A stretch of 64,000 nt of DNA from Gammaproteobacteria bacterium (GCA_965221695.1 OZ244905.1:2240001-2304000), one strand, 5' to 3'. Shown: positions 1-64,000, counted from the stretch's first letter. The notes: generated by a model from the letters alone, not told the origin. Program-made: numbers and translations.

Positions 1-7
1 GACCGCA

Positions 8-34
8 CGCGGGCGGGGCGCCCGCACTCCCAGG
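8..34 (+). repeat. REP-like hairpin, family B (GCGGGCG..CGCCCGC.CTCCCAGGA)
   Basis: cgcgggcggggcgcccgcactcccagga; similar copies at 5909 and 28041. Confidence 0.6.
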
Positions 35-43
35 ATGGTCTTG

Positions 44-442
44 TCAGGTCTGCTCCCAGGGCAGTTTGTGAAAGCGCCAGCCGTTCCGGTTGCTGCGGTG
101 GCGGTTTTCGTCCAGGTCGCCTTCAAAGCCTTCGGCAATGTTTACCGTGTGCCGGTAGCCATGCTGTTCCAGCAGTTGCGCCGCGAGCATTGAACGTTTG
201 CCGCTGCGGCAGAGGGTCAGGATGGTGGTGTTCTTGCTGCCCGCGCCCAATCGTTCGATCACCTTTTGAGCAAAGTCCGGGTCGGTAGTCCAATCGGGCG
301 CTTCCTGCAAGGGTATGTGGACGGCCCCGACGGGGTGCCCCACGTAATCAAACTCGACCTTTGAGCGTACATCAAGCAGGATTGCGTCGGGGTTTTCCTG
401 GAGCATCAGCCAGGCCTGTTTGGGGTCAACTTCGGCAACCAT
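44..442 (-). CDS. rhodanese-like domain protein
   Basis: LLDVR..EF..GHP.GA.HIP and active-site loop CRSGKRS. Confidence 0.9.
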   Translation of the reverse strand: MVAEVDPKQAWLMLQENPDAILLDVRSKVEFDYVGHPVGAVHIPLQEAPDWTTDPDFAQKVIERLGAGSKNTTILTLCRSGKRSMLAAQLLEQHGYRHTVNIAEGFEGDLDENRHRSNRNGWRFHKLPWEQT

Positions 443-443
443 G

Positions 444-1211
444 TTATGGTCCTCCTGTTGGTACTATATCGTTTGTGGTTTGAATGTCGGCGATGATGGA
501 TTGCGCCGCGCGCAGTGGATCAGGTGCTTGTGTAATCGGGCGGCCTACCACCAGGTAGTCTGCGCCGTCAGCAATCGCCTGGCGTGGTGTCAGTGTGCGT
601 TTGTGATCGTGATGTCCGACCTCGGCAGGGCGGATGCCCGGGGTAACGATCAGGAAATCCCGGTCGCGAAATTCCCGGCGCAAGGCGCGCACGGACGAAC
701 CGGATGCAATCAAGCCTTCACAGCCGGCATCCAGGGCTTGCCGCGCCCGGCGCAGGACGATGTTGTCGGTGTTTGGCTTGGCGCCGTCCGGGGATAGCTC
801 CTTCAGGTCAGCGGCGTCCATGCTGGACAGTACGGTGAGCATCAGCAGGCTGGGTTTGCTGTTCTCGCCGCGCCCGCGTTTCGCGGCCGTAACCGTGGAA
901 CTGCCGCCATGGATGGTCAGCAACTCCAGCCTGCCGTTGAATTCATTGGGCATGTTGGCCAATGCAGCTTGCACGGTGCGGTCGATATCATTGATTTTCA
1001 GGTCCAGAAAAACCTTGTTGCCGGCCTCTAGCAACGCGCTGATGAACGGCCAGCCTTCTCCAAGGAACAGTTGCCAGCCTACTTTATAGAAATTGACCGT
1101 GCTGCCGAGCTGTTCGATCAGGTTTTCAGCTTCGGCCGCACGATCGAAGTCCAAAGCGATGATCAGCCGATCAGCGGGCGCGAGCTTTGTTGGTGGAAAT
1201 TCAGTTGCCAT
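444..1211 (-). CDS. pyrF: orotidine-5'-phosphate decarboxylase
   Basis: RLIIALD, FYKVG, DLKxxD catalytic motif, VTPGIRP, LVVGRPI. Confidence 0.93.
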   Translation of the reverse strand: MATEFPPTKLAPADRLIIALDFDRAAEAENLIEQLGSTVNFYKVGWQLFLGEGWPFISALLEAGNKVFLDLKINDIDRTVQAALANMPNEFNGRLELLTIHGGSSTVTAAKRGRGENSKPSLLMLTVLSSMDAADLKELSPDGAKPNTDNIVLRRARQALDAGCEGLIASGSSVRALRREFRDRDFLIVTPGIRPAEVGHHDHKRTLTPRQAIADGADYLVVGRPITQAPDPLRAAQSIIADIQTTNDIVPTGGP

Positions 1212-1325
1212 ATATTACGTTTCTCGTAGTTATTCTAAGGAACCTCTGAAGATTAAGATTGTTGGTTCACTGCCATTTCCTCCGTACTATTCCCGCGAAA
1301 TAAGAAATCTCTGGCGCTCATTGTC

Positions 1326-2282
1326 TTACAGAAGCCCGTCGTGTTCCAGCCGTCGGAGTACCTGCGCAGGTTGCAGCTCGGCCAGGGGGGTTGTCCTGAA
1401 TACGGCCTCATCCCTGTTCAAGGATAGTACGCGCTCGCGCTGGCCGACTGCGTGGTTGCGGCGCCAATCAGTGGGGCCGAATAAGCCGTAGACCGGGATG
1501 GGGCCGCAGGCGAGCAGGTGCATGGGACCTGAATCATTGGTAACGGCAATCCTGGCCTGGCCGGCCAGCGCGACCAGTTGCAGAAATGAAAACGCCGCAT
1601 TGGCATTCACGCCGGTGATACGGGCCAGGTCAGCATTTGTATGCCGGTCTTGCTCACCGCCTGCCCAGACCGTGACATAGCCTTGTTGCGCCAGGGACAG
1701 GGCCAATTCCCCGAAGTAAGGCCAGCGTTTTTCCTGGCGCCGGGCGCTGGCGCCCGCATGCATGATGACGAGTTTTCGGTCCGGCAGGTCCCGCTCCTGC
1801 AACCATTCGCTGACTTTGTGCTGGTCCGCTGCGGAAGGGCGCAGGCAGGGAACGACGCCGTCGGTGGAAATCCCGGCGGCCTCCAATATTTCCAGCATCC
1901 TGTCATGGATATGGCGCTGCCCGGTATAGCGATCTTGCGGGTGCAGGTTATAGGGAAAGCGCGGGTGGTTGCCGGCCTGCTCCGGGATTCCCGAGAGGCC
2001 GCACAGCGCGCCGGTACGGTCGTTGGACTGCAAGTCGTACACCCGCAGAAAACCTTGTTTTCGCACCCACAGGGCGGTTGCCAGGGTGGAACGCAAGCTG
2101 CTGCGGTCAAACGTCTTCAACTCCAGGTTGGGCCAGGTCTCAAACAATTTGATATAAGAAGGACTGGTGAGAAGAACGCAGCGGCGCGGTGCGTGGTGTT
2201 GTAAAATCCGATCAATCAGACCGGTGGCCATGACCACATCGCCCAATGCCCCGAGCTTGATGATCAGTATATCCTTACGCAT
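1326..2282 (-). CDS. glycosyltransferase family 9 (heptosyltransferase-like)
   Basis: IKLGALGDVVM, KRWP, TNDSGPMHL, LFGPT. Confidence 0.9.
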   Translation of the reverse strand: MRKDILIIKLGALGDVVMATGLIDRILQHHAPRRCVLLTSPSYIKLFETWPNLELKTFDRSSLRSTLATALWVRKQGFLRVYDLQSNDRTGALCGLSGIPEQAGNHPRFPYNLHPQDRYTGQRHIHDRMLEILEAAGISTDGVVPCLRPSAADQHKVSEWLQERDLPDRKLVIMHAGASARRQEKRWPYFGELALSLAQQGYVTVWAGGEQDRHTNADLARITGVNANAAFSFLQLVALAGQARIAVTNDSGPMHLLACGPIPVYGLFGPTDWRRNHAVGQRERVLSLNRDEAVFRTTPLAELQPAQVLRRLEHDGLL

Positions 2283-2598
2283 CGGCCAGGGGATTGTGAT
2301 ATTCCTCTAGAAACACTGGCAGGCTAGCGGAAAACAGGGCTTTGTACAGGCCGCTGAAACGAGTGTTTAACTGGCGCGCCTGTTCGTACAAGGTGAGGGT
2401 CGGGTTCAGCATTCGTTCCAGGGTAAAGCTGCAAAACGTGGCGATAGGTGGCCGGATGTTCAGGTTGTTGAAAGAAGTGTTCATCCGGCGAGCCAGTGCA
2501 TACAAGGCCAAGGTCTGGTCCAGCATTTGTCTCAAGGTAAAGCTGCGATTCGATGCGATAGGCGGTTGCGCGTACAGGTTGCTGAAAGGAGCCATCAT
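2275..2598 (-). CDS. hypothetical protein made of tandem copies of the neighbouring GT4 C-terminal helix
   Basis: Two 38-aa units (SFTLRQMLDQTLALY / SFTLERMLNPTLTLY); ATGA overlap with the upstream stop; its stop overlaps the next start. Confidence 0.55.
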   Translation of the reverse strand: MMAPFSNLYAQPPIASNRSFTLRQMLDQTLALYALARRMNTSFNNLNIRPPIATFCSFTLERMLNPTLTLYEQARQLNTRFSGLYKALFSASLPVFLEEYHNPLADA

Positions 2599-2695
2599 CC
2601 GGCGTGCGCCTGTTCGTACAAAGCCAGGGTCTGGTCCAGCATTCGTTCCAGGGTAAAGCTGCGGTTCGGCGCGATAGTTGGCCTGGCGTTCAGAA
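2345..2695 (-). repeat. degenerate tandem repeat, ~114-116 bp period, 3 copies plus a partial one
   Basis: Anchor RGGTAAAGCTGC at 2421, 2535 and 2651. Confidence 0.9.
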
Positions 2696-3704
2696 AGTCC
2701 TGAACCTTTTCCGCGATGGCAGCCCTGTTACCCGGTTCCACCAGGCCGTCAGGCTGCAGTTCTTCCAGCACTTCGCGGGCGCCCCCGTGGGCGTAGGCGA
2801 CTACCGGACGCCCCAGCGAGAGCGCTTCCAGCGCAGTCCTGCCGAAGGCTTCGGGGATGTTTGCCAGCGACATGACGACATCGGAGATACTCAGCAGTTC
2901 GCGCAGGTCGTGACGCTGACCCAGGAAGCTGATGTCGTTTCCCAGACCGTGCCGGTTAACCATCCGGGTTAACTCCTTGAGGAACCTTTCACGGCGCGGT
3001 TCCGCGCCGCCCGCAACCAGGCCGTGGACATGGGTTCCGGCCTGATTCAGACGCCCGATGATATCGATAAAATCCAGGTGGCCTTTCCAGCGGGTGATGC
3101 GGCCGGGCAGGGTAACCAGTGTCTTGCCCTGCAGTTGCGGCTGGTCAGCGCGCCAGCGCGCCAGCCACGTCGCGGAAGGTCGGTAGCCCTCGGGGAAAGA
3201 ATCGGGATCCACGCCACGGTGAATGATCGATATCTTACCGGGATCTACGCGGGGGTAATTTGCGATGATGTAGTCATGGATAAACTTCGAAATGGCTATC
3301 ACCTTCTGTCCTCGGGTCATGACAGCGCTGTAATGGCCGACGCGGTAGGGGCCGTGTACCGTGGTGATGAACACGGGCCGTCTGGCCTCGGGCATGTTTT
3401 TCCAGGCAAGGTAACAGACCCAGGCCGGCAGGCGCGAGCGCGCATGCAAGATATCCACCTTTTCTTCCAGCAGGAAACGTCGCAGGCGAAATGCCAGCAG
3501 CAGTGTGAATGGGGACTTTTTGCCGACAGGCCAGGTATAGTGCCGGGAACCGCCGGCGGTGAGTTCAGCCGTCAGTGACCCACCGGCGGACATGACCAGT
3601 GAACGATGGCCGCGGCGCGCCAGTTCAGCGGCCACATCAAGAGTCCCGCGTTCCACCCCGCCCGTTTCCAGGGCCGGCAGCGTTTGCAGTACGGTCAAGG
3701 ACAT
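2595..3704 (-). CDS. glycosyltransferase family 4
   Basis: GGVERGT, HARSRLPAW, GRITRWKGH, EAFGRTALEA; start taken at MSLTVLQ (3704). Confidence 0.92.
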   Translation of the reverse strand: MSLTVLQTLPALETGGVERGTLDVAAELARRGHRSLVMSAGGSLTAELTAGGSRHYTWPVGKKSPFTLLLAFRLRRFLLEEKVDILHARSRLPAWVCYLAWKNMPEARRPVFITTVHGPYRVGHYSAVMTRGQKVIAISKFIHDYIIANYPRVDPGKISIIHRGVDPDSFPEGYRPSATWLARWRADQPQLQGKTLVTLPGRITRWKGHLDFIDIIGRLNQAGTHVHGLVAGGAEPRRERFLKELTRMVNRHGLGNDISFLGQRHDLRELLSISDVVMSLANIPEAFGRTALEALSLGRPVVAYAHGGAREVLEELQPDGLVEPGNRAAIAEKVQDFLNARPTIAPNRSFTLERMLDQTLALYEQAHAG

Positions 3705-4660
3705 GTTGCGATACCGGCTGTTTGCGCCAGCAATCCTTTCTCCAGCAGCAGGTCGGCGCAACGATCGGCTTCAGCGAGTGTCCGCGGTGAAACAGGCAGC
3801 TCTGCCACAACATCGTTGCCGCCGTGGGCGCCGACGAAGCCGTCCTTGAGCAATTGGTCGACTGCGCGATGCAGGCGGCTTGCGGACTTTCTTTGCAGCG
3901 GCAGCAGGCCTACGCGACAGCTGGAAGAGAGCGCCTCGCAAATCATCGAAACACTGTCTTCGGTTACCCATACATCGCGGGCGCGAGCCAGCGCCTGCGC
4001 CAGCCAGTCACGCCCACAGTCGTCCCAGAACACGACGTCCACGCGGTCATTTTTAAGTCCGGCAAGATCATGCGCGAGTTGCACGGGGGTACGCGGAGAA
4101 TTGGCCACGGTCCAGTTACGGGGCGACGGGCGCGCCAGCAATTGCCTGATGCGCGCCAGCAACGCGTCAGGGTCCATGCGGTAATGCCGGGAAGGTCCGC
4201 CAATCAGTATCAGGCCCTGTTCCGCATCGTGGTTGTGCGTTGGCTGTATGGGGTTAAGTGCGCCTGCCGTTACGATGACATTATCTCTCGCCGGCGGGTC
4301 GTCATGGGCCGGGACCAGGCAGTAATCGAACCAGCCCAGCGGTAGGCTGGGACGCATGAGCACGACGGTCCTGGCCCGGTGTGCCCGGCGCACAGCGAGC
4401 AAGGCGGCATGAGTTGCGTGGCCGGCGCCGATCGCCACCAGCGGCGCCGGCAGAGCGCCTGTCCAAGGCGTTTTTCCGCTGACGCAGGATGCCAGGGAGC
4501 GGCTCAACGGTGGCGCCGTTACCTGGTATGTTATCAGCGGTACGCGCCGGCGCAGGGCATCAATTAACCCGGTCGACTGGCTCAGGTGGCCGCGTTTACC
4601 GTCACAGATCTGCCAGAGGATGACAGGGTCGCATGAGACTTGACGGGATGTGAGGTTCAA
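3695..4660 (-). CDS. ELM1-family (mitochondrial fission ELM1 / DUF1022) protein
   Basis: DGKRGHLSQS.GL, LIGGPSRH, SPRTP, WVTEDSVSMICEA; start uncertain. Confidence 0.85.
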   Translation of the reverse strand: MNLTSRQVSCDPVILWQICDGKRGHLSQSTGLIDALRRRVPLITYQVTAPPLSRSLASCVSGKTPWTGALPAPLVAIGAGHATHAALLAVRRAHRARTVVLMRPSLPLGWFDYCLVPAHDDPPARDNVIVTAGALNPIQPTHNHDAEQGLILIGGPSRHYRMDPDALLARIRQLLARPSPRNWTVANSPRTPVQLAHDLAGLKNDRVDVVFWDDCGRDWLAQALARARDVWVTEDSVSMICEALSSSCRVGLLPLQRKSASRLHRAVDQLLKDGFVGAHGGNDVVAELPVSPRTLAEADRCADLLLEKGLLAQTAGIATCP

Positions 4661-4666
4661 ACCGGT

Positions 4667-4864
4667 TCAGGCAATAGCTTCCAGCGTGAACTCGGCTCCA
4701 CAATAAGGGCATTTTGCCGTGCCCGTTTCCTCTATCGGCAGGTACACCCGCGGGTGCGAATTCCACAGGCTCATGCTCGGCAGTGGGCAAGACAGGGGCA
4801 GATCCCGCCGGCTGATGACATAATGTTGCCGATCATTCGGCGTGTTGGCTCCGATCGCATTCAT
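4667..4864 (-). CDS. zinc-finger (zf-CHCC) protein
   Basis: LPLSCP..WNSHPRVYL..CPYCG; ATG overlaps the ilvE stop. Confidence 0.88.
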   Translation of the reverse strand: MNAIGANTPNDRQHYVISRRDLPLSCPLPSMSLWNSHPRVYLPIEETGTAKCPYCGAEFTLEAIA

Positions 4865-5811
4865 ACTGCCTGCGCAACCTCGCGGGATTCTTCCACATAG
4901 GTCAGCCATTCCGGGCGCCGGACCTTGCGACCATTAACCTGGTCGAAAAACATGTTCTGGAGTTTCCTGGTGACCGGGCCGCGCCGGCCGGTCCCGATTG
5001 CCCGGTTGTCCAGTTCCACTACGGGGGTGACTTCCGCCGCAGTGCCGGTAAAAAATGCCTCGTCGGCAATATAAACCTCGTCCCGGGTCAGTCGTTTCTC
5101 AATTACCTCCATGCCCAGGTCGCGGGCGAATACCATGATGGTATCCCGGGTTACGCCTTCTAACGCGGAGGTCAGGTCCGGGGTGTAAATAATACCGTCG
5201 CGTACAATGAAGATGTTCTCGCCGCTGCCCTCGGCGACATAGCCCTCGTTGTCCAGCAGCAATGCCTCGTCGTAGCCGCATTCCAGGGCTTCGTGCAACG
5301 CAAGTATGGAGTTGATGTAATGACCGACGGCCTTAGCCTTGCACATGGAGATGTTGACATGGTGGCGGGTGAAAGAAGATGTTCGGATACGGATGCCTTT
5401 TTCCAGCCCCTCATCGCCGAGGTAGGCGCCCCATTCCCAGGCCGCAACTGCTACGTGAACGCTGAGATTGTTCGCACGCAGACCCAGCGCCTCGGACCCG
5501 TAAAAACAGATCGGCCGAAGATAGGCCGCCGACAGGCCGTTCTCCAGCACCACCGTGGCGCAGGCGTCATTAATTTCGTCGAGGGTGTGGGGTACGCGCA
5601 TTCCCAGGATATGCGCAGATTGGAACATGCGCCGAGTATGGTCGTGTAACCTGAAGATAGCCGCGCCGCGCGACGTTTCATAGGCGCGCATGCCTTCGAA
5701 CACCCCCACGCCGTAATGCAGGGTGTGTGTAAGTACGTGAACTTTCGCATCCCTCCAAGGAACCAGTTCCCCGTTGAACCAGATTACGCCGTCGCGATCA
5801 GCCATTGACAT
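4861..5811 (-). CDS. ilvE: branched-chain amino acid aminotransferase
   Basis: LHYGVGVFEG, EGSGENIF, LEGVTR, TGTAAEVTP. Confidence 0.96.
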   Translation of the reverse strand: MSMADRDGVIWFNGELVPWRDAKVHVLTHTLHYGVGVFEGMRAYETSRGAAIFRLHDHTRRMFQSAHILGMRVPHTLDEINDACATVVLENGLSAAYLRPICFYGSEALGLRANNLSVHVAVAAWEWGAYLGDEGLEKGIRIRTSSFTRHHVNISMCKAKAVGHYINSILALHEALECGYDEALLLDNEGYVAEGSGENIFIVRDGIIYTPDLTSALEGVTRDTIMVFARDLGMEVIEKRLTRDEVYIADEAFFTGTAAEVTPVVELDNRAIGTGRRGPVTRKLQNMFFDQVNGRKVRRPEWLTYVEESREVAQAV

Positions 5812-5908
5812 CTTGTGTTTCCTTTAACATTTGGACATTATGATAATTTAACCTGTCATTCTATCATCAAACTGCAGAAACCGCGCATCCGGGCGCCAGC
5901 CCGCCAAT

Positions 5909-5940
5909 CTGACGCGGGCGAGACGCCCGCGCTCCCAGGA
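5909..5940 (+). repeat. REP-like hairpin, family B
   Basis: ctgacgcgggcgagacgcccgcgctcccagga. Confidence 0.7.
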
Positions 5941-5980
5941 AAAACGGTGAAACACAAAGTATGCTCATGCCCTGGACAGG

Positions 5981-6883
5981 TCAGGAAAATCGGGCCAGGT
6001 GTTCCCTGACTTTTTCCGTAACGGTATTCACGGCGATGGTATCGATGTTCCGATTCGGGGCCGTATGCCAGGCCGCTAGAGGTCCCCAGGGGTGGTAGCG
6101 TTCCGGGTTGCCGGGTCCAAACAGGGTAAACGAACAGGTGTTGACCGCGGCGGCAATGTGGCCGAGGCCGGAGTCATTACCGAGAAACAGGGTCATGCGT
6201 TCCATCACTGCGGCGGTCTGCAACAGTGTCGCGCGACCGCACAGGTTGATACAGGGCAGGCGCACGTGTTCGGCAATGAGTTCCGCCTGCCGGTTATCAG
6301 CTTCGTTGCCCAGCAGCGCCAGCGCGTCGAACTCGTCGCTGAGTTCATTGGCCGCCAGCGCGTAGTTTTCCGCCGGCCAGATCTTTTTTTCCCAGTTAGC
6401 GCCGGGACCGATGCACAACCACCTGTTGCCGCGCAGTTGCCGGCAGACTGTTGCGGCATAATCCTTGTCCGCCGGTCCCAGCCACAATCCGACAGGCGGT
6501 ATTTCCCGGCTTCCGATTAGTGGCGAAAGAGTGGCAAAATGTTGCTCCACCGCGTGGGGTTGCCCGCCCCTGCCTGGCTTGGTGAGCCGTTTTTCTGCCC
6601 TGACCAGGCGGGCGAGGACATCCGTGCGCAAATCAACCACGATCTCATAGCGTTTGCGGCGCAATTCCCACAGCAGAGCCGGCGCCCCGCGTAACCACCG
6701 TTGCTTTTGTTTATGATAAATCTCGCCCCGGTACGGACAATGCAGGAACAGCATGGACGAACGCGCATCACCCACGATATCAATGGTCGCGGTCTCATCA
6801 TACCGATGCAAGGACTCCAATACCGGAGTCGTCAGCAACGCATCGCCGATATTGCTCAGCGTGATGAACAGGAAGTTGCTCAT
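5981..6883 (-). CDS. glycosyltransferase family 9
   Basis: LSNIGDALL, PGANWEKKIWP, GNDSGLGHIAAA, LFGP; start at MSNF overlaps the mnmE stop. Confidence 0.9.
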   Translation of the reverse strand: MSNFLFITLSNIGDALLTTPVLESLHRYDETATIDIVGDARSSMLFLHCPYRGEIYHKQKQRWLRGAPALLWELRRKRYEIVVDLRTDVLARLVRAEKRLTKPGRGGQPHAVEQHFATLSPLIGSREIPPVGLWLGPADKDYAATVCRQLRGNRWLCIGPGANWEKKIWPAENYALAANELSDEFDALALLGNEADNRQAELIAEHVRLPCINLCGRATLLQTAAVMERMTLFLGNDSGLGHIAAAVNTCSFTLFGPGNPERYHPWGPLAAWHTAPNRNIDTIAVNTVTEKVREHLARFS

Positions 6884-8244
6884 TATTTCCCTATACAAAA
6901 GCGGGAGAAGATTTCCCCGAGCAGGTCGTCAGCGCTATACTCGCCGGTGAGTTCGCCGAGTTTGCGTTGTGCCCGGGACAGGTCTTCGGCAAACAGTTCG
7001 GGTGCGCGCGTGTGCTGGTACTGCTGTGCGGCCTGTTCCAGCGCTTCTTCGACTGCGTGCAGGATGTTGAGGTGGCGGGTATGGGCAATGAAGCTGTTCT
7101 CCGATACGTCCGCGCCGGCCACCATGGTCGTTATTTCCTGTTTGAGCGCGTCCACGCCCGCGCCCGTCATGGCGGAGATATACAGTTCACGCGTGTCGTT
7201 TGCCGATGAGGGTTTGCCGGCGTCATGGCCGGTGAGGTCGATCTTGTTAAACACGTACAACAGTTTTTCCGCGCCCAGGTCTGCGGCGATGCTCTTGAGT
7301 TCACCGATATCTTCCAGGGTCGCATCGGCGATGAGAATGACCACGTCCGCGTTGTTTGCCGCTGACCTGGCGCGCCGGATGCCTTCCTGCTCGACCTGGT
7401 TGCCGGTTGTTCTTATCCCTGCGGTGTCGGTGATGCGGACCGGTATGCCGCCAATCAGGATCTGTTGCTCGATGGTATCCCGGGTGGTGCCGGGCAACGG
7501 CGATACAATCGCCCGCTCAATTTCGGCGAGGCGGTTCAGCAGGCTGGATTTCCCTGCATTGGGTTTGCCGATGATCGCAATGTTCAAGCCTTCCGCCAGC
7601 AGCCTGCCGGTTTCGGCGCCGGCGCAAATTTCGGCCAGGCAGCGCCGGCAAGCCGATAACCGGTCTTGCAGTTCAGCCTGTTCCGTAGAGCCAACCTCCT
7701 CCTCCGGAAAGTCCAGCGTCGCCTCGACGAACATGCGCAACTCGATAAGCCTGTTTGCCAACTCATCCAGTCGGGAGGAAAACGCGCCCTGCATTGAGCG
7801 GGCCGCGCTGGATGCAGCCTGTTCCGAGGCGCTGCTGATCAGGTCCGCGACGGCCTCTGCCTGCAACAGATCGATCTTGTTGTTAAGAAAGGCCCGTTCG
7901 CTGAATTCGCCGGGGCGCGCATAACGGGCGCCCAGCGACAGGACGCGTTGCAACAGCAGGTTCATTACCACCGGCCCGCCGTGGCCGTGCAGTTCGGCGA
8001 TGTCCTCGCCGGTATGTGAATCCGGCCCCTGGAAAAACAGCGCCAGGCCGCGATCCAGGACTTGTCCTTGCGCGTCGAGAAAGGTTGTCGGCCGGGCTTC
8101 CCGGTGTCCGGGCTTGGCCCCGCATATTGCCTTGACGATGTTGCCGCTGTCCGGCCCGGAGAGCTTTACGATCCCCACCGCTGCCTGTCCCGGCGCCGTG
8201 GCTATGGCCGCAATGGTATCTGTCTGTTCCGGCTTGCCGACCAT
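6883..8244 (-). CDS. mnmE: tRNA modification GTPase MnmE
   Basis: DTIAAIAT, GKPNAGKSS, PGTTRD, DTAG, NKID, C-terminal FCIGK; RBS GAGGAGG before the ATG at 8244. Confidence 0.97.
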   Translation of the reverse strand: MVGKPEQTDTIAAIATAPGQAAVGIVKLSGPDSGNIVKAICGAKPGHREARPTTFLDAQGQVLDRGLALFFQGPDSHTGEDIAELHGHGGPVVMNLLLQRVLSLGARYARPGEFSERAFLNNKIDLLQAEAVADLISSASEQAASSAARSMQGAFSSRLDELANRLIELRMFVEATLDFPEEEVGSTEQAELQDRLSACRRCLAEICAGAETGRLLAEGLNIAIIGKPNAGKSSLLNRLAEIERAIVSPLPGTTRDTIEQQILIGGIPVRITDTAGIRTTGNQVEQEGIRRARSAANNADVVILIADATLEDIGELKSIAADLGAEKLLYVFNKIDLTGHDAGKPSSANDTRELYISAMTGAGVDALKQEITTMVAGADVSENSFIAHTRHLNILHAVEEALEQAAQQYQHTRAPELFAEDLSRAQRKLGELTGEYSADDLLGEIFSRFCIGK

Positions 8245-8254
8245 TGCTGCCTCC

Positions 8255-9895
8255 TCACTTGGAAGCGGAAAGGCCCTCTTTTTCCAGGTTTTTTGTGATG
8301 AACCACTGCTGGGCAATGGACAGGATGTTGTTGGTTACCCAGTACAACACCAGCCCGGATGGGAAAAAAGCGAAGAACACCGTGAAGATGAACGGCAGGG
8401 CCTTCATCACTTTTTCCTGCAACGGGTCCATGGGGGCGGGGTTGAGTCTCTGCTGGATCAGCATGGTGGCCCCCATGATGATCGGCAGGACGAAAAACGG
8501 GTCCTTGCTGGAGAGGTCCTTGAGCCAGAAAATAAAGTCAGCCTGGCGCAATTCAACGCTTTCCAGCAGCACCCAGTACAGGGCCAGGAACACGGGAATC
8601 TGCACCAGGATCGGAAAACAACCGCCGAACGGATTGATTTTCTCCTCCTTGTATATCTGCATCATCGCCTGATTGAGGCGGGCCCGGTCTTCCTTGTAGC
8701 GGTCGCGCAGCGCGACTATCCGCGGTTGCACCCGGCGCATGTTCGCCATGGACCGGTAGCCCGCGGCAGACAGGTGGTAGAACAGCAGCTTGAGCAGGAC
8801 GGTCACCAGGATGATGGCCCAGCCCCAGTTGCCGGTCAGGCCGTGCAAGCGTTCCAGGCACCAGAACAGCGGTTTGGCCAGGAACCACAGCACGCCGTAG
8901 TCAACGGTCAATTCCAGTCCTTCCGCCAGGGTTTCCAGCACGGATTGCTGCTTGGGGCCGATGTAAAGATGGCCTGTCAATTCTCCCTTTTGCCCGGGAG
9001 GGATAGTCAGGGTCGGGGAAACGCTGCCTATCGAATAATACCGGGAAGAGAACGAGCGGGTATAGTAACGATACGTGGCCTCCGTGTCCGAAGGCAGAAC
9101 GGCGGTCAGGAAATAATGCTGTATCATCGCTACCCAGCCATTATTGACTTGCACGTCCGCATCCTTGTCTTCCATATCGCCGAAACTGATTTTTTCGTAG
9201 CGGTTGTCAGGAGTGGAGAGCACCGCGCCGGTGTACGTGTATAGCAGTCTTCTGCCTTCCCTGGACGGATCATCCCGTTTTATCTGGGTGTACTGGCGGC
9301 CTTCCCAATCGCCGCCGGAAGCGTTATCGATGATGTACTTGATCTGAACCCGGTAGGAACCGCGTTCGAACACGAATACCTTGGTTACCGCTATGCCCTC
9401 TGCGGAAGACCACTTCAACGGCACCTCCAGCCGCTCCCTGCCGGCGTCCAGGGTGTAGGTCTGCCGTTCCGTCGTGAACGTGTCCTTGTGAGTCGGCGCC
9501 ACTTCGCCGACGATACCGCTTTGTATCACGTGGTACAGGGACGCGGAGTCATCCAGCAGTACGAAAGGCTGATCTTTTCTGTCCAACGATACCGGATAAT
9601 CAGGCAACTCGGCATAGACGATGGTTCCGCCTTCGTCGATTTTAATGCGCAGCACGTCCGTCTCAACTGTCACGACAGCGCTGCCGGCGCCGTCCGATCT
9701 CTCCTTGGTCGGGAAATCGGGCGTAGACGGCTCGTCGGGTTTTATCTGTGGAATTCCCGGATCTTCATCAACAGGCGCCGATGCCTGCCCGGCAGCGCCG
9801 GACTGCGCGGCGCCATAGTCCCGCTGCCATGCTTCCCACAACATGATGGAGACCAGCGACAGCGCCAGGATGAGAATAAACCGCGGTGTATCCAT
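8255..9895 (-). CDS. yidC: membrane protein insertase YidC
   Basis: GNWGWAII, NPFGGCFP.LVQIP, GLVLYW. Confidence 0.97.
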   Translation of the reverse strand: MDTPRFILILALSLVSIMLWEAWQRDYGAAQSGAAGQASAPVDEDPGIPQIKPDEPSTPDFPTKERSDGAGSAVVTVETDVLRIKIDEGGTIVYAELPDYPVSLDRKDQPFVLLDDSASLYHVIQSGIVGEVAPTHKDTFTTERQTYTLDAGRERLEVPLKWSSAEGIAVTKVFVFERGSYRVQIKYIIDNASGGDWEGRQYTQIKRDDPSREGRRLLYTYTGAVLSTPDNRYEKISFGDMEDKDADVQVNNGWVAMIQHYFLTAVLPSDTEATYRYYTRSFSSRYYSIGSVSPTLTIPPGQKGELTGHLYIGPKQQSVLETLAEGLELTVDYGVLWFLAKPLFWCLERLHGLTGNWGWAIILVTVLLKLLFYHLSAAGYRSMANMRRVQPRIVALRDRYKEDRARLNQAMMQIYKEEKINPFGGCFPILVQIPVFLALYWVLLESVELRQADFIFWLKDLSSKDPFFVLPIIMGATMLIQQRLNPAPMDPLQEKVMKALPFIFTVFFAFFPSGLVLYWVTNNILSIAQQWFITKNLEKEGLSASK

Positions 9896-9907
9896 AATAT
9901 GATCGGA

Positions 9908-10129
9908 CTAGGGAACGGGGTCTACGCCGCCCGGGTGAAACGGATGGCAACGGCATATGCGTTGAATGCTGAGCCGCAAGCCGCGCAAGGTCCCATGTTT
10001 TTCAATGGCTTCACAGGCAAAGTTCGAGCAAGACGGGTAAAAGCGGCAGTTCATGCCCAGGAAAGGGCTGACAAAGCGCTGATAACAGCGGATTGCTCCG
10101 GAGATTGTCCTGGAGATTATTGCGCGCAT
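9908..10129 (-). CDS. yidD: membrane protein insertion efficiency factor YidD
   Basis: [27 protein letters not shown]; alternative start 10147. Confidence 0.93.
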
Positions 10130-10464
10130 CGCAGAATCCTTTGCCAATGGGCCCTGAGAGACTGGTTCATTATCCTGCTTTCATCCGGCTTTATCTGTTG
10201 CTGCGCCAGGACCACGATGTCAAGGCCTGACAATATATCAGTGTGTGCGCGGAAACTTTCCCGTATGGTGCGTTTAACTTTGTTTCTGGTTACCGCGCCC
10301 TTCACCGCTTTCCTGGAAATCGCCAGACCGAGCCGCGCACAACCCTTATCGTTTCTGCGCGCCAGGACAACAAACTGCGAATCCCGGGAGCGGCAGGATG
10401 TCTTAAATACGTTATTGTAATCCGCTGCGCTGTTAAGTCTTTGTTTTCGCAGGAAACGGCTCAA
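10117..10464 (-). CDS. rnpA: ribonuclease P protein component
   Basis: [18 protein letters not shown] (RNR motif variant); synteny. Confidence 0.93.
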
Positions 10465-10595
10465 GCGGACAAGCGCTTCCTGCCTTTGGCTCTGCGGGAC
10501 TTCAGTATTTGTCGCCCGGCTTTGGTACGCATGCGAATGCGAAAGCCATGGCGGCGTTTTCGCTTGATATTGCTGGGCTGGTATGTACGTTTCAT
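10461..10595 (-). CDS. rpmH: 50S ribosomal protein L34
   Basis: Not in the ORF track; hand translation [44 protein letters not shown]. Confidence 0.96.
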
Positions 10596-10773
10596 TGGCT
10601 ATCTTTGCAGTTTCCGAAAATCGCAGGCATTTTACTTATATGGACGCCGGGTTGTCAACGAGGGCAGACCCTGCTTCCGGTTCTGTAATGATATTGTATT
10701 GGATATGTCCGTCCAACGGGTATAAACTTGAATGTCCCGTTCCCGTTTTATTCCGATGAGGCGCAGTTCGTAG

Positions 10774-12090
10774 ATGTCAGCTTGGAAATTATGTCTTGAC
10801 CGGCTTGCCGGAGAACTGCCTCCGGAGCAGTTCAATACCTGGATTCGTCCGCTGCAGGCGATAGAAGACAAAAACAAGTTGCGCCTGCTCGCGCCGAACC
10901 GGTTTGTACTCGACTGGGTCAATGAGAGATACCTGCAGCGCATCGATGAATTACTGCGTTCGGAAAACCGGGGCGGCAAGCTGGCCTTGTCTCTCGAGGT
11001 CGGCAGCCAGAAAACAGGGACCAGACAGCCGAAGAACAGGAAAGAGGCGAGTTCCGGCCGCAACTACCTGCCGGAGAACCTTAACCGCAGCTACAGGTTT
11101 ACATCCTTCGTGGAAGGCAAGTCGAACCAGTTGGCGCGGGCCGCGGCGATACAGGTCGCGGAAAACCCGGGCACTGCGTATAACCCGCTGTTCATGTGCG
11201 GCGGCGTAGGTCTTGGAAAAACCCATCTTATGCATGCAATAGGCAATTCGATCCTGGAACACCGGCCGGGGATGAATGTTGCCTACCTGCACTCCGAGCG
11301 GTTCGTCGCCGACATGGTCAAGGCATTACGCCACAATACTATTGATGAGTTCAAACGAAATTACCGGTCTCTGGACGTGCTGCTGATCGATGACATCCAG
11401 TTCTTTGCCGGCAAGGACCGGTCGCAGGAAGAGTTTTTCTATACATTCAATACCTTGCTGGAAAGCAAAAACCAGGTAGTGCTGACCTGCGACCGTTATC
11501 CGAAAGAAGTTGACGGCATCGAAGGCCGCTTGCGATCCCGTTTCAGTATGGGACTGACTGTTGCGATAGAACCGCCGGAATACGAAACCCGGGTTGCCAT
11601 CGTCAAATCCAAGGCGGAAGACACGGAGGTTGACCTGCCGGACAATGTCGCGTTTTTCATTGCCAAGCGCTTCGTGTCGAACGTGCGCGAACTGGAGGGC
11701 GCGCTGAACCGGGTCATCGCCAATTCCCGGCTGACCGGAGAACCCATAGACATTGAGTTCTGCCAGCATGCGTTGCGCGATTTGTTGCTGTTGCAGGAAC
11801 GCCAGGTTACCCTGGAAAACATCCAGAAGGTCACTGCGGGGTATTACAAGATCAAGGTCGCGGATTTGCTGTCAAAGCGGAAAAGCCGCTCTATCGCGCG
11901 CCCGCGGCAACTGGCGATGGCCTTGGCGAAGGAATTGACCAACCACAGCTTGCCTGAAATCGGCGACGCCTTCGGGGGGCGCGACCATACCACGGTTTTG
12001 CACGCCCACAGGAAAGTGGCGGAACTGCGGCAAGACGATAACAGGGTTGAGGAAGACTACAAAAACCTGCTCAGCATCCTGACGATGTAG
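10774..12090 (+). CDS. dnaA: chromosomal replication initiator DnaA
   Basis: [39 protein letters not shown]. Confidence 0.98.
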
Positions 12091-12249
12091 CATCAGTCCC
12101 GTGATACGAATAGCAAGAGAAACCGGGGGCGGTGGCCTGCGTTTGCGCTCAGGGTTTGGAAATTGCCGGCCAATTGGCGGTTCTGCCCCATACCCGGATA
12201 CCGGTCCTGCTCTATCAGCGCGGGCATTCGGCATCACATTGTAGCCGGA

Positions 12250-12292
12250 ATGTCACATAAACATCGCCGTATTGTCATATAAACCTTTCAGA
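12250..12292 (+). promoter_or_regulatory. putative Pho-box half-sites upstream of the porin
   Basis: TGTCAC (12251) and TGTCAT (12273), 22 bp apart. Confidence 0.5.
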
Positions 12293-12422
12293 ATAATTCC
12301 CAGAGTTGACCTGACCCGGATTTCTCGCCAGGCGATGTGATCATCGCACCGGATGTTATCCGTCTACGGTACTACTGAACCCATACACCAGAAATCAGCA
12401 TAACGCTTTAAGGAGAAATAAC

Positions 12423-13910
12423 ATGTTTAAAGCCATCAACAGGTATGCCTGTGCCATATTGGTGATCAGCACAATGGCCATGTTGACCATGCCGGCCCAT
12501 GCAGCCAATGACGCATTGTTGGAGCTGTTGAAAATCCTCAGGGACAAGGGGGGCATCACCCAGCAGGAATACGAGTTGCTCAGGGATACTGCCCAGACGG
12601 ACACAGGACCGGCTACCGTCGCGGAAACCTCCGCGCCAACTTCTGCCGAACCGACGCCGCAGGTGGTCGCCGCGGTCAAGCCGGCGCCGGAAATCACGAC
12701 CAAGGGAAAATTGGAAATCAGCACAGATGAACACAAGTTCCGCATCGGCGGGCGCGCCCAGCACGACTTCACCCTGGTCGGCAATGACGGCGACGGCAAC
12801 GTGGGGAGCAGTGAGCAGCAGTTTCGCCGGGCGCGTATCTTCCTGTCCGGCACGGCCTGGGAACACTGGGACTGGAAGTTCCAGTTCGACTTTGAGGACG
12901 CCGATGACAGCAGCATGTCAATCGAAGATGCGTACATAAAGTACAAAGGTTGGAGCCCGGCTGCCGTGACCGTCGGCCAGCGCAAGGCGCCGTTCTCCCT
13001 GGGCACGCTGACCAGTTCCAAGTACATCACGTTTATCGAACGCTCAGCGCCTACCGACCTGTTCTCCTCGGAGTCCATCGGTATCGGTGGTCGCTTACCC
13101 GGCATCACACTGGAGAACAGGGGCAAGAATCACTCACTTGCGGGTGGTTTCTACCTGATGCGGCAGCGCGGCGATGCCGCCGATATCGATACATTCACCG
13201 ACAGCGCCGGGGATATCGTGGAGGTGGAACTGGGCACGGACTCTATCAGCGAGCGCAAGATTGACGATGGCTGGGGGGTCACCGCGCGAGCCACCTGGCT
13301 ACCGGTCAACCGTGCCGGCAACCAACTGGTTCATGCCGGCGCCGCCCTCGGCTATAAACATTATCCGAACAAGAAGGTGAACCGTTTCCGCGTGCGCCCG
13401 GCTGTCTCCGAGGGGGACCGGATCGTGGATTCCGACGGGTCGGTTGCGGCCGATAATTTCCTGGGTTTGAACCTGGAAGCGGCCAGCATCTGGGGTCCGT
13501 TCGCGGCCAGCGCGGAATACTATTACGGTGATTTTGACGGTACCGGCGCCACCGGCGCCACCGACATGGAAGGGTTTTACGTCCAGGGCAGTTATTTTCT
13601 CACCGGGGAGAACCGCCGATATAAAAATGGCGCGTTCACCAGTGTTAAAGTGAAAGACCCGGTCGGCAGCGGCGGTTGGGGCGGTTGGGAAGTGGGTTTG
13701 CGCTACAGTTCCACTGATCTCGGTTCGGGTATCGGCGCAGATTCCGGCGATGTGCTCACTGCCGCGCTGAACTGGTATGTGAACAACAACATGATGTTCA
13801 AGCTGAACTACGTCAAAACATTCTGCGATCGCGGCAGCGACACCTGTGACTGGGGCATGGGCGACGGCGACCCCGAATACCTGTCATTCCGCACCCAGGT
13901 GTTTTTCTAG
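12423..13910 (+). CDS. phosphate-selective porin, OprO/OprP family
   Basis: Signal peptide, FRRARI, LTSSKYITFIER, WEVGLRYS, LNWY, terminal F; sits beside phoBR. Confidence 0.88.
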   Translation: MFKAINRYACAILVISTMAMLTMPAHAANDALLELLKILRDKGGITQQEYELLRDTAQTDTGPATVAETSAPTSAEPTPQVVAAVKPAPEITTKGKLEISTDEHKFRIGGRAQHDFTLVGNDGDGNVGSSEQQFRRARIFLSGTAWEHWDWKFQFDFEDADDSSMSIEDAYIKYKGWSPAAVTVGQRKAPFSLGTLTSSKYITFIERSAPTDLFSSESIGIGGRLPGITLENRGKNHSLAGGFYLMRQRGDAADIDTFTDSAGDIVEVELGTDSISERKIDDGWGVTARATWLPVNRAGNQLVHAGAALGYKHYPNKKVNRFRVRPAVSEGDRIVDSDGSVAADNFLGLNLEAASIWGPFAASAEYYYGDFDGTGATGATDMEGFYVQGSYFLTGENRRYKNGAFTSVKVKDPVGSGGWGGWEVGLRYSSTDLGSGIGADSGDVLTAALNWYVNNNMMFKLNYVKTFCDRGSDTCDWGMGDGDPEYLSFRTQVFF

Positions 13911-13934
13911 CCTGATGAGTGCATTTGCCGGGTT

Positions 13935-14130
13935 GTATGCGAGAAGCGGAATCCAGCGAGATAAAGGGTCGCCCTTCGGGCGACACAGTATTTAACTGGA
14001 CTCCCGCTTTCGCGGGAGTGGATCAGTGGCAGGGTGGCACTGTATTCGACTGGACTCCCACTTTCGCGGGAGTGGTTCGTGGCAGGGCGATACAATATTT
14101 GACTGGACTCCCACTGTTGGGGGTGTGGTA
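13935..14130. repeat. REP-like family A tandem array (3 units of ~53 bp plus one inverted remnant)
   Basis: ACTGGACTCCCRCTTTCGCGGGAGTG core repeated. Confidence 0.85.
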
Positions 14131-14147
14131 CGAGGACATCCCGCAGC

Positions 14148-14165
14148 TTGTCATCATGTTGTAAT
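14148..14165 (+). promoter_or_regulatory. Pho box upstream of phoB
   Basis: TTGTCAT-catg-TTGTAAT with 11-bp spacing, matching the PhoB consensus. Confidence 0.75.
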
Positions 14166-14208
14166 ATAATAGCTGTGTAATAGTCAGATGCTACGGGAAA
14201 GTCAAACC

Positions 14209-14898
14209 ATGAAAGGCAAAATTCTCCTTGTTGAGGATGAAGCCCCGATCAGGGAAATGCTGGGCTATGCGCTGATGAAAGAGGGCTATACGTTCCGCGA
14301 AGCGGCAGATGTCGAAGAGGCCCGGCCGCTGATTACTGATGACAGACCTGATCTGCTCCTGCTTGACTGGATGTTGCCGGGCATGAACGGAGTCGATTAT
14401 GCGAGGCGTATTCGCAACAATCCCGATACCAGTGATATCCCGATTATCATGTTGACGGCACGGGGAGAGGAGGGGGACAAGGTGCGTGGTCTGGATACCG
14501 GCGCGGATGACTACATCACCAAACCCTTTTCCACGAAGGAACTGCTGGCGCGCATCAGGGCGGTAATGCGGCGTACAAAAGATACGGATGCCGAGGGTAT
14601 AATCACCGTAGAAGGCCTGGCCCTGGACCCGGATACTTTCAGGGTTACCGTAGATGGAAAAGTCGTAGAGATCAGTCCGACGGAATTTCGCCTGTTGCAC
14701 TTTTTTATCTCGCACCCGGAGCGGGTCTACACGCGCGGGCAGTTACTGGACCAGGTCTGGGGGCAGAATGTATATGTTGAAGAGCGCACCGTGGACGTTC
14801 ACATTCGACGCTTGCGCAAAACCCTGGAACCGTATCAGTACAGTCACTTGGTTCAAACAGTACGCAGCGTCGGGTATCGTTTCTCCACCAGGAATTAA
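14209..14898 (+). CDS. phoB: phosphate regulon response regulator PhoB
   Basis: LLDWMLPG, GADDYITKPF, VWGQNVYVEERTVDVHIRRLRK. Confidence 0.96.
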   Translation: MKGKILLVEDEAPIREMLGYALMKEGYTFREAADVEEARPLITDDRPDLLLLDWMLPGMNGVDYARRIRNNPDTSDIPIIMLTARGEEGDKVRGLDTGADDYITKPFSTKELLARIRAVMRRTKDTDAEGIITVEGLALDPDTFRVTVDGKVVEISPTEFRLLHFFISHPERVYTRGQLLDQVWGQNVYVEERTVDVHIRRLRKTLEPYQYSHLVQTVRSVGYRFSTRN

Positions 14899-16218
14899 AT
14901 GCATCCTGACCTGTTCCGGCTCGGTTTCATAGTTGTTCTTTCAGGGTTTGCGGGGCTGCTTGCGGGCAACGTGTTCGCCGGCCTGGCAATCGGTTTACTC
15001 GCTTGTTTGATCTGGCAACAGCGAATATTGAGATACATCAGCAAGTCCCTGCGCCATGGACATGAGCAAAAAAATCCCCCCGATGTCCCGGGCGTCATCA
15101 ATGAGATAATCCGGGGGATCGATGCCCTGCGCGCACATCACAAGCAACGGGAAGAGAAACTTGCCGGTTTTCTGTCGCGTTTTGAGGAAGCGACCGAGGC
15201 CTTGCCCGATGCCGTTATCGTAATGAATGTTTCCGGACAAGTGGAATGGGCCAATACAAAAGCGTCCGAATACCTCGGCATCCGATTACCCCGGGACCGC
15301 GGCCAGCGTATCACCCATATTATCAGGCAACCTGAGCTGCTGAATTACCTGGCGGATTTGGCCAAGGGTTCAACGCCAGACGGCCTGTTTATCTCAGCCC
15401 CGGTGGACGTAGAGGTCGGCCTGGAAATCAGGATCACCAGGTATGCGGAATCGTCGCTGCTGCTGGTGGCGAGAAATGTCACTGATATTCAGCGCGCCAA
15501 CCGGATGCGCAAGGATTTTATTGCCAACGCGTCCCATGAATTGCGCACGCCAATCACGGTGATTTCAGGTTATCTCGAAGCCGTGGAAAATGAAGCCAAC
15601 GACCAGATGCCGGAGTGGGGACCACGAATAAAACAAATGCGAAACCAGACCAGGCGTATGCAGAGCCTGATCGAGGACCTGCTGAAATTGTCCAAGCTGG
15701 AGAGCAGTCACTCTGCAAACCTCAATACTGAAGTTGACATGGCAGAGTTGATCTCGGTGGTTCACGGCGAGGCACAGACTCTCAGCGGTGAGCAAGACCA
15801 TAGTTTCTCCCTGGACACACAGCCCGGGTTGCTGGTAAAAGGAGACTATGACAGCTTGTACAGCGCATTTTCCAACATTGTTTTCAACGCCGTGCAATAT
15901 ACCCCGCGCGCCGGGGCAGTCGGGATAAAATGGTATCGCACCGGAACGGGCGCGTGTTTGGAAGTAACCGATTCCGGCGAGGGTATCCCGGCAGAGCATA
16001 TTCATCGCGTAACGGAGCGTTTCTATCGTGTCGACAAGAGCCGTTCCAGGGAAAAGGGAGGCACCGGTCTCGGGCTGGCCATTGCCAAACACGTTATGGT
16101 TCAGCACGATGCCGAATTGCACCTAAGCAGTGAGCCAGGCAACGGTACAACAGTTAAATGCGTGTTTCCCGAACACCGGGTGGTTCAACTTGCGCAGACA
16201 CCCGGCAAGCAGGAATGA
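14899..16218 (+). CDS. phoR: phosphate regulon sensor kinase PhoR
   Basis: ANASHELRTP, NAVQY, ERFYRVD, GGTGLGLAI. Confidence 0.95.
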   Translation: MHPDLFRLGFIVVLSGFAGLLAGNVFAGLAIGLLACLIWQQRILRYISKSLRHGHEQKNPPDVPGVINEIIRGIDALRAHHKQREEKLAGFLSRFEEATEALPDAVIVMNVSGQVEWANTKASEYLGIRLPRDRGQRITHIIRQPELLNYLADLAKGSTPDGLFISAPVDVEVGLEIRITRYAESSLLLVARNVTDIQRANRMRKDFIANASHELRTPITVISGYLEAVENEANDQMPEWGPRIKQMRNQTRRMQSLIEDLLKLSKLESSHSANLNTEVDMAELISVVHGEAQTLSGEQDHSFSLDTQPGLLVKGDYDSLYSAFSNIVFNAVQYTPRAGAVGIKWYRTGTGACLEVTDSGEGIPAEHIHRVTERFYRVDKSRSREKGGTGLGLAIAKHVMVQHDAELHLSSEPGNGTTVKCVFPEHRVVQLAQTPGKQE

Positions 16219-16295
16219 TGGCTGGCTGTGGTTTGAGGTTTTGCCTTGAATACCAGTCGGCCCTTTGCGGACTCGACAGTTGGCGTCGAATCATG

Positions 16296-16325
16296 TTGCC
16301 ATGCGCGCTGTAATATTATCTTAAC
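16296..16325 (+). promoter_or_regulatory. putative Pho box upstream of pstS
   Basis: TTGCCAT..CTGTAAT-atta-TCTTAAC; degenerate. Confidence 0.4.
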
Positions 16326-16368
16326 AATCATGGTGTTCAATACGACAGACCTCATTGTGAAATCTTGA

Positions 16369-17379
16369 ATGAACCTTACAGGAGATTATGTCGTGACAAA
16401 CAAACTTATATTCAACGTTTTCTTCATCCTCGCACTGGTGTTTTCTACGGCGGCAAAGGCGATTGAGTTGGACCCGGACCTGCCTGACTACAGCAAGTCC
16501 AGTGGCGTATCAGGCAACATCATCAGCGTAGGGTCCGATACGCTGGCAAACCTGATGACGTTGTGGGCGGAGGAGTTCAAAAAACTCTATCCCAACGTAA
16601 CAGTTCAGATCCAGGCAGCCGGTTCTTCCACCGCGCCACCGGCGCTGACGGAAGGAACCTCCAACTTCGGCCCGATGAGCCGCAAGATGAAGGACAAGGA
16701 AATTGCCGGTTTCGAGACAAAATACGGTTTCAAACCGACTCCCGTCGCAGTGGCGATCGACGCGCTTGCGGTATATGTACACAAGGACAACCCTGTTTCA
16801 GGCATGACCATTCCGCAGGTCGATGCGGTATTTTCCGCGACCCGCAAGTGCGGTCATCCGGAGGACATCACCCGCTGGGGCCAACTGGGACTCGACGGCG
16901 CCTGGGGTAACAGGCCGGTGCAGTTATATGGCCGTAATTCGGTCTCAGGCACGTATGGTTACTTCAAGAAGGTTGCGCTTTGCAAGGGAGACTACAAGAA
17001 TAACGTCAATGAACAACCCGGTTCGGCTTCCGTTGTGCAGGGCGTTACCAAGTCCATCAACGGCATTGGCTATTCCGGTATCGGCTACAAGACATCCGGC
17101 GTGCGCGCGGTGCCGTTAAGCAAGCGCGGGGACGAGTACACCGATGCCACGCCGGCCAATGCCGTGAACGGCAGCTATCCGCTGGCGAGGTTTCTCTATG
17201 TTTACGTAAACAAGTCGCCAAACGACCCGCTGCCGCCACTGGAACGGGAATTCGTCAGGATGATCATGTCCAAGACCGGTCAGGAAGTGGTCGTCAAGGA
17301 CGGTTATATCCCTTTGCCTGCGAAGGTTGCCGAAAAGCAGTTAGTCCTCATCGGCGCTTCAGAACCGGCGGTGAACTGA
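16369..17379 (+). CDS. pstS: phosphate ABC transporter substrate-binding protein
   Basis: [29 protein letters not shown]; true start may be the GTG at 16393. Confidence 0.95.
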
Positions 17380-17422
17380 TCGTTTTTCGGAAGAGCAGAT
17401 ATATTTCTTAGCGTATTCTTCC

Positions 17423-19696
17423 ATGGGTGAGACAGACAAGACATCGCTGTTGACTGACTTCAACTCTACCGCCGCAGAGAAGCACCGTTATTACCGCCAC
17501 CTGAAGGATGTCGCAATGCGCTACCTGATGGCGCTGGGCGGTATCAGCGTCATCATTGCGATAGTGCTTATCGCGTTTTACCTGATTTACGTGGTGTTGC
17601 CGATGTTCAAGCCACCGCACATTGAACAGGTTGCAAGCTACCCGGTCCCGGCGGACCTGAACACCGGGAGCTTGTATTACGCGCTGGAAGAACAGCGTGA
17701 AATCGGTCTGCGGGTGACCAACGACGGCCGTGTCGTGTTTTTCAATACACCGGACGGCAGCCTGGTACACCAGCAATTCCTCGCAGAACAGACCCAGGCC
17801 GAGTTCACCGCGTTCGCAGCAGGCGACCCGTCCCAGCGGCTTCTTGCTTTGGGTCTCGAGGACGGCAGCGTATTGCTCGCGACACACGAGTACCATGTCA
17901 GCTACCCGAATGACGTTCGTGTCATTTCCCCGGGGATAGACTGGCCCGCAGGCAAGACGCCGCTGAAAATCGACGAGTCGGACAGGGCAATTACGCTGAT
18001 TGCCGCGCAGTCGGATGATGATCAGACAACCATTGCCGCGCTGACGGAAGACCAACGGCTGTTGCTGATGAACATCGCAAAGGAGGAATCGTTATTCAGC
18101 GATGACGCGGAAACCATTGTCACGAAGAGTCAAATTCCGGTCGCAGGCCACGTCAGTTTCCTGTTAATGGATGTGGAACACAGAGAATTGTACGTCGCAG
18201 AACAACGCGGGTTGATTTCCTATTACGATATCAGTGACAAGGCAGAACCCGAACTGGTGCAACGGGTGCAGGCGGTCAACGCACCGGCGGAGATTACCAG
18301 CCTGTCGTTTCTCAGTGGCGGTATTTCCATCCTGGTGGGCGATTCTGATGGAAATATCGTCCAGTGGTTTCCCGTTCGCGATGCGGAAAATAACTACACA
18401 CTGGAAAAAATACGCGGTTTTGATTCACAATCGGCGCGCATCACCGCCATTGCGCCGGAATACTTCAGGAAGGGTTTCCTCGCGGTAGACGATACCGGCT
18501 ACCTGGGCATTTATCACACCACTGCGCATCGCACTGTGGAGCTGGAAAAAATCAATGACAACAGGCTGACGCAACTGGCCATAGCCCCACGCGCCAATGC
18601 GATGCTGGTGGAAGATGCAACCGGTACGCTGCAATTCTGGGAAATAGACAACGAGCACCCCGAAATTTCCTGGTCCTCCATCAGGGGTGAGATCTGGTAC
18701 GAGAGCCGGGACAAGCCGGAGTATATCTGGCAGTCGTCCTCCGCAAGCAGTGATTTCGAACCGAAATTCAGTCTGACCCCGCTGGCTTTCGGCACCCTGA
18801 AAGCTGCATTTTATGCGATGTTGTTTGCCATGCCTTTGGCCATCATGGGCGCCGTGTACACCGCGTATTTCATGTCGGCAAAAATGCGCGGGCTGGTCAA
18901 ACCGACCATCGAGATCATGGAAGCCCTGCCGACGGTAATACTCGGCTTTCTTGCCGGCCTGTGGTTTGCGCCGTTTGTCGAGCAGAACATGCCAGGCCTG
19001 TTTTTGTGTATGTTACTGTTGCCGGTGGGTGTGATAGCCGCCGCTTACTGCTGGAGCAGGCTGCCGGTGCAGTTTCGCCACCGGGTTCCGGAAGGCTGGG
19101 AGGCGGCGCTGCTCGTGCCCGTGATTATCGGCACGGCCGTTATCGCGTTCGCACTCAGCAAGCCGTTGGAGATAGCGTTGTTCGCGGGGAACATGCCGTT
19201 GTGGTTGACTGATGAACTCGGCATCACCTATGACCAGAGAAACTCCCTGGTGGTGGGCATTGCGATGGGTTTTGCCGTAATCCCGACAATTTTTTCCATC
19301 AGTGAAGATGCAGTTTACGGTGTGCCCAAACACCTGACGACAGGTTCACTGGCGCTGGGCGCGACGCCCTGGCAGACCGTGGTCAGGGTGGTGCTGCTGA
19401 CCGCCAGCCCGGGTATATTTTCTGCGATCATGATAGGCATGGGCAGGGCGGTCGGCGAGACCATGATCGTGCTGATGGCAACGGGAAATACCGCGATCAT
19501 GGACATGAATATCTTTGAGGGCTTCCGCGCCCTGTCAGCCAATATTGCGGTGGAGATGCCGGAATCCGAGGTCGGCAGTACCCACTATCGGATCCTGTTC
19601 CTGGCCGGGCTGGTGCTGTTCCTGGCGACATTCCTGTTCAACACCATCGCGGAAGTTGTCCGGCAGAGATTGCGCGTGAAATACAGTTCGTTATGA
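17423..19696 (+). CDS. pstC: phosphate ABC transporter permease PstC (long form)
   Basis: KPTIEIMEALPTV, SLALGAT.WQT, GRAVGETMIV. Confidence 0.93.
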   Translation: MGETDKTSLLTDFNSTAAEKHRYYRHLKDVAMRYLMALGGISVIIAIVLIAFYLIYVVLPMFKPPHIEQVASYPVPADLNTGSLYYALEEQREIGLRVTNDGRVVFFNTPDGSLVHQQFLAEQTQAEFTAFAAGDPSQRLLALGLEDGSVLLATHEYHVSYPNDVRVISPGIDWPAGKTPLKIDESDRAITLIAAQSDDDQTTIAALTEDQRLLLMNIAKEESLFSDDAETIVTKSQIPVAGHVSFLLMDVEHRELYVAEQRGLISYYDISDKAEPELVQRVQAVNAPAEITSLSFLSGGISILVGDSDGNIVQWFPVRDAENNYTLEKIRGFDSQSARITAIAPEYFRKGFLAVDDTGYLGIYHTTAHRTVELEKINDNRLTQLAIAPRANAMLVEDATGTLQFWEIDNEHPEISWSSIRGEIWYESRDKPEYIWQSSSASSDFEPKFSLTPLAFGTLKAAFYAMLFAMPLAIMGAVYTAYFMSAKMRGLVKPTIEIMEALPTVILGFLAGLWFAPFVEQNMPGLFLCMLLLPVGVIAAAYCWSRLPVQFRHRVPEGWEAALLVPVIIGTAVIAFALSKPLEIALFAGNMPLWLTDELGITYDQRNSLVVGIAMGFAVIPTIFSISEDAVYGVPKHLTTGSLALGATPWQTVVRVVLLTASPGIFSAIMIGMGRAVGETMIVLMATGNTAIMDMNIFEGFRALSANIAVEMPESEVGSTHYRILFLAGLVLFLATFLFNTIAEVVRQRLRVKYSSL

Positions 19697-21366
19697 AAAA
19701 ACAGGCCTCATTTTCAGGTTGGTTCAACAGCGGCGAACCCTACATCTGGCTGAATGCCGGCGCGGTCAGTCTGTCCATCATCATGGTCACCGGGCTGATC
19801 CTGTTGATCATGGTGCGCGGCCTGGGCCATTTCTGGCCGAGCAATGTTGCCGCGTTCGATTATACCGATAGCGACGGTTCAGTCATTCCGCTTGCCGGCG
19901 AATTAATCGATAACGAGTCAGTGCCGCGTGCCAGGTTGGGTGGGAATGACGACCGCATCCCGGCAGACCTTGATATTATCGAGCGGCGACTGGTGAAGAT
20001 TGGCAACCGGGATTACCTGGGTTTCGACTACCGCTGGGTGCTTGAGGTCGCAATGGAAAACCTGTCCTACCCGAAAGATATCCTGGTCATAGAGCGGTAT
20101 GAGTGGGGGAATTTCTATGGTTATCTTGAGGCCGTGAAGGAAAACGGCGAAGTAGTGAAAACCGGCTCGGACTGGGAGTCGTTCCAGCAATACCTTGCCG
20201 CGGGTCAGAAAATACTGGAGGAAATTCATCATATCGAGAAAAACCTGATCGGCGACATCAATTATCAGATGGAGCGCCTGCGCCTCCGGGAAAAGGGGCT
20301 GGCGTTGAAAGAGGAACCGGCGAACAGTCCTGTCTATGGGGAAATCGACGCACAGCGCGCCGCCCTGCAAACGGAGTACAACGGTTATATAGAGCGCCTT
20401 ACCCGGTTGTATGAACAACTGAACAAGGCCTCTTTCGTGGCGACGCTTGCCGATGGCCGGGAAGTCGAGCTCCCGTTTGCCAAGGTGGTTCGGGCGTACC
20501 GGCCAAATGCGATGAGTATCACGGAAAAGATACTGTTTTATCTGGAGAAAATCTGGGAATTCGTGTCCGGCGATCCGAGGGAGGCGAATACCGAAGGCGG
20601 CATTTTTCCGGCAATTTTCGGCACCGTGATGATGGTGATGATCATGGCAGTACTGGTGACACCGTTTGGCGTTGTTGCCGCGGTGTACTTGCGCGAGTAT
20701 GCCCGGCAAGGCCCGCTGACGCGGCTGATACGCATTGCCGTGAATAACCTCGCGGGCGTGCCCTCGGTCGTTTACGGTGTGTTCGGGCTGGGATTTTTCG
20801 TTTATTTCCTGGGCGGGACTATTGACGAGTTGTTCTTTCCCGAATCGCTGCCCGCACCCACCTTCGGCACCCCGGGCATATTATGGGCCTCGTTGACATT
20901 GGCCATATTGACGGTGCCGGTAGTCATCGTTTCCACGGAAGAAGGACTGGCGCGGGTGCCGCGGGCAATCCGCGAGGGCAGCCTGGCGTTAGGCGCCACC
21001 AAGGCCGAGACACTGTGGCGCACGGTCCTGCCCATGACGGCCTCGGCCATGATGACAGGGCTGATACTGGCTGTCGCCCGGGCCGCCGGTGAGGTTGCGC
21101 CATTGATGCTCGTCGGTGTGGTCAAGCTGGCCCCGTCCATGCCGCTGGACGGAAATTTCCCGTTCCTGCACCTGGACAGGAAGTTCATGCACCTGGGATT
21201 TCATATTTATGACGTGGGATTCCAGAGTCCGAACGTGGAGGCGGCCAGACCCCTGGTCTACGCGACGGCATTTTTGCTGATCCTGATAATAATCTGTTTA
21301 AACCTGACCGCGATTAAAATCCGTAATACACTACGGGAAAAGTATCGCGCGGCAGAGCAGCACTGA
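19693..21366 (+). CDS. pstA: phosphate ABC transporter permease PstA (long form)
   Basis: [31 protein letters not shown]. Confidence 0.93.
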
Positions 21367-21382
21367 GCGGACAAGAACAAAC

Positions 21383-22237
21383 GTGAACGATCCAACCAAC
21401 CCGGACAGAACAGCAACGACGACTCACGGCGTGAATATCGGCGCGCTGACCGGGCAGGTGGAAAAACTGTCTCTGGCTGAAGAAAACCCCTGTATAAAGG
21501 TCAACGGTTTCAACCTGTACTATGGAGATAAACAGGCGCTGAAGGATATCACCCTCGTGGTTCCCGAGAAAAAGGTCACGGCATTCATAGGGCCCAGCGG
21601 GTGCGGCAAGTCAACCCTGCTGCGTTCATTTAACCGGATGAATGACCTGATCGATATTGTACGCACCGATGGTGATATCTGGATTAACGGAGAGGATATC
21701 TTTGCCAAATCGGTGAACGTGGCCGAACTCAGGCGAAAAGTCGGCATGGTCTTTCAGAAACCCAACCCGTTTCCGAAGTCCGTCTATGAAAATGTAGCCT
21801 ACGGACTGCGCATACAGGGCATCAACGACCGGAGGACACTGGATGCCGCAGTGGAAAGGTCCCTGAAAGACGCGGCGTTGTGGGATGAAGTCAAGGACAG
21901 GCTTGACGATAATGCGTTGGGTCTCTCCGGCGGTCAGGCCCAGCGCCTGGTTATTGCCCGAGCGATAGCCATCGAACCGGAAATACTCCTGTTGGATGAG
22001 CCTTGTTCCGCGCTGGATCCGATCTCCACGCTTAAAGTCGAAGAACTGATCTACCAGCTAAAGGCCAACTATACTATCGTAATTGTGACCCACAACATGC
22101 AGCAAGCGGCCAGGGTGTCCGACTATACGGCCTACATGTACCTGGGAGAGATGATCGAATTCAACGACACCAATACGCTGTTTACCAACCCGAGCGAGAA
22201 GATGACCGAAGACTATATTACCGGTCGTTACGGCTAG
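21383..22237 (+). CDS. pstB: phosphate ABC transporter ATP-binding protein
   Basis: [37 protein letters not shown]. Confidence 0.96.
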
Positions 22238-22280
22238 CCTTCATGTTGCAACTTGGAGGCTAGCTCAACAGAGAGATACC

Positions 22281-22991
22281 ATGAGCAATGCAACCCAACA
22301 TATTTCCAGGCAATTCGATAATGAGTTGGAAACCATCCGGTCCGATGTGCTGGCTATGGGCGGCCTGGCCGAACGGCAGTTTTCTGATGCGCTACAGGCA
22401 TTGGCGAGTTTCGATGTCTCGCTTGCGGAGCAGATAATAGAAAGCGAGGTCAAGGTAAACTCCTGTGAGGTATCCATCGATGAGGAATGTATCACGCTGT
22501 TGGCGCGCCGGCAGCCGGCGGCCGGTGACCTGCGTTTTGTGATGGCGGTAATTAAGACCATCACCGACCTGGAACGCATTGGTGACGAAGCAGACAAGAT
22601 CGCCAAGATGACCATCAGCCTGGCGGAGAAGTCAGGCCCGCGTTCCCATTATATCGGGATCAATGCAATGGGCGTTTTCGTCAGGGATATGGTTCGCGAT
22701 GCGCTGAACGCGTTTGCCCGGATGGACAGCCAGGGCGCGCTTGCCACTGCCGGGAAGGAACCGGAATCAGACGAACAGTACGGCGCGATACTGCGACAAC
22801 TGGTTACCTACATGATGGAGGACCCGCGCAGCATCAGCAGTGTCATGGACGCGATCTGGGTAGCCCGGGCGCTGGAGCGCATTGCCGACCATGCGCGCAA
22901 TATCTGCGAATATGTCATCTATTTCGTTGAAGGCAAGGATGTGCGCCATATCAGCATAGAACAGATGGAAGACACGATCAGGAACCGCTGA
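22281..22991 (+). CDS. phoU: phosphate signalling protein PhoU
   Basis: RRQPAAGDLR, DLERIGD, LERIADHA.NI.E. Confidence 0.96.
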   Translation: MSNATQHISRQFDNELETIRSDVLAMGGLAERQFSDALQALASFDVSLAEQIIESEVKVNSCEVSIDEECITLLARRQPAAGDLRFVMAVIKTITDLERIGDEADKIAKMTISLAEKSGPRSHYIGINAMGVFVRDMVRDALNAFARMDSQGALATAGKEPESDEQYGAILRQLVTYMMEDPRSISSVMDAIWVARALERIADHARNICEYVIYFVEGKDVRHISIEQMEDTIRNR

Positions 22992-23003
22992 CCCCGTTCA
23001 CCG

Positions 23004-23480
23004 TCAGCCCGAATCGGCCACGAGCAGTTGTTCAACGACCGTCATTCTCTCACGTATGGCAGTCTGGCTATCTTGCATGACGTTAATCTGCTGCGTCAAG
23101 TCGCCACGGACTTCGTTGATCTGTTGCGTCAGTTCGCCACGGACTTCGTTGATCTGTTGCGTCAGTTCGCCGCGGACTTCGTTTATCTGTTGCGTCAGTT
23201 CGCTGCGGACCTCTTTGATTTGTTGCGTCAGGTCAGTGCGGACTTCGTTTATCTGTTGCTGTAAAATATTGAACTGCTGCTGAGTGGTAGCGCTCTGTTG
23301 TGTCAGGTCAGTGCGGACTTCACTGATTTGCTGGGCAAGGAAAGTGAGGTAGGCAAACATCATGGTAACCACGATGGCCGCACTCCACTTCAACACGCGC
23401 ACTTCCCCGGATAGACGCCCCAACTCACGTGCGCCTTCGAGGTCCCGCACTGTTATAACCGTGTTTTCGATATTCATCAT
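23004..23480 (-). CDS. single-pass membrane coiled-coil protein with 11-residue repeats
   Basis: TM segment WSAAIVVTMMFAYLTFL followed by QQINEVRGELT-type repeats; RBS AAGGAGA. Confidence 0.75.
   Translation of the reverse strand: MMNIENTVITVRDLEGARELGRLSGEVRVLKWSAAIVVTMMFAYLTFLAQQISEVRTDLTQQSATTQQQFNILQQQINEVRTDLTQQIKEVRSELTQQINEVRGELTQQINEVRGELTQQINEVRGDLTQQINVMQDSQTAIRERMTVVEQLLVADSG
23082..23260 (-). repeat. 33-bp coding tandem repeat (~5.5 units)
   Basis: ttcgttgatctgttgcgtcagttcgccacggac units. Confidence 0.9.
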
Positions 23481-23587
23481 TGTTCTCCTTTATTCGTTTC
23501 CATCACAGGTCGTATGGCAAGGCCAGTCTATGATGGCTGGCGAACCCTGTCAAGGACTGGACCCTGGATTATGAATTTGAACATTAT

Positions 23588-23615
23588 TTGACAGTATACG
23601 CATATTGCGTATAAT
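23588..23615 (+). promoter_or_regulatory. sigma70 promoter overlapped by a palindromic operator
   Basis: TTGACA (23588) - 16 nt - TATAAT (23610); inverted repeat TATACGCA-tat-TGCGTATA at 23595-23613. Confidence 0.85.
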
Positions 23616-23618
23616 CAC

Positions 23619-23690
23619 ACTATTGAAGAAAAACGCAGACTGAAGCAGATGCTGCAGGCAGAGCTGGCCGCCAGGAGAAAACCGCAATGA
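23619..23690 (+). pseudogene. C-terminal remnant of a RelE/HigB2-type toxin
   Basis: TIEEKRRLKQMLQAELAARRKPQ*, stop overlapping the antitoxin ATG (ATGA). Confidence 0.65.
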
Positions 23691-24007
23691 ACAAGAAACG
23701 TAAGCTGTTTGATGAACTTATTCAGGGCATTGAAGACATACGCGCATATCGTGAAGGGAAAATCACGTTACGAACCCATACGGTACAAGACTTGCCGCCG
23801 CTGTCGATTGACGCGGGCTTAATCCGGCAGACCCGGGAACAACTCAACGTGTCACGGGCGGTGTTTGCCCGCCATATTCGCGTCTCTGTACGAACTCTGG
23901 AAAACTGGGAGCAGGGACGGGCAAAGCCGAACACGCAGGCTGCTGCATTGATTATGCTGGTTCGACAATACCCCGATACGTTACAAAAACTCCACTCTTT
24001 GGCTTAA
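23687..24007 (+). CDS. XRE-family HTH antitoxin (HigA2/NadS-like)
   Basis: LFDELIQG.EDI, VSRAVFA, RTLENWEQGRAKPN. Confidence 0.88.
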   Translation: MNKKRKLFDELIQGIEDIRAYREGKITLRTHTVQDLPPLSIDAGLIRQTREQLNVSRAVFARHIRVSVRTLENWEQGRAKPNTQAAALIMLVRQYPDTLQKLHSLA

Positions 24008-24316
24008 GGTCCGCGGCAGGATTGGGTCGGGCCTGTCAAACTGTTTATTTCTTGGCAGTTTATTAGCTATCCGAACGGCAATTGTTTCCTGGGTGATGCT
24101 ATTGGCACAGATTGTGTGTCAGCCATCGCTTCGCCATACCGCGCGACGGATTATTCAGGACGCCCTGACACCTATATTAATATGGGGAACAGCGATATAT
24201 TTCGCGAGAAAGCATCGCAGCCTATGCAGAGAGCTTAAATTAGGCTGGGGTACCTGTTAAACTGCATGTCTAAGCTGGGGTTTCTCATGGTGGTGAATAT
24301 TTTGCACCCTGTGCCG

Positions 24317-24397
24317 ATGCTGAACAAAGCCAGTTTAATCCTGCTCCGGCATGCCAAGTCCGATAGGTACAGCGGAGTTTCGGGCGATTTTGAATGA
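24317..24397 (+). pseudogene. SixA-like histidine phosphatase N-terminal fragment
   Basis: MLNKASLILLRHAKSDRYSGVSGDFE*; stop falls where the conserved R of D.ER.L is expected. Confidence 0.6.
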
Positions 24398-24430
24398 ATA
24401 CCATATAAATATGAAAAGGGGAACCGGGTA

Positions 24431-25246
24431 ATGTCATGGTGGGGGACCCTGGCCGGCGGGGCCTTTGGTTTCATGCTGGGTGGCCCTATCGGCGCGGTGC
24501 TGGGCGCCGCGGTCGGACGCAATTTTGACAAGGGGCTGAGCGGCAACTTTGAACAGCCCGGGAGCAGGCGCAGCGCCGGCCAGTCGGGCGGTTTGCCGCG
24601 CGGCCACCAGTTCCGAATTCAGGCAGCCTTTTTTACCGCGGTCTTCTCCGCGATGGGCCATATCAGCAAGGCGGACGGCAGGGTCACAAGGGATGAAATC
24701 CGCATGGCCAACCGCGTTATGGAGGACATGGACCTTACACCCCAGCAACGTGACGCGGCAAAAGCCCTGTTCAATGAAGGCAAGCAAGATAACTTCGACC
24801 TCCATGCCGTGCTCAGTCAGTTCCGCAGGGAGATCGGCAGGCGCACGAACTTGCAGCGGATGTTTATTGAAATCCTGTGTTATGCCGCGTATGCCGATGG
24901 CGTGCTGCACCCCGAGGAAAATCACCTGTTGCGCCTGGTCTGCGATGAAATCGGCTACTCCGGCTACGAACTGGACTCCATCCTGGCGTCGTTATCCGCC
25001 GAGCTGCACCATCGCCGCGGCAGTGGCGGACGGATCTCACTGGACGATGCCTATGGGGTGCTGAACATCACGCAAGATGCCGGCGACGCCGAAGTGAAAA
25101 AAGCCTACCGCCGGTTGATGAGTCAGCACCACCCGGACAAGCTGGTCGCAAAAGGTCTGCCGGAAGAAATGATGAAAATCGCCACCCAGCGTACCCACGA
25201 GATTCGTCAGGCCTACGAACGCATTAAAGAGCACCGGGGTTTTTAA
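24431..25246 (+). CDS. djlA: co-chaperone DjlA
   Basis: N-terminal GG..G TM, KADGRV, TerB-like core, J-domain HHPDKL. Confidence 0.94.
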   Translation: MSWWGTLAGGAFGFMLGGPIGAVLGAAVGRNFDKGLSGNFEQPGSRRSAGQSGGLPRGHQFRIQAAFFTAVFSAMGHISKADGRVTRDEIRMANRVMEDMDLTPQQRDAAKALFNEGKQDNFDLHAVLSQFRREIGRRTNLQRMFIEILCYAAYADGVLHPEENHLLRLVCDEIGYSGYELDSILASLSAELHHRRGSGGRISLDDAYGVLNITQDAGDAEVKKAYRRLMSQHHPDKLVAKGLPEEMMKIATQRTHEIRQAYERIKEHRGF

Positions 25247-25280
25247 CCTCTTCCCGACCCGCTGAACATGTCAAAATTAA

Positions 25281-25431
25281 GGAAACTCTGAACAAGTCCA
25301 TCCTGGACTTGTCAGAGTACGGAAAACAAAAATGCGATTTTTGTTTTCCTCACAATATCAATGCCTTACAGTCATTGATATTGACGATACATCCTTGTAT
25401 CGTAGGAACCTCTGACTTAATCAGAGGTTCC
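25281..25431. mobile_element. MITE, IS5-like ends, TTAA-flanked (family C, longest copy)
   Basis: TTAA-GGAAACTCTGA...TCAGAGGTTCC-TTAA with internal palindromes. Confidence 0.75.
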
Positions 25432-25454
25432 TTAAGTTGAAAGAGTACTATCGC

Positions 25455-25595
25455 CCTTTCCCGTGAACCCCCCCGTTTTCACGGGGACAGACTAAGGATC
25501 CGGTAATCTAAAGAGTCGCTCCCCGTTTTCGCGGGGCAAGCTCTGCCGGCGACACACTGTTCTACTGGGCTTCCGTGTTCCCGGGAGTGGCAAGG
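25455..25595. repeat. degenerate REP family A copy with nested CCCCGTTTTCRCGGGG hairpins
   Basis: Two ccccgttttc(a/g)cgggg hairpins, then ggcgacacactgttctactgggc. Confidence 0.55.
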
Positions 25596-25639
25596 AGGTA
25601 TGTTTTGGTTTATCCAAATCGGTTGCCCTTCTGGCTTGT

Positions 25640-25731
25640 ACTTACAAAATCAATGATATAAAGCCATTGATCTTAACGGCATATCACTGTACCGTTTGAA
25701 CCTTTCACTAAATCAGACAGAGGTTTCTTAA
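25640..25731. repeat. degenerate right half of the family C MITE
   Basis: atcaatg..cattgat palindrome and terminal cagaggtttcttaa. Confidence 0.55.
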
Positions 25732-25735
25732 AGAA

Positions 25736-27202
25736 ATGCGCAAGTCATCCGTTTGTCCCGGCGGTATCCTGGTCGGCATACTTTTTTTTATGACGCCCGT
25801 TTCCGCTTTGGCGGCCGTTTCCAGCGGCCGTGCTGAAGGGTTGAACCTGACCGGTCATTGGGCGGGAATAGCCGCGCTGATTGTCTTCATTATTACCTAT
25901 TGTCTGATTATCAGCGAAGAACATATACGCCTGCGCAAATCAAAACCCTCAATCGTTGCGGCAGGCATAATCTGGGCGCTGGTTGCTGTGGCTTATGTTC
26001 AGCACGGTCAGGAGAGTTTCAGCGAAGCGGCTTTGAGCCACAGTCTGCTTGAGTTTGTCGAACTGTTTTTATTCCTGCTGGCTGCCATGACTTATATCAA
26101 CACCATGGACGAGCGGGGGGTGTTCGCGGTGCTGCGCGCCTGGCTGATTACCCGGCAATTTACCTTGCGCCAGTTGTTCTGGATTACCGGGCTGATTTCC
26201 TTTGTGCTGTCGCCGATCATCGACAACCTGACAACTGCCTTGTTGATGGCCACGGTGATTGTCGCAGTGGGGGGCGATAACAAACGTTTTGTTGCTATCG
26301 GTTGCATCAATATCGTCGTTGCCGCTAACGCCGGTGGCGCGTTCAGCCCGTTCGGCGATATTACGACCTTGATGGTCTGGCAACAAAAACTGGTCGAATT
26401 TCATGAGTTTTTTGCCTTGTTTATTCCGTCACTGGTCGGATGGTTGGTAACGGCGGGCATCATGTGTTTTGCAGTCAGCAAGGAGCGACCGGCAGCCCTT
26501 GAAGAAAAAGCAAGTCTCAAGTATGGCGCCTGGATTGTCATCGTATTGTTCCTGTTGACCATAGCCATGGCTGTTTCTTTCCATAACTTTCTGCACCTGC
26601 CGCCGGTACTGGGCATGATGACTGGTTTGGGGCTGTTGAAATTGTTCGGTTATTTCCTGCAAAGGCGCGGCCACTTGCGGATGGAAGCAGAGAATGTAAT
26701 GAATTTGAGTAACGATCAGCTTTCTGCCACGGCCGGGTTGCACGACGACGGTAATTCTTATGATATTTATCAGAATCTGCAGCGCGTAGAATGGGATACG
26801 CTAATGTTTTTCTACGGGATCATCCTGTGTGTGGGCGGGCTCGGCGCGCTCGGTTACATGGCTGTCGTATCTGAATTTTTCTATGTGGATCTGGGACCGA
26901 CTTACGCCAATATCTTTGTCGGCTTTGCCTCGGCCCTGATCGATAACATACCCGTAATGTTCGCGGTGCTGGAGATGCATCCGGAGATGAGCCACGGACA
27001 GTGGCTGCTGGTTACGCTGACAGCAGGGATAGGCGGCTCCATGCTCTCTATAGGTTCAGCGGCCGGAGTCGCGGTAATGGGGCAGGCCAGAGGAGTGTAT
27101 ACCTTTTTTGCGCATTTCAAGTGGTCCTGGGCGATCCTGCTTGGTTATATCGTTAGCATCTGGCTGCATTTCATCATCAATGCTGACACTTTTCTGGTCT
27201 GA
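25736..27202 (+). CDS. nhaD: Na+/H+ antiporter NhaD
   Basis: LRKSKP, SPIIDNLTTAL, ANAGGAFSPFGDITT, GGSMLSIGSAAGV. Confidence 0.92.
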   Translation: MRKSSVCPGGILVGILFFMTPVSALAAVSSGRAEGLNLTGHWAGIAALIVFIITYCLIISEEHIRLRKSKPSIVAAGIIWALVAVAYVQHGQESFSEAALSHSLLEFVELFLFLLAAMTYINTMDERGVFAVLRAWLITRQFTLRQLFWITGLISFVLSPIIDNLTTALLMATVIVAVGGDNKRFVAIGCINIVVAANAGGAFSPFGDITTLMVWQQKLVEFHEFFALFIPSLVGWLVTAGIMCFAVSKERPAALEEKASLKYGAWIVIVLFLLTIAMAVSFHNFLHLPPVLGMMTGLGLLKLFGYFLQRRGHLRMEAENVMNLSNDQLSATAGLHDDGNSYDIYQNLQRVEWDTLMFFYGIILCVGGLGALGYMAVVSEFFYVDLGPTYANIFVGFASALIDNIPVMFAVLEMHPEMSHGQWLLVTLTAGIGGSMLSIGSAAGVAVMGQARGVYTFFAHFKWSWAILLGYIVSIWLHFIINADTFLV

Positions 27203-27233
27203 TAACATACGCGACGATGAGTTGGAATATCTG

Positions 27234-27944
27234 TCATTTAGTACCCAGGTGTTTTTCTAGCGAAGCGAGGCGCCGTTTCTTATAATCCGCCAGCAAGCGT
27301 TCTCCGGCGGGTGTTGATAACGTTAGCCATTTGATATAGAGCCCGGTAGCGTCCTGCTCATCCAGTCGCCAGTTGACATTGGAAGCTTTCAATGCCGTGA
27401 CCAGGACGTACAGGCAGATGCCGGCGCTGACCGACAGGTTATAGCTCTGCGTGAAGCCATGGATTGGGATTCTCACGGTCTCATCAGACATGTCCCTTAG
27501 GGTTGCCGATAGGCCCGGTTCTTCTGAGCCGAAGCAGAGCGCCAGTTTGTCGTTGATGTCCAGCTCATCGAAGGTCTTGCCTGCTGGGGCCGGATCCATC
27601 GCAATGATGCGGTAGCCTCGTTGTTTTAGTTCTTCGATACAGGGCCGAGTACTGTCCGCTGCGTCCCGGCGATGTTTTACCAGGTCTATCCATTTTGACG
27701 CGCCCTGTGTTACCGCTGGGTTTAACTGGTACTCGTGGCGATTTTCGATGACATGAAGTTCCTGGATGCCCAGACATTCACAGGTTCGCATGACCGCGCT
27801 GGCATTTTGTGGCTGATAGATGTCTTCCAGCACAACAGTGATATGCCGAGTCCTCTGATCCAGAATGCTTTGCAGGCGTTTTCTGCGTTCTTCGTTGATG
27901 AAGCCGGACAGGTAATCAATGAGGCGCTGTAATTCCTGGGACAC
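27234..27944 (-). CDS. trmH: TrmH/SpoU-family RNA 2'-O-methyltransferase
   Basis: VVLEDIYQPQNASAVMRT, FGSEEPG, SYNLSVSA. Confidence 0.85.
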   Translation of the reverse strand: MSQELQRLIDYLSGFINEERRKRLQSILDQRTRHITVVLEDIYQPQNASAVMRTCECLGIQELHVIENRHEYQLNPAVTQGASKWIDLVKHRRDAADSTRPCIEELKQRGYRIIAMDPAPAGKTFDELDINDKLALCFGSEEPGLSATLRDMSDETVRIPIHGFTQSYNLSVSAGICLYVLVTALKASNVNWRLDEQDATGLYIKWLTLSTPAGERLLADYKKRRLASLEKHLGTK

Positions 27945-28040
27945 AATACTTATTTGAGAGGGTGTTGTCTAACTGAATTCCCGTCCCTCGCTAGCGCCAT
28001 GTGGGGACAGGTTTCACGGGATTGGAATATGCAGCGCTGG

Positions 28041-28072
28041 CTGACGCGGGCGAGACGCCCGCGTTCTCAGGA
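28041..28072 (+). repeat. REP-like hairpin, family B
   Basis: ctgacgcgggcgagacgcccgcgttctcagga. Confidence 0.7.
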
Positions 28073-28123
28073 ATATTGCGCCTGTGCAGAGGACTCTTTA
28101 TCCCGCGTGTGCGGGAACAAGGG

Positions 28124-28552
28124 TTAACGAAGTCGCCTATGATCCTCCTCCTCCTGGAATTCGCCTTCCACGATAATGTTTCTTCTGCGCAGGTCGTCAT
28201 GAAATGCCTGGCTCAGCATCCTTAGGGCCAGCATTGAGCGTAAGGAGGGGACCAGGCACAAAAATCCAATCACATCGGTGATGAAACCCGGAGTCAACAA
28301 CAGTACGGCGGCAACGAGCAGGATCAACCCTTCCAGCAGGTTATCAGCAGGTATTTCTCCCAGGCGCAGCTTCTCCCGGGCGCGCATCAGTGTCAATATG
28401 CCCTGAATTTTCAATAATATGGCTCCGATGGCTGCGGTCAGGATGCACAGTAATATCGTGGTCAGGGCGCCGATTTCCTGTCCTACTTCTATGAGAAAAT
28501 AGATCTCAACTAGTGGAACGGTAAGAAACAGCAGAAAAAGGATTCTGAACAT
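28124..28552 (-). CDS. fxsA: FxsA family membrane protein
   Basis: PLVEIYFLI.VG, LLLTPGFITD..G. Confidence 0.92.
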   Translation of the reverse strand: MFRILFLLFLTVPLVEIYFLIEVGQEIGALTTILLCILTAAIGAILLKIQGILTLMRAREKLRLGEIPADNLLEGLILLVAAVLLLTPGFITDVIGFLCLVPSLRSMLALRMLSQAFHDDLRRRNIIVEGEFQEEEDHRRLR

Positions 28553-28594
28553 GGGTTAATTTATGTAAGTTTTGCTATATAACCTATACTCGCT

Positions 28595-28712
28595 ACCATT
28601 CCCGTAATGAAAAAGGGAATCCAGTGGAACAACGGGTCGCCCCCCGTTTCCACGGGAGCAGGCTCTGCGAGCGACATAATGTTCGACTGGACTCCCGCTG
28701 TTGTGGGCGCGG
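28595..28712. repeat. degenerate REP family A copy
   Basis: gggaatccagt...gtcgccccccgtttccacgggagcaggct...gttcgactggactcccgc. Confidence 0.6.
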
Positions 28713-28899
28713 TGCGTAGGTATAGCTTGACCTGGGCGAACAGTTCCATGCCGTATGGGTGAGCAGGGCGCTGATCATAAGGGTTTGATTGTTGGCATCA
28801 TCCTCAATGTATAGATCGCGAGGCGATTTTTCAAGCAGGTTTCCACCGCCCTGGGTTATTATATCCTTTCTTGTTATTGTATCTTCAGACGCATTAAGT

Positions 28900-30729
28900 A
28901 TGAGAAGAGCTGTTATTATTGATTTATGCCGGGCCGGCGCCGTATCGTTGTGCCTGGTCGCATCTATCGCGTGCGCACAATCCATCAGCGAGCGCCTGAA
29001 AAACCTGGTTAACCCGGCCGGTAGCGATCCGGCAGGCGCCGGCATCCTGGCCCCGGACCAGGCCTTTCGATTGTCCGCAATGCCTCATGGCCACGACGCC
29101 GTGCGTTTCAACTGGGTAATCGAAGAAGGGTACTACCTGTACCGAGACAAGTTTTCATTCGTCTCCCTGACGGACGGCATAAGAGTCGATGGCGCGGCCA
29201 TACAAGCGCCGCGCGGCAAGATCAAACAGGATGAATCTTTTGGCGAGGTGGCCGTTAATACCGGGTTGGTTACTATCGTCGCGCCGCTTCTGCACACCAG
29301 CCCGGGACTTTCCGAAGCCTGGTTCCAGGTGGGATACCAAGGCTGCAAGGAAGGGTCGGTCTGCTATCCGCCGCAACAAAAACAAATCAAAGTGAACCTG
29401 GCACAGACCGTAGCGGCACAACCCATCAGTCAGGGCCGTCTTTCGGTACAAGACCGCATCACTGCGCGCCTGAAACAAGGCAGTTTTATCCTCAACATCG
29501 TGGCATTTTTTGCCTTTGGCGCGTTACTCTCATTAACCCCTTGTGTGTTCCCGATGGTCCCGATCCTGTCCGGAATCATCGTCGGCCAGCCCGGCACGGT
29601 AACCACCCGGCGCGGATTTCTGTTGTCCCTGAGCTATGTTTTGGCGATGGCGCTGACTTACTCCCTGCTCGGCGTGTTGGCTGGTTCTTTCCAAGTGAAT
29701 CTCCAGGCCAGTTCCCAGAATCCCTGGGTGATTGGCGCGTTCAGCCTGATATTTGTTATCCTGGCCTTGTCGATGTTCGGCTTATACGAGCTGCGCATCC
29801 CAACCGCCCTCCAGACCCGGCTTTCATCCCTGTCGACGCCTCGTCATGGTAGTGGCGTGTATGCTTGCGCGCTCATGGGCGCGGTGTCAGCGGTAATTGT
29901 AGGCCCTTGCGTCGCGCCGCCGCTGGCGGGGGCGTTGCTGTATATCAGCCAGACCGGTGATGCGGCGCTGGGCGGCGCGGCGCTGTTTTCCATGGGTCTG
30001 GGTTTCGGTCTGCCGTTGCTGGTCATCGGCGCCTCCGCGGGATCATTATTGCCGCGCATCGGCGCCTGGATGGAAAAGGTTAAGCAGGGTTTCGGCATCA
30101 TCATGCTGGGAGTCGCAATCTGGTTTCTGGAACGCGTCGTGCCCGGCAACATAGCGATGATCCTATGGGCGTTGCTGGTGATGGTCAGCGCGTTGCTCCT
30201 CGGCGCGCTGGATCGCAATGCGCGTGCCGGCAAATTATTCAGGGCGCTAGGCATCGCCGGCTTGATCTACGCAGGCGCGTTGATCGTCGGCGCGCTATCG
30301 GGCTCCCAGGACATGTTGCGTCCTCTAGCGCGCCTGACAGGAGATCCCGCCACAAAACACAGTCTTGACTTCCAGCGCATCAAGACTAGCGTAGACCTGG
30401 ATCGTAACCTCGCTGCCGCGGGCGCAGCGGATAAATTCGTGATGCTGGATTTCTATGCGGATTGGTGCGTCACTTGCATAGAAATGGAAGAGAACACATT
30501 TTCTGAGCCGTCTGTTCAACAAGCTTTGTCCGGTATGGTCTTGCTGCAGGCCGATGTAACCCGTAACGATAGAGAAGACCAACGGTTGCTCAGTCGTTTT
30601 CAATTGTTCGGGCCGCCAGCCGTTCTGTTTTTCAAGCCTGACAGGCGGGAATTGCAGGAATACCGTCTAATCGGTTACGTCAGGCCGGAACAGTTCCTGA
30701 GTCACCTGGCAAAATTGCCGTCTCCATGA
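28900..30729 (+). CDS. dsbD: thiol:disulfide interchange protein DsbD
   Basis: GYYLYR, YQGC...CYPP, LTPCVFPM, GPCVAPPL, FYADWCVTC. Confidence 0.95.
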   Translation: MRRAVIIDLCRAGAVSLCLVASIACAQSISERLKNLVNPAGSDPAGAGILAPDQAFRLSAMPHGHDAVRFNWVIEEGYYLYRDKFSFVSLTDGIRVDGAAIQAPRGKIKQDESFGEVAVNTGLVTIVAPLLHTSPGLSEAWFQVGYQGCKEGSVCYPPQQKQIKVNLAQTVAAQPISQGRLSVQDRITARLKQGSFILNIVAFFAFGALLSLTPCVFPMVPILSGIIVGQPGTVTTRRGFLLSLSYVLAMALTYSLLGVLAGSFQVNLQASSQNPWVIGAFSLIFVILALSMFGLYELRIPTALQTRLSSLSTPRHGSGVYACALMGAVSAVIVGPCVAPPLAGALLYISQTGDAALGGAALFSMGLGFGLPLLVIGASAGSLLPRIGAWMEKVKQGFGIIMLGVAIWFLERVVPGNIAMILWALLVMVSALLLGALDRNARAGKLFRALGIAGLIYAGALIVGALSGSQDMLRPLARLTGDPATKHSLDFQRIKTSVDLDRNLAAAGAADKFVMLDFYADWCVTCIEMEENTFSEPSVQQALSGMVLLQADVTRNDREDQRLLSRFQLFGPPAVLFFKPDRRELQEYRLIGYVRPEQFLSHLAKLPSP

Positions 30730-31301
30730 AACAGGCGGTTTTATGGACGACGCTCACGGGCCTGGCGCTTGCGTCCGGTTACCTGGGCTATCGCTTGTAC
30801 CATTATCTGCAGGAGCGCCCAGCCCATTCACCAACGGCAATCGTCGACTCCGGCAGGCAGGTCGCCATAGGCGCGCAGGTCATCGGCCGTAACAGACCGG
30901 AATTCACCCTGCCGGACCTGGACGGCCGGCCGCGCGCCATCACCGAGTGGGATGGCAAGGTGCTGGCGCTGAACTTCTGGGCAACCTGGTGTCCACCCTG
31001 CCTGAAAGAAGTTCCTGAGTTTGTAGCCTTGCAGGAGAAGTACCGGGCGCAGGGCTTGCAGTTCATCGGCATCGCTTTGCAGAAACCGGAAGAAGTGCGC
31101 GAGTTTGTCGCGCAACACAAGGTGAATTACCCGATACTGGCCGGGGAACTTGAGGTCGTGGAGCTTGCCCAGCTCTACGGTAATAACCTGGGAGCTCTGC
31201 CATATACTGTGATCATCGACAGGAACGGACTGATAACCCACGTTAAAGCTGGTGTCCTGCCCACCGAGGAAGCAGAAAACATCATCAGGGAGTTGCTGTA
31301 A
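30726..31301 (+). CDS. TlpA-family disulfide reductase
   Basis: NFWATWCPPCLKE, N-terminal membrane anchor. Confidence 0.9.
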   Translation: MKQAVLWTTLTGLALASGYLGYRLYHYLQERPAHSPTAIVDSGRQVAIGAQVIGRNRPEFTLPDLDGRPRAITEWDGKVLALNFWATWCPPCLKEVPEFVALQEKYRAQGLQFIGIALQKPEEVREFVAQHKVNYPILAGELEVVELAQLYGNNLGALPYTVIIDRNGLITHVKAGVLPTEEAENIIRELL

Positions 31302-31388
31302 GTCAGCCCGGTTCTTTTTTCTTTAATTTCGTCTATTTTCTGCTAATATGCTGAAATTGTGGCGATCTAACTTTATAATCTTACTATC

Positions 31389-31829
31389 ATGGCAAAAATG
31401 CTGGCATTACATGGGCCCAACTTGAACCTGCTTGGGGAGCGGGAACCGGAAATCTACGGAACGACCACCCTTGATGACATCAATAGGGACCTGATCACTG
31501 CCGCCGAACGCATAGGCCACAGCCTGGATTGTTTCCAATCCAACGCTGAACATAAACTGGTGGAGCGCATCCACCAGGCAAAAAAGCAAGGCGTCGGGTA
31601 TATCATCATCAATCCAGGAGCGTTTACCCACACCAGCATCGCTCTGCGGGACGCGTTTTCCGGCGTTGCCATCCCCTTTATTGAAGTTCACCTGTCCAAT
31701 GTGTTTGCCCGGGAGGACTTTCGTCGCCATTCCTACCTGTCGGACCAGGCCATTGCGGTGATCAGCGGCGCAGGCGCGTTGGGATATCGCCTGGCCTTGC
31801 AGTTGGCTGCCGAGAAAATAAAGGAATAA
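31389..31829 (+). CDS. aroQ: type II 3-dehydroquinate dehydratase
   Basis: [30 protein letters not shown]. Confidence 0.96.
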
Positions 31830-31833
31830 GCGC

Positions 31834-32304
31834 GTGGATATTCGAAAAGTAAAAAAGTTGATTGAAATGCTGGAAGAATCCGCCATCGATGAGATTGAGA
31901 TTCACGAGGATAAGGATTCTGTAAGGGTCAGCCGCAACCGGCACGAGCCTGCTCCCGCCGCTGCCGTTATGCCGGCGCAGAAGATACAAGTCGCCACCCA
32001 GCCCAACGCTCCCGCGGCTGAACCGGCGCCGAGCGCCGAACCGGCAGAATCGGAGGAACCTGAGGAAAATATCATTCGCTCGCCCATGGTGGGAATTTTC
32101 TATGAAGCCCAGGCGCCGGATAAACCATCTTTTGTCGAACTCGGCCAGACCGTGGCAAAGGGCGATGTGCTCTGTATCATAGAAGCAATGAAGATCATGA
32201 ATCAGGTGGAATCCGAGAAAGCCGGCATCGTGAGTCGCATCATGGGTGTCAACGGCGAGCCTGTGGAATTCGGGCAGCCCCTGTTCATAATCCGTGACCA
32301 GTAG
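31834..32304 (+). CDS. accB: acetyl-CoA carboxylase biotin carboxyl carrier protein
   Basis: MDIRKVKKLIE, EAMKIMN biotinylation motif. Confidence 0.96.
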   Translation: MDIRKVKKLIEMLEESAIDEIEIHEDKDSVRVSRNRHEPAPAAAVMPAQKIQVATQPNAPAAEPAPSAEPAESEEPEENIIRSPMVGIFYEAQAPDKPSFVELGQTVAKGDVLCIIEAMKIMNQVESEKAGIVSRIMGVNGEPVEFGQPLFIIRDQ

Positions 32305-32352
32305 CCTCTGCGCCAGCCGGGGCGCCTCGACTGAATCAAAGGCGAGATAACA

Positions 32353-33696
32353 ATGCTTGAGAAAGTGGTCATTGCCAACCGGGGCGAGATAGCTCTGCGT
32401 ATCCTGCGTTCCTGCCGCGAACTCGGTATCAAGACCGTCGCCGTGTTCTCGGAAGTGGACCGCGATCAAAAACATGTGTTGCTGGCTGATGAAGCGGTGT
32501 GCATCGGCCCGGCTGCGTCCGCCGGTAGCTACCTGAATATCCCCGCTGTCATCAGCGCCGCGGAAGTCACAGATGCAGCGGCGATACATCCAGGCTATGG
32601 CTTTCTGGCAGAGAATGCCGATTTTGCCGAAAGGGTCGAAGAAAGCGGCTTTATTTTTATCGGTCCGCGCGCCGATACTATCCGCCTGATGGGCAGTAAG
32701 ATCTCCGCCCGAGAACAGATGCGGAAATTCAATGTGCCCTGTGTCCCCGGTTCCGATGGTGATATAGGCGATGATATCGATGAAATCGGCAGAATCGCCC
32801 GAGAACTGGGCTACCCGGTTATCATCAAAGCCGCCGCCGGCGGCGGCGGAAGAGGGATGCGCATTGTGCGCGGAGAGGCGACCTTGCGCAATGCTGTGAC
32901 ATTGACCCGAGCCGAGGCTGCCGCAGCATTTGCCGATGATACGTTGTATATGGAAAAATTTCTTGAGCGTCCGCGCCACATCGAAATACAAATCCTGGCG
33001 GATGAGGAGGCCAATGTCATCCACTTGGGGGAACGGGATTGTTCTATGCAGCGGCGCCACCAGAAGGTCATGGAGGAGGCGCCTGCGATTGGGATTACAG
33101 AGAAAATGCGCAAGGAAATCGGTGAAATCTGTGTGCATGCCTGCAAATCAATGGGTTATCGCGGCGCCGGCACCATGGAGTTCCTGTATCAGGATGGGGA
33201 GTTTTACTTTATAGAGATGAACACCCGCATTCAGGTGGAGCATCCGGTCACCGAAATGGTGACTGGTGTCGATATTGTCAAGGAACAGCTACGGACCGCT
33301 GCCGGCGAGTTGCTCAGTTACAAACAGGAAGATGTCCGCTTGCGCGGCCATGCGCTGGAATGCCGCATCCAGGCAGAGGACCCCGACACGTTCATGCCGT
33401 CGCCGGGACAGATCAAACGTTTTCATCAACCCGGCGGCCCGGGTATTCGCATGGAGACCCACATTTATGACGGATATCATATACCGCCGCACTACGATTC
33501 AATGATCGCGAAGCTTGTCGCCCATGCGGAGACCCGCGAGTTGGCCTTGGCGCGTATGTCCACGGCGTTGTCCGAGTTGGTCATAGAAGGCATCAAGACC
33601 AATGTGCCCCTGCTGCAAAAATTGCTGGATGACGCAGCATTTGTTGCCGGGGGCACCGATATCCATTATCTGGAAAACAAACACGGTCTCAAGTAA
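32353..33696 (+). CDS. accC: acetyl-CoA carboxylase biotin carboxylase
   Basis: [28 protein letters not shown]. Confidence 0.97.
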
Positions 33697-33698
33697 CA

Positions 33699-34586
33699 TT
33701 GTTCACGGAATGTCCATCCTGTGAAAGCCTATATCGGATCCGCGCGGCCCAACTCTGCGCTGCCGACGGCTGGGTCAGATGCGGTAATTGTGGAGAGACA
33801 TTTCATGCTCTGGCCCGGTTGTATGATACCCCGACAAAACAACTGCTAACCCCGCATCAATCAGATGACAGCGCTGCGCCGCCGTTTTCGCAGCGCGTTG
33901 AGTTGGAGCAGACGGACACGCTGGCGCAACGCATTGAGGAGGATGCGTCCCTCGAACAGAGCGCAGCGGTTGACACTGCGCTAGCGCCTGATGAAGCAGT
34001 GACGCAACGACCTAAATCAAGAGAGACTGAAACGTCAGATCTGGACAAAGAGCTGGAAGTTCAGACTAACCTGCCGCCAGAGCTGGCAGAGGATGCCGAA
34101 AAAAGCGCCCGACCCTACGCGCGCGTCATCTGGCTGAGCCTGATTCTTATCCTGTCAACGCTGGCAGTTGCGCAGCTTGCCTGGTTTAACAGAGATCAAC
34201 TGTTGCGCGCGTATCCGGGACTCTTCCCTTGGGTGGAGCAGATTTGTGAGAGCTTGCAGTGCAAACCGATCCGTTTTCGTGATCTGTCGGCCATCAGGCT
34301 GATGAGCAGACAGGTATCGCTACACCCACGTTACCGGAATGCCCTGTTGGTAAACGCCACCCTGGTCAACGATGCCGAATTCATCCAGCCTTTTCCCGCC
34401 ATTGAGTTGCTTATTTTTTCTACTGAAGGGCAAGTTCTTTCCCGCGGCCGTTTCAAGCCTGCGGAATACCTGGAGCCGGGAATTAAGTCCTCCTCCGTCA
34501 TGCTCCCCGGCGCGCCGGCGCACCTCAAACTGGAAGTTTCCGGCCCGTCACAGGAAGCAGTAAGTTTCCTGTTTCGCCTTTATTGA
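33699..34586 (+). CDS. zinc-ribbon / DUF3426 domain protein
   Basis: N-terminal CxxC..VRCGxC, TM segment, position after accC. Confidence 0.8.
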   Translation: MFTECPSCESLYRIRAAQLCAADGWVRCGNCGETFHALARLYDTPTKQLLTPHQSDDSAAPPFSQRVELEQTDTLAQRIEEDASLEQSAAVDTALAPDEAVTQRPKSRETETSDLDKELEVQTNLPPELAEDAEKSARPYARVIWLSLILILSTLAVAQLAWFNRDQLLRAYPGLFPWVEQICESLQCKPIRFRDLSAIRLMSRQVSLHPRYRNALLVNATLVNDAEFIQPFPAIELLIFSTEGQVLSRGRFKPAEYLEPGIKSSSVMLPGAPAHLKLEVSGPSQEAVSFLFRLY

Positions 34587-34722
34587 TGGCTGGTTCTTTC
34601 TAAGAAATACAAGCGAGTTGCCGAAAGGGATTGCGCAAGGGCGCATAGCTTGATATTGTTGAAGGCGGGGATGGGCGCAACTGGACCATAAGGAAATTCC
34701 TACAAGTTCCGGATAGACTTAA

Positions 34723-34806
34723 TGAAGCTCTGAACAAGTCCGTCATGGACTTGTCAGAGCGATACATCCCTGTATCGCGGGGACTTCTGACTTAAACAGA
34801 GCTTCC
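34723..34806. mobile_element. family C MITE (internally shortened)
   Basis: ttaa-tgaagctctgaacaagtccgtcatggacttgtcagag...ctgacttaaacagagcttcc. Confidence 0.7.
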
Positions 34807-34857
34807 ATAATAAGAGGAAGGCCTATAACAATACATGATAATAGAATTAATGACATT

Positions 34858-35124
34858 GTGACCAAACAGGATTCAACAATATCGGATTCCACCTCACAAC
34901 CTCTATGTGGATGCGTGGAAAAGACGCTGAAAAATTATTTTAATGATCTGGATGGGCAGGATACTTCGGACCTCTATGAACTGGTGATTTCCCAAGTTGA
35001 AAAGCCGTTGTTTGAAATCGTATTAGCGCAATATAATGGCAACGTCAGCCGCGCCGCGCAAGCGCTGGGCTTGAACAGGGGAACGGTATTGGGGCGATTG
35101 AAGAAATACGGCATCGTCCGCTGA
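34858..35124 (+). CDS. fis: Fis DNA-binding protein
   Basis: [30 protein letters not shown]; upstream of purH. Confidence 0.88.
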
Positions 35125-35125
35125 C

Positions 35126-36688
35126 ATGGTTAGTGTAAGGCGCGCGCTGCTCAGTGTCTCGGATAAATCCGGGATCGTGGAATTATGCCGGGAACTTGAG
35201 CGAATGGGGATCGCGTTGCTGTCTACCGGTGGCACTTTCAGATTGCTCAGGTCCAATGATATCCAAGTGACGGATGTCTCCGACTTCACCGGGTTCCCGG
35301 AGATTATGGACGGCAGGGTTAAAACCCTGCACCCGAAGATTCATGGCGGTCTGCTCGGACGGCCAGGAGTCGATGACAGGATCATGGAAGAATTGGAGAT
35401 TCCACCCATCGACCTGGTGGTCGTCAATCTGTACCCGTTTGAAGACACCATAAAACGTCCCGACTGCGCCCTGACGGAGGCGATCGAAAACATTGATATT
35501 GGCGGCCCTGCGATGCTAAGGGCCGCAGCCAAGAATTACGAATTCACCGGCGTTGTCGTCGATAGCGCGGATTACCCCGCGCTACTAAGTGAGTTACAGG
35601 AAAACGACAACCGGCTAAGTGTAGAAACCTGTTTTCGATTGGCGCAAAAAGTCTTCTCACACACGGCAAACTACGACGCCAACGTGGCTAACTACCTGGG
35701 CGCTTCGGACCACATGGGCAACAGCAGAAATTACCCGGATACTTACACCATGCAGTTCAGCCTCGCCCAGGAGTTGAGGTATGGCGAAAACCCCCACCAG
35801 TCCGCGGCTTTTTATACCGAACCCGATCCCGCCGCCGGAACACTCGCCGCTGCGCGCCAGTTGCAGGGAAAAACGCTTTCTTACAATAATCTGGCCGATG
35901 CCGACTCCGCGTTGGAATGCGTGTCCGGATTCCGCGAGCCTGCTTGTGTGATCGTCAAACACGCCAATCCCTGTGGCGTCGCTGAAGACGAATCGCTGGC
36001 CGCAGCGTATGCCGCAGCGTATGCGACCGACCCAATTTCTGCGTTCGGCGGCATCATTGCTTTTAACCGTAGTCTGGATCCGGAAACCGCGCAAAAAATC
36101 CTCGATCAGCAGTTCGTGGAGGCGCTTCTGGCCCCGGACCTGGAACAAGGAGTCCTCTCCATAACGGAAACAAAGCCGGGAGTAAGATTGCTGGTTACCG
36201 GCAAACGGTCATCCCAGCCCGCGCAACTGGAACTCAAGCGCGTTAGCGGCGGATTGTTGGTGCAGGACTCCGATACGGGCGTCCTCAAGCCTGAACAGCT
36301 ACATGTCGTATCCCGGCGCAAACCGGCCGCCGGGGAATTGAAAGATCTGCTGTTTGCCTGGCAAGTGGCCAAATACGTGAAATCCAATGCCATCGTCTAT
36401 GCCAGGGAACGCCGAACTATTGGCATCGGCGCCGGACAGATGAGCCGGGTCTACAGCGCTCGGATCGCTGCTATCAAGGCTGCCGATGCCGGTATTGAGG
36501 TCGCCGGCGCGGTGATGGCCTCGGATGCGTTTTTCCCATTCCGGGACGGCATCGATTCCGCTGCGCAGTCAGGAGTCAGGGCCGTCATACAACCGGGCGG
36601 TTCGGTGCGGGATAAAGAGGTTATTGCGGCTGCGGATGAACATGACATGGCCATGGTATTTACCTCGATGCGCCATTTTCGGCACTGA
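35126..36688 (+). CDS. purH: AICAR transformylase / IMP cyclohydrolase
   Basis: [38 protein letters not shown]. Confidence 0.97.
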
Positions 36689-36706
36689 TCCATTTGGAAC
36701 CCCGGC

Positions 36707-38014
36707 TTGGCATTTAATGTTCTGATCATCGGCGGCGGCGGACGGGAGCATGCGCTGGCATGGAAATCGGCGCAATCACCGGAAGTGGAAAAAGTATTCG
36801 TGGCGCCAGGCAACGCCGGCGCCGCGCTGGAGGACAAAGTCGAAAACATCGGGCTCACTGATACAGAAGGACTGATCGAATTTGCTCGCCGTAACGACGT
36901 GGCGCTGACCATTGTGGGCCCCGAGGCGCCGCTGGTGGCTGGCATCACGGACGCATTCTTCGCCGCGGGGCTGCGCTGCTTCGGCCCATCCGCACAGGCT
37001 GCGAGGCTGGAAGGTTCCAAGAGTTTCAGCAAGGCTTTTATGCGACGTCACGACATTCCAACGGCTGAATATGAGAGCTTTTCCGAAATCGATGCGGCGC
37101 TGGATTATCTCAAGTCGAGGACTTTTCCGATTGTGATCAAGGCGGACGGTCTGGCCGCAGGCAAGGGCGTGATCATTGCCCGAAACCATGCACAAGCCTG
37201 GCAGGCTCTGACCGATATGATGGCTGGCGGCAAATTCGGCGCTGCGGGGCAGCAGGTCGTCATAGAGGATTTTATCGATGGAGAAGAAACCAGCTTCATC
37301 GTGATAAGCGACGGCGATAGCATAGTCCCGCTGGCAAGTTCCCAGGACCATAAAGCCAGGGATGACGGAGACCTCGGACCCAATACCGGCGGCATGGGAG
37401 CTTATTCCCCTTCTTCCATCATGGACGCAACTCTGTATGACCAGATCATGCAGCGCGTCATTGAACCGACTATTGCCGGTATGCGGGAGGAAGGCAATCC
37501 CTACCGCGGATTCCTGTATGCCGGTCTGATGGTAGACACCGCGGGCAATCCCGTGGTTCTGGAGTTTAATTGCCGTCTGGGTGATCCCGAGACCCAGCCC
37601 ATCCTGATGCGCCTGCAAGGGGATTTGCCGGAGTTGTGTGATATGGCTCATGCGCAACAATTGCGCGCGGATACGATCTCCTGGGACCCGCGCCCGGCGG
37701 TGGGTGTGGTGATGGCTTCGTCAGGATATCCTGAAGGATCTACCCAGGGTCGGAGCATTGCCGGCCTTGCGCGTGCAGACGAGATTGCGAAGGTCTTTCA
37801 CGCTGGAACCCGGCAGGCCGGAGGCGAGATTCTCACTAACGGCGGCCGCGTGCTGTGTATCACCGCGCTGGCAGACAGTGTTACCGATGCCACGCGCAAA
37901 GTCTACCAGGCAGTGGAAGCCATAAATTGTGAAGCATTGTTTTATCGCACCGATATCGCCCAGCGCGCGCTGGCCAGGGAGGCAAAGCCGGAATATATAA
38001 AGCCCTTCAGATAA
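36707..38014 (+). CDS. purD: phosphoribosylamine-glycine ligase
   Basis: [42 protein letters not shown]. Confidence 0.97.
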
Positions 38015-38287
38015 TGAACAGTTGTTATCTTCTTTTCATTCTGAGGTTAGCCGCGGCTTGCCAGAGCGGAAAAAACAAAAAAATTAAAATATTTCCCACA
38101 CAGCCCAAATGATTTTGTAATATAATCATAGCTTCAGGAGGAGCATTCCGATGGCATTATTTGTGAATAGCTCTATGCCAGAGATTATCTTTGACAGGGA
38201 GCGCCACGGCGCATGAACAATAAAGGGGTCTCTGATTCGTCAGTTTCCTCTGACAATTAAACTATTCTTCCTTAGAGAGGGGCAGAC

Positions 38288-38620
38288 ATGTCTTACCAAC
38301 CGCAAGCGATTTCTGAAAAGCAAACCAAATCTCAAATTCTGGCGTATATTGCCGAGGACACAGGCCTGACAAAAAAGCAGGTTGCGGCAGTACTGGACTC
38401 TATGGCCGGGCTGGCCACGCGTCACCTGCAGAACGGCGCCTCGGGTGAATTTACCATCCCTTCAATGGGCGTTAAATTAAGCCGGGTGATCAAACCTGCT
38501 CGACCGGCGCGACCTGGGATAAACCCGGCCACTGGGGAGAGAATTACCATCGCAGCAAAGCCGGCATCCGTGGCTGTGCGCGCTACGCCTTTGAAGGCTC
38601 TGAAAGACTCGGTGTCTTGA
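38288..38620 (+). CDS. HU-family DNA-binding protein
   Basis: TKSQI...AEDTGL.KKQV, RPGINPATGE.ITI.AKPA. Confidence 0.88.
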   Translation: MSYQPQAISEKQTKSQILAYIAEDTGLTKKQVAAVLDSMAGLATRHLQNGASGEFTIPSMGVKLSRVIKPARPARPGINPATGERITIAAKPASVAVRATPLKALKDSVS

Positions 38621-38647
38621 GGAACTTCTGACTTAATCAGAGGTTTC
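38621..38647. repeat. minimal family C MITE (fused terminal repeats)
   Basis: ggaacttctgacttaatcagaggtttc. Confidence 0.6.
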
Positions 38648-38765
38648 TTACTTGAATTTGCGGTTAATCCAGCGCCCCTGATTTCTAATCAATAAATCGG
38701 GGGCAGCCAACTCCTGCCCCGGCCTGACCGGCAGATCGGATGTTCAGACGCGCAGACTGAACATT

Positions 38766-39422
38766 CTATGGATTCCAGTCCAGGAAATTTCTGAGCAGCG
38801 TGAGTCCGGGTCGCTGACTTTTCTCCGGGTGGAATTGCGTCGCGAACAGGTTGTCGCGCGCCGCAGCAGAGGTGAAATTGACGATATAATCCGTAAGCCC
38901 GGCTGAATCTCTCTCATCTTCCGGCTTCACATAATAGCTGTGGACGAAATAAAACCGTTCATCGTCCCGGATACCATTCCACAGAGGATGCGGCGCTGTC
39001 TGTCTTACCCTGTTCCAGCCCATATGGGGAATCTTGTACGGGTCGCCGTTTGCATCTTTGGCGGCAGCCGGGAACCTGAGCGCTTTCCCCGGGATCAGCG
39101 CCAGGCCCTCGGTTCCATTGTCCTCCTCGCTGTAATCCAACAAGGTTTGCAGGCCCAGGCAGATACCCAGGAAGGGTTTATTCAGGATACAGTCCCTGAG
39201 CAGGGCCGGAAAGTCTTTTGCAACCAGGGTCTGCATGCATTGGCCGATCGCGCCTTGCCCGGGGAACACAATGCGTTCGGCCGCCAGCACCGTATTGCGG
39301 TCACCGCTTACCAGTACTGAATAATCCCCACCGGCCACGTGCTCAAGCGCTTTTGCGACTGAATGCAGGTTGCCCGAACCGTAATCCAGGATCGCGACCG
39401 TTTTGCGCGCGCGTGCTCCCAT
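38766..39422 (-). CDS. hisH: imidazole glycerol phosphate synthase subunit HisH
   Basis: DYGSGNL.SV, GICLG, PHMGWN, QFHPEKS. Confidence 0.96.
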   Translation of the reverse strand: MGARARKTVAILDYGSGNLHSVAKALEHVAGGDYSVLVSGDRNTVLAAERIVFPGQGAIGQCMQTLVAKDFPALLRDCILNKPFLGICLGLQTLLDYSEEDNGTEGLALIPGKALRFPAAAKDANGDPYKIPHMGWNRVRQTAPHPLWNGIRDDERFYFVHSYYVKPEDERDSAGLTDYIVNFTSAAARDNLFATQFHPEKSQRPGLTLLRNFLDWNP

Positions 39423-39436
39423 GGGCGGTTGCCGGG

Positions 39437-40033
39437 TTACAAGCTGCCTTTTGTCGAGGGCAGAATTCCTTTCATGCGCGGATCCGGTTCAACGGCCACC
39501 CGCAATGCGCGGCCGAAGGCCTTGAAGATCGTCTCCGCGATATGGTGCGTGTTCCTGCCGCGGATATTATCGATGTGCAGGGTTACCATGGCATGGTTGA
39601 CAAATCCCTGGAAGAATTCGCGCAACAGGTCGACATCGAATTCACCCACCCGTGCCCTCGGGTATTCGACATGGTAGTCCAGACCGGGCCTGCCGGAGAA
39701 ATCCAGGACCACCCGGGAGAGCGCCTCATCCAGCGGAACATACGCGTGCCCGTAACGGCGAATCCCGCGCTTGTCATCCAATGCCTGCCGGAATGCCTGC
39801 CCCAGGGAAATACCGGTGTCCTCAACGGTATGGTGCGCGTCGATTTCAAGATCGCCTTTTGCCTTGATGGCCAGGTCGAACATGCCGTGCCGCGCCACCT
39901 GGTCGAGCATGTGTTCAAGAAACGGAACGCCGACATCCAGGCTTGCATCACCCTTCCCGTCCAGGTTCAGGTCGACGGATATCTGCGTCTCTTTCGTCGA
40001 TCTCTTAATCGATGCTCGTCTTTCATTGCCCAT
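39437..40033 (-). CDS. hisB: imidazoleglycerol-phosphate dehydratase
   Basis: [29 protein letters not shown]. Confidence 0.96.
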
Positions 40034-40171
40034 GTTTGTTTGCCAGAGTTGAAGATGTGTGCGAAGTCTAACATACAGAGAAAGGGCGCGCCGGAACATG
40101 CGCTTGCTGTGCTGGGTTCAATGCTTATGTTACTGGGGCAAACAAGGTAAAATGAAGTCAAAGAGTAATAG

Positions 40172-41119
<948 letters not shown>

Positions 41120-41137
41120 AGGTTGCAAAAAGCAACC

Positions 41138-41575
41138 TTAAACCCGCAGCCAGAATGTTACCGGACCGTCGTTGGTCAGACTGACCTGCATGTTTGCGCC
41201 GAATACGCCGGTTTGAACTTGCCCATGGGTTACCTGCACGAAGTCGGCGAGTTCATCGAACAGACGTTGGCCGGTTTCAGGTGGCGCGGCTGAACTGAAA
41301 CCGGGGCGGTTCCCTTTGCGGGTATCCGCAGGCAGCGTAAACTGCGGGACAAGCAGCAGCTCGCCGGCGATGTCCTGCAGGCTCAGGTTCATTTTTCCGG
41401 CGGAGTCGGGAAATATGCGGTATTGGATTATTCTTTGGGCCAGCCGTTTGGCTGATGCGGAAGTATCCTGCTTTTCAACACCGACCAGCGCCAGGATGCC
41501 CCGTTCGATTTGCGCTACGGCCCTGTTTTCGACTTCGACTCGGGCACAGGTGACCCGCTGTATCAGCCCGATCAT
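41138..41575 (-). CDS. dtd: D-aminoacyl-tRNA deacylase
   Basis: IQRV, PQFTL, NDGPVTF. Confidence 0.95.
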
Positions 41576-42225
41576 GCAATAGTGTTAACCCGCTGGTCAT
41601 CGGCAACCAGCAACAGGTCTGCGTGGCGTCGCGCAAACAGGCCGTTGGTGACCACGCCCACAACCTGGTTGAGTTGTTGCTCCAGCTCCGTCGGGTTGAG
41701 TATGGAAAGGTTGTGCACGTCCAGGATGACGTTGCCGTTGTCCGTAACGAAGTCTTCCCGCAGCACCGGCTGGCCACCGAGTTTGACGATTTCCCGGGCG
41801 ACGTGGCTGCGGGCCATCGGGATGACCTCGACGGGCAAGGGAAACGCGCCCAGGACATCCACCAGCTTCGAGTCATCGACGATACAGATGAACCGGTTGC
41901 TGACGGCAGCAGTGATCTTCTCCCTGGTCAGCGCGCCGCCGCCTCCCTTGATCAGTTGCCGGTGACGCGTGGCTTCATCGGCGCCGTCCACGTATACCGC
42001 GAGCTCACGTACACCGTTCAGGTCTATGATCGGAATATTATGTTCTTTCAAACGTTTTTCGGTCGCCACCGAACTGGCCACGGCGCCGTCGATACGATGC
42101 CTGATACGCGCCAGTTCGTCGATAAAGCAGTTAACCGTACTGCCGGTGCCGACACCCACGACCATATCATCTTCAATGTAATCGATTGCGGCCTTGGCGA
42201 CCCGTTGTTTCTTGTCCTGACTCAT
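41572..42225 (-). CDS. rpiA: ribose-5-phosphate isomerase A
   Basis: [23 protein letters not shown]. Confidence 0.97.
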
Positions 42226-42335
42226 GTGGAGGAATTTACCGTTGATATATTTCGGGTTAGCGGTTTTTGCCTGCCTGTTCCCGGTTTTGCAGGGCAGGCT
42301 TTGGCGGAAATCGTGCGTGATGTTATCTTATACAC

Positions 42336-43856
42336 ATGTTTGAAGAATACCAACCGTTAATCAGCGAAGCCGCGTCCAGGGTATACGATGTTGCCCGGCG
42401 GTCCTCCCTGGATTATGCCAACCAGACTTCCCGGACCCTGGACAACCATATCTGGCTGAAGCGGGAAGATCAGCAATTGGTATTTTCCTATAAGTTGCGC
42501 GGCGCGTATAACCTGATTGCCTCGCTGGACAAAGAGCAGAAAGCCAACGGAGTCATCGCAGCTTCCGCCGGCAACCACGCCCAGGGTGTTGCCCTGGCCG
42601 CCGGCAGGATGAATATCAGCGCAACCATCGTGATGCCGAAGACGGCGCCGGAGATCAAGGTGAGCGCGGTCAGGCGCCTCGAGGCCAGGGTGGCGCTGCA
42701 CGGCAATACCTATGACGAGGCCAGGCAGCACGCAGAGGAGCTGGCGTCTGCGGAGGGCAGGACATTCATCCCGCCTTACGACCATCCCCTGGTCATTGCC
42801 GGGCAGGCCACCGTGGGGATGGAACTGTTAGAACAGTGTGAGCAGGCGCCGGACTGTATTTTCGTCCCGGTTGGCGGTGGCGGATTGATCGCCGGAATTG
42901 CGCTGTACGTGAAAGCGAACAGCCCCGACACGCGCATCATCGGCGTGGAACACGATGGCGCAGCCAGCATGTACCGGGCGATGAAAGCCGGAACACGGGT
43001 CTCGCTGGACCATGTTGACATCTTCGCTGACGGCGCTGCGGTGCGGCAGGCCGGAGAGGAAACATTCCGCATCTGCCGGGAATTGGTCGATGAGATCCTG
43101 CCGGTCAATGTTGATGAAATCTGCGCCGCAGTCAAGGATATATTTGAGGATACCCGATCCATCCCGGAACCTGCGGGCGCGCTGGCCCTGACCGGGTTGA
43201 AAAAATATGTGCAGCGGGAGAATCTGCGGGATAAGCAACTGGTTGCCATTTTCAGCGGCGCCAACGTGAACTTTGACCGGCTGCGCCACATCGCTGAACT
43301 GTCAGCGCTGGGCGAGCAGCGGGAGGCATTGATATGCGTAACGATTTCCGAACGTCCCGGCAGTTTCCGCAACCTGTGCCATAACCTGGGGCCGCGCCAG
43401 ATCACGGAATTCAACTATCGGTACTGCGATACCGAACAGGCGCATATCTTTGTCGGCGTACAGTTGCGCAACGGTGTAAAGGAGAAGAACCAGGTACTGG
43501 CAAATCTGCGGGACAAGGGTTACGAGGTGATTGACCTGAGCAATGACGAAGTGGCGAAGATGCATATCCGTTACATGGTTGGTGGGCATGCGGCCGGCAT
43601 CACCGACGAGTTGTTGTACCGGTTTGAATTTCCCGAGCGTTCCGGTGCATTGCTGCATTTTCTCACACAGCTCAGCTCGCGCTGGAACATCAGCCTGTTT
43701 CACTACCGCAACCACGGGGCCGCATACGGGCGCGTGCTCATGGGCATACAGGTACCGTCAGACCAGACCGGAGAATTTCAGGATTTCCTTGACGGCCTGG
43801 GTATTGACTATTCGGAAGAGACGAACAATCCTGCCTACAGGTTGTTTTTGAACTGA
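42336..43856 (+). CDS. ilvA: threonine dehydratase, biosynthetic
   Basis: FSYKLRGAY, SAGNHAQG, two ACT-like domains (FHYRNHG). Confidence 0.96.
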   Translation: MFEEYQPLISEAASRVYDVARRSSLDYANQTSRTLDNHIWLKREDQQLVFSYKLRGAYNLIASLDKEQKANGVIAASAGNHAQGVALAAGRMNISATIVMPKTAPEIKVSAVRRLEARVALHGNTYDEARQHAEELASAEGRTFIPPYDHPLVIAGQATVGMELLEQCEQAPDCIFVPVGGGGLIAGIALYVKANSPDTRIIGVEHDGAASMYRAMKAGTRVSLDHVDIFADGAAVRQAGEETFRICRELVDEILPVNVDEICAAVKDIFEDTRSIPEPAGALALTGLKKYVQRENLRDKQLVAIFSGANVNFDRLRHIAELSALGEQREALICVTISERPGSFRNLCHNLGPRQITEFNYRYCDTEQAHIFVGVQLRNGVKEKNQVLANLRDKGYEVIDLSNDEVAKMHIRYMVGGHAAGITDELLYRFEFPERSGALLHFLTQLSSRWNISLFHYRNHGAAYGRVLMGIQVPSDQTGEFQDFLDGLGIDYSEETNNPAYRLFLN

Positions 43857-43896
43857 TACGTTAACGAGTCGCGAAAGGCGACAGGTAGGGTAAGGT

Positions 43897-44084
43897 GGGT
43901 ATCAACCGTCGTGCCGTTACGGGCGATAAACTTGAACCAAGGGTTCAAGTGGGAACAGCGGGCGTTATATCAGGCTTCCCAGTTCTCGTGGGCATGCACA
44001 CAATAGCGCGGTTCAGTTCCCTCCATTACAGGAAATAAGCTCAAGTTTTTGTAGGCCCGCGCGCGAACACGACAGAAGATACCC
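43897..44084 (-). ncRNA. ssrS: 6S RNA
   Basis: Directly downstream of zapA; complementary ends (GGGTATC...GATACCC); CTTGAACCCTTGGTTCAAG hairpin typical of gammaproteobacterial 6S. Confidence 0.85.
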
Positions 44085-44088
44085 AAAA

Positions 44089-44388
44089 CTAATTGTCACC
44101 GACTAAAACGCCATCAATTTTTGTTTGCAGGCGTTTTACCATCATGTCTACCGATTCAGTATAGTCCTTATTTTTGCGTTTGTATGCAAGCAGTTCATTG
44201 GCAATATTAAGCGCCGCCATAATCACAATACGTTCAGTGCCGACTATGCTGCCGCTGGTTTTCACTTCCAGCAGTTTCTCGTTGAGAAAATCCACCACTG
44301 CATACAACTGTTCCCGCTCATCGTCCGGGGCAGATATCAGGTATTCTTTGTCGAGAATCGTTACTCGAACCGGACTCGATTGTGTCAT
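44089..44388 (-). CDS. zapA: cell division protein ZapA
   Basis: VTILDKEY, ERIVIMAALNIA.E. Confidence 0.92.
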   Translation of the reverse strand: MTQSSPVRVTILDKEYLISAPDDEREQLYAVVDFLNEKLLEVKTSGSIVGTERIVIMAALNIANELLAYKRKNKDYTESVDMMVKRLQTKIDGVLVGDN

Positions 44389-44609
44389 GAACGGGTTTCC
44401 ATCGCCCGCAGCCGCGCAATCATGGATTCGATACGAAACCTTGCCTGCTCTGTCTTTTCAATGAGCACAGCGCGCTCACTGATCAGATTTTTTTGCTGGT
44501 CACGCAAGGCAGAATTCTCATTTTTTAATGCATCGACTGTCTTGATGAGATCATCGACCCGCGCCTCAAGAACCCCCAAATCTACGCTTTCAAGGTTATT
44601 TTCTGACAT
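44385..44609 (-). CDS. TIGR02449-family coiled-coil (ZapB-like) protein
   Basis: LEARVDDLI...LKNEN..LR..ARFRIESMIARLRAME; upstream of zapA. Confidence 0.85.
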   Translation of the reverse strand: MSENNLESVDLGVLEARVDDLIKTVDALKNENSALRDQQKNLISERAVLIEKTEQARFRIESMIARLRAMETRS

Positions 44610-44729
44610 TGATATAGTTTCCGCGGCTGTTTGTTTCCCATAAAACCACTGGTATTCAGTACCAATATAGAACGCGGCTGCAAGGTGGTCAAGTTTGATG
44701 GTAATGGGATAGGAGGCGCTTCCGTCAAC

Positions 44730-44850
44730 ACTGCCACCATACCACTTCCACGGAAGCGGGAGTCCAGTCGAATAGAGTGTCGCCCTTCCACCAAACCACT
44801 CCCGCGGAAACGGGAGTCCAGTCTATTATTCTGTCGACCGCAGGGCGACT
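44730..44850. repeat. REP family A, two tandem units (reverse orientation)
   Basis: accact(t/c)cc(a/g)cggaa(g/a)cgggagtccagtc twice. Confidence 0.8.
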
Positions 44851-44902
44851 CATTATTGCTTTTGACGTTGCATCAAGGTACCGTAAGACATACTTGGAAT
44901 CC

Positions 44903-46225
44903 ATGCTCCACAACATGAAAATCAGTGAAGACAGCAAGCGCCGCAAGAAGCTCATGGACATGCTCGGGGATGACAGCATTGCCATCCTGCCTGCCGCACC
45001 GGAAAAAATTCGTAACCGGGATGTATCCTATCGTTACCGTCCCGATAGCGACTTTTATTACCTGACGGGGTTTGCTGAACCGCAAGCCGTGATGGTGTTG
45101 ATCCCCGGTCGCAGTCAGGGAGAATTTATCCTGTTCTGCCGCGAGCGTGATCCCGAGCAGGAAACCTGGCACGGTTACCGCGCGGGACTGGAAGGCGCGT
45201 GCAATGATTACGGTGCGGATGACGCCTATCCCATTACCGATATGGACGACATTCTGCCGGGATTGCTCGAGAACAGGGAGCGGATTTATTACACCATGGG
45301 AAATGACACTACGTTCGACCAGCGCGTGCTCGGCTGGGTCAACCAGGTGCGAGGCAAGGTCCGCGCCGGCGTTCACGCGCCGGAAGAATTCATATCCCTG
45401 AACCACATCCTGCATGATATGCGCTTGTATAAAAGCCGGCAGGAGATCCAAAAAATGCGCAAGGCCGCAACGATCTCGGCAAATGCCCATGTGCGCGCAA
45501 TGCAGACATGCCGGCCGGGGCTGATGGAATACCAGGTAGAGGCTGAACTTCTGCATGAATTCATGCGCCAGGGTGCGCTTAGCGCCGCCTATCCCTGCAT
45601 CGTCGGCAGCGGAGTAAACAGTTGCGTACTGCATTACACCGATAACACGCGGGAAATGCAGGAAGGTGACATCCTATTGATTGACGCCGGCGCCGAATAT
45701 GAATGTTATGCGAGCGATGTTACCCGCACTTTCCCCGTTAACGGCCGTTTCAACAGTAGCCAGCGCGCCGTCTACGAGGTCGTTCTGGCCGCCCAACTTG
45801 CCGCGATTGACGCAGTGAGGCCGGGAAATCATTGGAATGAACCCCACGACGCGGCAGTTGACGCGTTGACGGAAGGATTGATCTCTCTCGGGATCCTCAA
45901 GGGAACGTCGAAAAGCCTGGTAAAAGAGGACGCTTACAAACGCTATTTCATGCACAAGACCGGACACTGGCTTGGCATGGACGTACACGATGTCGGCGAT
46001 TATAAGCTGGGCGAACAGTGGCGCTTGCTGGAACCCGGCATGACGTTGACCATCGAACCGGGATTGTATCTTCCGCCGCAGGAGGGCCTGGCCGAAAAAT
46101 GGTGGAATATCGGCGTGCGTATCGAAGATGACGTGCTGGTGACAAAATCAGGGAATGAGGTGCTGAGTCGGGATGCGCCCAAAAGCATTTCCGAGATTGA
46201 GGCATTGATGGCGCATAACGGATGA
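44903..46225 (+). CDS. pepP: Xaa-Pro aminopeptidase
   Basis: DSDFYYLTG, YASDVTRT, HWLGMDVHD, TIEPGLY, GVRIEDD. Confidence 0.95.
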   Translation: MLHNMKISEDSKRRKKLMDMLGDDSIAILPAAPEKIRNRDVSYRYRPDSDFYYLTGFAEPQAVMVLIPGRSQGEFILFCRERDPEQETWHGYRAGLEGACNDYGADDAYPITDMDDILPGLLENRERIYYTMGNDTTFDQRVLGWVNQVRGKVRAGVHAPEEFISLNHILHDMRLYKSRQEIQKMRKAATISANAHVRAMQTCRPGLMEYQVEAELLHEFMRQGALSAAYPCIVGSGVNSCVLHYTDNTREMQEGDILLIDAGAEYECYASDVTRTFPVNGRFNSSQRAVYEVVLAAQLAAIDAVRPGNHWNEPHDAAVDALTEGLISLGILKGTSKSLVKEDAYKRYFMHKTGHWLGMDVHDVGDYKLGEQWRLLEPGMTLTIEPGLYLPPQEGLAEKWWNIGVRIEDDVLVTKSGNEVLSRDAPKSISEIEALMAHNG

Positions 46226-46233
46226 ACTGAGCT

Positions 46234-48750
46234 GTGTATGATATTGCAGTGATTGGCGGCGGTATGGCCGGCGCTAGCCTTGCCTGTGCCCTCGCCGGTG
46301 AACAAACCAGTATCGCCCTGGTGGAAGAGCGGCCGGCGCGCGCCGGGCATACCCACAATGATGATGCCAGGGGTATTGCCTTGTCACGTTCTTCCTTGCA
46401 AGCGCTGAAAGGGACGGGATTGTGGCAGAAACTGGAACCATCAGCCTGTCCCATTGAGCACATACATGTCAGCGCCAGGGGCCGTTACGGCTCTGTCAGG
46501 ATGTCTGCCGGCATGCTCGATCTCGACGCGCTGGGATACGTGGTTCCCGCGCAGGAACTGGGGAATAAACTGTTGCAGGAGATTGCCGGGCATGCCGACA
46601 TCGAGATGTTCTGCCCGGCAAAAGCGGAAAAGATAGAACATGAACCGGGTTCCATTGCGGTGCATGTCACGCGGCCTGATGCAGATACAGATAAAGACAC
46701 AGATACAGTCATCCGGTGCAAGCTGCTGGTAATCGCGGATGGCGCGTTTTCCACCCTGAGAGACCTGGCCGGTATCTCGACAAGCATCCATGACTACCGG
46801 CAGATGGCGATCGTTTCGAACGTTACGGTTTCCAAGGAACATCACAACACCGCATACGAGCGGTTTATTCCCGGTGGCCTGGTCGCGATACTGCCGTTGA
46901 AGGGGAAAAACCGCTGCGTCACGGTCCTGGTATCACCGGCGGACCAGGCGGAAGATCACCTGCAACTGGACGACGAGGGTTATCTGAAGCTGTTGCAACA
47001 GGCTTTCGGCAAACGCCTTGGAGAATTAACCGGTCCGGGTCCCAGACAGTCCTGGCCGCTGGTTTTATTACAGCCCGAACGGCAGATAGCCCAACGGATC
47101 GTGCTGCTGGGCAACGCGGCCCATACTATCCACCCCAACGGCGCGCAGGGATTCAACCTGGCCCTGCGGGACATGGCAGCGCTCGCGGGACTATTGCGCG
47201 CAACGCTACGGGACGGCGGCGATGTGGGCGCGACGGAGGTTCTGGAAGCATACGCATCATCCAGGCAAGCCGATCAGCGCCGGGTCATCCGCTTCACGGA
47301 CTTGCTGCAAAAGACATCCGGACGCACCGATACGATAACGCCCGCATTACGCGGCAGCATGATGCTGGCGTTGGATGCGTTGCCGAGACTGAAAAATGAG
47401 TTCATCCGGCGTGCGGCGGGGTTGCAGACACCATCGGCGCCAATAGCAGCGCCCAAACCCGGGGAGCCGAGCAAGACCGACCGGAAGAGCAAGGCAGGAG
47501 TGAAGCATGAATCCGGCACAAGGCGCCGCGCACGACCCAGCGCTCCTGATACGGAACTGCTTATCATTGGCGGCGGCGTGATCGGCGCCACCATGGGATT
47601 ACTGGCCGCATCGGGCGGCATGGATTGCATCCTGGTCGAGCGCAACAGCCCGCCGGTGGACGATAAACCGGTGGAAGATGCCCGGGTGCTGGCCCTGACC
47701 GCGGCATCGAGGAAGATTCTGACCAGGGTGCGGGCCTGGCAGCAGCTTGCGGAGCAGGATATCGGCCTGTTCCGGCAGATGCATGTCTGGGACGAGAACG
47801 GCAGCGGCAGCCTGCACTTCGACAGCGCCGCCATCGGCCTGCCGGCGCTTGGCCATATCGTGCCCCAGAATTTGCTGGTCAGCGCGTTGGAATCCGTGCG
47901 TGTGGGCCTGCCGGGAATTTCCGTACACACAGGCGCCGAACCGTCGCACCTCACAGACGCAGGCAATGCCATCAGGGTGACGTTGAGTGATGGCCGGGAG
48001 GTTTCGGCAAAACTGCTTGTTGCCGCCGACGGTACCAGGTCAAAGGTCCGGCAGCTCGCCGGCATAGGGTACCCGGTCCACCGGTATCGGCAAGCGGCTG
48101 TCGCGGGCATCGTGCGGACGGAATTGAACCACGGGCAAGTGGCGCGCCAGCGGTTTTTGTCGAATGGCCCACTGGCGTTCCTGCCCATGGCAGACCCGAA
48201 CCGCTGCGGGGTGGTCTGGTCGACCGCGCCGGAACATGCGGACGAACTGCTTGCAATGGATGATACGGATTTTCTTCAGGCGCTTGAAGAGGCTTTCGAA
48301 TCCACCCTGGGCGCGCTGTCTGATGTCGGCGTCAGGCAGGGATTTCCGTTACAGAGAGCGCAGGCCCGGCGTTACTGTACAGAGCGCATCGCGCTGGTCG
48401 GCGATGCCGCGCATTGCGTCCACCCACTGGCCGGCCTGGGCGCCAACCTGGGGCTGCTTGATGTCGCCGCGTTGTTCCAGGTCATTACGGCTGCGGGCGC
48501 GAAACGCCGCGACCCCGGCGGCAGCGCGGTATTGAGAAAGTATGAAAGATGGCGCAAAGGCGAAAATTATATGGTGATCATGGCCCTGGAAGGATTAAAA
48601 TACTTGTTTGAAACACAGGCTTTACCGATCCCGGGACTGAGGAATGCCGGGATGGAACTGTATAATTCGTTACAGTCGTTGAAGAATTTCACGATGCGCC
48701 GGGCCACGGGCCTGGCCGGCGATTTGCCGGACTTGGTCAGCAGTAGTTAA
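46234..48750 (+). CDS. ubiH: fused UbiH-like + UbiI/UbiF-like FAD-dependent ubiquinone hydroxylases
   Basis: Two complete flavin monooxygenase units: GGGMAG..ADG..GNAAH.IHP..QGFNL and GGGVIG..ADG..GDAAH.VHPLAG.G.NLG; pepP-ubiH-ubiI synteny. Confidence 0.85.
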
Positions 48751-48764
48751 GGCGCGATGACCGA

Positions 48765-50447
48765 ATGGATAATTTAACCCCCCCACACTTTGTGCGCAAG
48801 ATCATCGCTGATGATATCGAACAGGGCCGATGCCCTGAAGGTATCCGTACGCGTTTCCCCCCCGAACCCAACGGTTTCCTGCATATCGGCCATGCCAAGG
48901 CCATTTGCGTGAATTTCGGCATGGCCGCGGAATACCAGGGCAAATGCAACCTGCGCTTCGATGACACCAACCCGGAAAAAGAGGACATGAAATATGTGGA
49001 GGCCATCCAGGAGGATGTACGCTGGCTGGGGTTTGACTGGGAAGACAGGTTGTATTTTGCCTCCGATTATTTCATGCGGCTGTTCGAGTTTGCGATCGAA
49101 TTGATTGAGCAGGGCAAGGCTTATGTCGACAGCATGAGCGCCGATCAGATAAGGGAATACCGCGGTACCCTGACGGAACCGGGGACCGACAGTCCTTTCC
49201 GGAACCGGCCGGTTGCCGAGAACCTGGACCTGTTTCGCAGGATGAAAGCGGGAGAATTTGCCGACGGAGAACATGCGCTCAGGGCAAAAATCGATATGGG
49301 GTCGGCCAACCTGAACATGCGGGACCCGGTGATATACCGGATCCGCAGGTCCGTCCATTATCGAACAGGGGATGCCTGGTGCATCTATCCCATGTACGAT
49401 TTCACCCATTGCCTGTCGGATGCGCTGGAGCATATCACCCACTCACTGTGCAGCCTGGAATTTGAGGACCACCGGCCGTTGTACGACTGGTTTATCGATA
49501 ACCTGGCTACCCCCTCGCGCCCGCACCAGTACGAGTTCGCCCGCCTCAACCTGGAGTACACGGTGCTGAGCAAGCGCAAGCTGATCGAATTGGTGGAGGA
49601 CGGCCATGTGGACGGCTGGGATGACCCGCGCATGCCTACCCTGTCCGGACTGCGGCGGCGCGGCTTCACGCCGCATTCGATACGGGAATTCTGCGCGCGT
49701 ATCGGCCTGACAAAAAGCGACACCGTTATCGATGCGAGTGTGCTGGAACATGTGATCCGGGACGAGCTTGGCGCCGCGGCGCCGCGGCGTATGGCAGTAT
49801 TGCGCCCCTTAAAGGTGGTGATTGAAAACTATCCGGACGACAAGGAGGAACTGCTGGATGCCGCCAACCACCCGCAGGACCCGTCCATGGGTTCGCGCAA
49901 GGTGCCGTTCAGCAACGTGCTTTACATAGAACGGGATGATTTCATGGAAGATGCCCCGAAGAAATTTTTCCGGCTGGCGCCTGGCCGGGAAGTGCGTCTG
50001 CGCTATGCCTATTTCATCACCTGCAACGAAGTCATCAAGGACGAGAAGACCGGGACGGTGATGGAATTGCGTTGCAGCTATGATCCGGCAACACGCGGCG
50101 GCAACGCCCCCGACGGGCGCAAGGTCAAGGGCACGCTCCACTGGGTATCGGCCCGGCATGCGCGCCCGGCGCAGGTCAGGCTGTATGACAGGCTGTTCTC
50201 CGTCGCCAACCCGGACCGGGGCGATCAGGACTGGAAATCCTACCTCAATCCGAATTCACTGGAGACGCTTGGCGAGTGTCTCATCGAACCCGACCTGGCG
50301 CAGGCGCAGCCGGAGCAACGCTTCCAGTTCGAGCGGCTGGGGTACTTCTGCGCCGAGAAGGAAGACTGGCGCGAGGACAGCCCGGTGTTCAACCGCATCG
50401 TGACGCTGCGCGATACCTGGGCAAAGATAAGCAACAAGAGGAGCTGA
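48765..50447 (+). CDS. glnS: glutamine--tRNA ligase
   Basis: [34 protein letters not shown]. Confidence 0.96.
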
Positions 50448-50448
50448 C

Positions 50449-51345
50449 ATGACAGACTCGAACACTTCACTATTCCAATCAGACATCAACAGTCTTCCCC
50501 TGCTGAACCGGGGCAAGGTGCGTGACATCTACGATGTGGACGCCGACCACCTGCTGATCGTCACCAGCGACCGTATCTCCGCTTTTGACGTGGTGTTGCC
50601 CGACCCGGTCCCCGGCAAGGGCAGCGTATTGACCACGGTGTCCAATTTCTGGTTTGCCCGCACAGAGAACCTGATCGCCAACCACCTGACCGGCCGCAGC
50701 CTGGCTTCCGCCGGTCTGAGCGAAGATGAGGTCAAGCAATTGGAAGGCCGGTCGATCGTGGTCCGGAAGCTGCAGCCGCTGCCGGTGGAAGCCATCGTGC
50801 GCGGCTACATCATCGGCTCAGGCTGGAAAGACTACCAGCGCACCGGCGCGGTCTGCGGCATCGAACTGCCGGCCGGTCTGGAACAGGCGCAACAATTGCC
50901 GGAGCCGATATTCACGCCCTCCACCAAGGCCGAGGCCGGCGAACACGATGAAAATATCAGTTTTGCACAAACCGTGGAACTGCTGGGCGCCGAACTGGCC
51001 GAAAAAGTGCGCACGCTCAGCCTGACTATCTACCGGCAGGCCGCGGAATATGCCGCTGAACGGGGGATCATCATCGCCGACACCAAGCTGGAATTCGGTT
51101 TTGACAGTAACCGCGAGTTGTACCTGATCGATGAAGTGCTGACCCCGGATTCATCCCGCTTCTGGCCCGCGGATTCCTACCGCACCGGCATCAGTCCGCC
51201 GAGTTTTGACAAGCAGTTCGTGCGCGACTACCTTGAAACCCAGGACTGGAACAAACAAGCGCCCGGCCCGGCATTGCCGGAGCAGGTTATCCAACAGACA
51301 GCCGCGAAGTACAAGGAGGCCCAGGACAGGCTGCTCGACGCATAA
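50449..51345 (+). CDS. purC: SAICAR synthetase
   Basis: [33 protein letters not shown]. Confidence 0.96.
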
Positions 51346-51353
51346 CACGCAAA

Positions 51354-52142
51354 ATGATCCCACTCCACGACGACAACCCCACGAGTATTTTCCCGGTACT
51401 CACCGTTACCTTCATCGCGGTCTGCGTACTGGTCTTCCTGTGGCAGGCGTCCCTGGGTACGCAAGGCTACCAGGCGGCGATCTATGCCCTGGGAGTCATC
51501 CCCGCGGTGTTGCTGGACAACGCAATACTGCCCCCGGAACTGTCGCTGGTGCCGCCCTCCATGACCGTGTTCACCTCCATGTTCCTGCACGGCGGCTTCA
51601 TGCACCTGGCCGGCAACATGCTGTACCTGTGGATCTTCGGCAATAACGTAGAAGATGCGATGGGCCATGGCCGCTTCATCGTATTCTACCTGCTGTGCGG
51701 AGTCGCGGCGGTGTTCGGCCAGGTGCTGCAAGACCCGTCATCCGAGATTCCGATGATCGGCGCCAGCGGCGCGATCTCCGGGGTGCTCGGCGCGTACCTG
51801 TTGCTTTACCCCCGCGCCCGGGTGCTGGTGCTGATCCCACTGGGATTCTTCATACAACTGGTCAGGCTGCCGGCGCTGTGGGTACTGGGACTGTGGTTCG
51901 CAATACAATTGATCAGTTCCGCGCTCACCTCGTCGGAAGGCGGAGGCGTGGCCTGGTTCGCCCACATCGGCGGCTTTATCGCCGGCATGGCGCTAATCCC
52001 GTTCTTCAAACGCGGCAACAAGACACTTTTGCATAAAGCCCACGGCTCCAAACGGTACAGCAAACGTGTAAGCCACTGGCCGCAGGGACAACATGACCAA
52101 CTGGAGAACGCCGCAAGACGCTGGTCGAAGCGGGACAGGTAG
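51354..52142 (+). CDS. rhomboid-family intramembrane serine protease
   Basis: HLAGNMLYL, GASGA, AHIGG. Confidence 0.93.
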   Translation: MIPLHDDNPTSIFPVLTVTFIAVCVLVFLWQASLGTQGYQAAIYALGVIPAVLLDNAILPPELSLVPPSMTVFTSMFLHGGFMHLAGNMLYLWIFGNNVEDAMGHGRFIVFYLLCGVAAVFGQVLQDPSSEIPMIGASGAISGVLGAYLLLYPRARVLVLIPLGFFIQLVRLPALWVLGLWFAIQLISSALTSSEGGGVAWFAHIGGFIAGMALIPFFKRGNKTLLHKAHGSKRYSKRVSHWPQGQHDQLENAARRWSKRDR

Positions 52143-52147
52143 GAAGA

Positions 52148-52540
52148 ATGATTATCTATGGTGTCGCCCTGCTCTCCGCCTGCCTTGTGGCGGGCATGCT
52201 GATCGGTGAAGGCCTGGGAATTGTTCTCGGTGTCGAAGCAAATGTCGGCGGTGTGGGCATTGCCATGCTCTTTCTTGTGCTGGCCTGTAATTCCGCTAGA
52301 TTCAGCGCCTTGACCGAAGGGGCGGCGGGTTCGGGTGTGAAGTTCTGGAGCGCGATGTACATCCCCATTGTTGTCGCCATGGCCGCGCAGCAGGATGTTG
52401 CCGCGGCGCTTGACGGCGGCCTGATCGCGCTGGTCGCAGGTGTTGCCGCAGTCGCGGTCAGTTTCGCCCTTGTCCCCGCGCTGAGCAGGATCGGCGCGGA
52501 GCCGGAGAGCGACGCGATCAAGGAGGATGCCGAGCGATGA
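52148..52540 (+). CDS. madL: malonate transporter subunit MadL
   Basis: MIIYGVALL, ANVGGVGIAM, FWSAMYIPIVVAMAA. Confidence 0.92.
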   Translation: MIIYGVALLSACLVAGMLIGEGLGIVLGVEANVGGVGIAMLFLVLACNSARFSALTEGAAGSGVKFWSAMYIPIVVAMAAQQDVAAALDGGLIALVAGVAAVAVSFALVPALSRIGAEPESDAIKEDAER

Positions 52541-53298
52541 CCGAATTGCTGGAAACCGTATTTGTCCGCAACAACCTCATTGTCGCTTTTGCTGTCGTTG
52601 GCATCACGATCTGGCTTTCGTACCTGCTCGCGAACAAGCTCACCGCCGGGCGCATCCACGGTTCGGCCATCGCCATCGCCGTTGGCCTGGTCGCGGCCTG
52701 GTACGGCGGAGTCGTGACCGGCGGCAACCGCGGCGTGGCGGATTTTGCGCTGCTCAGTGGCATCGGCCTGATGGGGGGCGGCATGATGCGCGATTTCGCC
52801 ATCGTCGCCACCGCTTTCGGCGCGCAATTAAGCGAGTTGAAGAAAGCCGGCCTGGCGGGCGTGCTCTCGATTTTCGCCGGCGTCATTGTCTCGTTTGTGG
52901 TTGGCGCGGCGGTGGCGGTGGCATTCGGCTATACCGACCCAACCGAAATCACCACTATCGGCGCCGGCGCGGTGACGTATATCGTCGGCCCGGTTACCGG
53001 AGAGGCCATTGGCGCGTCCGATACCGTGATTACCTTGAGCGTTGCCGCGGGGCTGGTGAAATCGATCCTGGTGATGATCGGCACACCGTTTGTCGCCCGT
53101 TACATCGGCCTGGACAATCCGCAGTCGGCAATGGTGTTCGGCGGCCTGATGGGAACCACAAGCGGCGTGGCCGCGGGGTTGGCGGCAACGGATCCAAAAC
53201 TGGTTCCCTATGGCGCGATGACGGCGACGTTCTACACCGGTGTGGGTTGCCTGTTGGGTCCCTCGGCGCTGTTTTTCGTTGTGGAAGTTATGTTCTGA
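52537..53298 (+). CDS. madM: malonate transporter subunit MadM
   Basis: GRIHGSAIAI, MRDFAIVATA, LVPYGAMTATFYTG.GCL. Confidence 0.92.
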   Translation: MTELLETVFVRNNLIVAFAVVGITIWLSYLLANKLTAGRIHGSAIAIAVGLVAAWYGGVVTGGNRGVADFALLSGIGLMGGGMMRDFAIVATAFGAQLSELKKAGLAGVLSIFAGVIVSFVVGAAVAVAFGYTDPTEITTIGAGAVTYIVGPVTGEAIGASDTVITLSVAAGLVKSILVMIGTPFVARYIGLDNPQSAMVFGGLMGTTSGVAAGLAATDPKLVPYGAMTATFYTGVGCLLGPSALFFVVEVMF

Positions 53299-53389
53299 CT
53301 GAGGCAGGCGGATTCAATCGTTACGCCGAGCGGATTGATCCGTGGCAGATTCATCGGCGGTTGTTATGAACAATACAGGCGGGTGCAAT

Positions 53390-54904
53390 ATGTCACAACA
53401 AGCATTTTCTCATCTGACCGAAGGCAATACGCGCATCGCGCTCGTTGCGGATACGGCAAGTTTCACATACGGCGAGGTGAACTCGCGCATCAATCGATTC
53501 GCGACCGGACTGCTTGGCGGCCGAGACGACCTGGACGAAGAGCGCATCGCCTTCTTCCTGCCGGCGAGCCTTGATTACGTCACCTGCCTGCATGGCGTGT
53601 GGCGGGCGGGGGGCATCGCCGTTCCGCTGAACGTGGCCTCGGCAGTCGCCGAACTCGATCATTATCTGAGCAGCGCCAATGTCACGCGCATGTTCGCTGA
53701 AGCCGAAGCGCCGGAAGAATTACGCGAACTATGCGCATCGCTCGGCATTGAGTTGCTGACCGTGGAAGCAATGCTGGCGCAAGCGCCGGTCGAGTTGCCC
53801 GAGATCGATCCGGGACGCCGCGCCATGATGCTGTTCACCAGCGGCACTACGAGCAAGCCCAAGGGAACGGTGAGCACCCATAAAACGATCCGCGCCCAGA
53901 TCACCACCTTGATCGACGCCTGGCGCTGGACCGAAGATGATGTGATTCCGTTGTTCCTGCCGCTGCACCATATCCACGGTATCATCAACATTCTCAGTTG
54001 CGGGCTGTGGGCGGGCGCCAGGGTGCATTTGTTCGCGGGACTCGATATTCCCAAAGTCACCACGGAGGTGGCGGCCGGCGTCTACAACGTGTTCATGGCC
54101 GTTCCCACCGTTTACGTCAAACTGATCCAATATCTGGAAAAGCAGGACCCGAAACAGGTCGAAGCCATTTGCGCCGGCTTCAAGGCCATGCGCTTGAACA
54201 TTTCCGGCTCGGCGGCCTGCCCGGTCAAGTTGTTCGAGCAATGGCGCGATCTCACCGGCCAGGTTCTGCTCGAACGCTACGGCATGACCGAAATCGGCAT
54301 GGGCATTTCCAATCCCTATCACGGCGAGCGCCGCGCGGGCTATGTCGGCCAACCCCTGCCGGGTGTCGAAGTGCAACTGTTCGACGAATCGCATCAGCCC
54401 GTCACGGGTGAAGACAATCCAGGCGAAATCCGCATCAAGGGCGACAATGTTTTCCTGGAATATTGGGGCAACGAAGAAGCCACTCGCAAGAGTTTTGTCG
54501 ACGGTTGGTTCTGCACCGGCGACATGGCGGTGATCGAGGACGGTTATTTCCGCATCATGGGCCGCACCTCGGTGGACATCATCAAGTCGGGCGGATACAA
54601 GCTCTCGGCGCTGGAAATCGAAGGCGTGTTGCTCACCCACGAGGACATCGCCGAAGTCGCGGTAATCGGCGCCGAAGACGAAGTCTGGGGAGAAGCCGTC
54701 TCAGCTTTCATCGTGACGAAGAGCGGCGCCGAACTGGATTACGCGGAACTGAAAAGCTGGTGCAACGATCGCATGTCGTCCTACAAGATTCCCAAATACG
54801 TCAAGCGCCTCGACGCCCTGCCACGCAATGCCATGGGCAAAGTCACCAAACCCGCGCTAAAAGAGCATTGGAAGAATAGCCGCCCAAAACCCGGTGATCT
54901 TTGA
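53390..54904 (+). CDS. matB: malonyl-CoA synthetase-like acyl-CoA ligase (MatB/ACSF3 type)
   Basis: FTSGTTSKPKG, ERYGMTE, SVDIIKSGGYKLSALEIE, LPRNAMGK; follows madLM. Confidence 0.8.
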   Translation: MSQQAFSHLTEGNTRIALVADTASFTYGEVNSRINRFATGLLGGRDDLDEERIAFFLPASLDYVTCLHGVWRAGGIAVPLNVASAVAELDHYLSSANVTRMFAEAEAPEELRELCASLGIELLTVEAMLAQAPVELPEIDPGRRAMMLFTSGTTSKPKGTVSTHKTIRAQITTLIDAWRWTEDDVIPLFLPLHHIHGIINILSCGLWAGARVHLFAGLDIPKVTTEVAAGVYNVFMAVPTVYVKLIQYLEKQDPKQVEAICAGFKAMRLNISGSAACPVKLFEQWRDLTGQVLLERYGMTEIGMGISNPYHGERRAGYVGQPLPGVEVQLFDESHQPVTGEDNPGEIRIKGDNVFLEYWGNEEATRKSFVDGWFCTGDMAVIEDGYFRIMGRTSVDIIKSGGYKLSALEIEGVLLTHEDIAEVAVIGAEDEVWGEAVSAFIVTKSGAELDYAELKSWCNDRMSSYKIPKYVKRLDALPRNAMGKVTKPALKEHWKNSRPKPGDL

Positions 54905-54957
54905 GATACCCGGCTAGTCAGACCTGTCTGGAAATTGAATATTCATCAAACTGACTG

Positions 54958-57453
54958 TCAGAAATTGTAGTCAACCGTGAAGCCTACGGTGCGCGGCATG
55001 CCGACGACACGGCTCCATTGTACACCGCCGCCGGAATGTGCAGCCGGATAATAATATTCATCAGTGATATTTCGGCTCCATAGAGTGGCGCGCCATTTAT
55101 CATCGGGGCTGGTGAGACTAAGACGCCCGTTCATGACCCAGTAATCCTCAGTACGCCGATCCAGCCGGATGCCCTTTGTTTCGTCCTTGAAACTGTAATC
55201 ACCGCCAAGGGTGAGCCTGTAACCGTTGGCAAGATTCCAGTCATAGGAAATAGTGCTGTTTATCTGCCATTGTGGCGCCATTGGCAGGTCATTGCCAGAA
55301 GCGTCAAAGGTAACAACATTACCAAAGGTGCTGCTGTTATCAACAGCATCCCACCTCTCGATCTCCGTTTTCAACCAGGCTACGCCAAGATAAATGAACA
55401 GGGGATCAGTTGGTTGCCAGGTTATATCAAGGTCTACACCGTAGAGCTCGGACTCCGGTACATTGGTCAGACCGGAGATATTTCCAACCAGCGCCACGGC
55501 CAGGTCAGTTTCCTGCTTGTCTTTGTAATCATAATAGAAGGCGGATGCATTGAGCTGCATCCTGCCGTCGTGAAGACGCATTTTTGTGCCAATCTGGTAT
55601 GCAGTTAGCTTTTCCTTTTCATAGGGCAGGAACTGGGTAGAAGTATTTAGGTTTGCGCCATTGAAGCCACCCGATTTGAATCCCGTGCTGAAAGACGCGT
55701 AGATCATATTTTCGTTATTGAATGTATAGTCAATGACAGCGCGGAACATCGCTTTTTCCATACCTATCTTGTGGGTCAGGGTGTGAAATGCGTTATTTGG
55801 TGTCCCGTTTCCGATTTGTGTGAGGATAAAATTCGGTGAGGTGGGGATGTCGTCCAGTACGGCACAGTCTCCCGGTTGAAGTGTTGCGCCGAAGAAGCCA
55901 TTCCACAGGCCTGCGTAAGAACCATCGCCTGCATCGTAGGTGCAGGACTCGATACTGCGTGATTCGTCAGTGTAACGAACGCCCAGGATAACGCGCCAGT
56001 CTTCTGCCATGGTCCATTCAACATTTCCGAATACTGCAAAAGACTCGGATTCCTGGGTATATCGGGTTTCCAGTTCGTTGATATTAAATACCGCAAATGC
56101 GCTCGAAGGTGCACCATCAATTGAATTGGCCAGGACCGTGTTGGTATAAGCGCCCCCCGGATCGAGGGCCAGCCACTGTGTTGCGCCAATACCGAATTCC
56201 GAATCTTCAAAGGTGTAATGATAGACCTCGTTCATTTTGTCGTCGGAATAATAAAGACCGACCAGCCAGGTGATGGTTTCGGTTTCGCCGCTGAGCCGAA
56301 GTTCCTGGGAGAATAGCTCTATGTCCGTTTGATTATTGACATTGGCATTTTCCGCCGGGGTGCTGTCCCACTGGTTGTTCTCGTTGCGGTCGAATTCGTT
56401 GTAGGCAGTGATGGAAGTCAGTTCAATACCACCAATCTGCCAGGTAAGTTTGGCACTGATTCCAAACAGTTCGTTGTCCCGGACCGGTCGATTGTTTACC
56501 ACCTGATTGACACCGTTGCGTAACTGCGTGACCGTGTTGTCCCAGCCGGCTACTTCATTATCACCGGTTGAAAACCATGGTACCGGTTGACCAAAGAACC
56601 CGCCGCCGGGCAGGAGGTATTCCCCCAGTGGCATGTAGGGATTATTCAGACCCCCTAAGATAACGGGATCATAAGCTGTGCGTGCCTGGTTATCGGAGTC
56701 ATCCTTGACATACTGAGCGTTAAGCGTGATCGTGGCATCTTTACTGATATCAAGATCAACAATACCCCGGACTGCGTGCACATCCTTTTCACCGAGTTTT
56801 TCGTCATTGGGATCGAGGATATTTTTCTGCCAGCCATCGAAGGCCTGAGTGGTGCGGTAGGCAACACGTCCACGGGCCTGGTCTGACATGGGTCCACTAA
56901 TGAATCCTTCAAAGTCCAGGGTATTGTAACTACTGTAGCCGGCGGAAAAACCGGCCTCAAGTTCTTCCGTAGGTTGATTGCTGACGAAATTGATCTGTCC
57001 TGCTGTCGTGTTACGTCCGAACAGATCTCCCTGGGGGCCTTTCAGCACTTCAACACGCTGGACATCGAAAATGGCACCCCGAGTCATCACAGAATAGGGT
57101 ATATTCACCTCGTCAAAATTCAGACCAACGGTGGAGGTTGCTGCTGTACTGTAATCCTGAAAGCCAACACCACGGATGGAATATAACGGTGTGCCGGTAG
57201 CCGCCGTTTCATTTACAGTCAGACCGGGTGTATGCAGGGCCATGTCCTCGGCGGAACGCATGCCCAATTCCTGTAGGCGTTCACCGCTGAAGGCATTGAT
57301 GGTAATGGGAATGTCGTTGACATTCTGTTCGCGTTTCTGTGCTGTAACCACTATTTCTTCCAGCACGGCATGCACGGAATTTGACACCGCGAGCAGAAAA
57401 ATACACATTGGAAATACTTTTGTGCTCGGTCTGGTATTAACTGTCGTTTTCAT
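54958..57453 (-). CDS. TonB-dependent receptor
   Basis: Signal peptide, EEIVVTAQKREQ, VEVLKGPQG.LFGRN..AG.IN, C-terminal PRTVGFTVDYNF. Confidence 0.93.
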   Translation of the reverse strand: MKTTVNTRPSTKVFPMCIFLLAVSNSVHAVLEEIVVTAQKREQNVNDIPITINAFSGERLQELGMRSAEDMALHTPGLTVNETAATGTPLYSIRGVGFQDYSTAATSTVGLNFDEVNIPYSVMTRGAIFDVQRVEVLKGPQGDLFGRNTTAGQINFVSNQPTEELEAGFSAGYSSYNTLDFEGFISGPMSDQARGRVAYRTTQAFDGWQKNILDPNDEKLGEKDVHAVRGIVDLDISKDATITLNAQYVKDDSDNQARTAYDPVILGGLNNPYMPLGEYLLPGGGFFGQPVPWFSTGDNEVAGWDNTVTQLRNGVNQVVNNRPVRDNELFGISAKLTWQIGGIELTSITAYNEFDRNENNQWDSTPAENANVNNQTDIELFSQELRLSGETETITWLVGLYYSDDKMNEVYHYTFEDSEFGIGATQWLALDPGGAYTNTVLANSIDGAPSSAFAVFNINELETRYTQESESFAVFGNVEWTMAEDWRVILGVRYTDESRSIESCTYDAGDGSYAGLWNGFFGATLQPGDCAVLDDIPTSPNFILTQIGNGTPNNAFHTLTHKIGMEKAMFRAVIDYTFNNENMIYASFSTGFKSGGFNGANLNTSTQFLPYEKEKLTAYQIGTKMRLHDGRMQLNASAFYYDYKDKQETDLAVALVGNISGLTNVPESELYGVDLDITWQPTDPLFIYLGVAWLKTEIERWDAVDNSSTFGNVVTFDASGNDLPMAPQWQINSTISYDWNLANGYRLTLGGDYSFKDETKGIRLDRRTEDYWVMNGRLSLTSPDDKWRATLWSRNITDEYYYPAAHSGGGVQWSRVVGMPRTVGFTVDYNF

Positions 57454-57553
57454 TTCACATTCCCCTCAATGAACCGGTGCCCAAAAGGGCAAACGTAACG
57501 CTGCAATTCTGTTACATGGATTCAATATCGTATAAACTGGGGGACCAATTTTC

Positions 57554-57681
57554 TTCACCCAGATTGCAAAATTTTTAACTAAGAGTGCATAAAGTCCTGT
57601 TAATTTGGTTTCAGATAAGGGATCAAAACCACTGTTTCGCCTGTTTGCAATTTCAGCTAAATACATTGCAACCTGGGGAAA
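57554..57681. promoter_or_regulatory. putative AraC/FeaR-like binding sites in the divergent promoter
   Basis: TTGCA-N8-(A/G)AA at 57554-57569 (-), 57635-57650 (-) and 57666-57681 (+). Confidence 0.45.
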
Positions 57682-57777
57682 GAAATTACAACCCGTTCCA
57701 GCCTAGAGTATGGGACCCGGGCATTGAGAATCGCATCTACGCCCAGATATAAATACAAGGCTTCCGGTACCTTATAC

Positions 57778-59787
57778 ATGGCTATTGCAGGAAGAAAAAT
57801 TCCAACAGGGGCAGCATTGGTGCTGGCGGTACTGCTCTCATTATTGTACTTCGAAGCAAACGCTCAGCAAGAGCGATGGGCAGAAAAGGTCTACCTGAAT
57901 GCCCGTATCCATACTGTCGACGAGGATAATCCCATTGCCGGGTTTCTCGCCATACATTCAGGGTGGATTACTGGGTTGGGCACTCCAGAGCAGGCAAAAC
58001 CCTTCATCGGTCCCGGTACGGAAGTAATTGATCTCAATGGCGACACCGTATTGCCGGGTCTGCACGATGCGCATGTACACCTGCTGGCATCACAGTTGAA
58101 ATACGGGGAATTCAATTGTTCTCCCGGAGCAGGTACCGGTACCGTCGAAACGATTGTCGAAGCATTGGAAGCCTGTACTTCCAGCCGGCGTTCCAGGCCC
58201 GGGAACTGGCTGATTATCGGTCCCGTTGCCAATGACCTCCTGGGAGAGAAAGCATTGCGCAATGCCATTAATACCCGTTTCCCGGATACACCTGTGCTGG
58301 TCTCGGATTACAGCAATCACAATGCACTGGCCAACCGCAGGGCTCTTGAACTGGCTGACGTTACCTCCTCCACTAAATCGCCGAAAGGAGGGACAATTAT
58401 TCGGGACGGCAATGGAATACCAACGGGACTGCTGATCGAGACGGCAGTGAGACTGGTGTACCGGGTCATCCCTGACTACGACGAGATGGCCTACCTGGAG
58501 GCGATCAGAACAGCTGTCCGGATCGCCAATCGCTACGGTATCACTTCCGTGCAGGAAGCCTCCGCCATACCCGGTCTGCTGCGGGCCTTGAAACGGCTTG
58601 ATGAAAGGGGTGAGCTGACGCTCCACGTGGCCGCCCATATCGTTATAGACAATGAAAAATTCAGTCCGAATGCACTTTCTCGGGAGGCATTCAATAACAG
58701 GGAACGATATACCTCAACCCATATTGCCGTAAACCATGCCAAGATATGGCTTGACGGACAGCCGCTGGACCCTTTTCCGACCCATGCGCAGATCGACCCT
58801 CTAACCGGGGAAGTAGACGATACCTTTCTGCTGTTTGATCAAAAATGGCTGAATCAAAAAGTTCTGGAGCTTGATCGCCTGGGAATAAAAGTCAAATTAC
58901 ACGCCGTGGGAACCGGTGCAGCGAGGAGCGCACTTGATGCCGTAGCCTTCACCCGGCAACACCATCAAAGCGGCATTAATCACGATATTGCTCATGCTAT
59001 TTTCATCGAACCTGTGGATATCCCTCGCTTCGCCCTGCTGAATGTAACCGCGGAGCAATCTCCGGCGATCTGGCATCTTAATTTACCGGAACTGGCCGAA
59101 GCCTATCCTTTCCGGGCCCTGGTGGATGGCGGCGCCAATGTCACCATCGGTTCAGACTGGCTGCTTCCCCGCACACCAAACCTGTTCCCTTCGCTCCAGG
59201 GTGTTATTGAAGACAGGGGCATAGACAGACAGAACCTGTTGAATATGCTTACTATCAACGGGGCAAAAGCCGTTGGTATGGAAGAAAAAATCGGTTCTCT
59301 GGAAGTAGGAAAAAGCGCCGATTTCATCGTGCTGGACCGAGATCCCATGCACGTTCCCTCCGCCGACCTGAAGGACACAAAGGTGCTCATGACTGTCTTT
59401 GAGGGAAATATCGTTTATTCAAATGCAATGGCTGGCCTTGAGAAAAAGTTCGAAGGTATCCATGCCTACCAGCATGCCAGAGGTCACGTTACCTTCTACA
59501 AGGGCAGGGTCATGTGGATGATAGAAGACACTGTAACCGGGGAAGACAGGGCCGAAGATCCTCAGCAAGAAGTTAAAGGGCTTACCGTGGCTTGGGGAAC
59601 CTACAGACTGATGGACAAGAACCACCTCATCATCCATGTGGATCATTCAAACCGGGTAGAACTTATTGGACAGGAAATACAATTCGAATACGAGTGGCGC
59701 TCAGACGATATTTCCCATTACTGGGTGCTGGACGAACAGGGCAGGAGGACGAGGCATGGAATCTCGAAGAGATTGGCGCCTCCATAG
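57778..59787 (+). CDS. exported YtcJ-like amidohydrolase (Amidohydro_3) with an extra C-terminal domain
   Basis: Signal peptide, PGLHDAHVH, GITSVQEA, HAVG, IAHA, GSDW, GSLEVGKSADFIVLD. Confidence 0.85.
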   Translation: MAIAGRKIPTGAALVLAVLLSLLYFEANAQQERWAEKVYLNARIHTVDEDNPIAGFLAIHSGWITGLGTPEQAKPFIGPGTEVIDLNGDTVLPGLHDAHVHLLASQLKYGEFNCSPGAGTGTVETIVEALEACTSSRRSRPGNWLIIGPVANDLLGEKALRNAINTRFPDTPVLVSDYSNHNALANRRALELADVTSSTKSPKGGTIIRDGNGIPTGLLIETAVRLVYRVIPDYDEMAYLEAIRTAVRIANRYGITSVQEASAIPGLLRALKRLDERGELTLHVAAHIVIDNEKFSPNALSREAFNNRERYTSTHIAVNHAKIWLDGQPLDPFPTHAQIDPLTGEVDDTFLLFDQKWLNQKVLELDRLGIKVKLHAVGTGAARSALDAVAFTRQHHQSGINHDIAHAIFIEPVDIPRFALLNVTAEQSPAIWHLNLPELAEAYPFRALVDGGANVTIGSDWLLPRTPNLFPSLQGVIEDRGIDRQNLLNMLTINGAKAVGMEEKIGSLEVGKSADFIVLDRDPMHVPSADLKDTKVLMTVFEGNIVYSNAMAGLEKKFEGIHAYQHARGHVTFYKGRVMWMIEDTVTGEDRAEDPQQEVKGLTVAWGTYRLMDKNHLIIHVDHSNRVELIGQEIQFEYEWRSDDISHYWVLDEQGRRTRHGISKRLAPP

Positions 59788-59793
59788 ACGAAA

Positions 59794-60777
59794 TTAATTT
59801 CTACTGCGACCCTTTAGCTGATGCAACTTGTATTCACGTGGGGCGACCCCGTAGTATTTTTTGAATAACTTGGAGAAATGCTGGATATTGTTAAAACCAC
59901 AATTGAAGGCAATGGTTGACACGGTCTCAGCGGCATTTTGGGGGTTGGACAATTTACGGGCTGCCTGTTCTATACGGCACAGCCAAATATACCTTGCCGG
60001 GGTAATACCTATCTCAGCGAACAACTGGTAGACCTGACGCTTGCTGATATGGAATTCCGCGGCAATCGCCTCAAGACTTATGTCGTGGTCCGCCAAATGA
60101 TCGTTGATGAATTTTAATAACTGTTCGAACTTTCTGTTAGACTTCTGCTCTGGTAATCGCAATATGCTGTTACCATCAAAATAATATGCTCCACATAACA
60201 GGTGCAACAGCGTGTCTCTGATGTGGACGCTGTTGGCGGACCCGGCGTTCAATTCAGATTGCCGCCGCATCAGGGAACCCAGCATGTCTATTGCAAAGGA
60301 TCCAATACCGGTATCCGACGTTAACATACTACCAGTCATATCCCTTGCCTGGGGTAACGTGATACTGGCAATCGCAGGTGGTATCATGATCGTATAGAGA
60401 CTCGATGTCTTACTGAATTCAATGGCATAGCATTTAGACAAGTCAGTGAGAATGACGTCCCCCGGTGCAAGATAATGGCTTTCACCTTCGTATTCATAGA
60501 TCGCCCGGCCCCGTTTCATGAGGCAAATACTCATTCCCGGATCGGCAGAACTTCTGATTAGTCTGGGGGTTTTGATTACCCGCAGTGGAGAGGTTGTGAT
60601 CCTGTTGATCTTGATCGCATCGATATTGAAACTTGTCGCAGAGGCCCGGAACTGGCTGGCTGATCCAATGGGTTGCTGATCGAGTGGGTGTATCATGGAG
60701 GATACATCCTCGACCCAGCGATGAAACGCCCGTCTGTCTCCCTGACTTTCACAGCTTATCTGATGCATATGATTCAA
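59794..60777 (-). CDS. AraC-family regulator (FeaR-like)
   Basis: AraC_binding_2-like N-terminus; ISKRQVYQLF, IAFNCGFNNIQHFSKLFKKYYGVAPREY. Confidence 0.9.
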   Translation of the reverse strand: MNHMHQISCESQGDRRAFHRWVEDVSSMIHPLDQQPIGSASQFRASATSFNIDAIKINRITTSPLRVIKTPRLIRSSADPGMSICLMKRGRAIYEYEGESHYLAPGDVILTDLSKCYAIEFSKTSSLYTIMIPPAIASITLPQARDMTGSMLTSDTGIGSFAIDMLGSLMRRQSELNAGSANSVHIRDTLLHLLCGAYYFDGNSILRLPEQKSNRKFEQLLKFINDHLADHDISLEAIAAEFHISKRQVYQLFAEIGITPARYIWLCRIEQAARKLSNPQNAAETVSTIAFNCGFNNIQHFSKLFKKYYGVAPREYKLHQLKGRSRN

Positions 60778-60815
60778 TACCTACCGGGAATGAAGATAAT
60801 CTTCTTCCGAATTAA

Positions 60816-60844
60816 GGAACCTCTGAGATTAAGTCAGAGTTTCC
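60816..60844. repeat. minimal family C MITE, TTAA-flanked
   Basis: TTAA-GGAACCTCTGAGATTAAGTCAGAGTTTCC-TTAA. Confidence 0.65.
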
Positions 60845-60927
60845 TTAAGTGATTCAGGTTATTTTGAGCGGCATCGCTATGCTGGTTATACAGTACACTA
60901 TTAGAAATAATTCATAGCGGGGCATAT

Positions 60928-61110
60928 TCAATCTACCCGCCAGGTGTTTGCCGCCTGCTCAGCCAGCCAGGATTGATAGTGGTTGAGGTTTGCCAGGTCC
61001 CAGCGGTCATATTCGGCCACTTTTCCGGCAAGTCTGAAAGAAGTTTTGAGATAATGTTTCTTCTTGGTGGCAAAATCAGAACGTTCAAGTTCGTCCTGGT
61101 TAGTTGACTT
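60928..61110 (-). pseudogene. C-terminal remnant resembling a DUF1524/GmrSD-type nuclease
   Basis: Startless frame ..ELERSDFATKKKHYLKTSFRLAGKVAEYDRWDLANLNHYQSWLAEQAANTWRVD*. Confidence 0.45.
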
Positions 61111-61227
61111 TCGATAATTGGCAGCACCACCTACATTAGGTGTAGGGGAAATATCATTGAGAATTCCATTACTATTATCTTCGCCGCAATTTCGCTTTTC
61201 ATATTCGCCGCTGCTTTATTAGATTTT

Positions 61228-61716
61228 GTGATGAAAGAGCGAATTAAGTGTATGTTTGATACTGTCATCTTCAACAGGATTGTTGAGAATGATATATCTG
61301 TCGAGTCATTGAATGAATGCGTTGAGGTATTTGCTACTTATGTCCAGCGTAGAGAGATCAATGATGAGAGAATGAAGGATAAAGAGAAACAGGCAAAGCT
61401 AAATCGAATTTTCAATTCTCTTGTCTCGGAAGAGCATTATATTTCAACCGAATCAACACTGTGGGATTACACGCCCTGGGACAAGGGAAAATGGACTGAC
61501 CCGGATGACAACTCTCGTCCAATTAGGAATGATCTGGACAATGAAAAAAAGAAAGAAAATAACTTTAAGGATGCATTAATCGCAGAAACCGCAAAAAAGA
61601 ATGACCTCATTCTTGTCACTGAAGATATCCCTTTGGAAAATGCTGCGCCAAATCATGGCGTAAAGTGCATGTCATTCGATCAATTGTTACTACATTGTAA
61701 GATCTTTACCCCTTGA
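61228..61716 (+). CDS. PIN-domain protein
   Basis: MFDT, conserved E, DALIAETA, LVTED acidic pattern; AT-rich. Confidence 0.75.
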   Translation: MMKERIKCMFDTVIFNRIVENDISVESLNECVEVFATYVQRREINDERMKDKEKQAKLNRIFNSLVSEEHYISTESTLWDYTPWDKGKWTDPDDNSRPIRNDLDNEKKKENNFKDALIAETAKKNDLILVTEDIPLENAAPNHGVKCMSFDQLLLHCKIFTP

Positions 61717-61798
61717 GACAACACAAATAATATGTAGTATTGCTTGTAAAGAGTCCTGAATAAGGTCTATGCCGTTGGCCAATGTAGTGGCGCAGACA

Positions 61799-62026
61799 AT
61801 GAACTATCAAGATTTCATTACCATCGAACCAGGTAAGCGCGGTGGTAAGCCGTGTATCCGTTCCATGCGGATCACAGTCTATGATGTGCTGGATTGGTTG
61901 GCGACGGGCATGAGCGAAGTAGAGATTCTGGACGATTTTCCGGAGCTGACCCAGGATGATATCAGGGCCTGTCTTGCCTTTGCAGCCGACCGTGAACACC
62001 AGTTATCTACGATAGCGTCCACTTGA
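61799..62026 (+). CDS. DUF433 antitoxin
   Basis: ITIEPGKRGGKPCIR.MRITVYDVL..LA.GMS..EIL.DFPEL..DIRACL. Confidence 0.92.
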   Translation: MNYQDFITIEPGKRGGKPCIRSMRITVYDVLDWLATGMSEVEILDDFPELTQDDIRACLAFAADREHQLSTIAST

Positions 62027-62100
62027 AGCTGCTCTTGGACCAGATCCTGTCGTACCGGTTGCTGGACAAGATCGAGTCCGTCTACCCCGGATCGGCGTAA
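62023..62100 (+). pseudogene. truncated DUF5615 PIN-like toxin
   Basis: TTG start overlapping the DUF433 stop; MKLLLDQILSYRLLDKIESVYPGSA*. Confidence 0.75.
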
Positions 62101-62252
62101 CTCAGATTACTCGAACACATAAATTGAATTCGAGTCGGGACTGGATTTATACTTATACTCACCTTAAGGCGGAAGCTGGCCAACTCAATACTCTTTTTCT
62201 ATGCGTACTTGCAGCTTATTCTGGCTTCAGTCAATTGTTGCAACAACCCTGG

Positions 62253-62393
62253 TGCGTATTCCGGTTGATCGTGAACGCGGATTCTGGCTTATCGTGAACA
62301 CTGATTCCGGTTGAACGTGAACACTTTCCGGGTAAGACCGGAATCGGTGTTCACCATCCCGGAATCCGCGTTTACGATCAACCGGAATACGCA
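62253..62393. mobile_element. MITE with IS21-family-type ends
   Basis: TG...CA termini, ~32-bp inverted repeat with 1 mismatch, internal 23-bp direct repeats. Confidence 0.75.
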
Positions 62394-62394
62394 G

Positions 62395-62502
62395 TTGGGT
62401 TCAGCGTGACCGGGGCGGCTCACAGACTCGGTATAAGCCGCAAACAACTGTCAGATGTTGTCAACTGCCGCTCGGAAATCTCTCCTGAGATGGCGTTGTA
62501 AA
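62395..62502 (+). pseudogene. HigA (VapI-type) antitoxin fragment
   Basis: LGFSVTGAAHRLGISRKQLSDVVNCRSEISPEMAL*. Confidence 0.7.
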
Positions 62503-62556
62503 AAAACTTGATTTAAATTCAAAAAATTAAAAATTCAGATCATCAGAGGGAATAAA

Positions 62557-62751
62557 ATGATTTGCATTAAAACAGATATTCCGCAAGAGATTTGCGATAT
62601 TGATGATGAGTTAAAAGCAATCTATCACAGCAGAGATACAGTTTGTATTTGGGTGTTTAAAACTAGGGAAGATAGAAACAGATTCATGGATGAGACAGTT
62701 GGAATGCTTAAAGATGATAGAGAGAAACACTTTGAATCATTTTATGTCTAG
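62557..62751 (+). CDS. small acidic hypothetical protein
   Basis: AT-rich ORF with a GAGGG RBS and protein-like composition. Confidence 0.6.
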   Translation: MICIKTDIPQEICDIDDELKAIYHSRDTVCIWVFKTREDRNRFMDETVGMLKDDREKHFESFYV

Positions 62752-62929
62752 AATGTTGCACATTGTGTAGGTTTCGGAATTGGTTTGATTATGTCTAGAA
62801 GTCACAACTTGATCTGGCACTTCACTTGCAAAAGTGAGGGTTACAGGATTATTTGGGAACAAAAAGCGTTTCGTGTGCTTGAACCGCCCCGGATTTGCCG
62901 GAGGCTCCATTTCTTGAGAGGATGGAGCA

Positions 62930-64000
<1,071 letters not shown>

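Follow-up and report, generated by a model that had tools for sequence, protein, structure and literature searches.

A probable natural UbiH–UbiI fusion: two flavin hydroxylase units in one chain, shared across a gammaproteobacterial genus

Two complete flavin monooxygenase units, one resembling UbiH and the other UbiI of ubiquinone biosynthesis, are encoded by one open reading frame (ORF) in a 64,000-nucleotide stretch of gammaproteobacterial DNA (hereafter the window; its genome is denoted G000). From sequence comparisons, we put the probability that this ORF is a genuine, vertically inherited UbiH–UbiI fusion at about 0.85. An earlier reading of the window, made from the sequence alone (the sequence-only reading), had described an 838-residue ORF with two complete FAD monooxygenase units and a linker. 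This description is confirmed: there is one ORF, and each of its halves scores above the cut-off of the Ubi-hydroxylase subfamily.

A six-frame search of 40 relatives and of the window's own genome, followed by stop-to-stop ORF analysis, showed that in 19 of the genus's 23 genomes, counting G000, both halves share one open frame (fused: G000, G001, G002, G004–G008, G010, G011, G013–G016 and G018–G022; split: G003, G009, G012 and G017). The fused frames comprise 807–902 amino acids, a range that leaves out G021, the frame of which is partial and ended by contig ends, yet spans the junction; in G006 the frame is broken near residue 40, away from the junction. The protein of the sister genome G008 is 96% identical to that of the window and has an identical 44-residue linker. 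Because the two linkers differ at four silent and zero replacement positions in 44 codons, frame 0 is, by this comparison, the coding frame of the linker. The suggestion that two hydroxylases, one UbiH-like and one UbiI-like, are naturally fused in a single chain after pepP is thus supported by 19 of 23 genomes, and the search for double monooxygenases of ~840 residues that had been proposed along with it did return homologues, in the genus as counted above and others in the databases.

The gene order pepP-ubiH-ubiI is retained at the fused locus (Table 1). The fused ORF starts 8 nt past the pepP stop codon (46223–46225), and glnS begins 15 nt past its end. In the listed pepP ORF the profile match starts at residue 51, and the true start of this gene is probably later than 44777. 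A 6S RNA, located outside the fused ORF, is the sole Rfam match in the region 40000–52000.

Table 1. Coordinates of the fused ORF, its parts and its neighbours, numbered from the first nucleotide of the window
Feature	Position	Strand	Evidence
Fused ubiH-ubiI ORF, 838 aa, GTG start	46234..48750, including stop codon	+	ORF listing; 18 further genomes of the genus with full-length orthologues free of stops
UbiH-like FAD monooxygenase unit, residues 1–399	46234..47430	+	Profile and PDB searches; pLDDT mostly 85–92
Inter-domain linker, residues 400–438, predicted disordered, P/K/R/A/S-rich	47431..47547	+	AlphaFold2
UbiI-like FAD monooxygenase unit, residues 439–838	47548..48747	+	Profile and PDB searches
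GD-type FAD motif of the N unit, residues 293–308	47110..47157	+	Sequence, alignments
GD-type FAD motif of the C unit, residues 723–738	48400..48447	+	Sequence, alignments
Off-frame (+1) AGGAG-TGA-agc-ATG, probably fortuitous	47496..47509	+	Raw sequence, motif scan, linker comparison
TGA in +2 frame	47547..47549	+	Raw sequence
pepP (Xaa-Pro aminopeptidase), upstream neighbour	44777..46225	+	NF008131 476.9, cut-off 465
glnS, downstream neighbour	48765..50447	+	TIGR00440 776.3 bits

Each half was scanned alone against TIGR01988, the model of the Ubi-OHases subfamily (UbiH/UbiF/VisC/COQ6; curated cut-off 224.65 bits), and both exceed its cut-off, the N half (residues 1–404 scanned) with 356.3 bits and the C half (residues 439–838 scanned) with 389.8 bits, which is the best NCBIfam match of the latter. 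The best NCBIfam matches of the N half are the UbiH equivalogs NF004356 (367, cut-off 384) and TIGR01984 (366.5, cut-off 392.2), both scores lying just below their cut-offs, and the UbiH profile is spanned end to end (1–381 of 382). The whole fused protein passes TIGR01984 (653.9) and NF004356 (641.5) only by summing the two units. Among the equivalogs, NF006461 ('FAD-dependent 2-octaprenylphenol hydroxylase') ranks first for the C half, with 331.6 and thus far under the cut-off of 633; the UbiF-type model NF004318 scores close to it (324.5), and NF005949 (UbiI) reaches 287.3 against a cut-off of 620, so that the C half stays far below every UbiI and UbiF equivalog cut-off. Among solved structures the two halves separate in opposite directions, the N half matching UbiH (PDB code 7mwa, '2-polyprenyl-6-methoxyphenol 4-hydroxylase') with 209.7 bits and VisC/UbiI (PDB code 4k22) with 127.8 bits, and the C half matching 4k22 with 229.5 bits and 7mwa with 146 bits.

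Taken with gene position, these matches suggest that the N half is a UbiH orthologue and the C half a UbiI orthologue. The N half is like UbiH in its end-to-end profile match, its GNAAH-type GD motif and its place directly after pepP, and it differs in being covalently joined to the next enzyme, in scoring just below the equivalog cut-offs and in reading HPNGAQG where 7mwa has HPVAGQG. The C half is likewise closest to UbiI/VisC in its best solved relative, its top equivalog and its place downstream of ubiH; it differs in the lack of a start codon of its own, in its fusion to UbiH, in the large shortfall from the equivalog cut-off (331.6 vs 633) and in reading HPLAGLG where 4k22 has HPLAGQG.

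A Pfam scan finds PF01494 (FAD_binding_3; 210.9 bits) in two stretches, and each half combines FAD_binding_3 with the GxGxxG, DG and GD motifs, the FAD fingerprints of class A flavoprotein monooxygenases; both halves are assigned to this class. Across 53 fused sequences drawn from several lineages, the columns that never vary include G13, G170, G293-N294-A295-A296-H297, H300-P301, Q305-G306, N308 and D313 in the N unit, and G446, G448, G451, D599-G600, G723-D724, A726-H727, H730-G734, G736, N738 and D743 in the C unit. An AlphaFold2 model of the whole chain, computed with these 53 sequences as the input alignment, consists of two well-folded domains (block pLDDT mostly 85–92), the relative placement of which is left undefined by the model (pTM 0.51). 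With invariant fingerprints and a well-folded model, both halves look intact, and both may be expected to be active.

The sequence-only reading had pointed out that both units deviate from the usual HP.AGQG motif. The spellings that it gave, HPNGAQG (residues 300–306) and HPLAGLG (residues 730–736), are correct and in printed alignments do differ from those of 7mwa and 4k22, but the deviation is no hallmark of the fusion. HPNGAQG is the commonest form among N halves, split ones included (64 of 95 distinct sequences, in a sample biased by the use of HPNGAQGF among the locus-finding patterns), and HPLAG[L/M]G occurs throughout the genus, including the split G003, G009 and G012. Since split relatives carry them too, both variants are, from their distribution, older than the fusion and present in stand-alone enzymes.

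The genome of the window encodes just two units above the TIGR01988 cut-off, both of them in the fused ORF, and one Coq7 (PF03232, 146 bits; NF033656, 252.9, cut-off 180). Because no further Ubi-type flavin hydroxylase unit accompanies these two and the one Coq7, both halves are, on this gene inventory, needed. It is established for the ubiquinone pathway, which PMC5069965 discusses, that three ring hydroxylations are required, and UbiH, UbiI and Coq7 are one known set of enzymes for them. Best matches, synteny and elimination would assign hydroxylation at C1 to the N half, at C5 to the C half and at C6 to Coq7, and the fusion together with the separately encoded Coq7 would then supply the three O2-dependent hydroxylations of ubiquinone biosynthesis. 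The product would be a single polypeptide of roughly 90 kDa (an estimate from length), with two complete class A flavin monooxygenase units on either side of a flexible, fast-evolving linker of ~40 residues, and it presumably remains uncleaved. In E. coli, UbiH and UbiI sit in one Ubi complex; the fusion would fix their ratio at 1:1 and keep two enzymes of this complex together.

That the fusion is formal only, with one half a dead scaffold or with the halves made or released separately through internal initiation or linker proteolysis, appears unlikely to us. The FAD-binding fingerprints of both halves show no variation among the 53 fused sequences, no further Ubi-type flavin hydroxylase is encoded in the genome as a substitute, and the frame has been kept open over linkers of 43–80 codons in 19 genomes. 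A linker predicted to be unstructured and a C half far below the UbiI equivalog cut-offs do speak for such a formal fusion, as does the deviation of both GD motifs from those of the solved enzymes; the motif variants, however, are shared by split relatives, whose two proteins have to function on their own.

The age of the fusion follows from its distribution. An IQ-TREE phylogeny of 25 rows was computed from the two halves joined without the linker, with outgroups G023, G024 and G038 and without G021. In it the 18 fused rows group as a single clade (support 99/99*), the four split species fall outside, and a single change accounts for the pattern; G017 sits at an open fork. In a FastTree phylogeny of 95 rows, which is described below, the 17 fused rows of the genus again form a clade (support 100*). 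Fused members are found down to about 61–64% identity with the window protein, and because the fused forms are one clade that has diverged this far, the fusion is, as judged from these trees, old and of one origin inside the genus. The sequence-only reading had offered a recent natural fusion as one of its two explanations, and this divergence speaks against the word recent.

As for the route, the two genes are in frame at three of the split junctions, namely those of G003 (TGA-GTG), G009 (TGA-CGG-ATG) and G017 (TAG-GCC-GTG), and in G012 ubiH and ubiI overlap in another frame. Since the ubiI start follows the ubiH stop in frame in split relatives, loss of the in-frame ubiH stop is the simplest and most likely origin. 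Among 68 distinct split loci sampled across the Gammaproteobacteria, ubiI lies in the frame of ubiH in 24, about one in three, as chance expects, and in 20 of these 24 a single stop is the sole separator of the two open frames. Many genomes would thus be one substitution short of a fusion, and such fusions may form easily. Our proposal is that in the ancestor the ubiI start lay directly after the ubiH stop, in frame, and that this stop was lost once inside the genus. Later growth of the linker would also be required, because fused linkers measure 43–80 residues compared with ~20 expected if a junction like that of G003 or G009 were simply read through; the linker would have lengthened through extra insertions after the loss of the stop, and then drifted. 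The junction of G017 is duplicated, and the two copies are near-identical, so that the duplication looks recent. The linker might derive from a duplication of this kind, but nothing connects that of G017 with the fused clade.

The linker itself (residues 400–438) has pLDDT values below 50 and no secondary structure in the AlphaFold2 model, and P, K and R, counted by hand, make up 17 of the 44 residues that separate GL-Q from DTE. Among fused orthologues it is hypervariable in length and sequence, with 43–80 residues between conserved flanks in the 13 linkers measured. Within it, and in the +1 frame relative to the ORF, the raw sequence reads AGGAG (47496–47500), TGA (47501–47503), agc (47504–47506) and ATG (47507–47509). 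The sequence-only reading had placed these elements and the TGA of the +2 frame correctly, and had taken the first set for a fossil junction, that is, the former ubiH stop together with the ribosome-binding site and start of ubiI. Our comparisons do not bear this out, and the off-frame arrangement is, on present sequence data, probably due to chance.

A true relic of the ubiH stop and of the ubiI ribosome-binding site and start would have had to be displaced by two compensating indels in the lineage of G000 and G008, which we regard as very unlikely. The motif is confined to these two 96%-identical relatives among the 13 fused linkers scanned (the six linkers of the G002 group and G021 being outside the scan), while the fusion is ancestral to a ~61%-identical clade whose linkers have otherwise diverged beyond recognition. 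Its layout of stop, one codon and start is that of the real junctions of G009 and G017, and the composite is rare: defined strictly as AGGAG and then a stop codon that precedes an in-frame ATG by at most 12 nt, it occurs four times in 128 kb (both strands of the window) and once in the fused ORF, a count to be read with the motif having been picked post hoc by the earlier reader. Against such a relic, the +1 frame is open for just 19 codons upstream of the TGA at 47501, and in a MAFFT alignment, weak in this region, the stop of the split relatives falls near 47527, ~9 codons ahead of LLIIGGG, rather than at 47501, which leaves the off-frame motif ~26 nt upstream of it. Comparison of the G000 linker in three frames with the other fused linkers revealed no frame-shifted homology (all z ≤ 2.6), the best z in the +1 frame, 2.6, being no better than the best in frame 0, also 2.6. 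Parts of the frame-0 linker, by comparison, recur in the sister G002 group, with a TP.. start, a ..KTD.. middle and an ..APDTE end.

Hardly credible is the second explanation of the sequence-only reading, that a 1-bp mistake in sequencing or assembly merged two genes at the linker: its arithmetic is correct, in that one base inserted in 47510–47546 would yield two overlapping ORFs by way of the off-frame ATG at 47507 and the TGA at 47547, and the genome of the window is one contig, but 18 other independently assembled genomes of the genus are stop-free here with linkers that differ in sequence and length, the linker of G008 is the same with silent differences only, and the 'restored' ubiH would carry a tail of ~45 residues and overlap ubiI by ~40 nt, whereas the split relatives have tails of ~10 residues and abutting genes.

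Double proteins of this kind also occur outside the genus. From the genus itself, a word-indexed protein search yielded about 55 full-length relatives (823–900 residues); it also yielded a large set of ~815–859 residues with 35–38% identity at 95–99% coverage, several of which are named by NCBI as Cellvibrio '2-octaprenyl-6-methoxyphenyl hydroxylase'. In these Cellvibrio-type sequences a UbiH-type half is connected to a UbiI-type half by an unrelated linker. Of the best 150 matches in an exhaustive search against 1.84 billion representatives, 11 have 760–870 residues, and in all 11 the first half is nearer to the N half of the window protein and the second nearer to the C half. The Cellvibrio-type double proteins (~840 residues) are like the window protein in having the UbiH-like half ahead of the UbiI-like one, with about 25–40 residues between them; they differ in being only 31–38% identical to it, below many unfused relatives (43–60%), and in their unrelated linkers.

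In a sample of the class with 400 genomes scored, at least G000 and one other genome (G312) have a stop-free double protein among the matches listed, that of G312 comprising 765–770 residues and being almost without a linker. Of the long open-frame candidates in this sample (about 813–1084), 20 regions were inspected, and only that of G312 proved to be a truly stop-free double protein. The open-frame length given by the class survey was disregarded, as it came to 811 for G003 despite the stop between the genes, and the tallies of the sample include three genomes flagged as unpublished (G165, G320 and G332), on which none of the specific claims made here depends. The FastTree phylogeny of 95 rows comprises 28 fused and 67 split loci; the truncated loci L049, L055, L060, L061, L072 and L080, in which one single-domain ORF was the best match of both query halves, were left out. 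Three changes between fused and split states are needed on this tree and at least two are forced by its well-supported (starred) branches, the long branches making deeper placements unsafe. Because of the low identity, the unrelated linkers and the changes required by the tree, the Cellvibrio-type proteins probably stem from separate fusion events, of which there would be at least two and probably three or more in all.

A full-text literature search, judged mostly by titles and the openings of abstracts, found no description of a natural UbiH–UbiI fusion, and neither of the two phylogenomic studies on this group of enzymes (PMC5069965 and PMC10597321) has the word 'fusion' or 'fused' in its main text. 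The remark of the sequence-only reading that such a fusion is not known to have been described therefore holds for the literature, as far as titles and abstract openings reach, but not for public databases, where annotated fused proteins are already present, for example from Cellvibrio. A natural fusion of two other neighbouring ubi genes, ubiT-ubiU, is described for Zymomonas mobilis in the O2-independent ubiquinone pathway, and its authors take it as support for a shared function (10.1101/587956). It is like the present case in joining two adjacent ubi genes, and differs in that the partners are an SCP2 lipid-binding protein and a U32 peptidase-like hydroxylase subunit that belong to another pathway.

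What is new here is the architecture, a stable, lineage-wide single-chain UbiH–UbiI; both enzymes and their pathway are well known, and the known chemistry is unchanged by the fusion. The databases name the fused proteins as UbiH alone, and counts of hydroxylase genes per genome may consequently miss one. The fused proteins would also provide natural constructs for structural biology, the UbiH–UbiI complex being unsolved. As a 'Rosetta stone' fusion, with the ratio fixed at 1:1, the single chain constitutes independent evidence that both hydroxylases act side by side. We tentatively propose, at somewhat less than even odds, that UbiH pairs with UbiI in the Ubi complex obligately, directly and at a 1:1 ratio, and that selection drove the fusion of UbiH followed by UbiI at least two or three times, in the genus, in Cellvibrio and in other gammaproteobacterial lineages. 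If true, the natural single chains would offer a handle on the architecture of the hydroxylase module in the Ubi metabolon and on how the intermediate passes from the C5 to the C1 step.

The fused gene lies downstream of pepP, and upstream of pepP the window carries a divergent group made up of the 6S RNA, zapA and a TIGR02449-family gene. In E. coli, ssrS-zapA stands beside pepP-ubiH-ubiI, an arrangement similar to that of the window. The listed start of pepP is 50 codons ahead of the match to the NF008131 profile, and translation probably begins at an ATG inside the listed ORF.

Features upstream of the fused ubiH-ubiI gene (window positions)
Feature	Position	Strand	Remarks
6S RNA, Rfam RF00013	43899-44081	-	78.3 bits, full length
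zapA	44089-44388	-	adjoins 6S RNA
TIGR02449-family gene	44385-44609	-	divergent from pepP
pepP ORF as listed	44777-46225	+	GTG start; NF008131 match from residue 51 on

Compared with the 96%-identical protein of the fused sister genome G008, the N unit of the window protein is longer by four residues, DTDK (residues 151-154; window 46684-46695), which sit within an Asp/Thr/Lys-rich, repeat-like stretch; the pattern suggests a minor tandem indel that keeps the frame and falls in a surface loop. Outside the window, a profile search of the same genome yielded a third, distant FAD monooxygenase-like frame at C1:2785777-2786904 on the - strand (open frame of 564 aa). Its score of 83.3 bits against TIGR01988, the Ubi-OHases subfamily profile, is well below the cut-off of 224.65 bits, and it is probably another class-A monooxygenase, not a ubiquinone hydroxylase.

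Among the sampled loci, L038, L046, L076, L081 and several 'uncultured Enterobacteriaceae' loci hold ubiH-ubiI pairs that are 43-52% identical to the window protein. Their record titles name Klebsiella pneumoniae, Gemmatimonadota, Planctomycetota or Enterobacteriaceae. The loci cluster with Gammaproteobacteria in the tree of sampled ubiH-ubiI loci, and these titles seem to assign metagenome bins to the wrong taxa.

In the same-genus split relative G017 (locus L087), the ubiH/ubiI junction is duplicated in tandem at about 2660-2900 on the + strand. The repeated unit of ~123 nt comprises the ubiH tail, a TAG stop, a GTG start and the first ubiI codons through the LLVVGG stretch; its two copies differ little, and the result is two in-frame TAG stops ~40 codons apart. 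The repeat may have arisen recently, or it may be an artefact of assembly in a genome that is fragmented. A single stop codon parts same-frame ubiH and ubiI in the split relatives G003 (L083) and G009 (L086), where it is TGA in both, and in 18 more split loci. Should low-level read-through of this stop occur there, a hypothetical case, a fused protein would arise even in 'split' species.
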